A DNA stretch of 64,000 nt from an uncultured Chloroflexia bacterium (GTDB lineage: Bacteria > Chloroflexota > Anaerolineae > Anaerolineales > UBA4823): the NCBI GenBank assembly GCA_963842455.1, contig CAWJHE010000005.1, forward strand, positions 21,909-85,908, in the 5' to 3' direction. Positions 1-64,000 of this stretch are shown in pieces. The notes below the pieces were generated by a model. It ran no database searches, was not told the DNA's origin, and saw only the letters and a program-made list of their open reading frames with translations. Position 1 is the stretch's first letter. The number at the start of each line of letters is the position of its first letter. Made by a program: the position numbers and the translations under genes.

Positions 1-289
1 TTGATTGAGCGAGATAATGCTTGGCATGATTGGATGCGGCAAATTCTAACAGGTTTCGACTAAAATCAACGCCCAGGTATCTTCCTTGAAAGCCTTCTTG
101 GAATAAACTGCTGGCGATTTCTCCATTCCCACAACCAAGATCGAGGACAGTCTCATGGGGAGAAATGGTCTTCATCACTTGTCTGACCCCAGGCTGCAAA
201 CGTTGCCGGGTTGCTGCAAATGGTTGTGCAAAGGTCTGGTAAAATTCTTGATTGATTTCAACTATTTTTTTAACAGTGCTTTTATCCAT
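1..289 (-). CDS. Class I SAM-dependent methyltransferase, Trm9/ALKBH8-like; 3' end runs off the window edge; absent from the ORF track
   Basis: Manual translation from ATG at 289 is open to position 1: MDKSTVKKIVEINQEFYQTFAQPFAATRQRLQPGVRQVMKTISPHETVLDLGCGNGEIASSLFQEGFQGRYLGVDFSRNLLEFAASNHAKHYLAQS. Contains SAM motif I (VLDLGCGNG) and post-I (YLGVDFS). TATAAT lies 6 nt upstream. Confidence 0.9.
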   Translation of the reverse strand, partial: MDKSTVKKIVEINQEFYQTFAQPFAATRQRLQPGVRQVMKTISPHETVLDLGCGNGEIASSLFQEGFQGRYLGVDFSRNLLEFAASNHAKHYLAQS

Positions 290-313
290 GCTCGAATTAT
301 AAATGCTTGTGAC

Positions 314-1909
314 ATGAAAATTGACAACAAAACCTGGGAAGAATTAAGAAGCATAACGCCAGAAAAGATGGCAACTGCCCGATCAGTACTTGAAGAGATC
401 CGGCAGGGCAAGACAGTCATTGATGCCGTCCGGATGCACCCTTTAACGGATGGTGGTTATATCGCCAAGGGAATGTTGGTAGCAGCCTATCGAAAACTGG
501 TTGAAGACGGAATATGGGCGGAAGATGATGCTTTTTTGGCCAGCATACGAATGAAGCCTATCCGGACTCTATCGGGCGTGACCACGGTAACCGTATTGAC
601 AAAACCATATCCTTGCCCAGGTAAATGTATTTTTTGCCCAACAGATATTCGCATGCCCAAAAGTTATCTACCGGACGAACCGGGAGCCAGGCGGGCAGTA
701 CAACATCAATTTGATCCCTTTGATCAGGTCGTATCTCGGATTGAGGCATTAGAGGCGGTTGGACACCCAACAGATAAAATAGAATTATTAATCCTGGGTG
801 GCACCTGGAATGCCTACAAACGCGATTACCAGAAATGGTTTGTACAGCGTTGCCTGGACGCTATGAACCAGACAGATTCCCAATCCTTAGAAGAAGCACA
901 ATTGCTGAATGAAACAGCCAATCACCGCAATGTGGGGATGGTTATTGAAACCAGACCAGATAGTGTAAAGCCTGCCGAATTGTCCTGGATTCGTTCTCTT
1001 GGGGTAACCAAAGTCCAAATGGGAGCGCAAAGCCTGGATGATCGTATCCTGGCATTGAATCAACGCGGCCATACGGCAGAAGAAACATTACAGGCAATGC
1101 ACTTGCTACGAGCGGCTGGCTTCAAAGTCGTTTTGCATTGGATGCCTAACCTGCTAGGTGCAACATTGGCATCTGATCGGGAAGATTTTACGCGCTTGTG
1201 GAAAGGCTATTGTCCCGATGAAATAAAAATTTACCCCAACCAATTGCTAGAAAGCGCAGAATTGTATCAATATTGGTTGAGAGGTGAATACCGCCCTTAC
1301 TCCACCGAGGAGTTGATTGCGTTGATTGCGGATGTTAAGCTAACAATTCCGCGTTACTGTCGAGTAAACCGCATTATTCGGGATATACCATCCACGAATG
1401 TGGTGGAAGGCAACAAACGCACCAGCCTGCGCCAGGATGTCCATGAAGAGTTGGCGCGGCGCAATGTTGTTTGTCAATGTATCCGATGCCGTGAGGTGCG
1501 CGCACGAAAAATTGATCCTGATCAACTGCAATTAAACGATCTGGTTTATGAAACAGGTGCAAGCCAGGAACATTTCATTTCGTTCGATACTCCTGATGAT
1601 CATGTGGTAGGCTTTTTGCGTCTTTCGTTGCCAGGGCAGAATGCGCCTGATGTGAACATACCAGATTTAATCGGAGCGGCAGTTATCCGAGAAGTTCATG
1701 TTTATGGTCAGTCCTTGCCTGTGGGAATAGAAGAACATGGCGCTGCTCAACATGTGGGTTTGGGGGCGCGCTTGATTCAATCCGCCGAAGATATCGCAAG
1801 GGCGCAAGGTTTCAGGAAAATTGCGGTAATTTCAGCGCTTGGTACCCGTCAGTACTATCAGAAACAGGGCTTTCATAACGGGAATTTGTATCAAATCAAA
1901 GCCTTGTAA
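314..1909 (+). CDS. elp3: Elp3-family tRNA uridine(34) acetyltransferase (radical SAM + GNAT/KAT)
   Basis: KPIRTLSGV, CPGKCIFCP Fe-S motif, PKSY, ETRPD, RVNRIIRDIP, CQCIRCRE zinc site, REVHVYG, QHVGLG. Start moved from 155 to ATG 314 because the upstream part overlaps the divergent methyltransferase. Confidence 0.93.
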   Translation: MKIDNKTWEELRSITPEKMATARSVLEEIRQGKTVIDAVRMHPLTDGGYIAKGMLVAAYRKLVEDGIWAEDDAFLASIRMKPIRTLSGVTTVTVLTKPYPCPGKCIFCPTDIRMPKSYLPDEPGARRAVQHQFDPFDQVVSRIEALEAVGHPTDKIELLILGGTWNAYKRDYQKWFVQRCLDAMNQTDSQSLEEAQLLNETANHRNVGMVIETRPDSVKPAELSWIRSLGVTKVQMGAQSLDDRILALNQRGHTAEETLQAMHLLRAAGFKVVLHWMPNLLGATLASDREDFTRLWKGYCPDEIKIYPNQLLESAELYQYWLRGEYRPYSTEELIALIADVKLTIPRYCRVNRIIRDIPSTNVVEGNKRTSLRQDVHEELARRNVVCQCIRCREVRARKIDPDQLQLNDLVYETGASQEHFISFDTPDDHVVGFLRLSLPGQNAPDVNIPDLIGAAVIREVHVYGQSLPVGIEEHGAAQHVGLGARLIQSAEDIARAQGFRKIAVISALGTRQYYQKQGFHNGNLYQIKAL

Positions 1910-2188
1910 CATAAAGACCTCGCTGCCATTGGTTTTGCAGGGAGTAGGGATTCGGGGGGACATTGTTCCGGTGAGCTTGAAAAATCTTGCGTGAAATCCA
2001 GTTTTCGGAATATGCCCTGATGGGAATGGGGTCCATGGTTGGCGCTCAGAGATTGCGCCACTTTTCTATGCCAAATATGACCACGGAAGTGGCAAATATA
2101 GCGGGGCGGTCTGTATTACCCATTAGAACCGAGAGTGATTGGGAAGGGGAGTGAGTAATATTCGATGGCTGAGATAAAAAGAAAAAGC

Positions 2189-2216
2189 TTGACAGCACAA
2201 GGTATGTGGATATAAT
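2189..2216 (+). promoter_or_regulatory. Sigma70-type promoter P1 of the sugar cluster
   Basis: TTGACA (2189-2194), 16 bp, TATAAT (2211-2216), with an A-tract upstream. Confidence 0.75.
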
Positions 2217-2219
2217 TAC

Positions 2220-2237
2220 ATTGGAAACGGTTCCAAT
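2220..2237. promoter_or_regulatory. LacI-type operator O1
   Basis: Near-perfect palindrome ATTGGAAACGGTTCCAAT just downstream of the P1 -10 box. Confidence 0.7.
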
Positions 2238-2327
2238 TTTTAGGTTGATAGCGATCAATTTCTTAACACAAGAAAGTAAACGATCGAAGGGATCAAATTA
2301 AAGCCCGAGAAGGGGAACGATTCGCTA

Positions 2328-2356
2328 TTGACGGGGAATTGAATTTCTGATATATT
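2328..2356 (+). promoter_or_regulatory. Sigma70-type promoter P2
   Basis: TTGACG (2328-2333), 17 bp, TATATT (2351-2356), with extended -10 TG at 2348-2349. Confidence 0.7.
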
Positions 2357-2358
2357 GC

Positions 2359-2383
2359 TAACGCGTTTTACTAAAACGTGTTA
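2359..2383. promoter_or_regulatory. LacI-type operator O2 (inverted or tandem site)
   Basis: TAACGCGTTTTA-C-TAAAACGTGTTA, an inverted repeat with one mismatch directly after the P2 -10 box. Confidence 0.65.
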
Positions 2384-2406
2384 ATTGGCCAAGACAGGTT
2401 CCAGGA

Positions 2407-3450
2407 GTGGATCCTTTGTGCGCTAAAAGAGTAACCAGTCAGGATGTTGCTGATCGAGCTGGTGTGTCACGCACCACGGTATCCCTTGTCTTAAATAATC
2501 ATAAGAATATTCAAATTAGCCGGTCAACTCGCGAAAGAGTCATTCAAGTTGCCAATGAGCTTGGCTATGTACCTAATGCAGCTGCCCAGGCTTTGGCTAG
2601 CAAGCGTTCTCGCATCATTGGGCTCATTCTTACCAGATCTTTACATCATATTTCATCGGATGCTTTTCTTACCCAAATATTAGATGGCATTTTAGATGTC
2701 ATTCACCAGCATGATATGCGCTTGGTGGTCGACATTATTGAACCTGAACACCAGAAAGAGCTTTATTTAGATATGGTGCGGGCGAAGCGTATTGATGGCA
2801 TCTTATTATCTGGTCCTCGATTCGACGATGAAGCCCTCAAAGCCCTGCAGGATTTTAATTTTCCAACGGTATTGATTGGACAACTACCGGACTCTCAACT
2901 TTGCTCCATCGATGTGGATAACCGCTTGTCTGCAAAAGTGGCGGTAGATCATTTAATCAAGCTGGGGCATTCCCAAATTGCTTGTATTACCAATGCAGCT
3001 CCCAATTACACTGCCTCCCTGGATCGCCTGAATGGATATAAAGATGCCTTGCAAGAAGCTGGAATTAGCTTTCGTGAGGAATTGGTTCGTTTTGGGGATT
3101 TCCAGGTTGAGAGCGGCTATGAACAAATGAAAGATTTGCTCAGTTCTGGAAACTCTTTCAGTGCTGCGTTTATTGCCAGTGATATGGTAGCTTTGGGAGC
3201 AAAAGCCGCAATCCGCGAGAGCGGATTGGAGATTCCTGAGGATATCGCCCTTGTGGGCTTTGACGATTTGCCCTTTTCGCAATTTACTGATCCACCTTTG
3301 ACGACTGTGCATATCCCTGCTGTTGAATTAGGGAAGCAAGCCTGCCGGATGTTGATAGGTTTATTTGAAAGTCCAATGATTGAATGTAAACAGGAACTAC
3401 TGGATACACATTTGGTTGTTCGAAAATCATGTGGAACAGAAAGAGTATAG
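2407..3450 (+). CDS. LacI-family transcriptional regulator
   Basis: HTH TSQDVADRAGVSRTTVSLVLN, hinge YVPNAAAQAL, IPEDIALVGFDD, PPLTTV. Confidence 0.95.
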   Translation: MDPLCAKRVTSQDVADRAGVSRTTVSLVLNNHKNIQISRSTRERVIQVANELGYVPNAAAQALASKRSRIIGLILTRSLHHISSDAFLTQILDGILDVIHQHDMRLVVDIIEPEHQKELYLDMVRAKRIDGILLSGPRFDDEALKALQDFNFPTVLIGQLPDSQLCSIDVDNRLSAKVAVDHLIKLGHSQIACITNAAPNYTASLDRLNGYKDALQEAGISFREELVRFGDFQVESGYEQMKDLLSSGNSFSAAFIASDMVALGAKAAIRESGLEIPEDIALVGFDDLPFSQFTDPPLTTVHIPAVELGKQACRMLIGLFESPMIECKQELLDTHLVVRKSCGTERV

Positions 3451-3564
3451 GATAGATTTTTGAAGGGAGGTGATGCGACTTCTCGATTAAATGAAGAGTT
3501 GTTTGATGAATGAAAGTGTTTCTAATCTAGATTTTTTTCTGAACATAAACAAGGAGAAGTGAAC

Positions 3565-4989
3565 ATGTTTAAAAGAAATACCCTTTGGTTGGTGACTGCG
3601 ATGCTTGTGATTTTGTCATTGGTCATGAGCGCCTGCCAATCTCAACCGACACAAGCACCTGCACAGCCAGAAGCTCCGGCTGCCGTAACCGAAGCCCCAG
3701 CCGAACCTGCAGCCCCAGCAATGCCCGAGGCCAGTTTCCCAGTGATGCCCGGCGGCTTTCTTGAGAAAGCTCTCGCTGGTGAGTACAAAGGTACGACTGT
3801 CACCGTTGATGGTCCCTTTACCAACCCGGATGACCTGCGTTTCGCAGAGTCAATGAAGGAATTCCAAGATCTAACCGGCATCACCGTCAATTACATCGGC
3901 GACAAAACCTTCGAATCCCGCATTTCAATCGCGGTTGACGCTGGTAACCCACCAGATATTGCTGACTTCCCGCAACCCGGTGCAGTCGCTAATTTTGCCC
4001 GACAGGGACATATTATCGATCCGACCACCTGGATGACCGAAGATTGGCTAAAACAACAATACAACCAAAGCTGGTTGGATATGGCCATGGTTGGTGGACC
4101 CGATGGAAATATGATGACTGGCGGCGTGTGGCACCGTTTTAATGGCAAGAGCCTGGTCTGGTATCCCAAAGATAATTTTGAAGCTGCGGGTTACGCAATC
4201 CCTCAGACCTGGGATGAGCTATTAGCTTTGTCTCAGCAAATCGCCGATGATGGTGATACAGCCTGGTGTATCGGTATAGGATCCGATGCAGCCACAGGTT
4301 GGCCTGCCACTGACTGGACCGAAGAGATGATGCTGCGCACAACGGCACCTGAGAACTACGATAAATGGGTTAAAGGCGAGCTACCCTTCTCCTCACCTGA
4401 GGTGAAGAAAGCTATTGAGACCTGGAGTGAATTGTGGTTCAATGACGCTTATGTTTTTGGCGGCAAGGATGCCATTGTGACAACCTTCTTTGGCGATTCC
4501 CCCACCCCGATGTTCGAAGATCAACCAAAATGCTGGATGCACCGACAGGGTAACTTCATCACTGGTTTCTTCCCCGAGACCGCAAAAGTGGGCGTAGATT
4601 ATGATTTCTTCTATTTCCCACCTGTTGATGAGCAGTACGGGAAGCCCTTCCTGGTGGCTGGCGATATCATGACCATGTTTGTGGATCGCCCAGAAGTACG
4701 CGCCCTGATGGAATACTTCACCACTCCAGCTTCGGCTTCTGGATGGCTCCAGAATGGCGGCGCTTTGGCAGCTCACCTGACTGCCACTCCGGATATGTAC
4801 GGCGTGGAACTGGAACGCGGTATTGCCGAGCTGGTAGCTCAGGCTACGACCTTCCGCTTTGACGCCTCAGATCTAATGCCTGCTGAAGTCGGCTCCGGTT
4901 CCTTCTGGACCGGTATGGTCGATTATGTCAGCGGTGTGGCAGATCTGGACACTGTCCTTGCTGAGATCGATGCCTCCTGGCCTAAGTAA
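3565..4989 (+). CDS. Alpha-glucoside ABC transporter substrate-binding lipoprotein (AglE-like)
   Basis: Lipobox MSAC, Pro/Ala linker, PDIADFPQPG, KSLVWY, ATGWPATDW, FRFDASDLMP. AAGGAG lies 8 nt before ATG 3565. Confidence 0.88.
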   Translation: MFKRNTLWLVTAMLVILSLVMSACQSQPTQAPAQPEAPAAVTEAPAEPAAPAMPEASFPVMPGGFLEKALAGEYKGTTVTVDGPFTNPDDLRFAESMKEFQDLTGITVNYIGDKTFESRISIAVDAGNPPDIADFPQPGAVANFARQGHIIDPTTWMTEDWLKQQYNQSWLDMAMVGGPDGNMMTGGVWHRFNGKSLVWYPKDNFEAAGYAIPQTWDELLALSQQIADDGDTAWCIGIGSDAATGWPATDWTEEMMLRTTAPENYDKWVKGELPFSSPEVKKAIETWSELWFNDAYVFGGKDAIVTTFFGDSPTPMFEDQPKCWMHRQGNFITGFFPETAKVGVDYDFFYFPPVDEQYGKPFLVAGDIMTMFVDRPEVRALMEYFTTPASASGWLQNGGALAAHLTATPDMYGVELERGIAELVAQATTFRFDASDLMPAEVGSGSFWTGMVDYVSGVADLDTVLAEIDASWPK

Positions 4990-5009
4990 CGTTTAGTTTA
5001 TGTCTGTAG

Positions 5010-5039
5010 AAGGCTGCTGGTTTGATCGCCAGCAGCCTT
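5010..5039 (+). other. Intercistronic stem-loop after the binding-protein gene (stabiliser or partial terminator)
   Basis: AAGGCTGCTGG-N8-CCAGCAGCCTT, 11-bp perfect stem. Confidence 0.65.
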
Positions 5040-5058
5040 TCTGGAATGGAGATGATCT

Positions 5059-6222
5059 ATGGCTAAGCTTAGTGGGAATGCAGATAACAAGATGAATATC
5101 GGAGCTGGCTTTGTCGCCTGGCTTGGGCGCATCTTCCTGGCGGTAGTGATTCCCTTGATTGCTTTCTTTGTGCTTTATGTTGGTTTTATCTTTCTGCGAG
5201 ATAGCAACGCAGAAAGATGGGTCATCGCATCGGTTGCAATTATTTGGGGAGTTGGCGGTATAGCCCTTTTGTATTGGGTCTTCAATGGTTTGGTCGAGCG
5301 CTTGCCAGATGATTGGAGACAACGTCTTCAGCCTTTTGTGTTCGTCGGTCCTGCCATTGCAATCTTGCTATGGTACCTGGCATTTCCGGTTGCACGAACT
5401 TTTTGGCTGAGCCTGTTTGGCCGCGATGGTCCGCCTAGAGATGCTTCGTTCTTCGAAGCTTTGCAAAGCGATGCTTTTGTAGGTTTGAGCAATTATGTAT
5501 CCCTCTTCAGCGAACGATTACTGCAGGAAGCATTGCGCAATAACCTGATGTGGATTGTGTTCGGCAGTACCTTTTCCGTTGCTTTAGGATTGTTAGTGGC
5601 TGTTTTGGCTGATCGCAGCAAATTTGAAAAGGTTGCCAAATCCTTGATTTTCTTGCCCATGGCTATTTCTTTTGTGGGTGCAAGCGTAATATGGAACTTC
5701 ATGTATGAGGTGCAACCTGCAGAGCAGGCTCAAATTGGGTTATTAAATGCCATCACGGTTGCGTTGGGAGGTCAACCTCATGCTTGGGATAAGTGGGTTG
5801 CTATCGCACCTTGGAACAACCTTTTCTTGATTTTGATTGTCATCTGGCTGCAAGCAGGGTATTCCATGGTGCTATTTTCTGCAGCATTGAAAGGGGTTCC
5901 GGAGGAAATTCTTGAAGCGGCGCGCGTGGATAGCGCCAATGAAATCCAGGTTTTCTTCAAAATCATGATCCCGTATATTATGGGCACCATTATCACTGTC
6001 TGGACCATGATCGTTATTTTCACACTGAAGATTTTTGATGTGGTTTGGGTGATGACAGGCGGACAATTTGGCACGCATGTGATCGCCACACAGTTTTATC
6101 GCCAATCCTTCACTGCACGTAATTCGGGAATAGGCTCAGCCATTGCAATCATCTTGCTGATTACGGTGGTCCCAGTGATGATTTATAACCTGAGACAGTT
6201 CAAACAGACGGAGGCTTTCTAA
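5059..6222 (+). CDS. Sugar ABC transporter permease (AglF/MalF-like)
   Basis: Multiple TM segments, KSLIFLPMAISFVGA, EAA loop (ILEAARVDSA). Confidence 0.92.
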   Translation: MAKLSGNADNKMNIGAGFVAWLGRIFLAVVIPLIAFFVLYVGFIFLRDSNAERWVIASVAIIWGVGGIALLYWVFNGLVERLPDDWRQRLQPFVFVGPAIAILLWYLAFPVARTFWLSLFGRDGPPRDASFFEALQSDAFVGLSNYVSLFSERLLQEALRNNLMWIVFGSTFSVALGLLVAVLADRSKFEKVAKSLIFLPMAISFVGASVIWNFMYEVQPAEQAQIGLLNAITVALGGQPHAWDKWVAIAPWNNLFLILIVIWLQAGYSMVLFSAALKGVPEEILEAARVDSANEIQVFFKIMIPYIMGTIITVWTMIVIFTLKIFDVVWVMTGGQFGTHVIATQFYRQSFTARNSGIGSAIAIILLITVVPVMIYNLRQFKQTEAF

Positions 6223-6223
6223 G

Positions 6224-7321
6224 ATGAAGAAGCAACGTTGGACTGGTGCATTTGTTGTTAATGGCGTCTTGTTACTACTTGTGATCATGTGGAGCGTCCC
6301 GACCTTAGGTCTCCTCATTTCATCATTTCGAACACGTACAGATTTGCAGACCTCCGGATGGTGGACTGTTTTGCCTCACCGTGACTGGGAGACCGTGGAA
6401 GAACTTAACCCAGTAGAGCTTGGGTTGAATGCGGATGATGTCATGTCAGTCGCTGGAGTCCAGGGCACTTTCGAAGAATTGCGTGCAGGTATCATGTCGC
6501 CAGATGGGGATACACGCGTTAGCTGGATTGGCAATAAACGCTTGGGAAAAATCGAAGTTCAAAAACAGGTTTGGACCACAAATCTGGATTTTACGCTGGA
6601 TAATTACAGGCAAATTTTGACTGCCCGAAACGTGGAAATTGTGAATGAAGATGGTTCAGTGGAAACCATTCCCGGCCAAAATATGACACAGGCATTCATT
6701 AATAGCCTGGCTGTTACGATCCCGTCCACAATTATTCCTATTTTGATTGCAGCTTTTGCCGCATACGCTTTTGCATGGATGAATTTCCCCGGAAGACGGA
6801 CATTGTTTATCATGATCATTGGACTTTTGGTTGTACCGTTGCAGATAGCCCTGGTTCCAATCTTGCGTGACTACAACACCTTGGGATTGAATGGAACTTT
6901 CTTGGGTGTCTGGCTAGCGCATACGGGTTTTGGATTGGCCCAGGCGACTTATCTACTCTACAATTACATCAGTACCCTGCCGCGTGAAACGATGGAGTCC
7001 GCCTTTATTGATGGGGCTTCTCCATTCACTGTGTTCACCAAACTGGTATTGCCCCTTTCTGTTCCAGCTTTAGCTGCTTTTGCGATTTTCCAATTCCTTT
7101 GGGTGTGGAACGATTATTTGGTGGCGCTCACCTTTTTAGGCGTCGATCCGTCTTACAAGGTTGTCACACAGCGCTTGGCTGATCTGACCGGCACTTTTGG
7201 TAACGACTGGCATTTGTTAACCGCCGGCGCTTTTGTTACCATGATCTTACCTATGCTGGTCTTCTTTGGCTTGCAACGTTATTTTGTGCGCGGTCTGTTG
7301 GCCGGTTCGGTAAAAGGGTAA
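6224..7321 (+). CDS. Sugar ABC transporter permease (AglG/MalG-like)
   Basis: SGWW, ESAFIDGAS loop, FQFLWVWND, QRYFVRGLLAGSVKG C-terminus. Confidence 0.92.
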   Translation: MKKQRWTGAFVVNGVLLLLVIMWSVPTLGLLISSFRTRTDLQTSGWWTVLPHRDWETVEELNPVELGLNADDVMSVAGVQGTFEELRAGIMSPDGDTRVSWIGNKRLGKIEVQKQVWTTNLDFTLDNYRQILTARNVEIVNEDGSVETIPGQNMTQAFINSLAVTIPSTIIPILIAAFAAYAFAWMNFPGRRTLFIMIIGLLVVPLQIALVPILRDYNTLGLNGTFLGVWLAHTGFGLAQATYLLYNYISTLPRETMESAFIDGASPFTVFTKLVLPLSVPALAAFAIFQFLWVWNDYLVALTFLGVDPSYKVVTQRLADLTGTFGNDWHLLTAGAFVTMILPMLVFFGLQRYFVRGLLAGSVKG

Positions 7322-7538
7322 CTCCAATAAACCTGGCGCTTAAGCAACCCAAAGCTGAGGCGCCAGATCACATCCTTCTGGGTGTTTCCATAAAAAACAT
7401 TCAATGGTTTGGAATTGCTTCGGATGGAAGAATTTAAGCTTTGTCAAGACATAGGTGCCTAGACACCTTTTAGAATTCATAGCTTCATTAAAGTCATAGA
7501 ATATTTCAAGCCACAAAGGTTATCATTGTTTTCTTTCA

Positions 7539-8096
7539 ATGACTTGCGAAATATTCGTGGTTTGGTTTTTTTACTTTCAGATTGAAATGTCGACCACAAG
7601 AATACATTCTTTTGATTGGGCTTTCTGGTTTCAATGGATGATGGCAACCACTTCTGGATGGATTCTAGGCAGATTTCTTTTGCCCAATTTGTCGATGGTT
7701 GTAATTGGTATCGGAATCGGAGTACTTCAATTCTTTGTTTTGCAATATAAGATTCAGCAAGCCTGGCGCTGGATTGTGGCCACTATATTGGGGTGGATAA
7801 TCGGAGCAACGCTAACTTGGATGTTTGTGCAAGATGGAGATGATTTTCTTGCAGGACTGATTATTGGGTTATCATTGGGCGTTGCGCAGTGGATAATCCT
7901 AAGGCAAGAGGTTCAATGGCCTGCCTGGTGGATTGTGATAAGCATTGTGGGCTGGACGACAGGCATTGGATTATTGCCAGGAATTTTCCTGACTGGAGTG
8001 ATGGCTGGCGCTATAACCGGTATTGCGATCGAATTGTTGTTGCGGTTTCCTAAGCCAATCTTAGAAGCAATACCAGGTTCGAAGAAATTAGATTAG
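7539..8096 (+). CDS. Hypothetical integral membrane protein with internal Trp/Gly repeats (start may be 7587)
   Basis: About six hydrophobic helices and three W-x-W...GW-x2-G repeats. Confidence 0.7.
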   Translation: MTCEIFVVWFFYFQIEMSTTRIHSFDWAFWFQWMMATTSGWILGRFLLPNLSMVVIGIGIGVLQFFVLQYKIQQAWRWIVATILGWIIGATLTWMFVQDGDDFLAGLIIGLSLGVAQWIILRQEVQWPAWWIVISIVGWTTGIGLLPGIFLTGVMAGAITGIAIELLLRFPKPILEAIPGSKKLD

Positions 8097-8133
8097 CCTA
8101 TTCAAGGCTAATTCTTAAATTACAACCAGCCAG

Positions 8134-9810
8134 ATGAAAGAATATAAAAAAACAATTACACAGGAACTTAGAATGAGATCGAGTAGCTTATGGTATAAGA
8201 ACGCTGTTTTTTATCAAGTATATGTACGTGCATATTTTGATAGCAATGGTGATGGTCATGGAGACATCCAAGGGGTGACCCAAAAATTGGATTATTTACA
8301 GGATCTAGGGATTGATTGTATCTGGTTGATGCCTGTTTACCCTTCACCATTGAAAGATGACGGTTATGATATTGCAGATTATTATGGTGTACTTAGAGAA
8401 TATGGAAGCATTGATGATCTGAGAGAATTGGTAGAAGCAGCACACCAGAGAGGCATATACGTAATAACTGATTTGGTCCTAAATCACACATCGGATCAAC
8501 ATCCCTGGTTCCAAGCTGCACGAAGCAACCGCCAATCACCTTATCGGGATTATTATGTCTGGAGTGATACAGACCAGAAATACAGCCAGGCACGTGTGAT
8601 TTTCATTGATACACTTAAATCGAATTGGACCTGGGATGAGCAAGCAGGCCAGTATTTTTGGCATCGTTTCTATAGCTCACAGCCCGATTTGAACTACGAT
8701 AATCCTGCAGTGCAAGCTGAAATGGAGAATGTCGCCCGGTTCTGGCTAGACATCGGTGTGGATGGCTTCCGTGCGGATGCTGTACCATACCTGTTTGAGC
8801 GAGAAGGCACTATTTGCGAAAATCTTCCTGAGACACATGTCTATTTGAAAAAGCTGCGTCGTTTATTTGATCAACATTATCCCGACAAAATCTTATTGTG
8901 TGAAGCGAACCAGTGGCCGGAAGATGTGCGTCCTTATTTTGGAGATGGCGACGAATTTCACATGGGCTTTCATTTCCCAGTGATGCCACGTATTTATATG
9001 GCGCTTCGCAAAGGGGATCGAGAGCCGCTGGAGTGGATACTGAACCGGACTCCAGAAATCCCGGAAAATTGTCAATGGTGCGTTTTCTTGAGAAACCATG
9101 ATGAATTGACCCTGGAAATGGTTACAGAAGATGAGCGGCAGTGGATGTGGTCTGAATATGCACCGGAACAACGTATGCGCCTCAACCTGGGTATACGCAG
9201 AAGGCTAGCCCCCTTGCTGGATAATGATCTCCGCAAACTTGCATTGGCAAACTCACTATTATTTACCCTGCCTGGATCGCCGATCATTTATTACGGGGAT
9301 GAAATTGGTATGGGGGAAAATATCTGGCTGCCTGATCGAAATGGAGTCCGGACGCCGATGCAATGGTCTGATGAGAAAAATGCGGGTTTTTCAGCGGCTG
9401 ATCCTGAAGCCTTGTATGCTCCGTTGATTTCGAATGAGGCTTATCATTGGCGACAAGTCAATGTTGACGCGCAAAAACGAGATCCCAGTTCGCTTTGGAA
9501 TATGATCCGGAAAATGATCTCTATTCGGAAAACAAACCCTGTATTTGGTCATGGAAAGTTGGCTTGGGTGAAGACTAGGGACACGGGGATTGCGGCTTAC
9601 TGGCGGTTTGACCAGGATCATCACATCTTGGTGATCAACAATTTAACCGACCAGGTAACACGCGTTTTGATACCCGACCAACCATTTGATGTACTTGATT
9701 TTTCCGACATGCATCGCGAATCGGAGATTCGAATACAACCGGATGAACAATGGTCTGTTGAATTAGGTCCTTTTGAATATCGATGGTTGAAGGCGTCGAT
9801 AAGGAAATGA
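8134..9810 (+). CDS. treS: Trehalose synthase / maltose alpha-D-glucosyltransferase (GH13); alternative start 8173
   Basis: WYKNAVFYQ, DLVLNHTSDQHPWFQ, GFRADAVPYL, EANQWPED, FLRNHDELTLEMVT, NLGIRRRLAPLL. Confidence 0.92.
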   Translation: MKEYKKTITQELRMRSSSLWYKNAVFYQVYVRAYFDSNGDGHGDIQGVTQKLDYLQDLGIDCIWLMPVYPSPLKDDGYDIADYYGVLREYGSIDDLRELVEAAHQRGIYVITDLVLNHTSDQHPWFQAARSNRQSPYRDYYVWSDTDQKYSQARVIFIDTLKSNWTWDEQAGQYFWHRFYSSQPDLNYDNPAVQAEMENVARFWLDIGVDGFRADAVPYLFEREGTICENLPETHVYLKKLRRLFDQHYPDKILLCEANQWPEDVRPYFGDGDEFHMGFHFPVMPRIYMALRKGDREPLEWILNRTPEIPENCQWCVFLRNHDELTLEMVTEDERQWMWSEYAPEQRMRLNLGIRRRLAPLLDNDLRKLALANSLLFTLPGSPIIYYGDEIGMGENIWLPDRNGVRTPMQWSDEKNAGFSAADPEALYAPLISNEAYHWRQVNVDAQKRDPSSLWNMIRKMISIRKTNPVFGHGKLAWVKTRDTGIAAYWRFDQDHHILVINNLTDQVTRVLIPDQPFDVLDFSDMHRESEIRIQPDEQWSVELGPFEYRWLKASIRK

Positions 9811-10820
9811 AATCAGCTACAATTCGCGACGTTGCCAGGAAAGCAGGAGTAGGATTAGGGACTGTATCACGTGTCTTAAATAATAGCCCATTTGTATCTG
9901 AGGCGACTCGCGAAAGGGTCAGGGTTGTTATTGATGATTTGCACTATGTTCCGAATGTCACCGCTCGCCGTTTGTCGCTTGGGAAAACATTAACCATTGC
10001 GGTAATTGTTCCTTTTTTTACCAGGCCATCTTTCATTGAACGGTTACGAGGAATTGAGCATACCCTGACTGAAAGTGATTATGACCTGATTATTTATAAT
10101 GTTGAGACGGTCAAGCGGCGCGATGAATGTATGCGAGAAATTCCCCATAGAGATCTGGCAGATGGTGTCTTGATTCTCTCTCTATCGCCCCAGGATGATG
10201 ATATTCCCTACCTGGAACGAGCAGATGTCCCAATCGTATTAGTGGATGCCAATCATAACTCACTGGCTGCGCTAAATCGGGTCATTGTAAATGATGTAGA
10301 TGGCGGGGAAAAAGCCACACAACACCTGATTGATCTTGGCCACCGTAAGATTGGTTACATCAGCGATTATTTGGAAGACCCATTCAATTTCACATCGAGT
10401 TATGATCGTTTTTTGGGATATTGCCAGGCATTAAGTAGGGCGGGCATTAATTTTCGGCCTGAATTCCATGCGCAGGGAAGTCATGGCCGCTTTGAAGCAA
10501 GGATGTTAGCTTCTCAGATGTTGAAATTGGAGGATCGACCAACTGCCATCTTTGCTGCCAGTGATACCCAAGCCATGGGAGTGGTAGAGGCAGCGCGAGA
10601 ACTCGGGTTAAAAATTCCTGAAGACTTATCGATTATTGGATATGATGATATAGAAGTAGCCGAATACCTGGGCTTGACCACTATTCGCCAGATGTTATAC
10701 GAGTCTGGACAGCGTGGAGTCGAATTATTGCTCAACACAATTGAGAGCAAGCCCGTTGTTCCTGTTTGTGAAATTATGCCAACTGAACTTGTTGTCCGGC
10801 GAACAACTTCACCCGTTTAA
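9807..10820 (+). CDS. Second LacI-family regulator
   Basis: TIRDVARKAGVGLGTVSRVLN, IPEDLSIIGYDD. ATGA overlap with the treS stop. Confidence 0.95.
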   Translation: MKSATIRDVARKAGVGLGTVSRVLNNSPFVSEATRERVRVVIDDLHYVPNVTARRLSLGKTLTIAVIVPFFTRPSFIERLRGIEHTLTESDYDLIIYNVETVKRRDECMREIPHRDLADGVLILSLSPQDDDIPYLERADVPIVLVDANHNSLAALNRVIVNDVDGGEKATQHLIDLGHRKIGYISDYLEDPFNFTSSYDRFLGYCQALSRAGINFRPEFHAQGSHGRFEARMLASQMLKLEDRPTAIFAASDTQAMGVVEAARELGLKIPEDLSIIGYDDIEVAEYLGLTTIRQMLYESGQRGVELLLNTIESKPVVPVCEIMPTELVVRRTTSPV

Positions 10821-10851
10821 ATAGATATTGCTATCAAATTTGGAGATAAAT

Positions 10852-11760
10852 ATGAGTGGCGATATAGTTGGAGCAATTGAAGCTGGTGGAACCAAGTTTG
10901 TTTGTGCCTTAGGAAGTGGTCCACAGGATGTCCGGGAACTCACCCATTTTCCAACCACTAATCCTGAAGAGACAATCTCTCGGGCTGTGCATTTCTTTCA
11001 AGACAATCTCAAGAGTGGAGAGCAGCTTAAGGCAATTGGGATCGCCTCATTTGGCCCATTGGATCCTGATCTAAAATCACCTACATATGGTTTTATTACA
11101 GCCACGCCTAAACCGGGATGGTCGAATTTTGATTTTGTTGGCGCAGTTCAAAAATCTTTTTCTGTACCGGTAAGTTTTGATACGGATGTAAATGGCGCCG
11201 CATTAGGGGAGTGGAGATGGGGGAATGCCCAAGGCTTGGATACTTTCATTTACATGACGATTGGCACTGGAATTGGAGGCGGTGGTTTATCGAACGGCAA
11301 GTTGATGCATGGTTTAATCCACCCTGAAATGGGGCATATCCCTTTGCCGCACGATTGGAAGCTGGATCCATTTCCGGGAGCATGTCCTTTTCATGGAGAT
11401 TGTCTTGAAGGCATGGCGGCTGGACCGGCTTTGGAGAAACGGTGGGGGAATAGGGCTGAGAATTTCCCGGCTGACCACCCGGCATGGGATTTGGAAGCAC
11501 ATTACCTGGCCGTTGGTTTGGTTAGTCTGATCTGCTCCCTTTCTCCACAGAGAATCATCCTGGGTGGAGGAGTTATGCAGCAGGCACATCTTTTCCAGAT
11601 GGTTCGAGAAAAAGTTGTAAGATACTTGAATGGCTACGTTCAGTCTCCATTAATTTTAGAAAAAATTGATCAGTATATTGTTCCTCCTGCGTTAGGTTCT
11701 CGGGCTGGCGTATTAGGCGCTTTGGCTTTGGCGCAGCAAGCGATGCATCGAATCAATTAA
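10852..11760 (+). CDS. ROK-family sugar kinase, fructokinase-like
   Basis: [53 protein letters not shown] precedes ATG 10852. Confidence 0.9.
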
Positions 11761-11778
11761 GGTTTGTTGGAAAATACT

Positions 11779-13740
11779 ATGTTTGAAGATCACCTGGCTA
11801 ACCAAAAGAAAATAAATATTTCTCTGGCTCGGTTGCTGCCGCGCTTGCAGGACCAATATGCCAAAATACTAAGCAAAACGAGTACGGAGACTGAAGACGC
11901 AGGATGGGAACCATTCCGTGACCGTCTAATAGAACATTTTCCTCGCCTATTCACATTGTATTATCAGCTTTATGCTCAGAATTATGATTTTTTCTATCAT
12001 CTAGAAGATCTATTGCTCCGGTTAATGAAATCATGGTTAGATCGTTCTGCAGAATTGAAAGTCCTAGACAACCATCGCGAAAATTTTCCAGATTGGTTTC
12101 AGTCGGAGAAAATGGTTGGGGGAGTTTGTTATGTTGATCTTTTTGCCGGTGATTTATCAGGAATTCGATCGAAAATTCCGTATTTCAAGGAATTAGGATT
12201 AAATTATTTACATCTTATGCCATTGTTCAAAGTTCCAGCTGGGGAAAATGATGGCGGCTATGCGGTTAGCAGTTACCGTGATGTCGATCCGAGATTGGGA
12301 ACAATGGATGAGTTAAGAAAATTATCTAACGAATTGAGAGAATCTGGGATTAGCCTGGTATTGGATCTGGTTTTTAATCACACGTCTGATGAACATGAAT
12401 GGGCAAGGAAAGCCCTGGATGGGGATGAATATTACCAGGCATTTTATCGTATGTTTCCCGATCGAAGCATGCCAGATGCTTACGAGCGAAATATGCGTGA
12501 AATATTTCCGGATGAACATCCAGGCGCGTTTACATATCGTCCGGAAATCCGGCACTGGGTTTGGACCACCTTTCATTCCTACCAATGGGATCTAAATTAT
12601 GCCAACCCTGCTGTGTTCAACCATATGGCAGATGAAATGCTTTACCTGGCAAATGTTGGAGTAGAAGTTCTCAGGTTAGATGCAGTCGCCTTTATTTGGA
12701 AGCAGCTTGGGACAGGTTCCGAAAATTTGCCAGAGGCGCATTTGTTAATCCAGGCTTTTAACGCTGTGGCTCGTATTGCTGCCCCATCTTTGATGTTTAA
12801 ATCTGAAGCGATTGTCCATCCTGATGAAGTCGTTAAATATATCCGGCCGGATGAATGTCAGTTATCCTATAATCCATTGGTCATGTCATTAATGTGGAAT
12901 TCGCTAGCGACGAGAGAAGTTCAATTACTCGATCAGGCTCTGCGCGAACGATTCAAGATTCCGGTCGACTGTGCATGGGTAAATTACATTCGCTGTCATG
13001 ATGATATTGGCTGGACATTTTCGGATGAAGATGCTTCTCGACTGGGGATCAATGGTTATGATCACCGGAAGTTCCTGAATGACTTCTATACCGGGCGATT
13101 CGAAGGCAGTTTTGCCAGAGGTTTGCCTTTTCAGGAGAATCCTAAAACTGGGGATGCACGTATTTCCGGTACTTGTGCATCTTTGGCTGGGTTGGAAAAA
13201 GCCCTGGATTGCGAAACAGAATGGGAAGTAGAGCTGGCTATCCGGCGTATACTTTTGCTGCATGGTGTCATGATGACTTTGGGGGGAATACCTCTCATTT
13301 ACTTAGGAGATGAGACCGGTGTGTTGAATGATTACAAGTATCGAAAAGATCCAGCGAAAGCGCATGATAGCCGTTGGGTGCATCGCCCAGCCACCAATTG
13401 GGATGAGGTAGAATTGCGAAATGACCTTACTTCTATTCAGGGGCGAATCTTCCAAGCTTTAAGCAAATTCATTGAAATGCGAAAATCTACAGTCTGTTTA
13501 TCCGGTCATGAAATGCAGGTGATGAATACGGGCAATAACCATGTATTAGGGTTTCTTCGCATTTCGGAAAATCGTCGAGCTATTATTCTGGCAAATTTTT
13601 CCGAAGCGGAGCAGCATTTACAAGGTAATTTATTGCGTATTTATGGAATAGCACCATCCTTCACTGATCTGATAACTAAACAACGGATAGCAGCACAGGA
13701 GATCATTTTGGCGCCTTACCAGTTGCTATGCCTGGTTTAA
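11779..13740 (+). CDS. Amylosucrase / sucrose hydrolase-like GH13 enzyme
   Basis: YVDLFAG, DGGYAV, RLDAVAFIWK, KSEAIVHP, YIRCHDDIGW, RISGT, DSRWVHRP. Confidence 0.9.
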   Translation: MFEDHLANQKKINISLARLLPRLQDQYAKILSKTSTETEDAGWEPFRDRLIEHFPRLFTLYYQLYAQNYDFFYHLEDLLLRLMKSWLDRSAELKVLDNHRENFPDWFQSEKMVGGVCYVDLFAGDLSGIRSKIPYFKELGLNYLHLMPLFKVPAGENDGGYAVSSYRDVDPRLGTMDELRKLSNELRESGISLVLDLVFNHTSDEHEWARKALDGDEYYQAFYRMFPDRSMPDAYERNMREIFPDEHPGAFTYRPEIRHWVWTTFHSYQWDLNYANPAVFNHMADEMLYLANVGVEVLRLDAVAFIWKQLGTGSENLPEAHLLIQAFNAVARIAAPSLMFKSEAIVHPDEVVKYIRPDECQLSYNPLVMSLMWNSLATREVQLLDQALRERFKIPVDCAWVNYIRCHDDIGWTFSDEDASRLGINGYDHRKFLNDFYTGRFEGSFARGLPFQENPKTGDARISGTCASLAGLEKALDCETEWEVELAIRRILLLHGVMMTLGGIPLIYLGDETGVLNDYKYRKDPAKAHDSRWVHRPATNWDEVELRNDLTSIQGRIFQALSKFIEMRKSTVCLSGHEMQVMNTGNNHVLGFLRISENRRAIILANFSEAEQHLQGNLLRIYGIAPSFTDLITKQRIAAQEIILAPYQLLCLV

Positions 13741-13896
13741 TGGAAGATATCAGCTTTTTTGGCAAAAATCATGAAATAAAAGTGATCTTCTGCTTAATGC
13801 ATACAGGATACCTATCCATTGTCAATTTGTCTGATATCTGTCACAATTAACCCGATGTTAAAAAAAGTGAAAATAATCTAGGAAAGGGCCAATACG

Positions 13897-15822
13897 ATGA
13901 GTAATATGAAAGATTTTCCAGGACTACGAAAGTTCACTCCAATCCCGCTTAAGCTGAAGGATCCAGTGCCGTCAGACATTGAGATTGCTCAAGATGCAGA
14001 TCTTAAACCCATCCAGACCATTGCGGAAGAAGTTGGCTTATTGCCATCTGAAATCGAGTTTCATGGGGAACACAAGGCCAAGGTGCGCCTTGAGTCATTG
14101 GATCGTTTGAAGGATGTTCCAGACGGAAAATATATCCTGATTACGGCTATAACTCCAACACCGCTAGGTGAGGGAAAAAGCACTACGATGGTCGGTTTGA
14201 GCCAGGCTTTAGGAGCTCACCTGGGCAAGCGTGTTTTTACATGCATCCGGCAGCCAAGCCAGGGACCGACATTTGGAATTAAAGGTGGTGCAGCTGGCGG
14301 CGGTTTCAGCCAGGTTGTGCCGATGGAAGATTTTAACCTCCATTTGACTGGAGACATTCACGCGATTACAGCGGCCAACAACCTGGTAGCTGCAGCGATT
14401 GATGCTCGAGTTTTCCACGAATCCACTCAAGATGATGAGAAGCTGTTCAATGCTCTTTGTCCGCCAAATAAAAAAGGGGAACGGAAGTTTGCTCCTTCTA
14501 TGCTGCGCAGATTGAAGAAGTTGGGAATTGACAAGACAGACCCCAATGAATTGACCCAGGAAGAGAGAAGCCGCTTTGCTCGCCTGGATATAGATCCGGA
14601 TAGCATCACCTGGCGCCGGGTCGTGGATACCAACGATCGTTTCTTACGTGAGATTACGATTGGTAAAGGTCCCGAAGAAAAAGGCATGACTCGAGAGACC
14701 GGTTTTGATATCACAGTCGCTAGCGAAATCATGGCAATCCTGGCTTTAACCAGTGACCTACCTGATATGCGTGAGCGGTTTGGACGTGTGGTGATTGGTA
14801 CCAGCAGAAAAGGTGAGGCCGTAACAGCTGAAGACCTGGGCGTCGCAGGCGCCATGACAGTTTTGATGAAAGAAGCGATCAAGCCGACCCTGATGCAAAC
14901 CCTGGAAGGCACCCCTGTATTTGTCCACGCTGGTCCATTTGCCAATATTGCCCACGGCAATAGCTCCATCATTGCAGACAAGATTGCTTTAAAACTAGCA
15001 GACTATGTGGTAACTGAAGCAGGCTTTGGCGCTGACATTGGCATGGAGAAATTCTTCAATATCAAATGCCGTTATTCTGGCCTGGTTCCCAACGTAGTGG
15101 TATTGGTCGCGACAGTTCGTGCGCTCAAGATGCATGGGGGCGGACCCAAGGTCGTAGCAGGCAAGCCTTTGGATGCTGCTTATATCGATGAGAATCTGGA
15201 TCTTCTGCGGGCTGGTTTAGGTAACATGCAGCACCATATTAAGAATGCTCTGCGATTCGGTATTCCTGTTGTGGTGGCGGTCAATTCCTTCGCTACGGAT
15301 ACCCCAGCCGAGGTGGAACTGGTACGTCAAGCTGCCCTGGATGCGGGTGCAGAAGATGCTGTTGTTAGCACTCACTGGTCCCATGGTGGAAAAGGCGCTT
15401 ATAAATTAGCTGAAGCAGTGGTTAGAGCAGTTGAAAAACCCAGCAACTTCCAGTTCCTTTACCCGCTAGAGAAGTCGATCAAAGAGAAGATTGAGATCAT
15501 TTGTAAAGAAATTTACGGCGCTGATGGCGTGGAATTTTCGCCAGAAGCAGAAGCGAAGGTTGAGCTCTATACACGGCTTGGCTTTGATAAGCTGCCTTTG
15601 TGCATGGCAAAGACCCACCTCAGTTTAAGCCATGATCCCAGTTTGAAGGGTGTTCCAAAAGGTTTTGTTGTGCCGATCCGCGATATCCGCGCATCCGTAG
15701 GCGCAGGTTTCTTGTATCCCTTACTGGGAACAATGCGCACCATGCCTGGGCTGCCCACTCGACCGGTATTCTATGATGTAGACCTGGATTTGGAAACTAA
15801 CCGAGTGCTAGGTTTGTTCTAA
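13897..15822 (+). CDS. fhs: Formate--tetrahydrofolate ligase, long eukaryote-type form
   Basis: [62 protein letters not shown]. Confidence 0.96.
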
Positions 15823-15844
15823 ATTCCATTTGAGTATTAACAAG

Positions 15845-15878
15845 AAAATCCCGAGAGGCCACAATCTCTCGGGATTTT
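15845..15878. terminator. Bidirectional intrinsic terminator between convergent fhs and tilS
   Basis: AAAATCCCGAGAG-N8-CTCTCGGGATTTT. Confidence 0.8.
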
Positions 15879-15902
15879 GTTATGGTTCAAAGTTAACATA
15901 GC

Positions 15903-17345
15903 CTACTTCGATATGGTTGGCTTTCTTTCGAGTTTGAAATGAATGATTCTCTTGGTATCGGGCGAAACCCTGGTGTGATGGGCGATTTGAAATCCAGGAA
16001 TCCAGATAATTTCACCTGGGGAAGTTAATATCGGCCAATTTGTGCGAGCCCTTCTTGGTAATTTTTGATTGATGAAAAAGTCAGAAATCTTTTGAGTTTT
16101 TCCTGATAACCCCAGCGGTTGAAAGTAGTCGCCGGGTTGGCGACAGCGCAAAGTTAGGGGCAGTGTGATTTGATCAAAATCCATCCAAGCCAGATAAGGA
16201 TCTGGGTTTGATGATGCATCTGACAGATTTTTTGGCGTGTTTTCTACTACCTGGCTGATCAGCAGCCACCCTTCACCCAGGTTAAGTTCACCAGGGACTT
16301 CCAGATTTATACTTGCATTGGACTGCAATTGAGGCCAGTGGTTACCTGGTAAGAAAGCTAGTTGGTCGAAAATATGGAAGGAATTTTTCTCAGAATAAAG
16401 TTGCAGACCAGCGGCCAGACGAGAAAAATTGCTTTTCGGCGGCTCTTTAAGAAATTGGATAACTTGCTCGATATTTTGGAATTCTATATCATTCAGATCC
16501 GGCAATAAATGCATAAACGCATTGCGTACTAATCGTCTTTGTATTCCCAGGGGCTGTTCAGAGAAAACAACAGTATTGAATTGGAGGTAGTCTTTTCCTG
16601 CTGAGATCAAACATTGATTCCAGGCGCGTTGAGTGGTCGCATGCAGGACTTGCTCATCTTGCTCCAGGATACCAGACATTTGGAACAGATTTTGCCTAAT
16701 GCGGGGGTTGAATTTTTCCAGGAAAGGAATTAATTCATGGCGGATACGGTTACGGAAATATTTTGTATCCAGGTTGCTCATATCCTCATAGGGGTTATAA
16801 GGTTTGTCAGCCAGGTATTCAAGAATTTGTTGGCGCCAGATATCCATGATTGGCCGTATTAAAGGAATCGTTTGGCTCCATGGATTAGGTAGATTGAAAT
16901 ATTTCATGCCGGCTAAGCCCGAAAGGCCTGTGCCGCGCAAAAGGTGTAATAGGATCGTTTCAACTTGATCATCTGCTGTGTGCCCAATGGCTACAGCCTG
17001 AGCTTTTTGCGTTTCGGCTTGCCTGAAGAGAAATTCGTAGCGGAGTTGCCTGGCTGCCTGCTCAACCGATAGTTTTTGGGTCTTTGCGTATTTGCCTACG
17101 TCCAGGCTCTCAATGAGAACGGGGATATTTAACTGGGCAGCCACCCTTTTTACACCATCGGCTTCTTGACTGGATTCCGGGCGTAACTGGTGATCCAGGT
17201 GTGCAATGACAAGATTGTAACCAAGCTGATGCAGGACATCCAACAAGAAAATACTATCTGGTCCACCTGATACGCCAACCAGGATAAGTTGATCAGCTTG
17301 TAAATGGCAGGTCTTTTGAAGGTTTTTAGTAATTATTTCCAACAT
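15903..17345 (-). CDS. tilS: tRNA(Ile)-lysidine synthetase
   Basis: VSGGPDS PP-loop, ARQLRY, HTADDQVET, RNRIRH, C-terminal TilS_C domain. Confidence 0.95.
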   Translation of the reverse strand: MLEIITKNLQKTCHLQADQLILVGVSGGPDSIFLLDVLHQLGYNLVIAHLDHQLRPESSQEADGVKRVAAQLNIPVLIESLDVGKYAKTQKLSVEQAARQLRYEFLFRQAETQKAQAVAIGHTADDQVETILLHLLRGTGLSGLAGMKYFNLPNPWSQTIPLIRPIMDIWRQQILEYLADKPYNPYEDMSNLDTKYFRNRIRHELIPFLEKFNPRIRQNLFQMSGILEQDEQVLHATTQRAWNQCLISAGKDYLQFNTVVFSEQPLGIQRRLVRNAFMHLLPDLNDIEFQNIEQVIQFLKEPPKSNFSRLAAGLQLYSEKNSFHIFDQLAFLPGNHWPQLQSNASINLEVPGELNLGEGWLLISQVVENTPKNLSDASSNPDPYLAWMDFDQITLPLTLRCRQPGDYFQPLGLSGKTQKISDFFINQKLPRRARTNWPILTSPGEIIWIPGFQIAHHTRVSPDTKRIIHFKLERKPTISK

Positions 17346-17476
17346 AGATACCTTTGATTATAATGGAATAGGATAGCTCCGGTTGTTCGTTTTTAGGTTG
17401 GAAATATGGAAAGAGCTTGCATCCGGAAAAGGATTGTGCTAGACTTTTGATTAAGGACCCCGCTGCAGGTAAAGGA

Positions 17477-18256
17477 ATGGCAGAAATTTTGAACTCGATT
17501 GAAATGAAGATCCGCTGTGCAACCGATATCCTGAAGGGGAGCAAGCGAGGGGTTGTCCTTACCGGGGCAGGTGTTTCCACGCCTTCAGGCATTCCCGATT
17601 TCCGTTCTGTTACCAGTGGTCTGTGGGAGCGATACGATCCTATGAAGGTCGCCTCGCTGACCTCTTTCAGGCATCATCCGGAAGATTTTTTCGATTGGAT
17701 GCGAAACCTTGCTAAGGAAATTCACCTGGCACAACCAAACCCAGCGCATTATGGTGTGGCACAATTGGAAGAGGCTGGTTATATCCAAACGGTGATCACT
17801 CAAAATATTGATGCTCTGCACCAGCGCGCAGGTTCTAAACAGGTTTTGGAAGTACATGGATCCATGCGATCGCTAACCTGCGTCCGTTGTTATGCCAAAG
17901 TTGGATCTGCACCTTTTATGGATGCGTACCTTGAAGGGGGAGTGATACCCAAATGCGAAAACTGTGGCAGTATCTTAAAACCAGATTTGGTTTTATTTGG
18001 AGAACAATTGCCCCACAAAACCTGGCTGGCCGCCCAAGATGCGAGTAAGAAATGCGATGTTATGCTAGTTGCAGGATCATCTTTGGAAGTACTGCCTGTG
18101 GCTGGTTTACCAATGCGAGCTTTAGAAAATGGGGCTCACTTAATTCTGATCAACCATTCTGAGACATATCTGGATGTGCGTGCGGATGTGGTTTTTCATG
18201 AGGATGTTGATCTGGTAATTCCCCGCCTGGTTGAAAAATTAATCCAACAGTCGTAA
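17477..18256 (+). CDS. cobB: NAD-dependent protein deacylase (Sir2/CobB family)
   Basis: TGAGVSTPSGIPDFR, TQNIDALHQRAG, HG, two CxxC pairs, GSSL. Start set at ATG 17477. Confidence 0.9.
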   Translation: MAEILNSIEMKIRCATDILKGSKRGVVLTGAGVSTPSGIPDFRSVTSGLWERYDPMKVASLTSFRHHPEDFFDWMRNLAKEIHLAQPNPAHYGVAQLEEAGYIQTVITQNIDALHQRAGSKQVLEVHGSMRSLTCVRCYAKVGSAPFMDAYLEGGVIPKCENCGSILKPDLVLFGEQLPHKTWLAAQDASKKCDVMLVAGSSLEVLPVAGLPMRALENGAHLILINHSETYLDVRADVVFHEDVDLVIPRLVEKLIQQS

Positions 18257-18273
18257 ATCTTTCTGTTTTTAGT

Positions 18274-20019
18274 TCAACGCGCCCCTTTACGACCAAATTG
18301 CCGTTCCAATAGATCTACAGATAAATGAATCATGGTAGGTCTTCCGTGCGGACAAGTGCGCGGGGATTGGCATGCTTCGAGATCCTGGACTAAGGTTCTT
18401 TGTTCTTCAGCTGAGAGGGTCTTGCCTGCTTTCACTGCTGCACGTTTGCAAATTCTAGCAATGACTCGTGATTCGACCTCTGCCTGGAAGGGAGTTTCGT
18501 CTTCTTCGAAATCCTCTACCAGAACTCGCAAGGCATCCTCAGGTCTAATATCTGCCAGCAGTGAAGGGATTGCCCGGATTAGAAAAGTATGTGGCCCAAA
18601 ATTTTCTACTTCAAAACCAAGCTTTTCCAGGATTGGCAATTGCTCAGAGATCAGGCGTGCATGAGAGGGGGGTAAATCTACAGTTACAGGTTCCAACAAG
18701 TGTTGGGCTGACATGCTTGCATTTTTTTGTTTGATGAAGCGTTCAAACAGTATCCGCTCATGGGCTGCGTGTTGGTCGATCAGGTATATCCCATCTGGAC
18801 CTTCGGCCACCAGGTAGGCGCTGGCAATCTGACCTACGGGTCGTAACAGAGGAACGCGTTGCTCTGGTAAACCTGGTTGCCTTGTTGTGTTGGGCTCGGT
18901 TTGTTGATTTTGTGCTGGAAAATTCGCATCAATCTGTTCGGTCTTTTCCCAAGATTGTGAAAAAGGTTCCTGTTTAGGGGAGAAATTGTTGGGCGACTGC
19001 CAGGAATAACTGGACGATAAATTCGCTACCGGATTATAGGCCAGGAGCGCTTTCCGGACAGCATTTTGTACGCCCAAAAAGACGTGGTCAGATTGACGGA
19101 AACGGACTTCTGCTTTTGTGGGGTGCACATTTACATCTACGGCCTCGGGAGGCATTTCTAAAAATAAAATACCCAAGGGAAAACGTCCAACCATTAGAAG
19201 GGTGTGGTAGCCTTTTAGAAAAGCAGAGATCAAGGTGGGGTCTTGTACCGGGCGACCGTTCACAAAAAATGTGATCTCTCTGCGATTTGAACGCGAGATT
19301 GTCGTAGGGCTGATGTACCCATGAATACGGATCTCGCGATCTGAGGATATGACTTCGAGCATTTGCCTGGCTATATCTGCTCCGTAGAGGACAGCCAGGA
19401 TTTCTCGCCGGTCGCCGTTTCCACTGGTCTGTAAGGCCAACCGGTTTTCCTGGCGAAGCTGGAAACGTACATTTGGATAGGCTAATGCATAGCGAGTGAC
19501 TAGCGCGTCAATTTGGCGTCGTTCGGTAGTATCTTGTTTAAGAAATTTTAAACGCGCGGGGACATTAAAAAACAGATTTTCCACCCGAACAAGGGTACCG
19601 GGTGGCGCCCCAATTGTTTGAACAGGCGATGCAAATCCGGTTTCAACCTGCAACCGGTAACCCATCTCTTCATGTGGAGTTCTTGATGTCATGCTGAAGC
19701 GAGATACCGAGCCGATAGAAGCAAGGGCTTCGCCGCGGAAGCCGAGCGTGGCGATTTGAAAAAGGTCTGAAGCGTTTTCCAGTTTACTGGTAGCATGGCG
19801 CTCTACTGCCAGTGATAATTCATCACCAGGAATACCGCTGCCATCGTCAAAAACTTCGATCAGCTTTTTGCCAGCTTCTTCAATTTGGATAGAGATCGAT
19901 TTAGCGCCAGCATCCAAAGCGTTTTCAATCAGCTCTTTAACTACCGAAGCCGGGCGCTCAATGACTTCACCTGCAGCAATTTGTGAAGCGACCTCCGATG
20001 GAAGAATGTGAATAGCCAT
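18274..20019 (-). CDS. mutL: DNA mismatch repair endonuclease MutL
   Basis: IAAGEVIERPASVVKELIENALDAG, GFRGEAL, DQHAAHER, CPHGRP. Start trimmed to MAIHILP (20019). Confidence 0.96.
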   Translation of the reverse strand: MAIHILPSEVASQIAAGEVIERPASVVKELIENALDAGAKSISIQIEEAGKKLIEVFDDGSGIPGDELSLAVERHATSKLENASDLFQIATLGFRGEALASIGSVSRFSMTSRTPHEEMGYRLQVETGFASPVQTIGAPPGTLVRVENLFFNVPARLKFLKQDTTERRQIDALVTRYALAYPNVRFQLRQENRLALQTSGNGDRREILAVLYGADIARQMLEVISSDREIRIHGYISPTTISRSNRREITFFVNGRPVQDPTLISAFLKGYHTLLMVGRFPLGILFLEMPPEAVDVNVHPTKAEVRFRQSDHVFLGVQNAVRKALLAYNPVANLSSSYSWQSPNNFSPKQEPFSQSWEKTEQIDANFPAQNQQTEPNTTRQPGLPEQRVPLLRPVGQIASAYLVAEGPDGIYLIDQHAAHERILFERFIKQKNASMSAQHLLEPVTVDLPPSHARLISEQLPILEKLGFEVENFGPHTFLIRAIPSLLADIRPEDALRVLVEDFEEDETPFQAEVESRVIARICKRAAVKAGKTLSAEEQRTLVQDLEACQSPRTCPHGRPTMIHLSVDLLERQFGRKGAR

Positions 20020-20124
20020 GCCTGTATTATACGTGAATAATTGGGAGAGGATGCGAGAAACGTTCAGAGCAATCCTCGAAAGGATATCTGTTATACGGAG
20101 GCTAATGCCTTTATAATAGCTGAT

Positions 20125-20778
20125 ATGGAATACACAACGATTTTCTTTGATTTGGATGACACGCTTTACGATAGTCGAACAGGTCTTTGGGACGAGATCC
20201 GTAAGCGAATGAGTTCTTATATGCAAGAACTTCTGGGATTGCCTTGGGATGAGATTGGTGAATTACGCCAAAAATATTATCAAGCGTATGGGACCACTTT
20301 ACGCGGCTTACAAAGGCACCATCAAGTGGATGCAGATGAGTTCTTGGCTTATGTACATGATATCCCCTTGGATCAATACTTGGAACCCAATCCGAATGTC
20401 CGCAATCTCTTAAAAGAACTTCCTCAGAAAAAATGGGTGTTTACCAATGCCGACGCCAACCATGCAAGCAGGGTTCTAGCTCGTTTGGAGTTGATGGATT
20501 GTTTTGACGGCATTGTGGACTTGCGCGCGATGCAGTTTGCCTGTAAACCAGAAAGAACCGCCTATGAACGCGCTCTGGTATTGGCAGGTAATCCTCTGCC
20601 TGAGGCTTGCATCATGTTGGATGATGCGCTGGTGAATTTAGAGGCTGCCAATGACATTGGATTTACCACCATTTGGGTAACACAGAATGGTGATCACAAT
20701 TCTGTGGCAAAACATACTATCTCTAACATACTACAACTTTGCGAAGTCGTGCCTGAATTATGTCAAGCGAATAAATGA
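20125..20778 (+). CDS. HAD-family pyrimidine 5'-nucleotidase-like phosphatase
   Basis: FFDLDDTLY, YGTTLRGL, FTNA, CKP, DD motif. ATG 20125 follows TATAAT by 7 nt. Confidence 0.85.
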   Translation: MEYTTIFFDLDDTLYDSRTGLWDEIRKRMSSYMQELLGLPWDEIGELRQKYYQAYGTTLRGLQRHHQVDADEFLAYVHDIPLDQYLEPNPNVRNLLKELPQKKWVFTNADANHASRVLARLELMDCFDGIVDLRAMQFACKPERTAYERALVLAGNPLPEACIMLDDALVNLEAANDIGFTTIWVTQNGDHNSVAKHTISNILQLCEVVPELCQANK

Positions 20779-20788
20779 TGGTTATTTT

Positions 20789-21052
20789 ATGGACTATTCA
20801 AAAGCTTTTCTAGTTGTCTTTGTGACTATCTTGATTGTAATCGTCATCAATGCTGCGATTTATGCCAGTGTTACACGCAAGAATTCCGTGGGCCAAATTG
20901 AGTTGCTACGCAAGGCAGCCAGCCGGGCAAAGGATCCCTGGCAGCCAGAGAATGAGAATCTGTCCGAGTTATCTCGCTTGGTGAAAAATTTACAGGAAAA
21001 AAAGCTGGAATCCGAGGAACATCCGTCGGTAGAGGACCAAGAGAATGCCTGA
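20789..21052 (+). CDS. Small hypothetical single-pass membrane protein
   Basis: N-terminal TM helix plus helical tail; fills the gap in a tight operon and overlaps the next start. Confidence 0.7.
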   Translation: MDYSKAFLVVFVTILIVIVINAAIYASVTRKNSVGQIELLRKAASRAKDPWQPENENLSELSRLVKNLQEKKLESEEHPSVEDQENA

Positions 21053-21872
21053 TTCTGACCACCTGTCGAAACTGATCTCTATCGAACAAGCAGTTGAGCA
21101 AATCCCATCGGATTGTATACTGGCTCTGGGCGGTAATACCTTGTACCGTAGACCGGTTGCTTTTGTGCGTGCTTTGTTAAAGAGGTATGTTCAAACGGGA
21201 CAACCGAGCGGATTAACTTTATTGGCGTTCACTGCTGGTTTTGAGTCTGATTTGCTGGTGGGTTCTGGAATGGTCTCAAGAGTCAGAACATGCTATTTCG
21301 GGTTGGAGATATTTGGACTTGCTCCTATGTATACATACCTGGCAAATCAAGGCCAAATAGAAGTCATGGAGGAGACAGAGGCGAGCCTGGCATTTGGTCT
21401 GCGTGCGCAAATGGCCGGAATAGGTTTCATGCCGGGCAGGGGATGGATTGGGACTGATTTACCCATGCTCAGGGAGGATGTAAAGACCATCACAGACCCG
21501 TATTCTGGAGAAAGACTGATGGCATTTCCAGCTATCAAACCGGATGTGGCTGTCGTACATGCTCTCAAAGCGGATTGGGATGGAAATGCTTTGATTGGCG
21601 CTAATCGAGGTGTGGATGAAGAATTAGCCCTCACTGCCAGCCAGGTATTTGTTACAGCAGAAGAGATCGTTCCTCAATTGGAAAAAGTGGACTTGATAGG
21701 TCCTTTGGTGCGTGGTGTGATAAAAAGCGTGCGTGGAGCTTCCCCGACCTCATGCCATCCCTTGTATCCAATGGATGGTCGTGCGATTTTGGATTATGCA
21801 AGCAAGGTCAATGACCCATCTTCATATAAGCAATTCATCGAAGATTGGTTAACCAGTAATTACCCTCGTTAA
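21045..21872 (+). CDS. Family I CoA-transferase alpha subunit (glutaconate CoA-transferase A-like)
   Basis: LALGG, LRAQMAGIGFMP, GTDL, DPYSGE, PAIKPDVAVVHA, DWDGNA, TAEEIV, GASPTSC. Confidence 0.85.
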   Translation: MPDSDHLSKLISIEQAVEQIPSDCILALGGNTLYRRPVAFVRALLKRYVQTGQPSGLTLLAFTAGFESDLLVGSGMVSRVRTCYFGLEIFGLAPMYTYLANQGQIEVMEETEASLAFGLRAQMAGIGFMPGRGWIGTDLPMLREDVKTITDPYSGERLMAFPAIKPDVAVVHALKADWDGNALIGANRGVDEELALTASQVFVTAEEIVPQLEKVDLIGPLVRGVIKSVRGASPTSCHPLYPMDGRAILDYASKVNDPSSYKQFIEDWLTSNYPR

Positions 21873-21897
21873 TATCCCTCCGTTTTTTAAGGTAGAC

Positions 21898-22608
21898 ATG
21901 CCCTTTAAATTTTTTGATCGTTTGATGGCTTTATTTGTGACGGTCTTGTTGGTGAGCAATATCGCTTCATCAGCTAAGATTGTCGATTGGGGGTTTTCAC
22001 TTTTTGGAGTTCCTTTAGCATTTGACGCAGGAACTCTGTTGTTCCCGGTAAGCTATATTTTTGGGGACGTTTTAACGGAGGTGTATGGGTACCGTTATAG
22101 CCGGCGTGTGATTTGGACGGGTTTTTTCTGTGCATTGGTGATGAGTGTTACCCTTTGGCTGGTTGGGAGAATGCCAGGGGAAACTTATTGGCAAGGCAAT
22201 ATTGGACAGGCACAATACGATGCAATCCTTGGGGGAGTTAGCTCTGGCGCAATTGTTATAGCTAGCCTGGCAGCATATTGGGCTGGTGAATTTTCTAACT
22301 CCTATGTTTTAGCCAGGCTAAAAATTGCAACTGCGGGTCGTTGGCTTTGGTTGCGGACGATTGGCAGTACATTGATCGGGCAAGGAATAGATACGTTTCT
22401 ATTTGTTTCCCTGGCCATGCTGCTGAAAGTGCCGGGATTTATCCCGGAAATCTGGTTGACTCTGATCTTGACCAATTATTTATTCAAAGTGGGTGTGGAG
22501 GGGTTAATGACCCCGGTTACTTACCGTGTTGTAAATTTTCTTAAACGGGTTGAGAATGTGGACTATTTTGATTATGATACCGACTTCAATCCATTTCGCA
22601 TTCGGTAA
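21898..22608 (+). CDS. Queuosine precursor transporter (YhhQ/COG1738 family)
   Basis: SNIASSAK, FPVSYIFGDVLTEVYG, WLRTIGSTLIGQGIDT, DFNPF C-terminus. Confidence 0.9.
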   Translation: MPFKFFDRLMALFVTVLLVSNIASSAKIVDWGFSLFGVPLAFDAGTLLFPVSYIFGDVLTEVYGYRYSRRVIWTGFFCALVMSVTLWLVGRMPGETYWQGNIGQAQYDAILGGVSSGAIVIASLAAYWAGEFSNSYVLARLKIATAGRWLWLRTIGSTLIGQGIDTFLFVSLAMLLKVPGFIPEIWLTLILTNYLFKVGVEGLMTPVTYRVVNFLKRVENVDYFDYDTDFNPFRIR

Positions 22609-22760
22609 TAGAGGCTGTCGCCAATATTGACAGAAAACTTGTAGAATATTTATCTTCCTCTAACCAAAATATGATAACCTCATAACAACAATTAGTTTAA
22701 GTGGCTATAAATCCTCAAGGGATGTTTCCCTCTGCTTGTATTTTTGGTTAGGAGTTGAGT

Positions 22761-24023
22761 ATGAATTCGAAACCTGTTTTGGTTTTTATCAGTGTTTTTG
22801 TGGTTTTAGGATTGATTGCTGGTGCATGTTCTGCTGGCTTTATGGTGGGCAGATCTTCCGCGGGGAATTCATCTGCCTTGACCAGTTTCCCATTTATTCC
22901 TGGCCAGAATGCATCTCCCAGTGTCACCGTAGAAGCGCCTGATGAGCTTGCTGGACAAGATTTGGATGAATTGTTTGTCCCTTTCTGGCAAACTTGGAGC
23001 CTGGTAGAACAGGAGTATGTTGATCAGCCAGTTGATCGGGATGCGATGATGCGCGGGGCAATTCGCGGCATGTTGGATTCACTGGGTGATGAACATACCT
23101 CATATTTAGACCCAGAAATGTTCGAGCGGGCAAATGCCCAACTTGAAGGGGAAGAGTATGAGGGTATTGGAGCTTGGGTGGATACAACCGGAGATTATCT
23201 AACCATTGTCAGCCCCATGCCGAACTCGCCTGCAGAAAAAGCCGGGTTAAGACCGAACGATAAAATCATCGCTGTTGATGGCGAAGATATGACTGGTATT
23301 GACGGGGAACTGGTGCGTCAAAGAGTCATTGGTCCAAAAGGTTCAAGCGTTCGATTAACCATTTTGCGTGAGGGTGAAGAACCTTTTGATGTTGAGGTAC
23401 AGCGTGCGGGTATTATTGTACCGACAGTAGATAGCAAAATTCTGGATGGAAATATTGCCTATGTTGAACTTTTTACTTTTGGCGCGGATACAGCCAGGGA
23501 TTTACGCGAGACATTAAAGGAATTAATGGCTGAGAATCCTCGTGGTTTGATCCTGGATTTACGCAACAACGGCGGTGGATATTTAGACACAGCGATCGAA
23601 GTTGTTTCGGAATTTGTGCCTGAAGGAATTGTCATGTATGAAGAGTATGGTGACGGACGTAAAATAGCGTATGAAGCTAGTAAAGGCGGGCTGGCAACGA
23701 AAATTCCATTAGTGGTGCTCATAAATGAGGGCAGTGCATCCGCTTCGGAAATTGTTGCCGGCGCTATTCAGGATCTTGGAAGGGGATTGTTGGTTGGCAA
23801 TACTTCCTTCGGAAAAGGTTCTGTACAGAGTTATACTCCGCTTCAGAATGACCAGGGTGCAGTTAGAGTGACAATTGCTCGCTGGCTCACCCCTGATGAA
23901 CGACAGATCCATGGTTTGGGATTAGAGCCCGATTATAAGGTTGAATTTACTCCTGAAGATATGACTGCAGGAATAGACCCTCAACTGGAAAAAGCTCTTG
24001 AGCTTTTATCGGCTAGCCAGTAA
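22761..24023 (+). CDS. ctpA: S41 carboxyl-terminal processing protease (PDZ + S41)
   Basis: GIGA PDZ loop, LDLRNNGGG, SASASEIVAGA, SFGKGSVQ. N-terminal signal with a possible lipobox. Confidence 0.92.
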   Translation: MNSKPVLVFISVFVVLGLIAGACSAGFMVGRSSAGNSSALTSFPFIPGQNASPSVTVEAPDELAGQDLDELFVPFWQTWSLVEQEYVDQPVDRDAMMRGAIRGMLDSLGDEHTSYLDPEMFERANAQLEGEEYEGIGAWVDTTGDYLTIVSPMPNSPAEKAGLRPNDKIIAVDGEDMTGIDGELVRQRVIGPKGSSVRLTILREGEEPFDVEVQRAGIIVPTVDSKILDGNIAYVELFTFGADTARDLRETLKELMAENPRGLILDLRNNGGGYLDTAIEVVSEFVPEGIVMYEEYGDGRKIAYEASKGGLATKIPLVVLINEGSASASEIVAGAIQDLGRGLLVGNTSFGKGSVQSYTPLQNDQGAVRVTIARWLTPDERQIHGLGLEPDYKVEFTPEDMTAGIDPQLEKALELLSASQ

Positions 24024-24053
24024 TCGGGAAGGTTTTGTTGATTTCGGAGGTGA

Positions 24054-24758
24054 ATGATGATGTTCTTTGATCCAAGATATTTGTTATTTATGGCGCCGGC
24101 CATAATCTTAATGATGGTTGTTCAGTGGTATGTAAAATCTGCTTATAGTCGTTGGAGCAAAGTACCGGCTCGTAGCCGGATGAGTGGCGCACAGGCTGCC
24201 CAACGCTTGATTCAGAGGGCTGGTTTAGTTGGTGTGCGCATTGAAGGCGTTCATGGAAATCTTACAGATCATTATGACCCGCGTGATAAAGTATTACGCC
24301 TCTCGGCTGGTGTTTACCAGGGATCATCTGTAGCGTCTTTGGCGATTGCAGCTCATGAGCTAGGGCATGCTTTGCAGGATCAGGAGAGTTATTTTCCTTT
24401 ACGCTTAAGATCTGCGTTAGTACCAGCGGTCAACATTGGCTCATACCTGGGTTGGATATTAATTGTCCTTGGGATGGTTCTGAACTTCGTGAACCTGGCC
24501 TGGCTGGGTGTGATTGTCTTCTCTGGGGGTGCGGTGTTCGCTCTGGCTACTTTACCGGTTGAATTCAATGCTTCGGCTCGTGCGAAACAGTTGCTTTCCG
24601 ATACCGGCATTATTATGGGGGAAGAAGAGATGCAAGGTGTAAATAAGGTCTTGAATGCAGCAGCCTTGACCTACGTGGCAGCTTTGGTAACGGCTGTGAT
24701 GCAATTGCTTTATTGGGTGACGATTGTCTTGGGTATGGGTGGTAGACAACGCGACTAA
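24054..24758 (+). CDS. Membrane zinc metallopeptidase (YugP-like)
   Basis: LTDHYDP, AAHELGHALQ, TLPVEFNAS, AAALTYVAA. Confidence 0.9.
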   Translation: MMMFFDPRYLLFMAPAIILMMVVQWYVKSAYSRWSKVPARSRMSGAQAAQRLIQRAGLVGVRIEGVHGNLTDHYDPRDKVLRLSAGVYQGSSVASLAIAAHELGHALQDQESYFPLRLRSALVPAVNIGSYLGWILIVLGMVLNFVNLAWLGVIVFSGGAVFALATLPVEFNASARAKQLLSDTGIIMGEEEMQGVNKVLNAAALTYVAALVTAVMQLLYWVTIVLGMGGRQRD

Positions 24759-24785
24759 TTGTTTGGATTTCATGTATTAATCTTG

Positions 24786-24822
24786 ACCCCATAGCCTTTA
24801 CTTGATGCTATGGGGTTTCTTT
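24786..24822 (+). terminator. Intrinsic terminator
   Basis: ACCCCATAGC-N11-GCTATGGGGT followed by TTCTTT. Confidence 0.75.
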
Positions 24823-24841
24823 ATCCGTTATAATCCTATGA

Positions 24842-25858
24842 ATGAGAAACATCCTTTTCTTCACTCTCTTTATCTTTGGTCTTTTCTTCATTTTTCTGAA
24901 CTTTTCTGAGGTGGAAGATATTCTTGATACGCTCTCCAGGGGGGATTGGCGTTATCTCCTCCTGGCGGTTTTCATCCAATTTGTCTGGATGCTGAATGTA
25001 GCTTTATCCTATTATTTTGTTTATAAAGCTCTAGAATTGAAAGAAAATTTTCTACAATTATTGCTGTTGGTGGGTTCGGCTTTCTTCCTCAATGTGATTG
25101 CTCCAACTGGTGGAATGGGAGGAATTGCTGTTTTTGTTTCCGAAGCCCAAAAGAAGGGCTATTCCTCGGCGAGGGTGGCTATAGCAGGTGTGTTGGTCGT
25201 TCTTCTAGATTACTTTGCTTTTATTGCTGTTTTAGTGCTGGGGCTTGTAGTTCTTTTTCGGAGGAACAATCTTGATATTGTGGAATTGTCGGCTTCAGGC
25301 GTGCTATTCCTGGTAGCGGGAGTTCTTACTCTTCTTTTGTATTTAGGGATGAAATCAGCGAATGAGATGGGCAGGGTGTTAGCCTGGTTAGCGAGACTTG
25401 TCAATAAAGTTACATATCCTTTCATAAAACGGCAGTATTTATCTGAGGAGCGTGCCTATGTTTTTGCAGGCGATGCATCTTTGGGGCTGCAACGTTTACG
25501 AAACTCGCCGGGTAAACTGGTCCTTCCGATATTATTGGGATTGAGTAACAAAGCCTTATTAATCACCATTCTCTTCATCATGTTTTTGGCATTCCAAGTG
25601 CCTCTTTCTCCAGGAACTTTAATTGCAGGTTTTAGTATCGGTTACCTTTTTTTTATTGTCTCACCCACGCCAGCAGGTATTGGATTTGTTGAGGGAGCAT
25701 TAACCCTGGGTCTGAATTCATTGGCTGTGCCTTTAGGACGAGCAACCATTATTGCCCTCGCTTTCCGAGGAATTACCTTTTGGATCCCCTTGTTTTTTGG
25801 CATGATTGCATTTCGAATCGTATCAAAAAAAATAGCGATCGCGCCGTCTGTTTTGTGA
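24842..25858 (+). CDS. Lysylphosphatidylglycerol synthase TM-domain / flippase-like protein
   Basis: Polytopic; PTGGMGG, SPTPAGIGFVEG, FRGITFWIP. Confidence 0.85.
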   Translation: MRNILFFTLFIFGLFFIFLNFSEVEDILDTLSRGDWRYLLLAVFIQFVWMLNVALSYYFVYKALELKENFLQLLLLVGSAFFLNVIAPTGGMGGIAVFVSEAQKKGYSSARVAIAGVLVVLLDYFAFIAVLVLGLVVLFRRNNLDIVELSASGVLFLVAGVLTLLLYLGMKSANEMGRVLAWLARLVNKVTYPFIKRQYLSEERAYVFAGDASLGLQRLRNSPGKLVLPILLGLSNKALLITILFIMFLAFQVPLSPGTLIAGFSIGYLFFIVSPTPAGIGFVEGALTLGLNSLAVPLGRATIIALAFRGITFWIPLFFGMIAFRIVSKKIAIAPSVL

Positions 25859-25891
25859 ATGGCTCCGAAGGTTAAATCGCCTTAAATGATC

Positions 25892-25920
25892 TTGACGCCG
25901 GAGCAAAGTGGATGTATTAT
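25892..25920 (+). promoter_or_regulatory. Sigma70-type promoter of the KimA-like/trkA operon
   Basis: TTGACG, 17 bp, TATTAT. Confidence 0.6.
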
Positions 25921-26020
25921 CGAGCACTTGGATTGATGATAGGCATCACAAAAGGGAACGGAGATAAAGTTAATATTTCGCAGTCCTGGTTGGTGCATCC
26001 ATAAGAAACGAGTTAGAAAA

Positions 26021-27964
26021 ATGATAAAGATTAAAGAAGAAAATGGCTCAAAAGTCATGGTTCGCCCGGCAGACAGTTTACCGCGCCGTTCCCTGGCGAC
26101 ATGGTTGATTGGCCGGCCGCTGCAGACCGCGGATGCCCCGCACCAGACGATTGGCAAGGCGGTTGGTTTGGCTGTTTTCGCATCCGATGCATTATCTTCT
26201 ACCGCTTATGCCACACAAGAGATTATGTTTATTTTGGCTGTAGCCGGATCGGGTGCATTTAGCTATGTATTTCCCATAGCTATTGCTATTGTTGCCCTGT
26301 TGGCAATAGTTTCTCTATCCTATGAACAAACCATTCATGCTTATCCTGGTGGGGGAGGAGCGTATATTGTAACCAGAGATAATCTTGGTGAATTTCCAGC
26401 TCAGACTGCAGGAGCCGCTTTACTAACTGATTATATACTAACCGTTGCAGTATCCATTTCGTCTGGTGTTGCCCAGCTTACATCTGCGTTCCCAGATCTG
26501 TACCCACAACGGGTATGGATTGCAGTAGGTTTAGTGTTCTTTATCATGTTCATCAATCTTCGGGGAGTAAAGGAATCGGGTGCATTTTTTGCAGTTCCTA
26601 CTTATCTGTTTATTGCTATTATGGCAACCACTGTTGGGACCGGAATATTCAGATATTTTACAGGGACATTAGGCACTGTTGTCAACCCACCCGAAATTGA
26701 ATCTTTGCATTTAGTTGGCGCCATTACGCCATTCTTGATTTTACATGCATTCTCTAGTGGTACTGCAGCTCTGACGGGAATTGAAGCAATCTCGGATGGC
26801 ATCACGGCGTTTAAAGAACCGCGTAGCCGTAACGCTGGCATCACGTTGATTTGGATGTCGGTGATTCTGGCGACCCTGTTCATGGGAATATCTTTCTTGG
26901 TTGCTCCAATTCATGCTGTACCTTCGGAAATGGAAACCATCGTTTCACAATTGGCTCGCACAGTCTTTCAAGGTGAAGGCTTGTTTTATCTAGCTACGAT
27001 GGGCTCAACAATGGTCATTTTAATTTTAGCAGCGAACACTTCTTTTGCGGATTTCCCACGCCTCAGTGCCTTGTTAGCCGCGGATGGTTACATTCCCAGG
27101 CAGTTTGCTTTTCGAGGTAGCCGGCTTGTCTTTTCCTACGGGATTGTTGCATTGGCAGTATTTGCTGCTATCTTAATAGTAATATTCCAAGCTAGTGTCA
27201 GTGCGTTGATACCGCTTTATGCAATTGGAGTGTTTTTCTCCTTCACACTCTCTCAAAGTGGAATGGCTTTGAGATGGAAGAAGATTGGAAAACTTCAACC
27301 CGGGGAAGAAATCAAGGAGCGTGGCTCTACATTACAACATGAAAAAAACTGGCGCATAAAAATGGTTATTAACAGTTTTGGAGCCTTATGTACCTTGGTC
27401 GTTATGTTTGTATTCGCTGTAACCAAATTTGTTGATGGCGCCTTTGTGGTCTTAATTGTAATGCCGCTATTGGTCGTAGTATTTTCCAGAATTCATCGTC
27501 ACTACCGCGATCTCGCTGGTCGCTTATCCCTAAACAATTTAGGTGAGCCGCTTAGAATTGGTCGTCATCGGGTGATTTTGACAGTAAGTGGAGTTCATCG
27601 CGGTTCCCTGACCGCTTTACATTATGCACAGGCATTATCTAGCGATGTCACCGCTGTGCATGTGTCTATCGATCCGGCAGAAACTGAAAGTCTACGGCGG
27701 AAATGGGACCGATGGGGAAATGGTGTTCGCCTGGTTGTGCTTGAATCTCCCTACAGGCTTTTGATTGAACCTTTATTGGAATACATTGAAGAAATATCTG
27801 ATATGCGCCAACCGGGAGAAATGATCACCATCGTTGTGCCTCAGTTTGTAACCAAGGGTTGGTTCACAAATATATTACACACACAAACAGCCTGGTGGCT
27901 AAGGTTGGCGCTATTATTCAAGAAGGATATTGTTATCACGGATGTACCCTATCAAGTAGAGTGA
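26021..27964 (+). CDS. APC-superfamily transporter, KimA/YdaO-like K+ importer
   Basis: FASDALSSTAYA, YPGGGGAY, DYILTVAVS, LTGIEAIS, C-terminal cytosolic domain with SPYR. Confidence 0.88.
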   Translation: MIKIKEENGSKVMVRPADSLPRRSLATWLIGRPLQTADAPHQTIGKAVGLAVFASDALSSTAYATQEIMFILAVAGSGAFSYVFPIAIAIVALLAIVSLSYEQTIHAYPGGGGAYIVTRDNLGEFPAQTAGAALLTDYILTVAVSISSGVAQLTSAFPDLYPQRVWIAVGLVFFIMFINLRGVKESGAFFAVPTYLFIAIMATTVGTGIFRYFTGTLGTVVNPPEIESLHLVGAITPFLILHAFSSGTAALTGIEAISDGITAFKEPRSRNAGITLIWMSVILATLFMGISFLVAPIHAVPSEMETIVSQLARTVFQGEGLFYLATMGSTMVILILAANTSFADFPRLSALLAADGYIPRQFAFRGSRLVFSYGIVALAVFAAILIVIFQASVSALIPLYAIGVFFSFTLSQSGMALRWKKIGKLQPGEEIKERGSTLQHEKNWRIKMVINSFGALCTLVVMFVFAVTKFVDGAFVVLIVMPLLVVVFSRIHRHYRDLAGRLSLNNLGEPLRIGRHRVILTVSGVHRGSLTALHYAQALSSDVTAVHVSIDPAETESLRRKWDRWGNGVRLVVLESPYRLLIEPLLEYIEEISDMRQPGEMITIVVPQFVTKGWFTNILHTQTAWWLRLALLFKKDIVITDVPYQVE

Positions 27965-28002
27965 TCGGTCGGACCTTCTAGTGTCGATTTGGAGGAAAGA
28001 AT

Positions 28003-28671
28003 ATGAATATGTTAATTATTGGATGCGGCAGGGTAGGTGCTGAGCTTGCCATGCGTTTATATCGCAATGGGCATACTGTTATAGTTGTAGATAGTACGGA
28101 ATCAGCATTTCAAAATTTACCTGTAGATTTTCGTGGTCGTACAGTGCAGGGCGAAGTGCTTAATAAAGATGTTTTGCAGCGCGCCGGTATTGAAGACGTG
28201 GATGGATTGGCGGCTGTGACGAATAATGATGCGCTGAACGCGGTCGTAGGGCATTTAGCCCGAAAACATTATAGTGTTCCAGTTGTTGTGGTGCGAAATT
28301 ATGATTCTCGCTGGCGTACGGTTCATGAAACCTTTGGGATACAAACTATCAGCTCTTCAAGTTGGGGGGCGCAACGGATAGAGGAGTTGCTCTACCAGCA
28401 AAATACCCGCACAGTCTTTTCTGCTGGTAATGGGGAGGTAGAGTTATATGAATTTGCAGTACCTGAAGAGTGGGATGGGAAATCATTATCAAATTTAATG
28501 CCACAAGCGGAATGTGTTTTGGCCGCGTTAACTCGAGCAGGAAAAGCTATGCTCCCGGACTGCGAGATCGATTTGATGTCCGGTGATATTGTTCTAGTAT
28601 CTGCCACCCTGGCAGGTAGTGAAGCAATCCGGCAGCGTTTAAGCCAGGGACCTGGCTTGGAAGATAAATAG
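28003..28671 (+). CDS. trkA: TrkA-family (RCK) potassium uptake regulatory protein
   Basis: GCGRVG Rossmann motif, TrkA_N plus TrkA_C. Confidence 0.85.
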   Translation: MNMLIIGCGRVGAELAMRLYRNGHTVIVVDSTESAFQNLPVDFRGRTVQGEVLNKDVLQRAGIEDVDGLAAVTNNDALNAVVGHLARKHYSVPVVVVRNYDSRWRTVHETFGIQTISSSSWGAQRIEELLYQQNTRTVFSAGNGEVELYEFAVPEEWDGKSLSNLMPQAECVLAALTRAGKAMLPDCEIDLMSGDIVLVSATLAGSEAIRQRLSQGPGLEDK

Positions 28672-28681
28672 GAGATTGGCT

Positions 28682-29350
28682 ATGTTTGTATTGATTGCAG
28701 GCGGAGGCCGGACAGGCACCCAGTTAGCGAGCACATTGCTGGAACAGGACCATAAGGTAGTTGTGGTTGAACATCGCCGTGATATTTTAGATCGTTTGCA
28801 TCGCGAATTGCCAACGGAAGTCATCTACGAGGGAAATGCGACAGAACCTGAAGTATTGGAGCGAGCTGGTGTACGCCAGGCGCAGGTCGTTGCTGCATGC
28901 GCCTCATCCGATGAGGACAACCTGGTTTTTTGTTACCTTTGCCGTGAACATTTTGGGATTCCAAGAACCATCGCGAGAATTAACAACCCGAGAAATGCTT
29001 GGTTATTTGATGATAAATTTCACGTGGATGTAGCCCTTAATCATTCTGCTGTAATGGCCAGTTTGATCCAGGAAGAAATGTCTCTTGGCGACATGATGAC
29101 TTTACTTAAGCTGCGTCGCGGAGATTACTCTCTAGTGGAAGAAAAAATTCCAGAACGAGCCCCAGCAGTTGGCGTAGCTTTGAAGGATCTGGGATTGACA
29201 GAAGGCTGTGTGATTGCGGCGATTATTCGCAATGGAAAAATGGAGCTGCCGCGTGGAGCAACAGTTTTCCAGCAAGGTGATGAGGTGCTGGCTATTGCTG
29301 ACCAAAAGGGGATGGAACATATGCAGCAGCTATTTACATCCACTCATTGA
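28682..29350 (+). CDS. trkA: Second TrkA-family (RCK) protein
   Basis: IAGGGRTG, DEDNL, ARINNPRN, IIRNG...GDEV. Confidence 0.87.
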   Translation: MFVLIAGGGRTGTQLASTLLEQDHKVVVVEHRRDILDRLHRELPTEVIYEGNATEPEVLERAGVRQAQVVAACASSDEDNLVFCYLCREHFGIPRTIARINNPRNAWLFDDKFHVDVALNHSAVMASLIQEEMSLGDMMTLLKLRRGDYSLVEEKIPERAPAVGVALKDLGLTEGCVIAAIIRNGKMELPRGATVFQQGDEVLAIADQKGMEHMQQLFTSTH

Positions 29351-29358
29351 TTAGCGGA

Positions 29359-30105
29359 TTAATCCACACAGAGATTATCTTCCTCCGGATCTTCGAAAAT
29401 CTTTGTGCGATTAAGTTCGTTCCATACGCCATCAGGTTTTACAAGGATTTCCACAAGATAAGTGGAGTGAGGTCCACAACCGCATAATTTATAATCAAAT
29501 AAATACACAAGGTAACCTTCTTGTGTTTGTTTTACGTGGGTATCTTCGATCGTATCGATAAAGTAACGTAAGGTCTTTCTTACCTCCAAATCATAAAGGG
29601 CATCCAGGCCTGTGATTCCTATGGCATAGCTCAGGGCTTCTTCTGAAGTTTCTATCGGCGCGTATATGGATTGGAACTCTGCTTTTGATTGGATCAGTTC
29701 GAAATGGTCGTCTTTCCAGATAACATATCGAATATATTGCTTCTGAAGGCAACCTGCAGAATAGATATAATCGTTTGCTGCGAGTTTTTGTTCGGAGGGT
29801 AATGTTCGTGTCAAGCAGATGTGAATAGGGTGATTGGGTTGCAAAGCTCCTACGAGATGATTTGTTGGACGGATCATCTGGCAGCCCAATTCTGATAGGG
29901 TGCTACCTGGGCTGCAACGTTGAAAACCGTTTTCTAACGGGCAACCCACATCTTCAAAAGGCTGATGATTTTGTATTACTTCTGGTTTGGTATGGTTGGT
30001 TATCTTGGGTAGGTTTGATTGGGTTACAGAACAGGCGATTGATATCAGGATCAGAGTGGAAAATGCTAGGATTGTTTGAAAGATGAACCTCTGGTTTTGA
30101 TTCAT
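29359..30105 (-). CDS. Cys-rich hypothetical lipoprotein
   Basis: Signal peptide with ISIAC lipobox; eight further Cys including CGCGPH. Confidence 0.75.
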   Translation of the reverse strand: MNQNQRFIFQTILAFSTLILISIACSVTQSNLPKITNHTKPEVIQNHQPFEDVGCPLENGFQRCSPGSTLSELGCQMIRPTNHLVGALQPNHPIHICLTRTLPSEQKLAANDYIYSAGCLQKQYIRYVIWKDDHFELIQSKAEFQSIYAPIETSEEALSYAIGITGLDALYDLEVRKTLRYFIDTIEDTHVKQTQEGYLVYLFDYKLCGCGPHSTYLVEILVKPDGVWNELNRTKIFEDPEEDNLCVD

Positions 30106-30391
30106 AGGCTACAACCTCACTCAACAAATTAGACGTGTTTGCTTTCTTTGATTATAGTATGTATCTTCTCCAAATGCGAAGAGAAGCTATGAGGACAGTT
30201 TTGCATCCTTTTTTGGTGGTTCATTCATGCGCGCGGATCTTGGCTCGACGGGTCAATAAATTTATCTATAGTCAATCAACAAAAACATGAATATTGAATG
30301 ACCTTTAATAAATAGCAGTTTCTTAAGCGGGGTATAATTTATTAGCAATTATCCAAGAAATTTGAATGGTAGCCATTCTAAGGAGTTTCCG

Positions 30392-32614
30392 ATGCCAATC
30401 ATTGGTCAGTCTGTCACGCGCGTAGATGCTGTATCAAAAGTTACCGGAGATGCTCTTTATCCAGGCGATATCCATATGCCAGACCAGGCGTATATGAAGG
30501 TGCTATTCGCAAGGCGCCCTCATGCGATTGTCAAACGCATTGATATCAGCCAGGCAGAAGCTCTAGATGGGGTACTGGCGGTTTTTACAGCGAAAGATGT
30601 GCCAGTCAATGAATATGGCTTGGGCATTCCCGACCAACCTGTTTTGTGCGGTCCTGGCTCGAAAAAGCCCTTTGCTGATCGTGTGCGTTTTATTGGCGAC
30701 CAGGTGGCGCTAGTTGTGGCGGAATCTGAAATGATCGCTGCGGCTGCTTTGGATTTGATTGAAGTGGATTACGAGGATTTACCCGTGGTTGATGAGCCTT
30801 TGGCAGCCATGCAATCAAGCGCTCCTTTATTACACCCTGATCGAGATTCAAATGTTTTCTGTCATTATCGCATACGCAAAGGGGATGTTGAGACGGCTTT
30901 CTCTAAATCTGATGTGATTATCGAAGGCGAGTACCGCACGCCGGCTCAAGAGCATGCATATCTCCAACCCGAAGCGGGATTGGGATATATTGACGATGAA
31001 GGACGTGTCACGGTTACCATAGCTGGTCAATGGACGCATAAGGATCAACAACAAATTGCCCATGCCCTTGATTTGCCGTTGGAGCAGGTACGGGTAATCT
31101 ATCCAGCAATTGGTGGTGCTTTTGGTGGGCGTGAAGATATGTCTTTGCAAATTGTCCTTGCCCTAGCTGCTTGGAGGTTACATCAACGAGGCATTCGGCG
31201 ACCTGTCAAAACCATCTGGTCACGAGAGGAATCGATTATTGGTCACCATAAACGCCACCCCTACATCATTCGTACACGCTGGGGAGCAAGTAAAGAAGGA
31301 AAAATTCTGGCAGCAGAGGTAGAGGTAATTGAGGATGGGGGTGCTTATGCGTACACATCAACAAAGGTTTTAGGAAACGCCACCTTGATGTGTACGGGTC
31401 CGTATGAGATTCCGAATGTAAAGGTAGATTCTTACGCTGTTTATACCAACAATATCCCTGGCGGAGCGTTCCGTGGGTTTGGTGGACCGCAAGGAGCCTT
31501 TGAAGCAGAAACTCAACTGAACCGCATCGCAGAGGCGTTGGGAATGGATCCTGTTGAGCTGCGCATGCGAAATGTTCTCCGGGAGGGTTCTTTGCTGTCG
31601 GTAGGCACACCTTTGCCCAAGGGAGTCAGTATGCCACAGGTGATCGAAAAGTGTGCGGCTGAGTCTGGCTGGCAAAAATCATCGCAAGGCTGGGGTAAAT
31701 CCAGGGAAGACGTACGTCTTTCTGGAAAACTGCCAGATCACATCAAGCGAGGCAAGGGTTTTGCTGCTTCCTTTAAGAACGTAGGTTTCTCATTCGGAGC
31801 ACCTGAGAATTGTTGGGCAACCGCTGAGATCTATGGGGCTGCGGAGATTGAACGCGTAGTTATCCGGCATGCTGCTGCTGAGGTCGGTCAAGGTACACAC
31901 ACTGCGATTGCACAAATGGCAGCGGACGCAGCGAATGTACCGCTAGAATGTATCCAATTGATTGTTTCAGACACAGCGGAAACAAAGGATTCTGGCAGTG
32001 TTTCTGCATCACGAATGACATTTATGGCAGGAAATTCAGTCAAGGGTGCAGTTGAGGCTGCTTTGGAAAAATGGAAAGCTGAAGAGCGCCCGGCAATAGC
32101 AACATACCAGTATTGGCCTCCCAAGACTACACCGTATGATCCTCAAACAGGAAAATCTGAACCGAATTTCTCCTATGGTTATGTGGCTCAAACTGCCTGG
32201 ATTGAGGTGGACACAGAAACAGGACATGTACGCATATTAGATTTGGTATCAGTGAATGATGTGGGGCGTGCGGTTAACCCTCAACAAGTTCAAGGGCAGA
32301 TTGAAGGAGCCGTGGTCCAGGCAGCTGGTTATGCGATTTTAGAAAATTTTGTACAGCGAGACGGGTATGTTCAAACCCCACATCTTTCAACATACCTCAT
32401 CCCAACTGTTCTTGACATACCTGAACATGTGGAGTCGGTTATTCTTGAATATCCTGACCCAATCGGTCCCTGGGGGGCGCGTGGAATGGCAGAAATGCCA
32501 TTCTTGCCAGTAGCGCCTGCGGTCATTGCTGCCCTGCATGATGCAACCGGTGTCTGGTTTTCCGAATTTCCATTAACGCCTGAACGTGTTCTGCGCGGAT
32601 TGGGAAAAATCTGA
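30392..32614 (+). CDS. Xanthine dehydrogenase-family molybdopterin-binding subunit
   Basis: RVDAVSKVTG, QEHAYLQPE, IGGAFGGRED, AFRGFGGPQ, GQG, GQIEG, GARGMAE. AAGGAG precedes ATG 30392. Confidence 0.93.
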   Translation: MPIIGQSVTRVDAVSKVTGDALYPGDIHMPDQAYMKVLFARRPHAIVKRIDISQAEALDGVLAVFTAKDVPVNEYGLGIPDQPVLCGPGSKKPFADRVRFIGDQVALVVAESEMIAAAALDLIEVDYEDLPVVDEPLAAMQSSAPLLHPDRDSNVFCHYRIRKGDVETAFSKSDVIIEGEYRTPAQEHAYLQPEAGLGYIDDEGRVTVTIAGQWTHKDQQQIAHALDLPLEQVRVIYPAIGGAFGGREDMSLQIVLALAAWRLHQRGIRRPVKTIWSREESIIGHHKRHPYIIRTRWGASKEGKILAAEVEVIEDGGAYAYTSTKVLGNATLMCTGPYEIPNVKVDSYAVYTNNIPGGAFRGFGGPQGAFEAETQLNRIAEALGMDPVELRMRNVLREGSLLSVGTPLPKGVSMPQVIEKCAAESGWQKSSQGWGKSREDVRLSGKLPDHIKRGKGFAASFKNVGFSFGAPENCWATAEIYGAAEIERVVIRHAAAEVGQGTHTAIAQMAADAANVPLECIQLIVSDTAETKDSGSVSASRMTFMAGNSVKGAVEAALEKWKAEERPAIATYQYWPPKTTPYDPQTGKSEPNFSYGYVAQTAWIEVDTETGHVRILDLVSVNDVGRAVNPQQVQGQIEGAVVQAAGYAILENFVQRDGYVQTPHLSTYLIPTVLDIPEHVESVILEYPDPIGPWGARGMAEMPFLPVAPAVIAALHDATGVWFSEFPLTPERVLRGLGKI

Positions 32615-32623
32615 TCAGTTCTC

Positions 32624-33460
32624 ATGAAAAGAGTCAATTCAATGAGATTGAAAACTATCATTTTGGGTGGTGGTGATCTGGCGAGTGGAGTGGCCTTACG
32701 CCTCTTCCGCTCTGGGCTACAAATCATCATCACCGAATTGCCTGAACCGATCATGGTTCGGCGCTTGGTGTCCTTTGGCGAGGCTATGTACCGCGGTGAG
32801 TTTTTGGTTGAAGGAGTTGCCTCAAAACGGATCACGGATGCAGGTGAATTGGATCTGGTTCTTGCTCAGCAAATGATCCCGGTTATCGCTATGCCGGTCA
32901 CGAGTCTGGTTGCACAGATTGAAGAGCAAAGCCCCTTGATCATCGTAGACGCTCGAATGCGAAAACAGGCACCAGAGTTTGACCGAGGCCTGGCGTCTCT
33001 GGTGCTTGGCTTGGGACCAGGATTTGTTGCAGGCAAGAATTGTCATGCGGTTATTGAGACACAACGCGGTCATTGGCTGGGAAGGGTGATCTGGCAGGGA
33101 GAGCCATTGGGGGATACTGGCATACCTGAAAAGGTCCAGATCTACGATTCCGAGCGTGTTTTAAGGGCTCCTGCTGAAGGGATTATCGAATCTTATGCAC
33201 AGATTGGCGATCATCTTCAGCCAGGGCAATGTATCGCGAAGATAGGGAAAGAAAACGTGGTTGCACCTTTTAAGGGAGTGTTGCGGGGCTTGGTTCATAC
33301 AGGTTTACAAGTAACCCGGGGTATGAAAATTGGTGATGTGGATCCTCGCGATGATCCGCGTTATTGCATACAAGTTTCCGACAAGTCTTTAGCCATTGGC
33401 GGCGCAGTTCTTGAAGCCATCCTGACAAAAGAAGAATTTCGTCCATTATTGTGGAAGTGA
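32624..33460 (+). CDS. yqeB: Selenium-dependent molybdenum hydroxylase system protein YqeB (short form, no XdhC domain)
   Basis: GGGDLASGVA, VDARMRK, LGPGFVAG, VIETQRGH, ERVLRAP, KIGDVDPR, SDKSLAIGG. Confidence 0.9.
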   Translation: MKRVNSMRLKTIILGGGDLASGVALRLFRSGLQIIITELPEPIMVRRLVSFGEAMYRGEFLVEGVASKRITDAGELDLVLAQQMIPVIAMPVTSLVAQIEEQSPLIIVDARMRKQAPEFDRGLASLVLGLGPGFVAGKNCHAVIETQRGHWLGRVIWQGEPLGDTGIPEKVQIYDSERVLRAPAEGIIESYAQIGDHLQPGQCIAKIGKENVVAPFKGVLRGLVHTGLQVTRGMKIGDVDPRDDPRYCIQVSDKSLAIGGAVLEAILTKEEFRPLLWK

Positions 33461-33466
33461 GTTTTT

Positions 33467-34825
33467 TTGAAACTGATTGAAGCGCTTCGATTGGACAATA
33501 AAACTCGTTTGGCTCTGGTTGGCGCTGGCGGCAAAACGAGCGCACTCTTCCGGCTGGGACGTGAATTATTGGAAATGAATCAGCAATCAATCCCAATGGT
33601 ATGGCTGAGCTCAACGACGCACCTTTCCCAGAACCAGCTAGGTTACGCTGACCAGCATATTGAACTCAGTGATGAATCATCCGATTTCCAGAAATTCATG
33701 GAACCGTCTGCAAAAGGAACGGTATTGTTTACGGGTCCGTCTGTTGAAAATGAGCGTACAGCTGGATTGAGTTTACCCGTTTTAGATGCAATAAGAGCTC
33801 AAGCAGATTTCCTGAATATCCCGATCATTGTCGAAGCGGATGGCTCAAAAAGGCTGCCGGCAAAAGCACCAGCTACACATGAGCCGGTTATTCCTGATTG
33901 GATTGAGCAGGTAGTTGTTTTGGCAGGTCTTTCCGTTCTGGGGAAACCTTTGACGCAGGATTGGGTCCACCGGCCGGAAATTTTTTCCAAGCTGAGTGGA
34001 CTTCCGATGGGAGAAAAAGTGACGCGAGAAGCCCTGGTTAATGTTCTGGGCAACCGGTCGGGGGGACTGAAAGGCATCCCGGAGCATGCCAGGAAAGTTT
34101 TGTTGCTCAACCAGGCGCTTAGTGCAGAACAGCAAGCTGCTGGACAGTGGATTGCTTCGCAATTATTAGGCAAGTTTGATGCGGTTGTTTTAGCACAACT
34201 TCAACCGCCCGTTGGTGAAGGTGAGGTCCTGGCCGTGTATGAACGTGTTGCAGGCGTTGTATTGGCTGCAGGAGCTTCTAAAAGATTAGGTAGACCAAAG
34301 CAGTTATTGGTTTGGCGCAATCATTCCCTGGTTTTTCATGCAGCATCGATTGGATTGAAAGCTGGTCTGGATCCGGTAATGGTAGTAACTGGTTATTCTG
34401 GGCAGGAAGTTGCCAGCGAAGTTCGAGAGTTAGCGGTTGGGGTCGTGGAAAATCTGGATTGGCAAAGTGGGCAAAGCTCATCTGTGTCCGCGGCGATCCA
34501 GGCTTTACCCAAAGATGTTGGAGCGGTGATTTTTCTTTTGTCAGATCAGCCTCTGATCCCCGTTGATCTGGTTCAGGGATTGGTTGCATTGCATGCGGAG
34601 ACCTTAGCACCCATTGTCGCGCCATTAATAAAAGGCAGGCGAACAAACCCGGTTTTATTTGATCGTAAACTGTTCTTTGAACTATCTCAATTGTCTGGCG
34701 ACACAGGCGGTCGGGTTTTATTTTCTCGCTATCCGGTAAAGTGGCTAGACTGGTATCAAGATGGCGTTGATCTGGATATTGATACAGACCAGGACTATCA
34801 ATATTTACTTTCTTTGGATGATTAA
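33467..34825 (+). CDS. yqeC: YqeC selenium-cofactor protein fused to a MocA-like nucleotidyltransferase
   Basis: N-terminal half: VGAGGKTS, STTH, VEADGSKRLPAKAPATHEPVIP. C-terminal half: LAAGASKRLGRPKQLL, GQSSS, DQP, GDTGGR, DIDT. Confidence 0.88.
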   Translation: MKLIEALRLDNKTRLALVGAGGKTSALFRLGRELLEMNQQSIPMVWLSSTTHLSQNQLGYADQHIELSDESSDFQKFMEPSAKGTVLFTGPSVENERTAGLSLPVLDAIRAQADFLNIPIIVEADGSKRLPAKAPATHEPVIPDWIEQVVVLAGLSVLGKPLTQDWVHRPEIFSKLSGLPMGEKVTREALVNVLGNRSGGLKGIPEHARKVLLLNQALSAEQQAAGQWIASQLLGKFDAVVLAQLQPPVGEGEVLAVYERVAGVVLAAGASKRLGRPKQLLVWRNHSLVFHAASIGLKAGLDPVMVVTGYSGQEVASEVRELAVGVVENLDWQSGQSSSVSAAIQALPKDVGAVIFLLSDQPLIPVDLVQGLVALHAETLAPIVAPLIKGRRTNPVLFDRKLFFELSQLSGDTGGRVLFSRYPVKWLDWYQDGVDLDIDTDQDYQYLLSLDD

Positions 34826-34868
34826 TTAAAAACGAGGTTTATTTTGCCAGGGATTGTAGTTTAATCAG

Positions 34869-35471
34869 ATGGTTGCGAAAAGAGACCCACTGGTCGGCGC
34901 CGTTGTGCTGGCAGCCGGTATGTCCCGCAGGATGGGGAAACCGAAACTGGTTCTTCCCTGGGGAGATACTACAGTTATTGGTCAGGTTGTCCGTGTCTTA
35001 CAGCAAGCTGGTGTCTTAGAAATTGTGGTGGTGACAGGTGGAGACCGTAAAAGGGTTGAAGAAGCGCTCGCTGGTTTTCCTGTGAAGCTTGTTCAGAATG
35101 AGCATTACAGGGAAGATCATATGTTGCTCTCTTTGCAGACAGGCATACAACATTTGAGCGAGCGTGTAGAGGCTGTATTTGTGGTCTTGGGTGACCAGCC
35201 TCAAATTAAGCCGGATGTCATTACGGCACTGTTATGTCATTATGTTGTGAACCATCCAAAATTGTTGGCGCCAAGTTTTCAAAACCGTCGCGGGCATCCC
35301 TGGCTGGTCGATCAAAAAATTTGGCCGGATTTACTGAAACAACTTCCCCCCACAACCTTGAGACAGTGGTTGCATAATTGGACTGACGAGATGGATTACC
35401 TGGTAGTCCAAAGCGATACCATTTTTAGAGATTTAGACACTCCTGGAGATTACCTCCGTGAGCGACCTTGA
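34869..35471 (+). CDS. MocA-like molybdenum cofactor cytidylyltransferase
   Basis: LAAGMSRRMGKPK, GDQP, RGHP, DLDTPGDY. Confidence 0.85.
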   Translation: MVAKRDPLVGAVVLAAGMSRRMGKPKLVLPWGDTTVIGQVVRVLQQAGVLEIVVVTGGDRKRVEEALAGFPVKLVQNEHYREDHMLLSLQTGIQHLSERVEAVFVVLGDQPQIKPDVITALLCHYVVNHPKLLAPSFQNRRGHPWLVDQKIWPDLLKQLPPTTLRQWLHNWTDEMDYLVVQSDTIFRDLDTPGDYLRERP

Positions 35472-35688
35472 TAAGGTCGTCGAATCAATATGAAATACCC
35501 TTGCATTCTTGCCAAACATATGCTATTTTCAGGGTGTTAGCTCCAGAAAGGTAATTGATTTATACCGGTGGTTGTTTGATTGGTGAGATGCACGATGATA
35601 TTTCTTCATTTGGTCAGCTTGGGCAAGTGTCTCATTTCACTGTTTACATTGCAGGTGTTCTTATAAATATATTTGTTGGGAGAAGTGA

Positions 35689-36066
35689 ATGGCTAGAGAT
35701 AAAAGTATTGTGATTGTTGATGACGAGATTGAAACAGTCGAAATGTTCTCTGAGATGATGCGCTTGGGCGGTTTTCAGGTCTATAAATCCATTGGTGGGG
35801 CTAAGGCGATTGAATTGATTTCTGAAACCAGGCCTTCCGTGGTTTTGTTAGATTTGATGATGGCTGATGTGTCAGGTTTAGACATATTGAATTATATTCG
35901 GCGTGATCCGGGCTTAGAAAAAACACCTGTGATCGTTGTTACCGCCAAGAGCTTTCCCGAGGATATCCGCACCTGTATGGAAGCTGGAGCGAGCTTGTTT
36001 CTGGAAAAACCTGTTGCCTATAAAGATTTACGCAAAGCTGTCGAGCAGATGGTAGGAAAACTATAA
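35689..36066 (+). CDS. Single-domain response regulator receiver
   Basis: IVDDE, LLDLMM, VTA, KP. Confidence 0.9.
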   Translation: MARDKSIVIVDDEIETVEMFSEMMRLGGFQVYKSIGGAKAIELISETRPSVVLLDLMMADVSGLDILNYIRRDPGLEKTPVIVVTAKSFPEDIRTCMEAGASLFLEKPVAYKDLRKAVEQMVGKL

Positions 36067-36081
36067 TGGTTTTCTTGAGAA

Positions 36082-36681
36082 GTGTCAAATAGCGAAAAAG
36101 ATATGAGTGTTATTCGGGCATTTATCGCAATCACATTGTCTGAAGAAATCTACCAGGGCATTGAGCAAGTACTCGATAGTTTACGCGAGAAACTCCCTGA
36201 TGCGCCTTTACGTTGGGTACCTGCCAGGAATATTCACCTAACCATTAAGTTCTTAGGGAATGTATCCATAGCGAACCTGGAAATGCTTAAGAATTCTTTA
36301 GAGGTAGAAGCCCGCCAGCAACCGGCATTTGAAGTAAGTGTTGGCCGGTTTGGCGCTTTTCCAACGGTGAACAGACCGCGAGTTTTGTGGATCGGTGTGG
36401 GACCGTCGAAACCTTTGCAAGCCATCCAGTCTGTGATTGACCATGAGACGGATCGATTAGGGTATCCAAAAGAAGATCGTCCCTTTTCGCCACATTTGAC
36501 CCTGGCCAGGGTTTCTCGGAATGCATCTCCACATGATGTCAAAGCGATTAGCCAGGTAATTTCCAACTTCGAGGTCGGTTTTCTAGGTGCATTTAAGGTA
36601 GAAGATATTCATCTTTATCGCAGCGACCTTCTTCGAGAAGGGGCAGTCTATACACGCTTGTTCTCAGTTCGATTACAATAG
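36082..36681 (+). CDS. thpR: RNA 2',3'-cyclic phosphodiesterase (2H family); start may be 36103
   Basis: RAFIAI, HLTIKFLG, PRVLW, FSPHLTLAR. Confidence 0.92.
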   Translation: MSNSEKDMSVIRAFIAITLSEEIYQGIEQVLDSLREKLPDAPLRWVPARNIHLTIKFLGNVSIANLEMLKNSLEVEARQQPAFEVSVGRFGAFPTVNRPRVLWIGVGPSKPLQAIQSVIDHETDRLGYPKEDRPFSPHLTLARVSRNASPHDVKAISQVISNFEVGFLGAFKVEDIHLYRSDLLREGAVYTRLFSVRLQ

Positions 36682-36731
36682 GTAATGTAAGGAAACACAA
36701 ATATTAAACTACATACCATGAGAGGTGACAT

Positions 36732-37076
36732 CTGAATACGTTAGACATTGCACGCAATATCGTATCATTACTTGAGGAAAAGAAGGGTGAAAACATCGTT
36801 TTATTGGATATCCGCGAATTATCTGATTTCGCGGATTATTTTGTGATTTGTACTGGCACCAGCGATCGCATGTTGGCTGCTCTGGCCGACCAAGTGATCG
36901 ATCATATGCGCAGTGGGTTTCGGATTCGCGGTCGAAAAGAGGGTGAATCCCGAGAAGGCTGGATATTAGTTGATTATGGTGATGTGATTCTGCACCTGTT
37001 TTCTCCCGACAGGCGAGATTATTATCGCCTTGAAGATTTGTGGGGAGACGGAAAAGTAATATTGAGATTACAGTGA
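36732..37076 (+). CDS. rsfS: Ribosome silencing factor, probable CTG start
   Basis: KKGENIVLLD, DYFVICTG, WILVDYGDVILHLF, RDYYRLEDLW. Homology extends upstream of TTG 36804 to CTG 36732, which follows GAGGTGA. Confidence 0.9.
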   Translation: MNTLDIARNIVSLLEEKKGENIVLLDIRELSDFADYFVICTGTSDRMLAALADQVIDHMRSGFRIRGRKEGESREGWILVDYGDVILHLFSPDRRDYYRLEDLWGDGKVILRLQ

Positions 37077-37175
37077 TGGTTGGGTTATTTTTCAAGTCTA
37101 TAAGCTGAAACATCATCAGATTAATAGACTGCCACAGTAAATCCTATTTCTGCCTGGTCACAGAGGAGTCTGAGC

Positions 37176-37673
37176 ATGGAGCAAAAAGCCTTCCAGGATT
37201 ACTATCCTGAATTGTTGAGCCACTGTTATGGATGTGGACGGCTAAATGAATATGGCTTGCAAATCAAAAGTTACTGGGATGGGGATGAAAGTGTGTGTGT
37301 GTTTCAACCGCGGGCGTATCATACAGCCGTACCTGGCTATGTTTATGGCGGGTTGATTGCTTCATTAATCGATTGCCACAGCACAGGAACGGCCGCAGCT
37401 GCTGCCTATCGAGCAGACGATCGCCCCATGGATTCGGAGCCGGCTTACCGTTTTCTCACAGCCTCTTTGCATGTTGACTACCTGAGCCCAACCCCAATTG
37501 ATGGGCCTCTGGAAATTCGCGGGATGGTCAAGGAGATCAAAGGTCGAAAAGTGGTGATCACCACCAATTTACTTGCTAAGGGAAAGGTCTGCGCACGCGG
37601 GGAAGTTGTGGCAGTCCAGGTTCCACAGGCGTTTTTGGATCAGCTGGAAGAGGAACAAAGCCCTAAGCAATAG
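37176..37673 (+). CDS. PaaI/hotdog-fold thioesterase
   Basis: HCYGCG, YGGLIASLIDCH, TASLHVDYLSPTP. Confidence 0.85.
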   Translation: MEQKAFQDYYPELLSHCYGCGRLNEYGLQIKSYWDGDESVCVFQPRAYHTAVPGYVYGGLIASLIDCHSTGTAAAAAYRADDRPMDSEPAYRFLTASLHVDYLSPTPIDGPLEIRGMVKEIKGRKVVITTNLLAKGKVCARGEVVAVQVPQAFLDQLEEEQSPKQ

Positions 37674-37683
37674 AAATACCACA

Positions 37684-37726
37684 AACGTCTCACCCAGTTG
37701 TTTTTGCATAAACGAGGTGAGACGTT
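37684..37726. terminator. Stem-loop between convergent genes, probable terminator
   Basis: AACGTCTCACC...GGTGAGACGTT, 11-bp inverted repeat. Confidence 0.5.
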
Positions 37727-37770
37727 GTAATATTCTCAAACTTTATTCAAGCAATTATCTTGATCAGATT

Positions 37771-38139
37771 TTAGGCTGCTGGTGGGGTTATCCACTCAGG
37801 TTCTGGCGTGATATCGTCTTTAGGCGCTGGTCCGGTGTCTCCGTTCCATTCTGGATTGGTTTCTGCTGTGACCAGGGTAGTTAAATTCATGTCATGATCA
37901 CAGATAATCTGGCAAGATAAGCGTGCTTTTCCGAGCAGATCTCTGGCAACCAGACGGTCATACTCAGCCTGGGTCATCTTTTCCGGCTCACCTTCAATAA
38001 ATTCAACTCGGCAAGTCGTGCAGCGAGCATTTCCACCACAGCGGTGTCCAATGGCGACGCCCGATTCTTCTATAGCCAGTACCAAACGCTTCCCATTTTC
38101 AACTTCAATTGTTTTTCCGTTAACCGTTAGTTTTGGCAT
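37771..38139 (-). CDS. 2Fe-2S ferredoxin
   Basis: CGGNARCTTC...RLSCQ; GGGAG RBS. Confidence 0.9.
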   Translation of the reverse strand: MPKLTVNGKTIEVENGKRLVLAIEESGVAIGHRCGGNARCTTCRVEFIEGEPEKMTQAEYDRLVARDLLGKARLSCQIICDHDMNLTTLVTAETNPEWNGDTGPAPKDDITPEPEWITPPAA

Positions 38140-38287
38140 AAATTTCTCCCTTTTTAAATAATATATAGCTACGATTCCGCCAGGCTTGCTGAGTTATAGC
38201 ATACCCGTTGGCCTTTTTTATCATTATAATAGAAAATCTTGGGTCTTCGACTTTGAGAAAATGATTTTTTATGGTGCTCAAAGCATT

Positions 38288-38587
38288 TTACTCATTTGTG
38301 TTGTTCGACCGATCAGGCTGATGTCTTCGCTCGAGCTCGGCAGCAACCTGGGATGGCTGCAAACCACGGTAAGAGAGTAAAACGAAGACATGGTATAGCA
38401 AGTCTGATATTTCTTCAATCAAACGTGTATTCCCCTGGTTTTTGGCAGCCAGGATGATTTCAACAGCCTCTTCCCCGACCTTCTTGAGGATTTCATCCTC
38501 ACCAGCGTTTAGCAGTAGATTGGTATACGAACCTGGCTGTGGGTGGTTTTTCCGATCTTCAATGATGCGAAATAGTTGGTCAAACAT
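38288..38587 (-). CDS. hisE: Phosphoribosyl-ATP pyrophosphatase
   Basis: GSYT, KKVGEEAVE, EISDLLYH. Start MFDQL overlaps the end of hisI. Confidence 0.93.
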   Translation of the reverse strand: MFDQLFRIIEDRKNHPQPGSYTNLLLNAGEDEILKKVGEEAVEIILAAKNQGNTRLIEEISDLLYHVFVLLSYRGLQPSQVAAELERRHQPDRSNNTNE

Positions 38588-38906
38588 CGATTTCCTCCAA
38601 ATTTCGATAAAAACAAGTGGTTGCTCCGGTATGACATGCCGGACCATTAGGCGTGACCAGTAAGAGCAATGTGTCCTGATCGCAATCAACCAGGATGGAA
38701 TGGATTTTCATTGTGTTTCCGGAAGTCTCCCCTTTATGCCATAATTGTTTTCGGCTACGGCTCCAAAAATGTGCCTCACCAGTGTCAATCGTGAGTTGCA
38801 ATGCTTCGGCGTTCATCCAGGCAACCATTAAGACCTGGCGACTCTGGCTATCCTGAACGATGCAGGTGATGAGACCAGCCTGATCAAATTTGAGTTTCTT
38901 TTTCAT
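38580..38906 (-). CDS. hisI: Phosphoribosyl-AMP cyclohydrolase
   Basis: FWSRSRKQLWHKGETSG, DCDQD, ACHTGATTCF. Confidence 0.95.
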   Translation of the reverse strand: MKKKLKFDQAGLITCIVQDSQSRQVLMVAWMNAEALQLTIDTGEAHFWSRSRKQLWHKGETSGNTMKIHSILVDCDQDTLLLLVTPNGPACHTGATTCFYRNLEEIDV

Positions 38907-38957
38907 GGATTGCGCTCTTCCCAATAATGAATGTTTAGCATATACGGGATCATCGTT

Positions 38958-39734
38958 TTATGATGGATCAATGCCTACCGGTCGAACCGGTATGGAATGG
39001 TCCAATAGATATCTTTTCACCTGCCCAACCGTGAGTTGGTTGTCATGAAAAAGTGAAGCAGCCAGGGCGGCGTCCGCTTTGCCTTCTGTAAGCACCTGGG
39101 CAAAATGCTGTACATTGCCTGCTCCACCACTGGCGATCACTGGCACACGAACTGCATCGCAAACTGCCCGAGTTAAAGCGATATCATAACCAGCCAGTGT
39201 ACCATCAGCGTCCATGCTGGTCAGTAAAATTTCACCAGCACCCATTGTTTCTGCTTTCAGCGCCCATTCTAAGGCATCCAGACCTGTTGGCGTCCTGCCG
39301 CCGTGGATATAGACCTCCCAACGGTCTTCATCACACTTTCTGGCATCCAAGGCCAACACGATACATTGGCTGCCGAATTTTTCTGCCCCTTCACTCAGCA
39401 ACTGAGGATTCTTCACAGCAGCGGTATTTATGCTAATTTTGTCGGCCCCAGAGAGCAGGGTCTTGCGGATATCATCCAGGCTGCGGATACCACCGCCTAC
39501 TGTGAGGGGAAGAAATATCTCATCTGCGACCTGCTGCACTTTGTCTAATGTGGTGTTGCGGTTTTCTGGGCTGGCTGAAATATCAAGAAATACAAGCTCG
39601 TCGGCCCCCATTCTGTCATAGATACGTGCGTTCTCAACGGGATCACCGGCGTCTCTCAAGTTGATGAAATTCACGCCTTTTACCACTCTTCCGTCTTTTA
39701 CATCCAGGCAAGGGATGATTCTTTTTGCTAGCAT
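38958..39734 (-). CDS. hisF: Imidazole glycerol phosphate synthase cyclase subunit
   Basis: [30 protein letters not shown]. Confidence 0.97.
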
Positions 39735-39768
39735 AGGTTTTTCTCCTTGACTGCGCTACGATGTGCCA

Positions 39769-40521
39769 TTAGGTTTGATAAGCCAGGGCATCACTCAGAC
39801 TGATTTTTTGATCATAGAGTGCTTTGCCGATGATCACACCAGACAGACCCGCCTGTTGAGATCGCTTGACATCCTCAATTGAGGCAACTCCTCCAGATGC
39901 GATCACCTCCAGGCCTGTATCGAGCGAAAATTGTCGGGTAGCGGGAATGTTCAGACCTGCGCCGCCCCCGTCCCGGCTGATATCCGTAAAAATACAGGTG
40001 CGCAATCCCATTTGATAAAATCGCTGACCTAATTCAACGGGTGTTTCTTCCACAGGTTTTACCCATCCACGGATAAATACCATTTGGTCTTTCACATCCA
40101 CTGCCAGCGCTAAACATGATGATCCAAATTCCTCGAGAGCTTGGGCAATAATTTTGGGATTTTCAACTGCTGAACTGCCAAGGATTACCCGATTGACTCC
40201 CGAGGAAAGTAATTGACGAATATCGTTCAGAGAACGAACCCCGCCGCCCCATTGGATCGAGACTTCTATTGGGGATGTTGAGAACATGGTTAGAATGCGT
40301 TCCAAAGCCTGCAGGTTTTGATGGGTTGCCTCGCCAAAAGCGCCATCCAAATTGACCACATGCAACCATTTTGCACCCATTTCGATCCATTTTTGAGCAG
40401 TTTTTGCTGGATCTTGATCGTAAATGGTCTGCCGGTTTGGATCCCCTTGTACCAGACGGACTACCTGTCCCTGGCGCAAGTCAATGGCCGGATAGATTGT
40501 GAAATGGGGCGAGTTAGTCAT
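39769..40521 (-). CDS. hisA: ProFAR isomerase
   Basis: IYPAIDL, VRLVQG, HVVNLDGA, GGGVR, TDISRDG, IIGKALY. Confidence 0.95.
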   Translation of the reverse strand: MTNSPHFTIYPAIDLRQGQVVRLVQGDPNRQTIYDQDPAKTAQKWIEMGAKWLHVVNLDGAFGEATHQNLQALERILTMFSTSPIEVSIQWGGGVRSLNDIRQLLSSGVNRVILGSSAVENPKIIAQALEEFGSSCLALAVDVKDQMVFIRGWVKPVEETPVELGQRFYQMGLRTCIFTDISRDGGGAGLNIPATRQFSLDTGLEVIASGGVASIEDVKRSQQAGLSGVIIGKALYDQKISLSDALAYQT

Positions 40522-41171
40522 GATATTAGCTCCGTGAAGTTTTGTAGAATTTGCAGTCCAACATGTTGGCTTTTTTCAGGGTGAAATTGCACTCCAAACA
40601 GGTTGTTTCTACCGACAACTGAGGCAAAAATAGCCCCATACTCTGTGGTGGCTAAGCAATCCTGGTCATCTGCAGGTTGGCAATAAAAGCCATGGTTGAA
40701 GTAAGCATAACTCCCAATGGGTAACCCGTTTAGCAAAGGGTTATCTTGTGTTGGATTAATTTGGTTCCAACCTGTATGCGGTATTTTCAGAGAAGTGTCA
40801 TTGATGCGTCTAACGCAGCCTTGTAAAAAACCCAGGCCTTTCATATCGGGGGCTTCATCACTGTTTTCAAAAAAGAGTTGCATACCTAAACAAATTCCTA
40901 AAAAAGGTTTTCCTTGCTGGTACGCTTCCACTAAAGAGGAAATAAGCTCATATTTTTCCAGGCCGAGCATGCCATCTCTGAATGCGCCCACGCCGGGCAA
41001 CACAATTTTGGAAGCGGAGCGGATATCCTGTGCAGATGAGGTCAGGCGAACCTGAGCGCCTACAGAAATCAGCGCTTTTTCAACGGAGCGCAGGTTCCCA
41101 ATGCCATAGTCTACCAGGGCAATCAGCCCCCGGTTTCTGTGTTCATAACTGGTTAAGATGTTGTCAGCCAT
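40518..41171 (-). CDS. hisH: IGP synthase glutamine amidotransferase subunit
   Basis: DYGIGNLRSV, PGVGAF, GICLGMQ, QFHPEKS. Confidence 0.96.
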   Translation of the reverse strand: MADNILTSYEHRNRGLIALVDYGIGNLRSVEKALISVGAQVRLTSSAQDIRSASKIVLPGVGAFRDGMLGLEKYELISSLVEAYQQGKPFLGICLGMQLFFENSDEAPDMKGLGFLQGCVRRINDTSLKIPHTGWNQINPTQDNPLLNGLPIGSYAYFNHGFYCQPADDQDCLATTEYGAIFASVVGRNNLFGVQFHPEKSQHVGLQILQNFTELIS

Positions 41172-41187
41172 TTGGGTGATCCCTTAT

Positions 41188-41778
41188 TTAGACCAGTGTA
41201 CCTTTGGTACTGGGAACAGTACCCAGGCGGCGCTGGTCAAACCGGGTAGCATCGCACAAAGCGCGGCCGAGTGCTTTGAATAAAGCTTCTGCCTGGTGGT
41301 GGTCGTCGCGCCCGTAAAGGATGCGGGCATGTAGATTGGCGCGCGCATGTATTGCCAGGCTCTCAAAGAAGTGCGTGAAAAGACTGGTAGGAATGTCGTG
41401 GATAGCAGGTGTCCGCCATTCAACCTGAATGACCGGGTATGGTCTCCCAGAAAGATCCAACGCTACAAAAGCCAGGGTTTCATCCATGGGAACATAAGCA
41501 GATGCCATGCGCACGATGCCTTTGCGATCATCCAAAGCCTTGTCGAGCGCCTGTCCAAGCACAATGGCGATATCTTCTACGGTGTGATGATAATCCACAT
41601 CTAAATCGCCTTGGGCTTTGATGTCCAGGTCAAAAAGACCGTGAACGGCGATGTGGGTGAGCATGTGGTTGATGAAGCCAATGCCGGTATCTATTTTATG
41701 CTTACCGGTCCCATCCAGGTTTATTCGAACAGATACATCTGTTTCCAGGGTTTTTCGGGTAATTTCTGCAATTCTCAT
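41188..41778 (-). CDS. hisB: Imidazoleglycerol-phosphate dehydratase (monofunctional)
   Basis: [32 protein letters not shown]. Confidence 0.96.
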
Positions 41779-41780
41779 GT

Positions 41781-42887
41781 CTACTCCATTGATCTGAGGA
41801 AACTTATCAGGCTGTCATCCTGTTGCGGGGTTCCGACACTGAAGCGGATATGATCTTGAAGACCAGGTTTATTGAAGTGGCGTACCAGGATTCCTGCTTG
41901 CGCAAGTTCGTTTTTTAACTGCAAAGCATCTTTTCCAAGCACTTTACAGAGGATGAAATTTGTTTTCGATGGGTATGGCTGCAACCAGGTTATTTCAGCG
42001 AGCAATTTCGTAAGGCGTTCTCTCTCTTTGATAATTCTTTCACCCAATTCAGCGAGCTCTTGATGGTGATCAAGGGCCAAACAGGCAGCCGCCGCTGCAG
42101 TGACAGAGACATTATAAGGTTGTTTACATTTCCATAAAAAGGGCATTAAGGTAGTTGGAAATGCACCATAGCCCACGCGTAAACCGGCTAAGCCTGCCCA
42201 TTTGCTGAAAGTACGCAGGACGACCAGGTTATTATAGCGGGTTACCTGTTGGATCAGGCTAGTATTGGGTCCGGAAAATTCGTTGTATGCTTCATCCAGG
42301 ACCAGGATGAGCGCCTGGTCCAGTATCTGCTCGATTTCATGTATGGGCGTCAGACTCCCGTCTGGATTGTTCGGAGATGCCAGGAAGAGTAATTTTGGGC
42401 GATGCTTTGCAATAGCTTCTTGGATAGCCGGTAAATCCAGGCTGAAATCCGGTTTGCGAGGGATATTGATCACTTGCGCAGCCTGCAATTGGGCATCAAA
42501 GGCATACATGCCAAAAGTTGGCGGGCAGTTAATAATGGCATCACCTGGATCGACGATTACCCGCAGGATAAGATCGATCAATTCATCTGCGCCAGCTCCA
42601 GCCATGAGATTATCGATGGGAACATGGTGGAACTGGGACAGCTTTTGTCTGAGAAGGCGGGATTCGGGGTCAGGGTAAATATGTAAGTGTGACTCCTTTG
42701 GAAATGCCTTTTGGATGGCTGGGATGGTTCCATAAGGATTTTCGTTGGCATCCAGCTTAATCAGAGCATCGATTGGCAATTCCAGTTGTTCGGAGAGCAC
42801 TTCATATGGAAGGATGGGTTCGTACGCCGGCATCTCCCGCAAATGAGGGCGTACCAACCGGGAGACTTCTTGAGAGTCAAGCGGCAT
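41781..42887 (-). CDS. hisC: Histidinol-phosphate aminotransferase
   Basis: [42 protein letters not shown]. Start trimmed to MPLDSQ, just after the hisD stop. Confidence 0.95.
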
Positions 42888-42888
42888 C

Positions 42889-44202
42889 TTATGCATCCCT
42901 TCTTTTGATGGCGGCAGACGCATGGGCAGATAGCGACTCTGCCTGGGCAATTTCTGCCGCAGACGCGCTGAGTTGCTTGCCGGTGATTGGATCCAGTTGG
43001 ATGATGCTGTTGAGTTTAACAAAATCAAGGACATTCAACGGTGAGGCAAAACGAGCTGTACCGCTGGTGGGCATCACATGGCTGGGTCCAGCCACATAAT
43101 CGCCCAAAACTTCAAATGAGTATTCACCAAAGAAAAGCCCACCTGAGTGACGGATGAGCTTTGCCAACTCCCCAGGGTTTTTAACAGCCAGACAAAGGTG
43201 TTCAGGCGCATACTGGTTAGCCAGGGAAGCTGCTGTGGGTAAATCTGGCGTTAGAACAATGCCCCCCTGGTTCGCCAGGGATTGGGCAATAAGATCGGAC
43301 CGTGAAAGAGTCTCTAACTGGCGGGCAACTTCGACCTGGACGGCATCTGCCAGGTCTTGGTCGGTCGTCAGGAGAATCGCGGATGCCAGTAAATCGTGTT
43401 CTGCCTGGGCCAGTAAATCGGCCGCGACCCAACCGGGAGTAGCAGTGTGGTCAGCGATGATCATGGTTTCGGTCGGTCCTGCCAGACCATCCAGACCGAC
43501 GATCCCAAAAACTTGTTGTTTCGCCAGGGTGACAAACAGGTTACCAGCTCCGACGATTTTATCGACTTTGGGGACAGTTTGGGTGCCGAAGGCCATCGCG
43601 GCGATAGCCTGAGCCCCGCCAATGGTATATACCTTTGAGATACCACACAGATAGGCGGCTGCCAGGATGGTCGGGTGTGGGTCGGGTGGTGTGCATACAA
43701 CAATCTCCGAGACTCCAGCTACCTGGGCGGGGATGACCGACATCAACAAGGATGATGGGAGCGGAGCGGTACCGCCAGGGACGTAAACGCCGATACGATC
43801 AATTGGAGTAAAGCGCTGACCTACAACGCCACCCATACTGGTGGTCTGCCAGCTTGGGATAGGCTGTAACTGGTGAAATGTCCTGATTCTCTCGCTAGCC
43901 AGTCGTAAGGCTTTGACCAATTCGTTCGATAAGGATTGGTAGGCTTCTTTTAATGCCTCGCCTTCGATAACCAGGCTCCCTAAATTTTTCCGATCCAGTA
44001 GCTGAGACCATTTCAAGATGGCAGCATCACCTTCGCTGCGTATCGAAGCGATGATGCGTTGTACAGCTCCGGGCGGGGTAACTCCTTTGCCAAAAAGCTC
44101 CTCGGTACGTTGGATTAATGCATCGGGATAGTGCTGATCCAAAATCGGTTTACGCAATAATATGGTTTCTTGCGCTTGATCAATTGAATATTGTTTGATC
44201 AT
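42889..44202 (-). CDS. hisD: Histidinol dehydrogenase
   Basis: YVPGG, GGAQAIAA, AGPTE, QAEHD, APEHL, GDYVAGPSHVMPT. GGAGG precedes ATG 44202. Confidence 0.96.
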   Translation of the reverse strand: MIKQYSIDQAQETILLRKPILDQHYPDALIQRTEELFGKGVTPPGAVQRIIASIRSEGDAAILKWSQLLDRKNLGSLVIEGEALKEAYQSLSNELVKALRLASERIRTFHQLQPIPSWQTTSMGGVVGQRFTPIDRIGVYVPGGTAPLPSSLLMSVIPAQVAGVSEIVVCTPPDPHPTILAAAYLCGISKVYTIGGAQAIAAMAFGTQTVPKVDKIVGAGNLFVTLAKQQVFGIVGLDGLAGPTETMIIADHTATPGWVAADLLAQAEHDLLASAILLTTDQDLADAVQVEVARQLETLSRSDLIAQSLANQGGIVLTPDLPTAASLANQYAPEHLCLAVKNPGELAKLIRHSGGLFFGEYSFEVLGDYVAGPSHVMPTSGTARFASPLNVLDFVKLNSIIQLDPITGKQLSASAAEIAQAESLSAHASAAIKRRDA

Positions 44203-44203
44203 A

Positions 44204-45211
44204 TTATTCCTCCATTGCAGATAAAAGGTCTTTGAAGGCCTGTGGTTCTTCTTCGAAGATGTAATGAACTGGCGCAACGACCACTCCGCTGCCGCCTACC
44301 TGGCGGATTTCATTGATAGCTACAGGCAGCTGGTCTTTCCGGACGATTAGATGTACAGCATGCCAATTGCCTTCTTCGCGAGTGATGACTGGGGAGATGG
44401 TGGGACCCTGTAAGCCACCTATTACTTTTTGGGAAAATATTTTTTGGGCAATCACTTGGGGCGATTCGCCGCGTACATTGGCAAATATGGATACATTTTC
44501 TGACCCTCGCAGGTAGGCAACAATAATTTCTAACAGCTGGCGCGCCATTGCCAGAACCTCTGGTCTTTGTTTTAGTGCTGATCGATTGGCGACCAGGCAA
44601 GCCTGAGAGCGAAGAATTAACCCATCTTCAATCATTTTCAGGCGGTTATCTCGCAAGGTGGTTCCGGTGGAAATTAGATCGGCAATAATGTCTGCGTAAC
44701 CAATAATGGGGGCTATTTCAAGTGTGCCTTCAGCAGAGATCATTTCAATTTGGGAGATTCCGTTTTCCAGGAAGAAAGCTTTTGTCAGGTTTGGGAATTT
44801 GGTCGCCACGCGTAAAGGGTGGTCAAGCTCTTTTTGCCAGCCAGCCAGGTCTTTCATGGTGGAGACATTCTGCATGGATTCTGGCACAATCACATTCAGA
44901 GTGCATTTGCTGACCTTAAGTTCATCCAGTAAGACCATGATGTTTCCATTTTCGGAACGCCTCTCTGAGACAATATCCCACCCACTGATGCCAAAATCTA
45001 CACTTCCATCCCGTACACTGGTGACAATATCTCCGCTGCGTTGAAAGAGGACCGTTAACTCAGGCAAGGAAGGGATAAATGCCCGGTACTGACGGGGATT
45101 AGGTTTGTAGACCTGTAGCCCTGCCCTGGTGAGCATTTCCAGGACTTCTTCTGCCATGCGTCCTTTGCTGGGTAGCGCCAGTCTGATTTCATTTCGACTA
45201 TTCATTGACAT
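44204..45211 (-). CDS. hisG: ATP phosphoribosyltransferase, long form
   Basis: LALPSKGRM, VATKFP, GTLEIAP, DLISTGTTLRDNRL, C-terminal regulatory domain with GPTISPV. Confidence 0.95.
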   Translation of the reverse strand: MSMNSRNEIRLALPSKGRMAEEVLEMLTRAGLQVYKPNPRQYRAFIPSLPELTVLFQRSGDIVTSVRDGSVDFGISGWDIVSERRSENGNIMVLLDELKVSKCTLNVIVPESMQNVSTMKDLAGWQKELDHPLRVATKFPNLTKAFFLENGISQIEMISAEGTLEIAPIIGYADIIADLISTGTTLRDNRLKMIEDGLILRSQACLVANRSALKQRPEVLAMARQLLEIIVAYLRGSENVSIFANVRGESPQVIAQKIFSQKVIGGLQGPTISPVITREEGNWHAVHLIVRKDQLPVAINEIRQVGGSGVVVAPVHYIFEEEPQAFKDLLSAMEE

Positions 45212-45231
45212 ATTCTTTTTCTCCGTAAGAT

Positions 45232-45259
45232 AAAAAAACGCCCTCCTGCTGGAGAGCGC
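45232..45259 (-). terminator. Attenuator terminator of the his operon
   Basis: mRNA GCGCUCUCC-AGCA-GGAGGGCG followed by U7, about 20 nt before hisG. Confidence 0.85.
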
Positions 45260-45292
45260 TTTAGGAAAATGGAATTTCGTGACTTGATTAAC

Positions 45293-45379
45293 CTAATCCT
45301 TAAAAACGACCACTCCAGCCGTGAGGTTGGATGAATGATGATGGTCGTGATGATGGATGGGCGAAAAGGTGAATAACAT
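45293..45379 (-). CDS. hisL: His operon leader peptide (28 aa, not in the ORF track)
   Basis: MLFTFSPIHHHDHHHSSNLTAGVVVFKD*: six His in seven codons, located between the promoter and the terminator. Confidence 0.88.
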   Translation of the reverse strand: MLFTFSPIHHHDHHHSSNLTAGVVVFKD

Positions 45380-45389
45380 GATGGGCAGC

Positions 45390-45418
45390 ATTGTAACGTA
45401 TTTGTTAAGATCATGCAA
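45390..45418 (-). promoter_or_regulatory. His operon promoter
   Basis: Minus strand TTGCAT, 17 bp, TACAAT; 10 nt before the leader ATG. Confidence 0.7.
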
Positions 45419-45424
45419 GCTTTT

Positions 45425-47821
45425 TTACAGGTGAGATTTTTCGATGCGCTTTCTGATTGAATTCCAAAGGTGCACCATGAGTAACCTGGCCCTAATCGAC
45501 CACCAAGCCTTGATGATTTGTTCTTGGTGTTTCACATCGAGAGGGAATGGGCTATAGCTGGCAAGATTGTAATTCTGGATGATTGCACGAATCTTTGGAT
45601 TCTTCTCTTTCAGAAGCCAAACAACCAGGCTATTCTTCTTCTGTGTCTCCAGATAATTCGAGTATTCTTTCATTAATTCGTTGGGAGTAAGGTTGGGTTG
45701 AAATTGAACATCTAACTGCTTCGACAGATTAAGAAACCGGCGATAAACAATTGCAGTGGTTTGTGATGGGGTTAAATGAGTCAATCGACGCCTGTCTACC
45801 GTTGTGAATATAGCTATTGCGAGAAAAATGGTTCCAACAACAGCAAGGGAACTGAGCAGCCATTTCTTCACAGGAAAATTAGATTGTGGGTTAATCTGGA
45901 GAAACTGTGAATTGCTATCTTCCCAGAGTTCAATTGGCTTACTGATAGGTCTGGTAATACCTTCAATGCCGGCGGTCGGCTCAAATTCGATCCAGCCAAT
46001 GCCAGGAAAATAGATTTCCACCCAAGAATGTGCATCCGCCTCGGTGATGATGTATCGTTGTTCATCTTGATTGAACAAGCCGCTGGTGTAACCGATTACC
46101 AGCCGGGCAGGTATGCCTGCTGCACGCGCCATAACCGTCATTGCTGTAGCATAATAATCGCAATAACCGCTCTTTAAATCAAACAAAAAATAGGCGCTAA
46201 TGTCGCCTGTTTCAGGTGGGGGTGGAATTTGTAAAGAATATGGATAACCCCTCAGAAAGTCTTCCAGAGCCCTGGCTTTGTCATACGGGGTAGGTTTGTC
46301 CTGAGTAATTTGTTCGGCAAGATCTCGTACTTGATCGGGAAAATCATCCGGCAACTGCAAATAACGATCCAAAATCCATTGGGGATATTCCATGTTCGCT
46401 TCCCTTAATTGGGTTTCTCCGGTTAAGGGAAGTAATGAATCTACCATGAGATTGTTAATATCGCTCGTATTTTGACTGGTCAGGGCATAAAGATCCAGCG
46501 TTTCGTTGGGTGTTTCTCGAATTTCTATTTCTGAAGGTTGGCTCACCTTGAAAGGGGTGCCCGAATGATAGAGAACACTTCCTGGTTGCAGACCAAATTG
46601 TATGGTCTGTGAAATCTGGAGTTGCCCAGACATTTCCGCTTGAATGATTGAATCTTCCGCCTCAAGCCTTTGACGTGTGGTAGCGCTGGTACTCCAACCC
46701 CGACCGGTATATTGATCGTAAATCACAGATTTGAAATAGAGCTGTTGGAACATCGACTTGTCCTGAATGTCGAGGTTTTCAAGTTCAGGTTGGTTGATTT
46801 GGATGATCAGAGCTACTTGTTTACTCAGTTCAGGTGAGGAGCCGATGAGATGGCTACGCGGTAATGTTCCAGGGTCATTAGAAATGATTGAGGTTGACCC
46901 TGATGCCTGTATCTCCAGTCCCAAAGCCTGGCCTATTTCCTGGCTGTCGCTGGTGCTTCGGGCTGCGTATTCTCTGGCAGTCCGTAATATTTCCTGTGGA
47001 GAAAAAAGGGAAAATAAAAGGGAAAAAAGGATGACCACTGTGGTTATGGCCAATACCCACATCGCAGAATCTGCAGCGATGTCTTCCGCGACATCTGTTT
47101 GCCGGCTCTGCCATTGGTGGTTAAGCAGGTGAAATTGGTTCCATGCCAACAGTAAAAAGAGGCCACCTGCAAAAGGGACCAGGAAATAGGTGGAGCCGCG
47201 AGAATATGAAAGACTGCCAGCAAAAATGATGCCTGCCGGAAGGATGCTAACAAGAGTCAGGTTGGATCGCCGGTAGCACAATGCTGCCCAACTGGCTACG
47301 TACCAGAGCGCCAGAGCCCATAGCAGGGAGGTTACTTCAGAATCATAATTCGGCACGCCTGATAACAAATTCCGCCACCAACCAGAAAATGTAGACAGTA
47401 AATGACCAAGTTTTTGGGCTATATCTCCAGACAAGACGATGAGTGGGCTTGCATCTGGAATGACGTTTTCTGTAAGGGAGAGAATAGATTGCCAGGCAAA
47501 CCTGATGCTTTCACGCAGAAGAAAGTAGAAAAGGCTCCACAACTTAAGTGTGTTGATAACTACAAATAGCGTGCCGGCCAGGCTGGCAATGGCCATCGAA
47601 AAGAAAATATGTAATTGACTTCTGCCTAACAGCCAACCGGTTAACAAAGCCAGGCAGGCTGTGGTGATGAGAGCGCCTTCGTTGGCAAAGAGCAGGATAT
47701 TCTGCAACCCAAATACAAAACTAAGCACCATAAAAGTAATCAATGAAAATGGAATGATGGTATCTATCCCAATTCTTTGAATCACCCAACCTGCTCCACG
47801 GTGCATTACTTTTCCGATCAT
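45425..47821 (-). CDS. Membrane-bound transglutaminase-like protein (TgpA-type)
   Basis: Multi-TM N-terminus; GYCDYYATAM, GIPARLVIGY, HSWVEIYFPGIGWIEFEPT. ATGA overlap with the DUF58 stop. Confidence 0.88.
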   Translation of the reverse strand: MIGKVMHRGAGWVIQRIGIDTIIPFSLITFMVLSFVFGLQNILLFANEGALITTACLALLTGWLLGRSQLHIFFSMAIASLAGTLFVVINTLKLWSLFYFLLRESIRFAWQSILSLTENVIPDASPLIVLSGDIAQKLGHLLSTFSGWWRNLLSGVPNYDSEVTSLLWALALWYVASWAALCYRRSNLTLVSILPAGIIFAGSLSYSRGSTYFLVPFAGGLFLLLAWNQFHLLNHQWQSRQTDVAEDIAADSAMWVLAITTVVILFSLLFSLFSPQEILRTAREYAARSTSDSQEIGQALGLEIQASGSTSIISNDPGTLPRSHLIGSSPELSKQVALIIQINQPELENLDIQDKSMFQQLYFKSVIYDQYTGRGWSTSATTRQRLEAEDSIIQAEMSGQLQISQTIQFGLQPGSVLYHSGTPFKVSQPSEIEIRETPNETLDLYALTSQNTSDINNLMVDSLLPLTGETQLREANMEYPQWILDRYLQLPDDFPDQVRDLAEQITQDKPTPYDKARALEDFLRGYPYSLQIPPPPETGDISAYFLFDLKSGYCDYYATAMTVMARAAGIPARLVIGYTSGLFNQDEQRYIITEADAHSWVEIYFPGIGWIEFEPTAGIEGITRPISKPIELWEDSNSQFLQINPQSNFPVKKWLLSSLAVVGTIFLAIAIFTTVDRRRLTHLTPSQTTAIVYRRFLNLSKQLDVQFQPNLTPNELMKEYSNYLETQKKNSLVVWLLKEKNPKIRAIIQNYNLASYSPFPLDVKHQEQIIKAWWSIRARLLMVHLWNSIRKRIEKSHL

Positions 47822-49116
47822 GTCAAAGCTCTCCAGGCTTCTTCGGATGGGGGATGGATCGGTATAGCCCGTCCCGATGGGGTGATGCGCCATTTCCAAT
47901 GACCCAATTCGCCAGGCTTAGATTCGGGTCTATCCAATAGGTCTGGAGTGATCAGGTGGGATTGAATGGAAAATCGGTTGAGTTCTTGCAGGATGGGTTG
48001 TATGCTTGAGTTTCCTCCAAAAGATTGTGGATCGAGCAATAGGACGGTTGGTACGTTGCCTCTCCACAAGTAGGGCAACAAACTCTTGATCCACTCGCCC
48101 CTGGCGTTAGATGTAATTAAAATCAAGCTGGAGTTGTTGCTAAAGGCTGGGCGTAAATTGTTTAAGAGTTCAGAAACTGAATGGGAAGCAGGGGAGATGA
48201 CTGCCAGGCTGCGTAAGATAGCCCAGCGCTGTCCATCTCCTTCTCGCGGCGGTAACCATGCAAATGGCTGTCCATAAGCTGCCAATCCTACCGGTAGCCC
48301 GGCGCGTAATCCTCGGTCCGCAAGGGATGCTGCCAGGATAATGCCATGTTCTTCTGTAGAGCGCGGAGAAGCGCCAACCTGAACACTCTTTTCAACATCT
48401 AATACAATCCACCAATTACTGGATGGAGTGTTGTCGAAAATTCTGACAAAATAGTCGTTACGTCGAGCAGAGGTAGGCCAATGGATCCAGCGCAGGCTAT
48501 CTCCAGGGCTGTATTCGCGTACGCCTGCAGCGCTCACGGTTTTTTCTGGGGCGTTGGGCCGGGGACGACCATCTCCTGTGCGACCGCCAGGGGCGACTCT
48601 GATGGTTGGAAGCGGAACAACTGGTGGGGTGACCATCAGAGTGACAAAGCCAGGGTCATGGATTCGGATTTCAAAGAATCCTAAGGGGTCTGCTGTACGC
48701 AGCGTTGTAGGGCCCAGGTTGAAAAGACCACGCCGGGTGCAGATGCCACGGCTGCGCCATTGGTGGCTGCCATTTGCATCCAGGCCGGTGACGATATTGA
48801 CCTGGTACCCGGGCATATTGGAATGATCAATCACTTCAATCCAGGTAGCAGGAAATGCACTCTGGTTGGAAAGCCGAAAGCGCTCTTCTAACTGGTCGCC
48901 AACTTGGGCCCACCCAAAACGCATCTCTCGACGGAACGAAAGATGGTTAGCCAAAGAATTAGCCCAGGTGTAACAAAGGCCCCAGGCGATACTCAAAGAT
49001 AGTAAAAGGAAACGCCATCCTTGGAAATCATCAAAAACAGCGAGAATGATCAGGATACCAATCAGCACCAGGACTAATCTGGATTTGCCGGTTACATGCA
49101 CCTGAAGGGTCTTCAT
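47818..49116 (-). CDS. DUF58 domain protein
   Basis: RRGLF, DPLGFF, VREYSPGDSLRWIHWPTSAR, IVLD. Confidence 0.9.
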   Translation of the reverse strand: MKTLQVHVTGKSRLVLVLIGILIILAVFDDFQGWRFLLLSLSIAWGLCYTWANSLANHLSFRREMRFGWAQVGDQLEERFRLSNQSAFPATWIEVIDHSNMPGYQVNIVTGLDANGSHQWRSRGICTRRGLFNLGPTTLRTADPLGFFEIRIHDPGFVTLMVTPPVVPLPTIRVAPGGRTGDGRPRPNAPEKTVSAAGVREYSPGDSLRWIHWPTSARRNDYFVRIFDNTPSSNWWIVLDVEKSVQVGASPRSTEEHGIILAASLADRGLRAGLPVGLAAYGQPFAWLPPREGDGQRWAILRSLAVISPASHSVSELLNNLRPAFSNNSSLILITSNARGEWIKSLLPYLWRGNVPTVLLLDPQSFGGNSSIQPILQELNRFSIQSHLITPDLLDRPESKPGELGHWKWRITPSGRAIPIHPPSEEAWRALT

Positions 49117-49117
49117 T

Positions 49118-51154
49118 CTAATAGTTCAGCAGCCAATTCATCTTCTTTTGTATTGCTGTGGAGGTTGGTAAAACCGCATCCATTAACCGGACATTATACG
49201 GGATGGGAATATCTGGCATGGCAATTCGCTCTATGGGAGCATCCAAGTCGGTAAATGCCTGGCTGGCGATCGTGGCTGCGATTTCTGCACCGAATCCGAC
49301 TGTCCAGGTATCTTCGTGAACAATTATGACTTTACCGGTTTTTCGAACACTTTCCAAGACGCTTTCCTGATCCCAAGGAATGATGGTGCGTAAATCGAGA
49401 ATTTCAACTCGTCTATCCAATGAATGGGCAGCTAAAAGACAACGGTGAACCATAGCTCCCCAGGTAATCACGGTTAGTGAGTCGCCCTCAGCCAGACGGG
49501 CAGCCTGACCAAAAGGCAGGCAATAGTCGCTACCAGGATACGGACGACGTCCTTCTGGTGTATCTAATAACGCGCGATGTTCAAAAAAGAAGGTGGGATC
49601 GTCCCCGCGCAAAGCAGAACGTAGCAGCCCAACCGCATCGGATGCGTTGCTGGGAAATGCTATTCGCCAGCCGGGCAAATGGGCGTAAACAGCCTCTGCC
49701 GTAACACTATGCCAGGGATCGCCGGTTTTTTTCCCAAACCCGACCGGTACTCGGACCACCACTGGTGCAGCAAATTTGTTAGCAGTTCGCCAGCGGACAG
49801 TACCCAGGTCACTAATTTGCTCATGAGCGGGGTCCGCATACTTGCGAAACTGGATTTCTGGAACGGGCAATAAACCGGCGTATGCTAACCCGGCGGACCG
49901 CCCTATGATCCCATCTTCATTTAGAGACGTGTCAAAGACCCTCTCCGAACCAAAATGAGCCTGCATATCCAGGGTGGCGCCATGCACGCCGCCTTTCACC
50001 CCCACATCTTCACCAAACACAAGCATACGCAGGTTTTTATGTAATTCTTCCTCCATTGCACGCCGGACCGCGTCGATGAAATTAATCCTCGGTCCGCTGG
50101 ATTGGGGCTGCTCTGGTCCTGTGGGCAGATTAGCGCCTTCTGGGCGGAGACCGCCCAGCATGGATGCTTCACCATCAAAGAATTGAAATCGCGTAGTCAG
50201 ATTGGGGTCAGGTTCGGGAGTAGCTTCAGCCATTTCGAGGGCTGCCCGGATTTCTTCTTCCACTTGATTTTCCAGGTTCAACCACTCATCCAGGGTCATA
50301 ATTTCTTGAAGCATAAAATCTTTGAGTTGGCAGAGCGGATCCTGAGCTAATTCCAACTCGCGTTGCTGCTGACTTTTATAAGATTGGTCATCTATGTATG
50401 TATGTCCGGTCAGGCGAACAACCTGGTTGCGTAAAAGGCAGGGACCTGCTCCACTGCGTACGTATCGAACAGCCTCAGTAATTTTTTTAAAGGCGTCTAC
50501 TGGCTGTGTGCCATTGGCTTCCATCACTTTCAGGTTTTGATACCCAGACAGGTTTGATGCAATGTTTCCGGTTGGCGTCTGATAGGTTGATGGTACAGAG
50601 AGTCCAAAGGAATTGTCTTCGATAAAAAACAAAAGAGGTAGTTTTAGGGTTGTGGCGATATTTAATGCAGCCCAGAAGCCATTTGCTGCCACACTACCCT
50701 CTCCGCCAGTTGCTACGGCAATTGCTCCTTGCCAGGAAGTTTCTTTCAAAATATTTTGTCTGTATTGAATTGCCTGCGCCCATCCGACTGCCGGAGTATA
50801 CTGTGCGCCGACATTACCAGAGGCGGGTAAAATTGTTGGACCATTCCTGGGAGGTAAATTGAAGATTACGCCTGTATCTCGGCCTTCGCTGGGGCTGTTT
50901 GACAATGCCAGGCTGCCGGTAAGCGCTTCCTGGGGGGTAATTCCAGCAGCCAGTGCGAATGGCCTGGAGCGGTAATAGACGGTGGCAGCATCGTGCGGAT
51001 GATCCAGGGAGAGTGCCAAGATAATTTGGGCCAGTTCATGCCCGCCAGCTGAAAATTGGTATTTAACTTTGCTCTGTGGTGTGAGCTGATTGACCTCCAG
51101 GTTGTCCAGGCTGCGAGAGAGCAAGGCAAAATGAGTAACTTCTTTCCAGTCCAC
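49118..51154 (-). CDS. 2-oxoacid dehydrogenase E1, fused alpha+beta subunits (branched-chain type likely)
   Basis: YQFSAGGHE, GEGS...EDN TPP motif, FGEDVGVKGGV, EIQF, LDLRT, VHED. Confidence 0.88.
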   Translation of the reverse strand: MDWKEVTHFALLSRSLDNLEVNQLTPQSKVKYQFSAGGHELAQIILALSLDHPHDAATVYYRSRPFALAAGITPQEALTGSLALSNSPSEGRDTGVIFNLPPRNGPTILPASGNVGAQYTPAVGWAQAIQYRQNILKETSWQGAIAVATGGEGSVAANGFWAALNIATTLKLPLLFFIEDNSFGLSVPSTYQTPTGNIASNLSGYQNLKVMEANGTQPVDAFKKITEAVRYVRSGAGPCLLRNQVVRLTGHTYIDDQSYKSQQQRELELAQDPLCQLKDFMLQEIMTLDEWLNLENQVEEEIRAALEMAEATPEPDPNLTTRFQFFDGEASMLGGLRPEGANLPTGPEQPQSSGPRINFIDAVRRAMEEELHKNLRMLVFGEDVGVKGGVHGATLDMQAHFGSERVFDTSLNEDGIIGRSAGLAYAGLLPVPEIQFRKYADPAHEQISDLGTVRWRTANKFAAPVVVRVPVGFGKKTGDPWHSVTAEAVYAHLPGWRIAFPSNASDAVGLLRSALRGDDPTFFFEHRALLDTPEGRRPYPGSDYCLPFGQAARLAEGDSLTVITWGAMVHRCLLAAHSLDRRVEILDLRTIIPWDQESVLESVRKTGKVIIVHEDTWTVGFGAEIAATIASQAFTDLDAPIERIAMPDIPIPYNVRLMDAVLPTSTAIQKKMNWLLNY

Positions 51155-51202
51155 GGTATCACCTTCTTTACGGTTAATTATACTGTCTGATTAACACCTG
51201 TT

Positions 51203-52587
51203 CTATTCTACAGTTAAAATATCTCGTTCTTTTAGTTGGGCTAAAACGGGGCGGCTTCGTATCCAAAGCCAAATAGTTTGCATAGCCACACTGAGTGTTA
51301 ATGAAATCAGGCCAATATAAAGACCTGCGATCGAAGCTAGCCATACCCCAATTCCCAAAGTTATAGCACTGGTTAATAGATAGATCACCACAGATTCAGT
51401 GATACCTTGGGTCTTTCTTCCATAAAGGATCGCTCCCTGATACCAGCTTTGCATCACACTCAAGGCTGGTAGAGGCAACGCAATCCAGATGCCTTTCTGG
51501 GCTAACTGTGCAAGCGGCAGGTCCAAGGCTGAAACGTATCTAAACCAAATTCCCGACAGGGGCGTAGCAGTGATTAATAGCAGGGCAGCAGTGGTCCCGG
51601 CTGAAAGAAACAATGCAAAACGAAACAGATTTTTGGAGGATCGGGGTATATCTAGTAATGCAACAACCACTTCATTCAAAGCTATTCCAAGACTTCTCAA
51701 GCATGAAAATTAGGCCGGTAATGACTGGCCAAACGGCAAGGGACGACAAAGCCAGGGGCATGCGGCTTAATGCAGCGCTTCCGATTGGATTGGCCAACAA
51801 TGTTAGTAGAGATGTCATTGCCAGGGGGATGTAGAAATCCAGAAAAGAACGTAAGGTAAGTGCTGGTTCAACAGGTGGAGCAGGCAGAAGGTTATTTTTA
51901 ATTACGGGTCGCACCACAATGCCGATAAAGATTGCCTCTGCGACAACACCCGTAGCAACAGCACTGGATGCGACGACAATGCCAGGAAATTTGCCATAGA
52001 AATAGCCGATCAATAAAACGATCACATTAGCGCTCAGGCGGATGACCGTCCCAACTCCCACAGCTCGCGAGTATCCAAAACGAATCAGAATTCCCTGGTG
52101 AAACCGACGATATGCAATAGAAAAAGTCCAGGGCAGCATGATCATCAAGCCGATGCGAGAAGGGTTAATGATTTCCTGAGGAACTCCGATAATTTTGTCG
52201 ACCACAAAGAAATACAACGGGTGTAAAAGCTACCAGCAAATGAACGCCTGTGAGCACGGAGGCAGTAATAATCATAAAGCGATAGATTAACCGGTAAGAA
52301 TGCCAATCTTTACTCAATGCAGTTGAGGCTGCCAAGAGCATAATGATGGGAGCCTCGATAATCAGGGAGAGCGGAAACACAACTCCGCCGTATGCGGCTA
52401 GATTGATTTCTGGATTGGGCAGGCGTGCCACAATCGCGCTTAGGACAGGCAGCTCAACACCCATCAGCAGCCAGGAGGCAGCCAGAGGCCACCAGGTGGT
52501 TAAAACACGTTTCAATGGCAGATCTAAATTGGATCGTGTAACAATTGTCATGAAAGCATAAATCTTTTCTTGTTTGATCTCTCGCAA
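51203..52587 (-). pseudogene. MATE/MOP-like polytopic membrane protein split into three ORFs by two +1 frameshifts (pseudogene or sequence error)
   Basis: ORFs 52165-52587, 51672-52217 and 51203-51700 join (...AFTP|LYFFVV..., ...IFM|LRSLGIA...) if one base is removed at ~52219-52221 and one at ~51699-51701. Two similar halves (WWPLAASWLL / YIPLAMTSLL). Confidence 0.75.
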
Positions 52588-52767
52588 AGTCGCAAAATAC
52601 GCTAAGTTTTATTGATTTATTGCCATCGGATCAATTTTTATGACCCACGAATTGCGAATTGCTTATGTGAATTATTTTTCCCGAAAAATTGTTGTTTAGT
52701 ATAGCATCCATTCGGTGAATGCGAAATATGAAAATGATGAGGATTGGAACGTGATGCCTACAGGTAC

Positions 52768-52819
52768 TTGACAAAAAAGTTTAATTTTTGATATCCTAAA
52801 ACTACCGAACGGTCGGTAG
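52768..52819 (+). promoter_or_regulatory. Promoter and TetR-type operator
   Basis: TTGACA (52768-52773), 18 bp, TATCCT with extended TG. Near-palindrome CTACCGAACGGTCGGTAG at 52802-52819. Confidence 0.7.
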
Positions 52820-52828
52820 GGATGGGAT

Positions 52829-53407
52829 ATGACTCGAGACGAGATCCTGATCGCAGCTGCACAGATATTTGGGCAGAAAGGTTTCCATGCAACTTCTATG
52901 CAGGATATTGCCCAGGCTGTTAACCTGCAAAAAGCCAGTCTTTACCATCATGTGAACAGCAAGCAAGAAATCCTGGTTGAGCTATTGGACCAGGCTTTGG
53001 ATTTGTTAATCGATCGGATGAATCAAGTGCTGGCGCTCGATATCCCTGCAGATCAGAAATTGCGGCAGGCGGTGAGTACTTATCTTTCTACACTGGTAAC
53101 CCAGCGTGACCTGGCTTCTGTTCTTTTGCTAGAACACCGGTCATTGGATCCTGACCTGCATGCACGCCACATTCCCCGCCGTGACCGGTATGAGCAGCTG
53201 TGGAGAGACCTCATTACCCAGGGACTAGAAGAAGGTGTTTTCCATTGCTCTGAGCCTTTTATGGCGGTGAAAGCCTTTCTGGGGGTCATAAACTGGACAA
53301 TCACCTGGTATCGTTCCGATGGTTCACTGACTGTTGAAGAAATCGCCAATCAATTTGCAGACTTGTTTTTGTTTGGATTAATCAAGCGAGTTGAAGAAGG
53401 AGAATAA
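52829..53407 (+). CDS. TetR-family regulator (KstR2-like C-terminus)
   Basis: GFHATSMQDIA, ASLYHHVNSKQEIL, NWTITWYR. Confidence 0.92.
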   Translation: MTRDEILIAAAQIFGQKGFHATSMQDIAQAVNLQKASLYHHVNSKQEILVELLDQALDLLIDRMNQVLALDIPADQKLRQAVSTYLSTLVTQRDLASVLLLEHRSLDPDLHARHIPRRDRYEQLWRDLITQGLEEGVFHCSEPFMAVKAFLGVINWTITWYRSDGSLTVEEIANQFADLFLFGLIKRVEEGE

Positions 53408-53410
53408 ACC

Positions 53411-54505
53411 ATGTACTCTTTTGAACCCAATGAAGAGCAACAAATGCTTATCGAAACCATCAGGCGTTTTGCTGTGAATGACTTGCGAGCCAAGGCGCAT
53501 GACGCTGATGAAGAGGCTGCTTTCTCGCCCAAAATAATAGAAAAAGGTTGGGAATTGGGCTTTTTGCAAGCCTCCATTCCTGAAGATCTTGGTGGCTTTG
53601 GAGAAAGATCGGCAGTAACGGGTGTGTTGGCAGCTGAAGAAATGGCTTTTGGTGATCTGGCTGGTGCTCTGGCAGTTATGACTCCCGGTCTATTTGCTTT
53701 ACCAGTTGCCGTGTTGGGGAGCCAGGATCAGAAGAAGACCTATTTGCCTGATATTGCAGAAGGGGAATGGCAGCCATTTACATCTGCTATGATCGAACCA
53801 TCTTTTGATTTTGATGCCCTGGACATGCGAACGGTGGCACGTGTGGATGGCGATGATTATTTGCTTGATGGAGAAAAGGTTTACGTTCCATTTGCTTCAG
53901 ATGCCCAGAATATCCTGGTTTATGCGAATTTGGAAGGCAAAACCCAGGGATTTATATTGAAGCGGGATGCGGCTGGTTTGCAGATTGGCGAGCGGCAGAA
54001 GTTAATGGGAATCAATGCTTTACCTTTATATTCATTGAAATTATCTGGCGTGCGAGTCACTCGGGAAGACCGCTTGGGTGGCATAGATGGGCATGATTTC
54101 GCTCCAATCATCGATTCCAGCCGGGTAGCCATGGCTGCAATGGCGATTGGATTATCTAAAGCAGCCTTCGAATATTCGCGTGATTATGCAAAAGATCGTG
54201 ATGTGTTTGGGATGAAGGTGGCTCAAAAGCAAGCAATAGCCTTTATGCTTGCCGAGATGGCAACTGAGATTGAGGCGATCCGCCTCTTAACCTGGGAGGC
54301 AGCCTGGATGATTGACCAAGCGAAACCGGATGCCAGCAAACAAGCTTACCTGGCTTTGCTGGGGGCTGCCGATATGGCTATGATGGTAGCAGATCGAGCC
54401 GTACAAATACTTGGCGGTCATGGCTATATTCGAGAGCATCCTGTCGAACTTTGGATGCGGAATGCACGTGGTATCGCAACTTTCAATGGACTTGCCATTG
54501 TATAG
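53411..54505 (+). CDS. Acyl-CoA dehydrogenase family protein
   Basis: IPEDLGG, GEKVYV, RDVFG, QAIAFMLAEM, VQILGGHGYIREHPVELW. Confidence 0.9.
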   Translation: MYSFEPNEEQQMLIETIRRFAVNDLRAKAHDADEEAAFSPKIIEKGWELGFLQASIPEDLGGFGERSAVTGVLAAEEMAFGDLAGALAVMTPGLFALPVAVLGSQDQKKTYLPDIAEGEWQPFTSAMIEPSFDFDALDMRTVARVDGDDYLLDGEKVYVPFASDAQNILVYANLEGKTQGFILKRDAAGLQIGERQKLMGINALPLYSLKLSGVRVTREDRLGGIDGHDFAPIIDSSRVAMAAMAIGLSKAAFEYSRDYAKDRDVFGMKVAQKQAIAFMLAEMATEIEAIRLLTWEAAWMIDQAKPDASKQAYLALLGAADMAMMVADRAVQILGGHGYIREHPVELWMRNARGIATFNGLAIV

Positions 54506-54586
54506 AATGCCAACCAACGAACACAAACACCAAACTGTCGTTCACGATCCGTTTATATTTTCTGAGACTGGCAGGAGATGATCAAG

Positions 54587-55849
54587 ATGATTGACTTTGA
54601 ATCCCCCAAACCTATAGCACAACAGAGTTTTGCTCTGCAAACGGTTGCCGAGAATATGATGCGACCCGTATCTAGATATTTTGATGAGCACGAACATGAA
54701 ATCCCTTGGGATTATATTAACTTTATGCACATGGCTATGCGAGCCACTGGTGCTGGATCTTTGGCGCCAAAAGAAAAAAAGAAAGAGAAAGAGGGTGAGG
54801 AGCACAAGGAAAAACGGCCTCCCATCGGATACCAGTCGCTGGCTTTTATGTTGGAGACTTTATCTTGGGGCGATGTGGGTTTATACCTGGTGACGCCAGG
54901 AGGAGGGCTGGGGGCGGCTGCTGTAGAAGCGGCTGGTACGCCAGAACAAAAGCAGCGCTTTCTTGCCCGCTTTGCTGAAGAAAAGCCTACTTTTGGAGCA
55001 ATGGCGATGACTGAACCGCAAGCTGGTTCAGACACTTCTGCTATTCGCACAACCGCAATCTTGGACTCTAATTCAAATGAATGGATTCTCAATGGTGAGA
55101 AGATATTCGTGACAGCTGGTCACAAATCCCTTTTAGAGAGTAAAGGCTTTGTTGTTGTGTGGGCAACCATAGACCCATCTGCAGGTCGAGCAGGGATGCG
55201 CTCCTTCGTAGTGGAAGCTGGTACACCCGGGGTGCAAGTAACCAAATTGGAGCACAAGATGGGTATTCGCGCCAGCGATACAGCCTCCATTGTTTTCCAG
55301 GATGCCAGGGTGCCATTTGAAAATATGTTGGGAAGCGCAGAGGTCGTAAAGCAAACGGATACTACTAAAGGCTTTAAGGGTGCGATGGCAACGTTTGATG
55401 CAACCAGACCCTTAGTGGCTGCAACTGGTGTAGGTGTAGCCCGCGCAACGCTTGAGTTGCTCAAAGATCTACTGCGTCAACAGGGCGTGGAAATTCGATA
55501 TGGATTACCGCGACAAAAGTTGACCCATATTGAGCGTGAAGTGATTGATATGGAGATTATGCTCCGGTCGGCCTGGCTTTTGGTGATTAAAGCGGTGTGG
55601 ATGGCAGATAACCGCATGAATAACTCAATGGAAGCCTCTATGTCAAAGGTCCGCGCGGGTGATGTGGTTACAAAGATCACACAAAGAGCAGTGGAGTTGA
55701 TGGGGCCGCTTGGTTATAGCCGGGATTACCTGCTGGAAAAGTGGTTCCGTGATGCCAAAATAACCGATATTTATGAGGGAACTGGGCAGATCAATCGCTT
55801 AATTGTTGCTCGAAATGTGCTTGGTTATTCAGGTAGAGAACTACGATAA
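54587..55849 (+). CDS. Acyl-CoA dehydrogenase family protein
   Basis: AMTEPQAGSD, LNGEKIFVT, KMGIRASDTA, RDAKITDIYEGTGQI. Confidence 0.92.
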   Translation: MIDFESPKPIAQQSFALQTVAENMMRPVSRYFDEHEHEIPWDYINFMHMAMRATGAGSLAPKEKKKEKEGEEHKEKRPPIGYQSLAFMLETLSWGDVGLYLVTPGGGLGAAAVEAAGTPEQKQRFLARFAEEKPTFGAMAMTEPQAGSDTSAIRTTAILDSNSNEWILNGEKIFVTAGHKSLLESKGFVVVWATIDPSAGRAGMRSFVVEAGTPGVQVTKLEHKMGIRASDTASIVFQDARVPFENMLGSAEVVKQTDTTKGFKGAMATFDATRPLVAATGVGVARATLELLKDLLRQQGVEIRYGLPRQKLTHIEREVIDMEIMLRSAWLLVIKAVWMADNRMNNSMEASMSKVRAGDVVTKITQRAVELMGPLGYSRDYLLEKWFRDAKITDIYEGTGQINRLIVARNVLGYSGRELR

Positions 55850-56030
55850 TCCAGAGAAACCCGAATTATTTTTTGCCCTTTTCTCAAGTTTTAGTTCGTA
55901 AGGATGAAACCGCACCTTAAAAACGCCACATCAATGATCAGGTATTGAGAAGTAAGTGGCTTAATAATCTGGTGATCCAATGCAGAGATAGCTTTCCATT
56001 CTGTAAAGTGCTTCTGCCCCCCTCATTCGC

Positions 56031-56059
56031 TTGACCGGATGGCAATAGATCGGTAAACT
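56031..56059 (+). promoter_or_regulatory. Promoter placing +1 at or near the ATG (probably leaderless)
   Basis: TTGACC, 17 bp, TAAACT, 7 nt, ATG 56067; no SD. Confidence 0.6.
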
Positions 56060-56066
56060 ATAATCT

Positions 56067-57392
56067 ATGGGAGATGTAGCTCTAGAAATAGTTGTCATCC
56101 TGGTGCTGATCTTGTTCAACGGGGTTTTAGCGATGGCTGAAATTGCCCTGGTATCCTCGCGGAAAGTTCGATTACAGCAAAGAGCAAATAAAGGCGATGA
56201 AAATGCAAGAACAGCATTGAAATTGGCACAGAACCCTTCTAATTTCTTGTCAACGGTTCAAGTCGGCATAACTTTAGTGGGTATCTTAGCAGGCGCTTTT
56301 GGTGGGGCAACCGTAGCGCAGCCGTTGGCTGATCTGATTTCGGCTAATGCTACACTAAGACCTTATAGCCAGTCCATCGCATTGGGGATTGTTGTATTTG
56401 CCATCACCTATTTGTCCTTGATTTTTGGAGAGCTAGTACCTAAACGCTTGGCGTTGAGTAATCCCGAGAAGTTTGCAGCTGGGATGGCAAAGCCCATGAT
56501 CACGTTTTCACGACTGGTTCTTCCCCTTGTTCGTCTTTTAGATATCTCAACCGAATTGATCCTGAAAGTTCTTGGGATCAAGCCTTCACAAGAGCCATCG
56601 GTGACCGAAGATGAGATTAAATTGTTAATTAAACAAGGCGCTCATTCGGGTGTTTTTGAAGAAACCGAAATTGATATGGTGAATGCCATTTTTAGATTAG
56701 GTGACCGGCGTATAGGAACATTGATTACACCAAGACCAGAAGTTGATTGGGTGGATTTGGATAACACACTCGAAGAAAACTTGGAAAAGGTTATTCAAAG
56801 TGGTCACTCTAGACTGCCGGTCGGTAAAGGATCTCTTGATGATATCCATGGGATATTGGTGGCCAAGGACCTTTTGGCCTGTGAGCTAGAAGACCCATCT
56901 TTTGATATCAAAACATGTACCATTCCGGCTGTTTTCGTCCCCCAGAATATGCGTGCAATGAAAGTGTTAGAGGTATTACGAGAAGATCCTCAACCTGCTA
57001 TGGTCTTGGTGATTGATGAGTATGGAGGTCTTCAAGGCTTGGTGACTGCCAATGATTTGTTGGAAGCGATTGTTGGGGAATTACCCGAGTCTGGAGCTAA
57101 GTTTGAACCAGATATAGTCCAACGCAGAGATGGCTCATGGTTGGTGGATGGGATGTTGGCAGTTGATGAATTCATGGAATATTTTCATCTAGGCGAGTTG
57201 CCCGAAATGCAAAGAGGACTTTTCCAGACCCTGGGTGGACTTGTGATGAGCACCTTGGGACGAGTTCCTAAATCCGGAGATGCATTCGACTGGAAGGGAC
57301 TGCATATCGAGGTGGCTGATATGGATGGACTTAGGGTAGACAAGGTGATGGTTTCAGCGCAAGTTGCTGAAAGCTCTGTAAACACCAATTAG
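56067..57392 (+). CDS. CNNM/CorB (hemolysin family) transporter: DUF21 + CBS pair + CorC
   Basis: NGVLAMAEIA, STVQVGIT, GELVPK, HSRLPV, DEYGG, TLGG. Confidence 0.92.
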   Translation: MGDVALEIVVILVLILFNGVLAMAEIALVSSRKVRLQQRANKGDENARTALKLAQNPSNFLSTVQVGITLVGILAGAFGGATVAQPLADLISANATLRPYSQSIALGIVVFAITYLSLIFGELVPKRLALSNPEKFAAGMAKPMITFSRLVLPLVRLLDISTELILKVLGIKPSQEPSVTEDEIKLLIKQGAHSGVFEETEIDMVNAIFRLGDRRIGTLITPRPEVDWVDLDNTLEENLEKVIQSGHSRLPVGKGSLDDIHGILVAKDLLACELEDPSFDIKTCTIPAVFVPQNMRAMKVLEVLREDPQPAMVLVIDEYGGLQGLVTANDLLEAIVGELPESGAKFEPDIVQRRDGSWLVDGMLAVDEFMEYFHLGELPEMQRGLFQTLGGLVMSTLGRVPKSGDAFDWKGLHIEVADMDGLRVDKVMVSAQVAESSVNTN

Positions 57393-57426
57393 ATTAATTC
57401 GGCTGATGGATGAAGGAGAGGAAGCC

Positions 57427-58335
57427 ATGAGAATACGTTATGGATGGACGCTATTTACGGTTTCGCTGATAACTACCATACTCCTTTCGGGGTGTTTGGG
57501 AGAAACTGCGACACCACCTGCACCGGATTTGGACATGGCATATACGCAAGCTGCCCAGACCATTGTTGCTGAACTTACGCAGAATGCTCCTCAAGTGACT
57601 GAGGCTCCACCGGAAATACAAGCTGTTGAACCCAGCCCCACGGAGACCTTGCCACCTACCAGTACTCCCATGCCTACGGAAACACCTGAACCTACTGAAA
57701 CGCCAGCCCCCACAGAGTCAATCGAGCTAAGTGAAACCCCAGCACCAACTTCAATTATCGAAGTAGTCACTGCACCCGAACCTAATTACACTTTAGCATT
57801 TGAAGATGATTTCTCGTTCGCTTTGGGTTGGCCAACTGGCAATGATTCTTTTGTTCAGCTGCATTACACAAAAGGCGGTTATGCCATCCGTAACAAAGTG
57901 GTCAAGGATGTCGTATGGAGCACACGCAGCCAGCAATTTGTGGATATGCGAGTGGAAGTTACCGCATCCAGGGTGAGTGGTGATCTGGAAGGTTACTATG
58001 GGGTTGTTTGCCGATTTGCTGACGGCAGTAATTATTATGTACTGGCTGTTAGTAGCGATGGCAGTTATATGATTGGCAAGCAAAAAGCAGGCAGCTTGAC
58101 GTTTCTGATTACGGGTAAGGATGAAGGCGGCGCCGTATCGACCGGCAATGCCCCCAACGTGATCCGAGGGGATTGTGTTGGTAACACCCTCACCTTATAC
58201 GCGAATGGAACGCTATTGGCTACCGTGGAAGATAGCGACTTCACGGCTGGGGCTGCTGGTCTGGCAGTCGGCACCAAACGTAACCCTGGATATGAAGCTT
58301 TCTTCGATGATTTCAGGGTGTACATTCCCGAATAA
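57427..58335 (+). CDS. Lipoprotein with Pro/Thr linker and C-terminal beta-sandwich (ConA/DUF1080-like) domain
   Basis: LSGC lipobox, TQAAQT, PT-rich linker, FEDDFS...LYANG...FDDFRVY. Confidence 0.75.
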   Translation: MRIRYGWTLFTVSLITTILLSGCLGETATPPAPDLDMAYTQAAQTIVAELTQNAPQVTEAPPEIQAVEPSPTETLPPTSTPMPTETPEPTETPAPTESIELSETPAPTSIIEVVTAPEPNYTLAFEDDFSFALGWPTGNDSFVQLHYTKGGYAIRNKVVKDVVWSTRSQQFVDMRVEVTASRVSGDLEGYYGVVCRFADGSNYYVLAVSSDGSYMIGKQKAGSLTFLITGKDEGGAVSTGNAPNVIRGDCVGNTLTLYANGTLLATVEDSDFTAGAAGLAVGTKRNPGYEAFFDDFRVYIPE

Positions 58336-58386
58336 TTGCAGATTACGCACCAGATTAAAAAACCATTTAAATTGTTCCTTGTGAAG

Positions 58387-58425
58387 GCAAATACCTGTAC
58401 ACCGGATGGATGTGCAGGTATTTGC
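58387..58425 (+). other. 15-bp stem-loop without U-tract
   Basis: GCAAATACCTGTACA-N9-TGTGCAGGTATTTGC, one G-U pair on the + transcript. Confidence 0.55.
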
Positions 58426-58544
58426 GCGGGTAATGCATAAGATTTATTTGTCAGGTTTCAAAGGGATGCATTTTGGAACCGGTGAGGGCTTGGAATTTGA
58501 ATTGAAAGTAATGTTTTTTAAGGCTATTCTTCAAAGGAGGCGTA

Positions 58545-60967
58545 ATGAAATACAATATTCACCATGCTGTTGTCATTGGGGCAGGCACAATGGGAGGGGG
58601 AATTGCTGCTCTGTTGTCGAATGCTGGCATCCGGGTTACTTTGTTGGATATTGTTCCGAATAAATTATCATCCGAAGAGGAAGGGAAAGGGCTATCCCTT
58701 GCTGATCCAACTGTGCGCAACCGGTTTGCACGCGAAGGATTAGAGCGGGCGGTGAAGTCACGCCCAGCCAGTTTTCTAACCTCGGACCATGCCGCTTTGG
58801 TAACTGCTGGAAACCTGGAAGACGATTTTCATTTGGTCGCCCAGGCGGATTGGGTTATCGAAGTGATTGTTGAGAACCTGAAAATCAAACGAGAATTGAT
58901 GGCACGCATCGACGCAATTCGCCAGCCATCTACGATTGTCAGCACGAACACTTCGGGAATACCGGTAGCATCCATTGCTGAGGGATTTTCTGAAGGTTTT
59001 CGCCAACATTTTCTGGGAACACACTTTTTAATCCCCCGCGTTATTTGAAATTACTTGAGATCATTCCGACCCTGGATACATTGCCTGAAGTTGTGGAAGT
59101 GATATCCAATTTTGGCGAATTCCGCTTGGGCAAAGGGATTGTGCCAGCCAAGGACACACCAAATTTCATTGCCAATCGTTTAGCCTTTGGAAGTGGTGCA
59201 TTTGGTCTGGACTATATTCTGAAAAATGGATACACCGTTGAAGAGGTTGACGCAATAACTGGACCGTCGATTGGAAATCCGAAAACAGCCACATTCCGTT
59301 TAATTGACCTGGTTGGCATTGATGTGTGGGAACATGTAGGGAAGAACCTTGCGCCTGCTATTCCTCATGATGAGCACGCTTTGCGATACCTGGGATCGGA
59401 TCAGGTCAACTCACTGATCCGTAAGCTAGTAGAACGCGGCTCACTAGGTACAAAAGTTAAAGAGGGCTTCTATAAAGAGGTTCGCAAAGAAGATGGCTCT
59501 AAGGATTTCTGGGTGCTTAACCTGGAGACCCTTGAATACCAGGCGCCCAATAAGGTGAGATTCGATTCCATTGGCAAGGCAAGGGACAAGGAGAATCTTG
59601 GTGATAAGTTAAGAACCATCATCGCAGGAGATGATCGTGCATCACAACTTGTGCGCGCTCTGACATACCAATCTTTTGCTTATGCTTCGGAAAGAATTCC
59701 TGAAGTAGCCGACACACCAAAACCTATAGACGATGCGATGCGCTGGGGTTTTGGTCGTGAGGCGGGACCTTTTGAAACCTGGGATATGTTGGGAGTTGCA
59801 GAGACTCTCCAACCGATGTCTGATGCAGGTTTCCCAGCTGCTGAATGGGTGCACGAAATGATCGCTGGTGGCTATTCAACATTTTACCAGTACGAATCCG
59901 GCTCCAAGAAAGCGGTGTATAACCCTGCCAAAGGCGCTTACCAGATTTTGGAACGGCCAAAGTCGATGGTCATCTTAAGTGAACAAAAAGCTGCGGGCAA
60001 GCTGGTCAAACGAAATCCTGGAGCATCTTTGGTGGATTTGGGTGATGGGGTTGCTTGTGTAGAATTCCACACGAAGATGAATGCGTTAGACACGGACATC
60101 TTTTCGATTATTCAGGATGCTTTGGACCGCTTGAAGACTGATTTTGACGGTCTGGTGATTGGCAATGAAGCAGATAATTTTAGCGCTGGGGCAAATGTTT
60201 TCCTGGTAGTAATGTCTGCTCAAAGTGGACAGTGGGAACAATTGGAAGCCCTGGTGAAGAGTATGCAGGATATTTTGATGAGCATTCGCTACTCGCCTAA
60301 GCCTGTTGTCATAGCTCCCAGTGGGTTAGCATTAGGCGGTGGGGCAGAAGTGATCATGAGTGGCAGCCGGGTGGTGGCCAATGGCGAGCTGTATACTGGC
60401 CTGGTTGAAATTGGTGTAGGTGTCATTCCAGCTGGAAGCGGAACCAAAGAGATGCTGCGCCGGGTTCTCAACCCGGTGATGCGCACCAAAAATATGGAGC
60501 CGTTACCAGTTCTGCAGCGAATCTTTGAGCAGATCGGATTAGCCAAAGTAGCCACCAGTGCTGAAGAAGCCAGGCAGCTCGGAATTCTAGGTCCTTGTGA
60601 CCGGGTTATTCTTAACCGAGACCATTTACTTTCTGAGGCGAAGAAGGAAACACTCTACCTTGCCTCTACTGGCTATAAAGCACCGTTACCGGAAAAAATT
60701 TATGCTGCCGGACGGGATGCTTTGAGCGCCATGCAAGTCGGGATTCACATGATGAAAGAAGGCGGATATATCAGCGAATATGAGTCCCACATAGCCGGAA
60801 AGTTAGCTTATGTGCTAACTGGCGGAGATATTAGCCAGGCTGCCTGGGTCGATGAGCAATATATCTTGGATCTGGAACGGGAAGCTTTTCTTTCTCTGTG
60901 TGGTGAAGAAAAAACCCGGGAGAGAATGTGGAATATGTTGCAGACCGGAAAAGTTTTAAGGAATTGA
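58545..60967 (+). CDS. fadN: 3-hydroxyacyl-CoA dehydrogenase / enoyl-CoA hydratase (FadN-type), interrupted by a one-base frameshift at ~59025-59029
   Basis: ORFs 58545-59048 and 59045-60967 join to GTHFFNPPRYLKLLE if one T is added. Motifs GAGTMG, STNTSG, KDTPNFIANR, GGGAE, GLVEIGVGVIP. Confidence 0.85.
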
Positions 60968-61063
60968 GACCCGTAAAATTGTCTAATCAGTGTTTGATTG
61001 TCCTGAACCATAGACTTTTGGTAAAAGGTGCATCAGGATATCAATCCGAAGGAGAAAAATAGA

Positions 61064-62263
61064 ATGAACCTGAGTGATCCTTCTCGTAACCCAGTCATAG
61101 TTGCAGCAGCAAGAACTGCAGTAGGAAAAGCGAAAAGAGGCAGCCTGGTAACAGTTCGTCCAGATGAATTGGCTGCCCTGGTAGTCCAAGAATTATTGCA
61201 CCGGACGCCATCTTTGCCGCCCGAAGAGATTGATGATTTGATCTTGGGATGTGCGTTCCCTGAAGGCGAACAGGGGATGAATATGGCCCGATTGGTTGCA
61301 TTTCGCGCCGGGTTACCGGTTTCAGTACCAGCAGAGACGATCAACCGCTTTTGTTCCTCCGGATTGCAGAGCATTGCACATGCTGCATTCGCGATCGTGG
61401 CTGGTCAGATGGAAGTAGCCCTGGCGGGTGGAACGGAATCGATGAGCATGGTACCCATGACGGGTCTAAAATTTTCACCCATGCCTTACCTGGCAAAGAA
61501 TTACCCGGAGGCATTTACGAGCATGGGTTTAACTGCTGAAAATGTAGCTGAGATGTATGCAATTAGCCGTGAAGATCAAGATGCCTTCGCTTTGCAAAGT
61601 AACCTTCGCGCAGCTGCAGCTGTTGAAAGCGGACGCTTTGATGAACAGATCGTTCCTGTTCCGGTTACCATCAAGGAGCCTGGCAATGGCGGCATCAGAG
61701 AAAAGACCTTTGTTTTTAAACGAGACGAAGGACCCAGGGGGGATACGACATTGCAGGCATTGGCAAAATTGAAACCCGCCTTCAAAGATGGTGGCAGTGT
61801 GACAGCAGGAACCTCATCTCAAATGTCGGATGGTGCTGCGGGTGTAGTGATCATGTCGCAATCGAAAGCAATAGCCTTGGGTTTGAAACCGATGGCGCGC
61901 ATGGTTTCTTATGCTGTCGGAGGTGTTCCGCCCGAGGTCATGGGGATTGGCCCTATAGTTGCCATTCCAAAAGCGCTGAAGCTTGCTGGTCTATCTTTGA
62001 GAGACATAGGTCTAATTGAATTGAATGAAGCCTTTTCTGCCCAAAGCCTGGCGGTGGTCAGGGAATTGGGTTTGGATCTCGAAATCACGAATGTGAACGG
62101 TGGGGCAATAGCTTTGGGTCATCCCCTGGGGTGTACCGGTGCAAAACTGACCACACAATTGCTGTATGAGATGAAATTACGTGCTGTTCAATTTGGAATG
62201 GTATCCATGTGTATCGGCGGTGGCATGGGAGCAGCCGCTATTTTTGAGAACCTGGCAGATTAA
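61064..62263 (+). CDS. fadA: Acetyl-CoA C-acyltransferase (thiolase)
   Basis: [40 protein letters not shown]. Confidence 0.93.
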
Positions 62264-62306
62264 AATCTGGTTCAAAACAAGCATTAATCCAAAGGAGAAT
62301 AACGAA

Positions 62307-62636
62307 ATGAGTGAGTATACTGTGAAGCAACTTATTTATAATCACGAAAAGGCTTTTCGCCCAGATGTTGCAGAAGGAGTCAATGTTGTCATCCAATATC
62401 ACTTGACTGGCGAAGAAAGCGGGGATTTCATCATTGATATTAAAGACGGTGTTTGCAAGGTAAGTGAGGGGATTGCCGACAGCCCTGCGATGACTTTAAC
62501 TGCTGATGGTCGCGACTTTGCTGATGTTTTATTAGGAAAAGCAAATGGTATGCAGTATTTCATGACTGGAAAATTGAAGCTGTCTGGTGATTTGAACCTG
62601 GCTATGAAACTAACCTCGTTTTTCAAGATGGGATAG
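62307..62636 (+). CDS. SCP2 sterol/lipid-binding domain protein
   Basis: IQYHLTG, FMTGKLKLSGDLNLAMKL. AAGGAG precedes ATG 62307. Confidence 0.88.
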   Translation: MSEYTVKQLIYNHEKAFRPDVAEGVNVVIQYHLTGEESGDFIIDIKDGVCKVSEGIADSPAMTLTADGRDFADVLLGKANGMQYFMTGKLKLSGDLNLAMKLTSFFKMG

Positions 62637-62686
62637 TCTTACACTCAAGTTCGATGAGACCACGATTCGTCAGGTATCTGTTACAT

Positions 62687-62720
62687 AGACCGCCCTATAA
62701 TGACTTTAGGGCGGTCTTTT
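62687..62720 (+). terminator. Intrinsic terminator of the fad operon
   Basis: AGACCGCCCTA-N9-TAGGGCGGTCT-TTT. Confidence 0.8.
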
Positions 62721-62927
62721 GTAATGGGTTGCTTCGTCTTTGGAATATTTTATTGAAAAAACTTTGGGAAATTGTTTAAAAAATTATGGAAAAATGGACA
62801 AATAAAGGTATAATATTAATTAGAGATTAGAGAAGTTCGAGATAAATTCTTCTTGCAGTAAATCAGTAGCAGCCATACACCAGGTATCAACAGAAAACTC
62901 AGACATCATATATTTAGGAGGACAACT

Positions 62928-63821
62928 ATGAAACTGGCAAATAAGATTTTGATGGTTTTATTGGCATTGGTGGTTTTGATAGGTGGATCTGGATTTATGG
63001 CGCAACCAGCTCAGGCTGCTAGCTGTACGTACTACCACACGGTCAAAGCAGGTGAATCGCTTTCCTGGATAGGCAGATATTATGGAGTCAACTGGCTTTA
63101 CCTGGCACAGATCAATCAGATTGCACCACCCAAATACATTATCTATCCAGGTCAGGTGTTATGCATCGCTTATGGAGGGCAAGCGACAACGCCTGTAGTC
63201 AGCAAGACCTGGTCTTATTCTGTGGTCAAGGTTGAAAAAGACACCACGGTAAGAATTCGCACGAGTAATTTTCCAAGCAACGTCCTTTTTGAGGTATCTA
63301 TTGGTAGGCTGAGTGGCAATGTTTACGAATGGATAAAAGTAGCCGATCTCGACTCGGACAAAGGCGGTGCTTTTACAAAGAACTTTGATATTCCAGCACA
63401 ATTTGCAGGGACATCCCAACTGATTATCCGTGTTACACAGCCAAAGAAGAGTATAAAAGTAAAAAGGTGGTTTAGCAATATCACGACCCAATATGGGACT
63501 GGTGGTATCTACACACCTATAGGTTACTCAGGGATACCGACCATTTGGATTGCTAGTGTAGTACGCAATTCCACTGTTACTATCCAAACTCGAAACTTCC
63601 CGGCTGGTTTGAAGTTTGATGTGTTGATGGGACCGATGGGCACAAGGGCCGTCAACGGCTACTATGTGGGCACGATTGACTCCGGTGCTGGAGGTACCTT
63701 TGTGGCGACATTCAATATTCCGCCGGAGTTAATGAACCTGAACCGAATTGCCATCCGAACTCAGAACCTTTACACAGGCTATTTTAGCTACAACTGGTTC
63801 TACAACAATACGACCTATTAG
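62928..63821 (+). CDS. Secreted LysM-domain protein with two tandem beta-rich repeats
   Basis: Signal peptide (AQA), LysM HTVKAGESLSWIG...IYPGQVLCI, duplicated TxNFP...DSxxGGxF...FxIP domain. AGGAGG RBS. Confidence 0.88.
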   Translation: MKLANKILMVLLALVVLIGGSGFMAQPAQAASCTYYHTVKAGESLSWIGRYYGVNWLYLAQINQIAPPKYIIYPGQVLCIAYGGQATTPVVSKTWSYSVVKVEKDTTVRIRTSNFPSNVLFEVSIGRLSGNVYEWIKVADLDSDKGGAFTKNFDIPAQFAGTSQLIIRVTQPKKSIKVKRWFSNITTQYGTGGIYTPIGYSGIPTIWIASVVRNSTVTIQTRNFPAGLKFDVLMGPMGTRAVNGYYVGTIDSGAGGTFVATFNIPPELMNLNRIAIRTQNLYTGYFSYNWFYNNTTY

Positions 63822-63916
63822 TAGAATGATTCCGAATATTCATATTCGGATAATGCTTAAGAGACAATCTAACACCGACAAGCTTTCGTACCTGATTTGA
63901 TGGTTCTAATTATCAA

Positions 63917-63949
63917 AGAGCTGCCTGCAGATTTTGAACAGGCAGCTCT
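63917..63949. terminator. Stem-loop, possible terminator
   Basis: AGAGCTGCCTG-N11-CAGGCAGCTCT. The short T-run falls on the minus-strand side, which suggests a convergent gene outside the window. Confidence 0.55.
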
Positions 63950-64000
63950 CAGATTCTCAACAAGAAAACTCTCAAATCAAACGGCTCTCAGCTTAATCGG

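Follow-up and report, generated by a model that had tools for sequence, protein, structure and literature searches.

Our analysis suggests that two divergent genes at the left end of the window, i.e. the whole stretch of 64,000 nucleotides from an Anaerolineales bacterium that was analysed, probably represent a bacterial version of the archaeal and eukaryotic xcm5U34 pathway. One of the genes encodes Elp3, the other a methyltransferase which, as judged from its sequence, is a divergent relative of Trm9 and not a close Trm9. We infer substrate and product from what was obtained, namely gene identities, homology, linkage and phyletic pattern, and the genomic context is stronger evidence for an Elp3-Trm9-like module than sequence or fold similarity. 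An earlier note on this DNA had already proposed such a two-gene module. The complete methyltransferase gene, the match of its substrate-side half, the adjacency of the genes and the failure to find mnmG or mnmE support this proposal, whereas the distance of the enzyme from Trm9 and the replacement of two out of eight essential residues speak against it.

The two reading frames start back to back (Table 1). The ATG of the methyltransferase at position 289 (CAT at 287-289) lies 24 bp from the Elp3 ATG (314-316), as the earlier note had stated, and the peptide quoted there is present exactly in the translation of the minus-strand frame (...FYQTFAQPFAATRQRLQPGVRQVMKTISPHETVLDLGCGNG...). The number of 96 visible codons was correct as well, and the frame is open at the left window edge. 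In contrast, the impression that the methyltransferase had not been called is an artefact of this edge: The frame is absent from the ORF track because it overruns the window, and the whole gene is present in the genome. Retrieval of the full ORF, as had been recommended, yielded a class I methyltransferase of 265 aa (G000:C5:21400-22197), the gene of which runs 509 bases past the window edge, to G000:C5:21400. A search for tRNA genes across the window found none, and a scan of the locus for two-hexamer promoters and terminators left the spacer empty and gave no excess as compared to shuffled sequences. In 46 of 51 related loci, the methyltransferase start is preceded by a TANNNT hexamer that ends 4 to 12 nt, in most cases 6 nt, before it, vs 183 of 2600 random positions. 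The TATAAT hexamer in the spacer is a candidate promoter of a leaderless methyltransferase transcript.

Table 1. Features of the divergent elp3-methyltransferase locus, in window coordinates
Feature	Position	Strand	Basis and remarks
Methyltransferase, first 96 codons of 265 aa	2..289	-	ORF and full translation; Anaerolineae-type Trm9-like family, class I SAM
Divergent spacer between both start codons, 24 bp	290..313	.	Sequence
TATAAT hexamer, -10-like	296..301	-	Ends 6 nt before the methyltransferase start codon
Elp3, 531 aa plus stop	314..1909	+	TIGR01211 match and Pfam domains; by homology a putative radical-SAM/GNAT tRNA uridine-34 carboxymethyl (cm5U) synthase
Radical SAM domain of Elp3, residues 101-285	614..1168	+	PF04055, E = 4.1e-14
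Radical_SAM_C domain of Elp3, residues 301-381	1214..1456	+	PF16199, E = 5.3e-18
GNAT (acetyl-CoA-binding) domain of Elp3, residues 419-520	1568..1873	+	PF00583, E = 7.7e-06

The identification of Elp3 in the earlier note is confirmed both by the NCBIfam model TIGR01211 (ELP3) and by the domain set. The frame reaches 483.5 bits (cut-off 350) and covers model positions 47-521 of 522; the Radical SAM, Radical_SAM_C and GNAT domains follow each other in this order, and the translation contains a C-x3-C-x2-C cysteine triad. When the model was applied to 14 control genomes, matches were limited to the 4 archaea. The start at position 314 is supported since homologues in most of the 69 Elp3-holding loci align from residues 1-8. 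For archaeal Elp3, the formation of cm5U34 is described as demonstrated in vitro (PMC7663514), and the same reaction is the predicted activity of the Anaerolineales protein.

The linkage between the two genes is conserved across the order. Both are present in 55 of 61 genomes; in 53 of these 55 they are located on one contig in divergent orientation, and in 48 the matches are no more than 500 nt apart. Similarly, Elp3 is found divergently upstream of the methyltransferase in 69 of 80 independent GTDB loci. In all five genomes with unlinked genes that were checked, Elp3 is encoded elsewhere. In other, small-genome classes of the Chloroflexota, a second Trm9-like type (A3, as opposed to A1 for the Anaerolineae type) adjoins Elp3 in divergent orientation in 19 of the 20 loci fetched, so that with this type the adjacency extends across classes. 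The phyletic pattern was studied in 251 Chloroflexota genomes, each at least 85% complete. Elp3 is encoded in 50 of them, and all 50 possess a Trm9-like gene: 29 have the A1 type and the other 21 the A3 type, the profile of which was built from 19 of these 21 genomes. No genome has both types, and neither type was detected among the 201 Elp3-less genomes. MnmG is present in 113 of the 251 genomes but in none together with Elp3, and 88 genomes have neither. Within the order, the only genome with MnmG (1/61) lacks both Elp3 and the methyltransferase. Because the genomes of one phylum are kin, all these counts overstate independence. In the genome studied here, neither MnmG nor MnmE, for which the earlier note had suggested a search, was found above the cut-off, and the same holds true for CmoA and CmoB; these absences are provisional since the genome is 85% complete. 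As CmoA and CmoB were not found, we do not expect the methyltransferase to have a cmo5U carboxylate available as another substrate, and this candidate was dropped.

We propose that the stand-alone Elp3 would use SAM and acetyl-CoA to place a carboxymethyl group onto C5 of the wobble uridine, giving cm5U34. Its targets would be the split-box tRNAs, all of which are encoded in the genome (Lys-UUU, Glu-UUC, Gln-UUG, Arg-UCU, Gly-UCC and Leu-UAA). The 265-aa methyltransferase would then transfer a methyl group from SAM to the carboxylate of cm5U34, resulting in mcm5U34. On some of the tRNAs, s2 might be added by an MnmA-type thiolase, if functional; the MnmA gene of the genome consists of two frames with a stop. 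In this lineage, the Elp3-methyltransferase module would act in place of the MnmE/MnmG system of most bacteria.

The substrate-side half of the methyltransferase provides the link to Trm9. With the family profile of this C-terminal half (A2), Yarrowia Trm9 (5cm2_Z) was the best of 7 PDB matches (E = 1.6e-4), followed by 3sm3 (E = 0.011); only this family profile put Trm9 first, unlike the single-sequence and whole-profile searches. Six of the eight residues that are essential in yeast Trm9 appear to be kept. The part of the protein that lies in the window comprises the N-terminal helix (Y17, F24, R28) and SAM motif I (D50-x-G-C-G-N-G). The three helix residues are invariant in the family, and their 7- and 4-residue spacing equals that of yeast Y18, F25 and R29, of which the former two are described as lying on the N-terminal helix that covers SAM and the latter as the catalytic-site arginine (PMC4678810). 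The yeast pattern Y-x3-A-x2-F-x2-T-R, which the earlier note had named, is in agreement with the spacing of Y18, H24, F25, R29 and K31 given by Letoquart 2015 (PMC4678810). The pairing of R28 with Yarrowia R40 was deduced from the end-points of the HMMER alignment (profile 25, chain 2); the hhalign alignment of the A1 and A3 types omits the helix. SAM motif I and D75, which corresponds to yeast D72, the acidic residue that closes strand 2, are invariant as well. In the A2 alignment, H142-H143 fall on Yarrowia H126-H127 (yeast H115 and H116), with H142 invariant and H143 present in at least 90% of the rows; the invariant W172 falls on W156 (yeast W145), and R214-Y215-x-H217, with all three residues invariant, on R192-Y193-x-H195. 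For the Yarrowia enzyme, H127, W156 and R192 are reported to be essential and H126 to be weakly required (PMC4678810). The invariant W206 in the DYLLDW motif is set by hhalign on the tryptophan of the A3 VPW motif (yeast W168), and the HMMER alignment with 5cm2_Z places it six columns off W179 of Trm9. Two essential positions differ: The site of yeast Y243 is occupied by V216 (RYVHH), so that the R-Y-Y-H strand is not retained in full, and the N271 site ('DN') corresponds to the invariant D242-G243, which lacks the asparagine and was paired by position as the printed alignment ends just before it.

The A3 type, in turn, keeps all eight essential Trm9 positions (FRH, D, HH, VWN, VPW, RYYH, RN): The strand motif is RYYH or RYYY, and the C-terminal R-N is kept with N209 invariant. 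Its profile has 5cm2_Z as the top match in the PDB (E = 9.1e-22). The alignment of the two types by hhalign (99.5% probability) brings DYLLDW and RYVHH of A1 onto VPW and RYYH of A3. Ten distant A3 representatives, two of them archaeal (DPANN), bear the source names UbiE or 'class I SAM-dependent'. When the A3 profile was run against the Anaerolineales genome, the methyltransferase was 9th of 11 methyltransferase matches (33.7 bits), and it had the longest coverage among them (positions 41-194).

We regard mcm5(s2)U34 as the likely product of the pathway. For R28 and the H142-H143 pair we envisage a role in placing the carboxylate, as has been proposed for yeast R29 and H115/H116 (PMC4678810), whereas W172, W206 and R214-Y215 would hold the uridine. 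A different outcome is conceivable but unlikely: The methyltransferase would act on Elp3-modified tRNA, and the end product would be an undescribed xm5U34 derivative rather than plain mcm5U. The enzyme might accept only thiolated or otherwise altered cm5U, serve another set of tRNAs, or transfer the methyl group to a different atom of the modified wobble nucleoside. Linkage to Elp3 and co-occurrence with it argue for such a product as strongly as they do for mcm5U. Moreover, neither of the two residues that contact the uracil ring or carboxylate in the Trm9 docking model is retained (V216 takes the place of Y243, and D242-G243 that of N271, the proposed reader of uracil O2/N3 (PMC4678810)), the A1 family has invariant motifs of its own (SEWQFLNS, RIQPW and DYLLDWRxGG) that neither the A3 type nor 5CM2 shares, and the score of the methyltransferase with the A3 profile is weak. 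However, the residues thought to position the carboxylate are invariant or, in the case of H143, nearly so, as are W172, R214 and Y215, and formation of a methyl ester would be the simplest reaction in such an active site. In addition, Elp3 is the partner of the A1 type as well as of the A3 type in sister lineages, and the two types were never found together in the genomes sampled. One could go further and regard the Anaerolineae-type enzyme, with its two replaced uracil-contacting residues and its own motifs, as a separate Trm9 offshoot that together with the stand-alone Elp3 may make such an undescribed bacterial derivative, in a module that has displaced MnmE/MnmG in whole bacterial orders; this wider idea is similarly unlikely. 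We favour methylation of cm5U34 to the methyl ester.

The earlier assignment of the methyltransferase as Trm9-like holds for the substrate-side half, which is closest to Trm9 among solved structures; searches with the whole-length sequence or fold rank generic methyltransferases first. The comparison by HHpred- and Foldseek-type methods that had been suggested was similarly divided: Whereas the A2 profile puts 5CM2 first, Foldseek places it at rank 39 of the PDB matches, yet with the highest target-normalised TM-score among the matches listed (0.78). Foldseek discriminated poorly among class I methyltransferases. The AF2 model used (pLDDT 92.5) has a Rossmann-type strand order, and the identity to Trm9 in the Foldseek alignments is about 17-19%. 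In a phmmer search of the PDB, 5cm2_Z was 16th of 24 matches; with the whole family profile A1 it was 6th, after 3sm3 and others, with a match of nearly the whole length (profile 25-223 to chain 2-181, E = 5.6e-10). When the C-terminal 146 residues were used as a single-sequence query, Trm9 was not the top match. The best whole-length PDB match both by profile (E = 6.3e-13) and by Foldseek is 3SM3, a SAM-dependent methyltransferase of unknown function from Methanosarcina mazei. The alignment with this protein extends into the C-terminal half, but in the printed alignments 3SM3 lacks the HH pair and the tryptophan after strand 5. Pfam detects generic domains only (Methyltransf_31, 23, 12, 25 and 11), and no NCBIfam model scores over its cut-off, the best being CpaM (43.7 bits vs 180); neither database was found to hold a Trm9-specific model. 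In the ESM Atlas, the protein retrieved its own Chloroflexota clusters, two Actinomycetota clusters of unnamed methyltransferases, and nothing else. The public names of the homologues are inconsistent (UbiE, UbiG, TRM9, 'class I SAM-dependent'), and the automatic annotation of JGI uses TRM9 for 26 of 120 listed homologues. A search for fusions among long representatives revealed a WecG-type glycosyltransferase domain in one protein (P0388), no second Pfam domain in another (P0340), and no fusion to Elp3.

The generic domains and inconsistent names would also fit a methyltransferase that does not act on tRNA but on a small molecule or a protein, perhaps Elp3 itself, with the adjacency being kept for shared regulation at the tight divergent promoter region. 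Indeed, the proteins closest over the whole length are methyltransferases that have not been characterised or act on small molecules (3sm3, 3d2l and glycine N-methyltransferase). Nevertheless, we consider this improbable: In the 251-genome sample, both Trm9-like types are confined to genomes with Elp3 and together cover all of them, the genes are co-present in all five unlinked cases checked, Trm9 is the solved structure that best fits the substrate-side half, and the sister A3 type has the complete Trm9 signature. The idea that the linkage is mere inherited synteny, with no functional meaning, has very little probability and is already disfavoured, as shared ancestry does inflate every count in a single phylum but the four remaining flanking genes are found in just 23, 20, 18 and 7 of the 80 loci vs 69 for Elp3, the pair persists across classes with both proteins diverged to about 30% identity, and 10 loci tolerate an extra gene between the two with the pair intact.

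The suggestion that the module might be independent of Trm112, on which Trm9 depends for its activation, gained no support. The search for a Trm112-like gene, which had been part of it, identified a 71-aa Trm112-family protein (PF03966, 31.4 bits vs a cut-off of 22) that is encoded elsewhere in the genome, unlinked to the pair, and 37 of 41 relatives also have a gene of this family. Structure prediction for a complex between the methyltransferase and this protein gave a score of 0.00, which is uninformative for or against binding. Given the presence of the gene, the methyltransferase may need the Trm112-like protein or may act without it.

These results depart from the published picture of bacterial wobble modification. 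Specialist reviews describe bacterial wobble uridines as modified via MnmE/MnmG, and according to a 2020 review, bacterial Elp3 is confined to Dehalococcoides, there is no evidence of xcm5U derivatives, and measurements of xcm5U-type nucleosides are lacking for all Elp3-carrying bacteria (PMC7663514). Likewise, bacterial genomes are stated to have no detectable gene resembling the eukaryotic Trm112-dependent methyltransferases (Bourgeois 2017, PMC5372719). In our sample, by contrast, Elp3 is universal in Anaerolineales genomes of high completeness, every Elp3-bearing Chloroflexota genome has a Trm9-like gene, in most cases in a head-to-head arrangement with elp3, and Elp3 and MnmG exclude each other. 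Our literature search found no paper on an Elp3/Trm9-like pair in bacteria; bacterial homologues could be listed in the alignments that supplement Letoquart 2015 and van Tran 2018. The question whether bacteria make mcm5U can now be directly tested in cultivable Anaerolineae. Moreover, small stand-alone relatives of Trm9 become available for structural work on cm5U recognition, and the pair bears on the spread of the Elongator pathway between the domains of life.

In most bacteria, the functional analogue of the proposed module is MnmE/MnmG (with MnmC or MnmM), which modifies the same split-box tRNAs at C5 of their wobble uridine; the enzymes and their chemistry (cmnm5/mnm5) are unrelated to the Elp3 module. 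The eukaryotic Trm9-Trm112 system (Yarrowia 5CM2, yeast Trm9 and the ALKBH8 domain) shares the class I SAM fold with the methyltransferase. Both have an HH pair after strand 4, a tryptophan about 29 residues further on and, more towards the C-terminus, R-Y-x-H (PMC4678810); the N-terminal helix with the pattern aromatic-x3-A-x2-aromatic-x3-R and the tryptophan-bearing beta-hairpin that precedes R-Y-x-H probably correspond as well. Like eukaryotic Trm9, the methyltransferase would act downstream of Elp3. The two differ in the equivalents of Y243 and N271, in the extra invariant motifs and in the head-to-head arrangement of the methyltransferase gene with elp3. DmcElp3 of Dehalococcoides mccartyi, likewise a stand-alone Elp3 of a bacterium in this phylum, has been crystallised and was termed a rare bacterial example (Lin 2019, PMC6367351); in the available parts of the literature on DmcElp3, no mention of an adjoining methyltransferase was found. 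The Anaerolineales Elp3 is longer than the Dehalococcoides-side frames (531 aa vs about 460 aa) and scores lower with the ELP3 model (483 bits vs 550-584 for the small-genome classes). Finally, in archaea a Trm9 homologue gene clusters with elp3 (Grosjean 2008, PMC2584109; van Tran 2018, PMC6144793), an example being the clustered genes of Sulfolobus solfataricus; Trm9-Trm112 is known from Haloferax volcanii. As in the pair described here, Elp3 stands alone in these organisms, without Elp1, 2, 4, 5 and 6; this likeness is drawn from published descriptions, and the host of the present pair is a bacterium.

The minus-strand ORF that the earlier note had reported beside Elp3 is present at the window edge, its translation contains the exact string quoted there, and the gap of 24 bp claimed between the two starts is exact, with the start codons at 287-289 (CAT in the window sequence) and 314-316 (ATG). 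The methyltransferase had been described as un-called: it is incomplete in the window solely because the boundary cuts it, and the full gene was recovered from the source genome G000 (4.18 Mb, 17 contigs, 85% complete), in which the window occupies G000:C5:21909-85908. The identity of the facing gene as Elp3 is borne out by 483.5 bits against its NCBIfam model (cut-off 350) and by the Pfam domains Radical_SAM, Radical_SAM_C and GNAT. Since the homologues in most loci align from residues 1-8 of the frame beginning at 314, translation of Elp3 is likely to start there and not at the upstream ATG at 155. A -10-like TANNNT hexamer precedes the methyltransferase start; it ends mostly 6 nt before this start in 46 of 51 fetched loci (among L010-L089), as compared to 7% of random positions. 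This suggests a candidate leaderless mRNA for the methyltransferase, and the -35 region would then lie inside the elp3 coding sequence.

Coordinates of the gene pair and of further features (plain ranges, window; G numbers, genomes; L numbers, fetched loci)
Feature	Position	Strand	Remarks
Methyltransferase ORF, visible part	2..289	-	96 codons, ATG at 289, open at window edge
Whole methyltransferase gene	G000:C5:21400-22197		265 aa, recovered from genome
Elp3	314..1909	+	531 aa; NCBIfam TIGR01211
TATAAT (TANNNT hexamer)	296-301	-	before methyltransferase start
RsmG/GidB 16S rRNA methyltransferase	L001:6809-7615 (G000:C5:18717-19523)	-	PF02527, E = 5.4e-51
MnmA/TrmU-type tRNA 2-thiouridylase	G000:C14:229465-230515		two pieces
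Trm112-like/methyltransferase fusion	L090:1489-2454 (G000:C11)		runs off locus
CysH-like inserted gene (example)	L030:3243-3971	-	PF01507, E = 1.2e-44
MnmG of G031	G031:C435:4-1161		short contig

Adjacency to elp3 is kept across the order and, for a second Trm9-like type (below), in other Chloroflexota classes. In the order itself, 61 genomes from 18 families were compared: the methyltransferase and Elp3 are each present in 56 and occur together in 55; neither is found in four genomes (completeness 63-91%), one has the methyltransferase without Elp3, at a contig start (G038), and one Elp3 without the methyltransferase (G039). The genes share a contig and diverge in 53 of the 55 genomes having both, and in 48 of these 53 the matches lie at most 500 nt apart, as counted by script. 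An independent set of 80 loci was drawn from GTDB genomes, every one of which carries the label Anaerolineae or Chloroflexota; in 69 of these loci Elp3 is likewise found divergently upstream of the methyltransferase, with a match spacing of 14-187 nt in 59 and of 800-1000 nt in 10. Elp3 is missing from the other 11 loci: in four the upstream sequence is shorter than 1 kb, and in seven it extends over 4 kb that are free of Elp3; in all five of these seven that were searched, Elp3 is encoded elsewhere in the genome. To control for plain synteny, the four other neighbours at the window's locus were counted, and they reappear only 23, 20, 18 and 7 times among the 80. Ten of the 80 loci (L022, L030, L038, L051, L052, L058, L062, L073, L079 and L086) have a sulfur-metabolism gene inserted into the pair, in the orientation of elp3; its product, of about 245 aa, is a CysH-like PAPS/APS-reductase with a C-terminal ECGLH.

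Generic tools say only that the 265-aa protein is a class I SAM-dependent methyltransferase: Pfam reports Methyltransf_31/23/12/25/11, no NCBIfam model reaches its cut-off, and NCBI uses this name for the listed homologues, 26 of 120 of which are called 'TRM9' by the automatic annotation of JGI. The Trm9 chain of Yarrowia (Yl) in the PDB, 5cm2_Z, ranks 16th of 24 in a single-sequence search and sixth with A1, a whole-length profile of 29 homologues (E = 5.6e-10, aligning profile positions 25-223 with chain residues 2-181), below 3sm3, an archaeal protein of unknown function. Foldseek with an AF2 model (pLDDT 92.5) also places 3sm3 first and 5cm2_Z at rank 39, the latter having the highest target-normalised TM-score shown in the list (0.78). 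Hundreds of families share the SAM-binding half, which is why such whole-length comparisons are not discriminating. With the substrate-side half alone (profile A2, built from 25 sequences specified through DNA references), seven PDB matches were obtained at E up to 1, headed by 5cm2_Z (E = 1.6e-4), with 3sm3 second (E = 0.011).

By mutagenesis, R29, D72, H116, W145, W168, R241, Y243 and N271 are essential for the activity of yeast Trm9, and R29 and H116 were proposed to place the cm5U carboxylate (Letoquart et al. 2015, PMC4678810). In the printed A2/5cm2_Z alignment, H142-H143, W172 and R214-Y215-x-H217 fall on Yl H126-H127, W156 and R192-Y193-x-H195; R28 would pair with Yl R40, judging from the end-points of the A1/5cm2_Z alignment. 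The Anaerolineae-type family shows no variation at R28, D75, H142, W172, W206, R214 and Y215, and at least 90% of the alignment rows have H143. The place of Trm9 Y243 is taken by V216, and that of N271 falls, by position, at an invariant D242-G243.

A second Trm9-like type adjoins Elp3 in other classes. Elp3 is present in 50 of 251 Chloroflexota genomes, each at least 85% complete, and in 29 of these 50 the A1 type scores at least 146 bits; the next, generic matches follow only after a gap, at about 66 bits. The remaining 21 Elp3 genomes are small (0.9-2.4 Mb) and belong to other classes; in 19 of the 20 Elp3 neighbourhoods fetched from them, elp3 is directly and divergently adjoined by a gene of about 220 aa that A1 matches weakly (E = 1e-9 to 1e-19). 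The alignment of this type, A3, has the motifs FRH, HH, VWN, VPW, RYYH and RN, which cover all eight essential Trm9 positions, and its top PDB match is 5cm2_Z (E = 9.1e-22, 80.8 bits). A profile-profile comparison aligns A1 and A3 at 99.5% probability (E = 7.6e-23) and matches DYLLDW to VPW and RYVHH to RYYH; by this alignment W206 would be the counterpart of the Trm9 hairpin tryptophan, from which HMMER sets it six columns apart. A3 detects its type in exactly the 21 Elp3 genomes without the A1 type (adjacent to Elp3 in G092, on another contig in G138), and the profile search found none in the other 230; since 19 of these 21 genomes were the source of A3, the absence elsewhere is the informative part. 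In G000, A3 places the Elp3-adjacent gene only ninth of 11 methyltransferase matches, at 33.7 bits, yet with the longest coverage. This rank counts against a simple story, and the Anaerolineae type is therefore a strongly diverged relative.

Each of the 50 Elp3 genomes has either the A1 or the A3 type, and the 201 lacking Elp3 have neither. The search for the usual bacterial enzymes gave neither MnmG nor MnmE above the cut-off in G000 (85% complete), the matches below it being one of 19.5 bits to an FAD motif and others to GTPase domains. MnmG occurs in 113 of the 251 phylum genomes (one of them, G097, flagged unpublished), never together with Elp3, and 88 have neither; these counts are not independent events because the genomes are kin. 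By family code, Elp3 families (for example f15, 16/16; f16, 7/7; f39, 8/8) do not overlap with the MnmG families f33 (18/18), f40 (16/16) and f43 (18/18). Within the order, MnmG is found in one of 61 genomes, G031, which is among the four without Elp3 and methyltransferase; G031 may have genuinely reverted to MnmG, or its short MnmG contig may be a contaminant.

Among the 46 tRNAs of G000 are those that usually carry xm5U34 (Lys-UUU, Glu-UUC, Gln-UUG, Arg-UCU, Gly-UCC and Leu-UAA); ARAGORN also predicts tRNA-SeC (UCA) and gives one CUA tRNA the label Pyl. The CUA tRNA may be a pyrrolysine tRNA, a suppressor or wrongly labelled. The MnmA/TrmU match in G000 is split into two neighbouring segments that differ in frame, with a single TAA; they score 161.8 and 197.4 bits against a cut-off of 237 and reflect either a frameshift in the gene or a mistake in the assembly. 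CmoA and CmoB were not found in G000. The search for a Trm112-like gene identified a stand-alone 71-aa family member on another contig, unlinked to the pair and conserved in 37 of 41 relatives. In a further G000 ORF a class I methyltransferase domain is joined to a Trm112-like zinc-knuckle at its N-terminus; reviews take fusions of this kind as a hint that bacterial Trm112 partners methyltransferases. The RsmG/GidB gene lies 1.9 kb past the end of the Trm9-like gene, and gidA/mnmG, its classical partner, was not found in G000.

We propose, as the probable mechanism, that Elp3 by itself would form cm5U34 and that the neighbouring enzyme would methylate its carboxylate with SAM to give mcm5U34, R28 and H142-H143 orienting the carboxylate; s2 may be contributed by MnmA. 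The two-gene reading of the earlier note is largely right. The linkage, the distribution, and the identities and homology of the two genes are observed; cm5U34 as substrate and mcm5U34 as product are what we infer. The closeness to Trm9 had been overstated, given the ninth rank under A3 and the replacement of Y243 and N271: the window's enzyme falls in a diverged subfamily. The main rival, less likely, leaves the link to Elp3 in place and has the methyltransferase make a product other than mcm5U34; it is prompted by the two altered uracil-contacting positions and by motifs peculiar to the Anaerolineae-type family.

A full-text literature search, covering main texts, turned up no account of elp3 pairing with a Trm9-like gene in a bacterium. 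In statements of a 2020 review, bacterial Elp3 is confined to Dehalococcoides, and xcm5U derivatives are without evidence (PMC7663514); a 2026 paper mentions Elp3 in 'numerous bacteria' (PMC13315578). For bacteria, genes resembling the partners of eukaryotic Trm112 are described as undetectable (Bourgeois 2017, PMC5372719). The pair contradicts such review-level statements on bacteria and is readily testable, making it of moderate to high interest. Among archaea, clustered Elp3 and Trm9 genes have been reported in Sulfolobus solfataricus (Grosjean 2008, PMC2584109), and a Trm9 orthologue is among the validated partners in the Trm112 network of Haloferax volcanii (van Tran 2018, PMC6144793); the pair is a new bacterial member of this known pathway.
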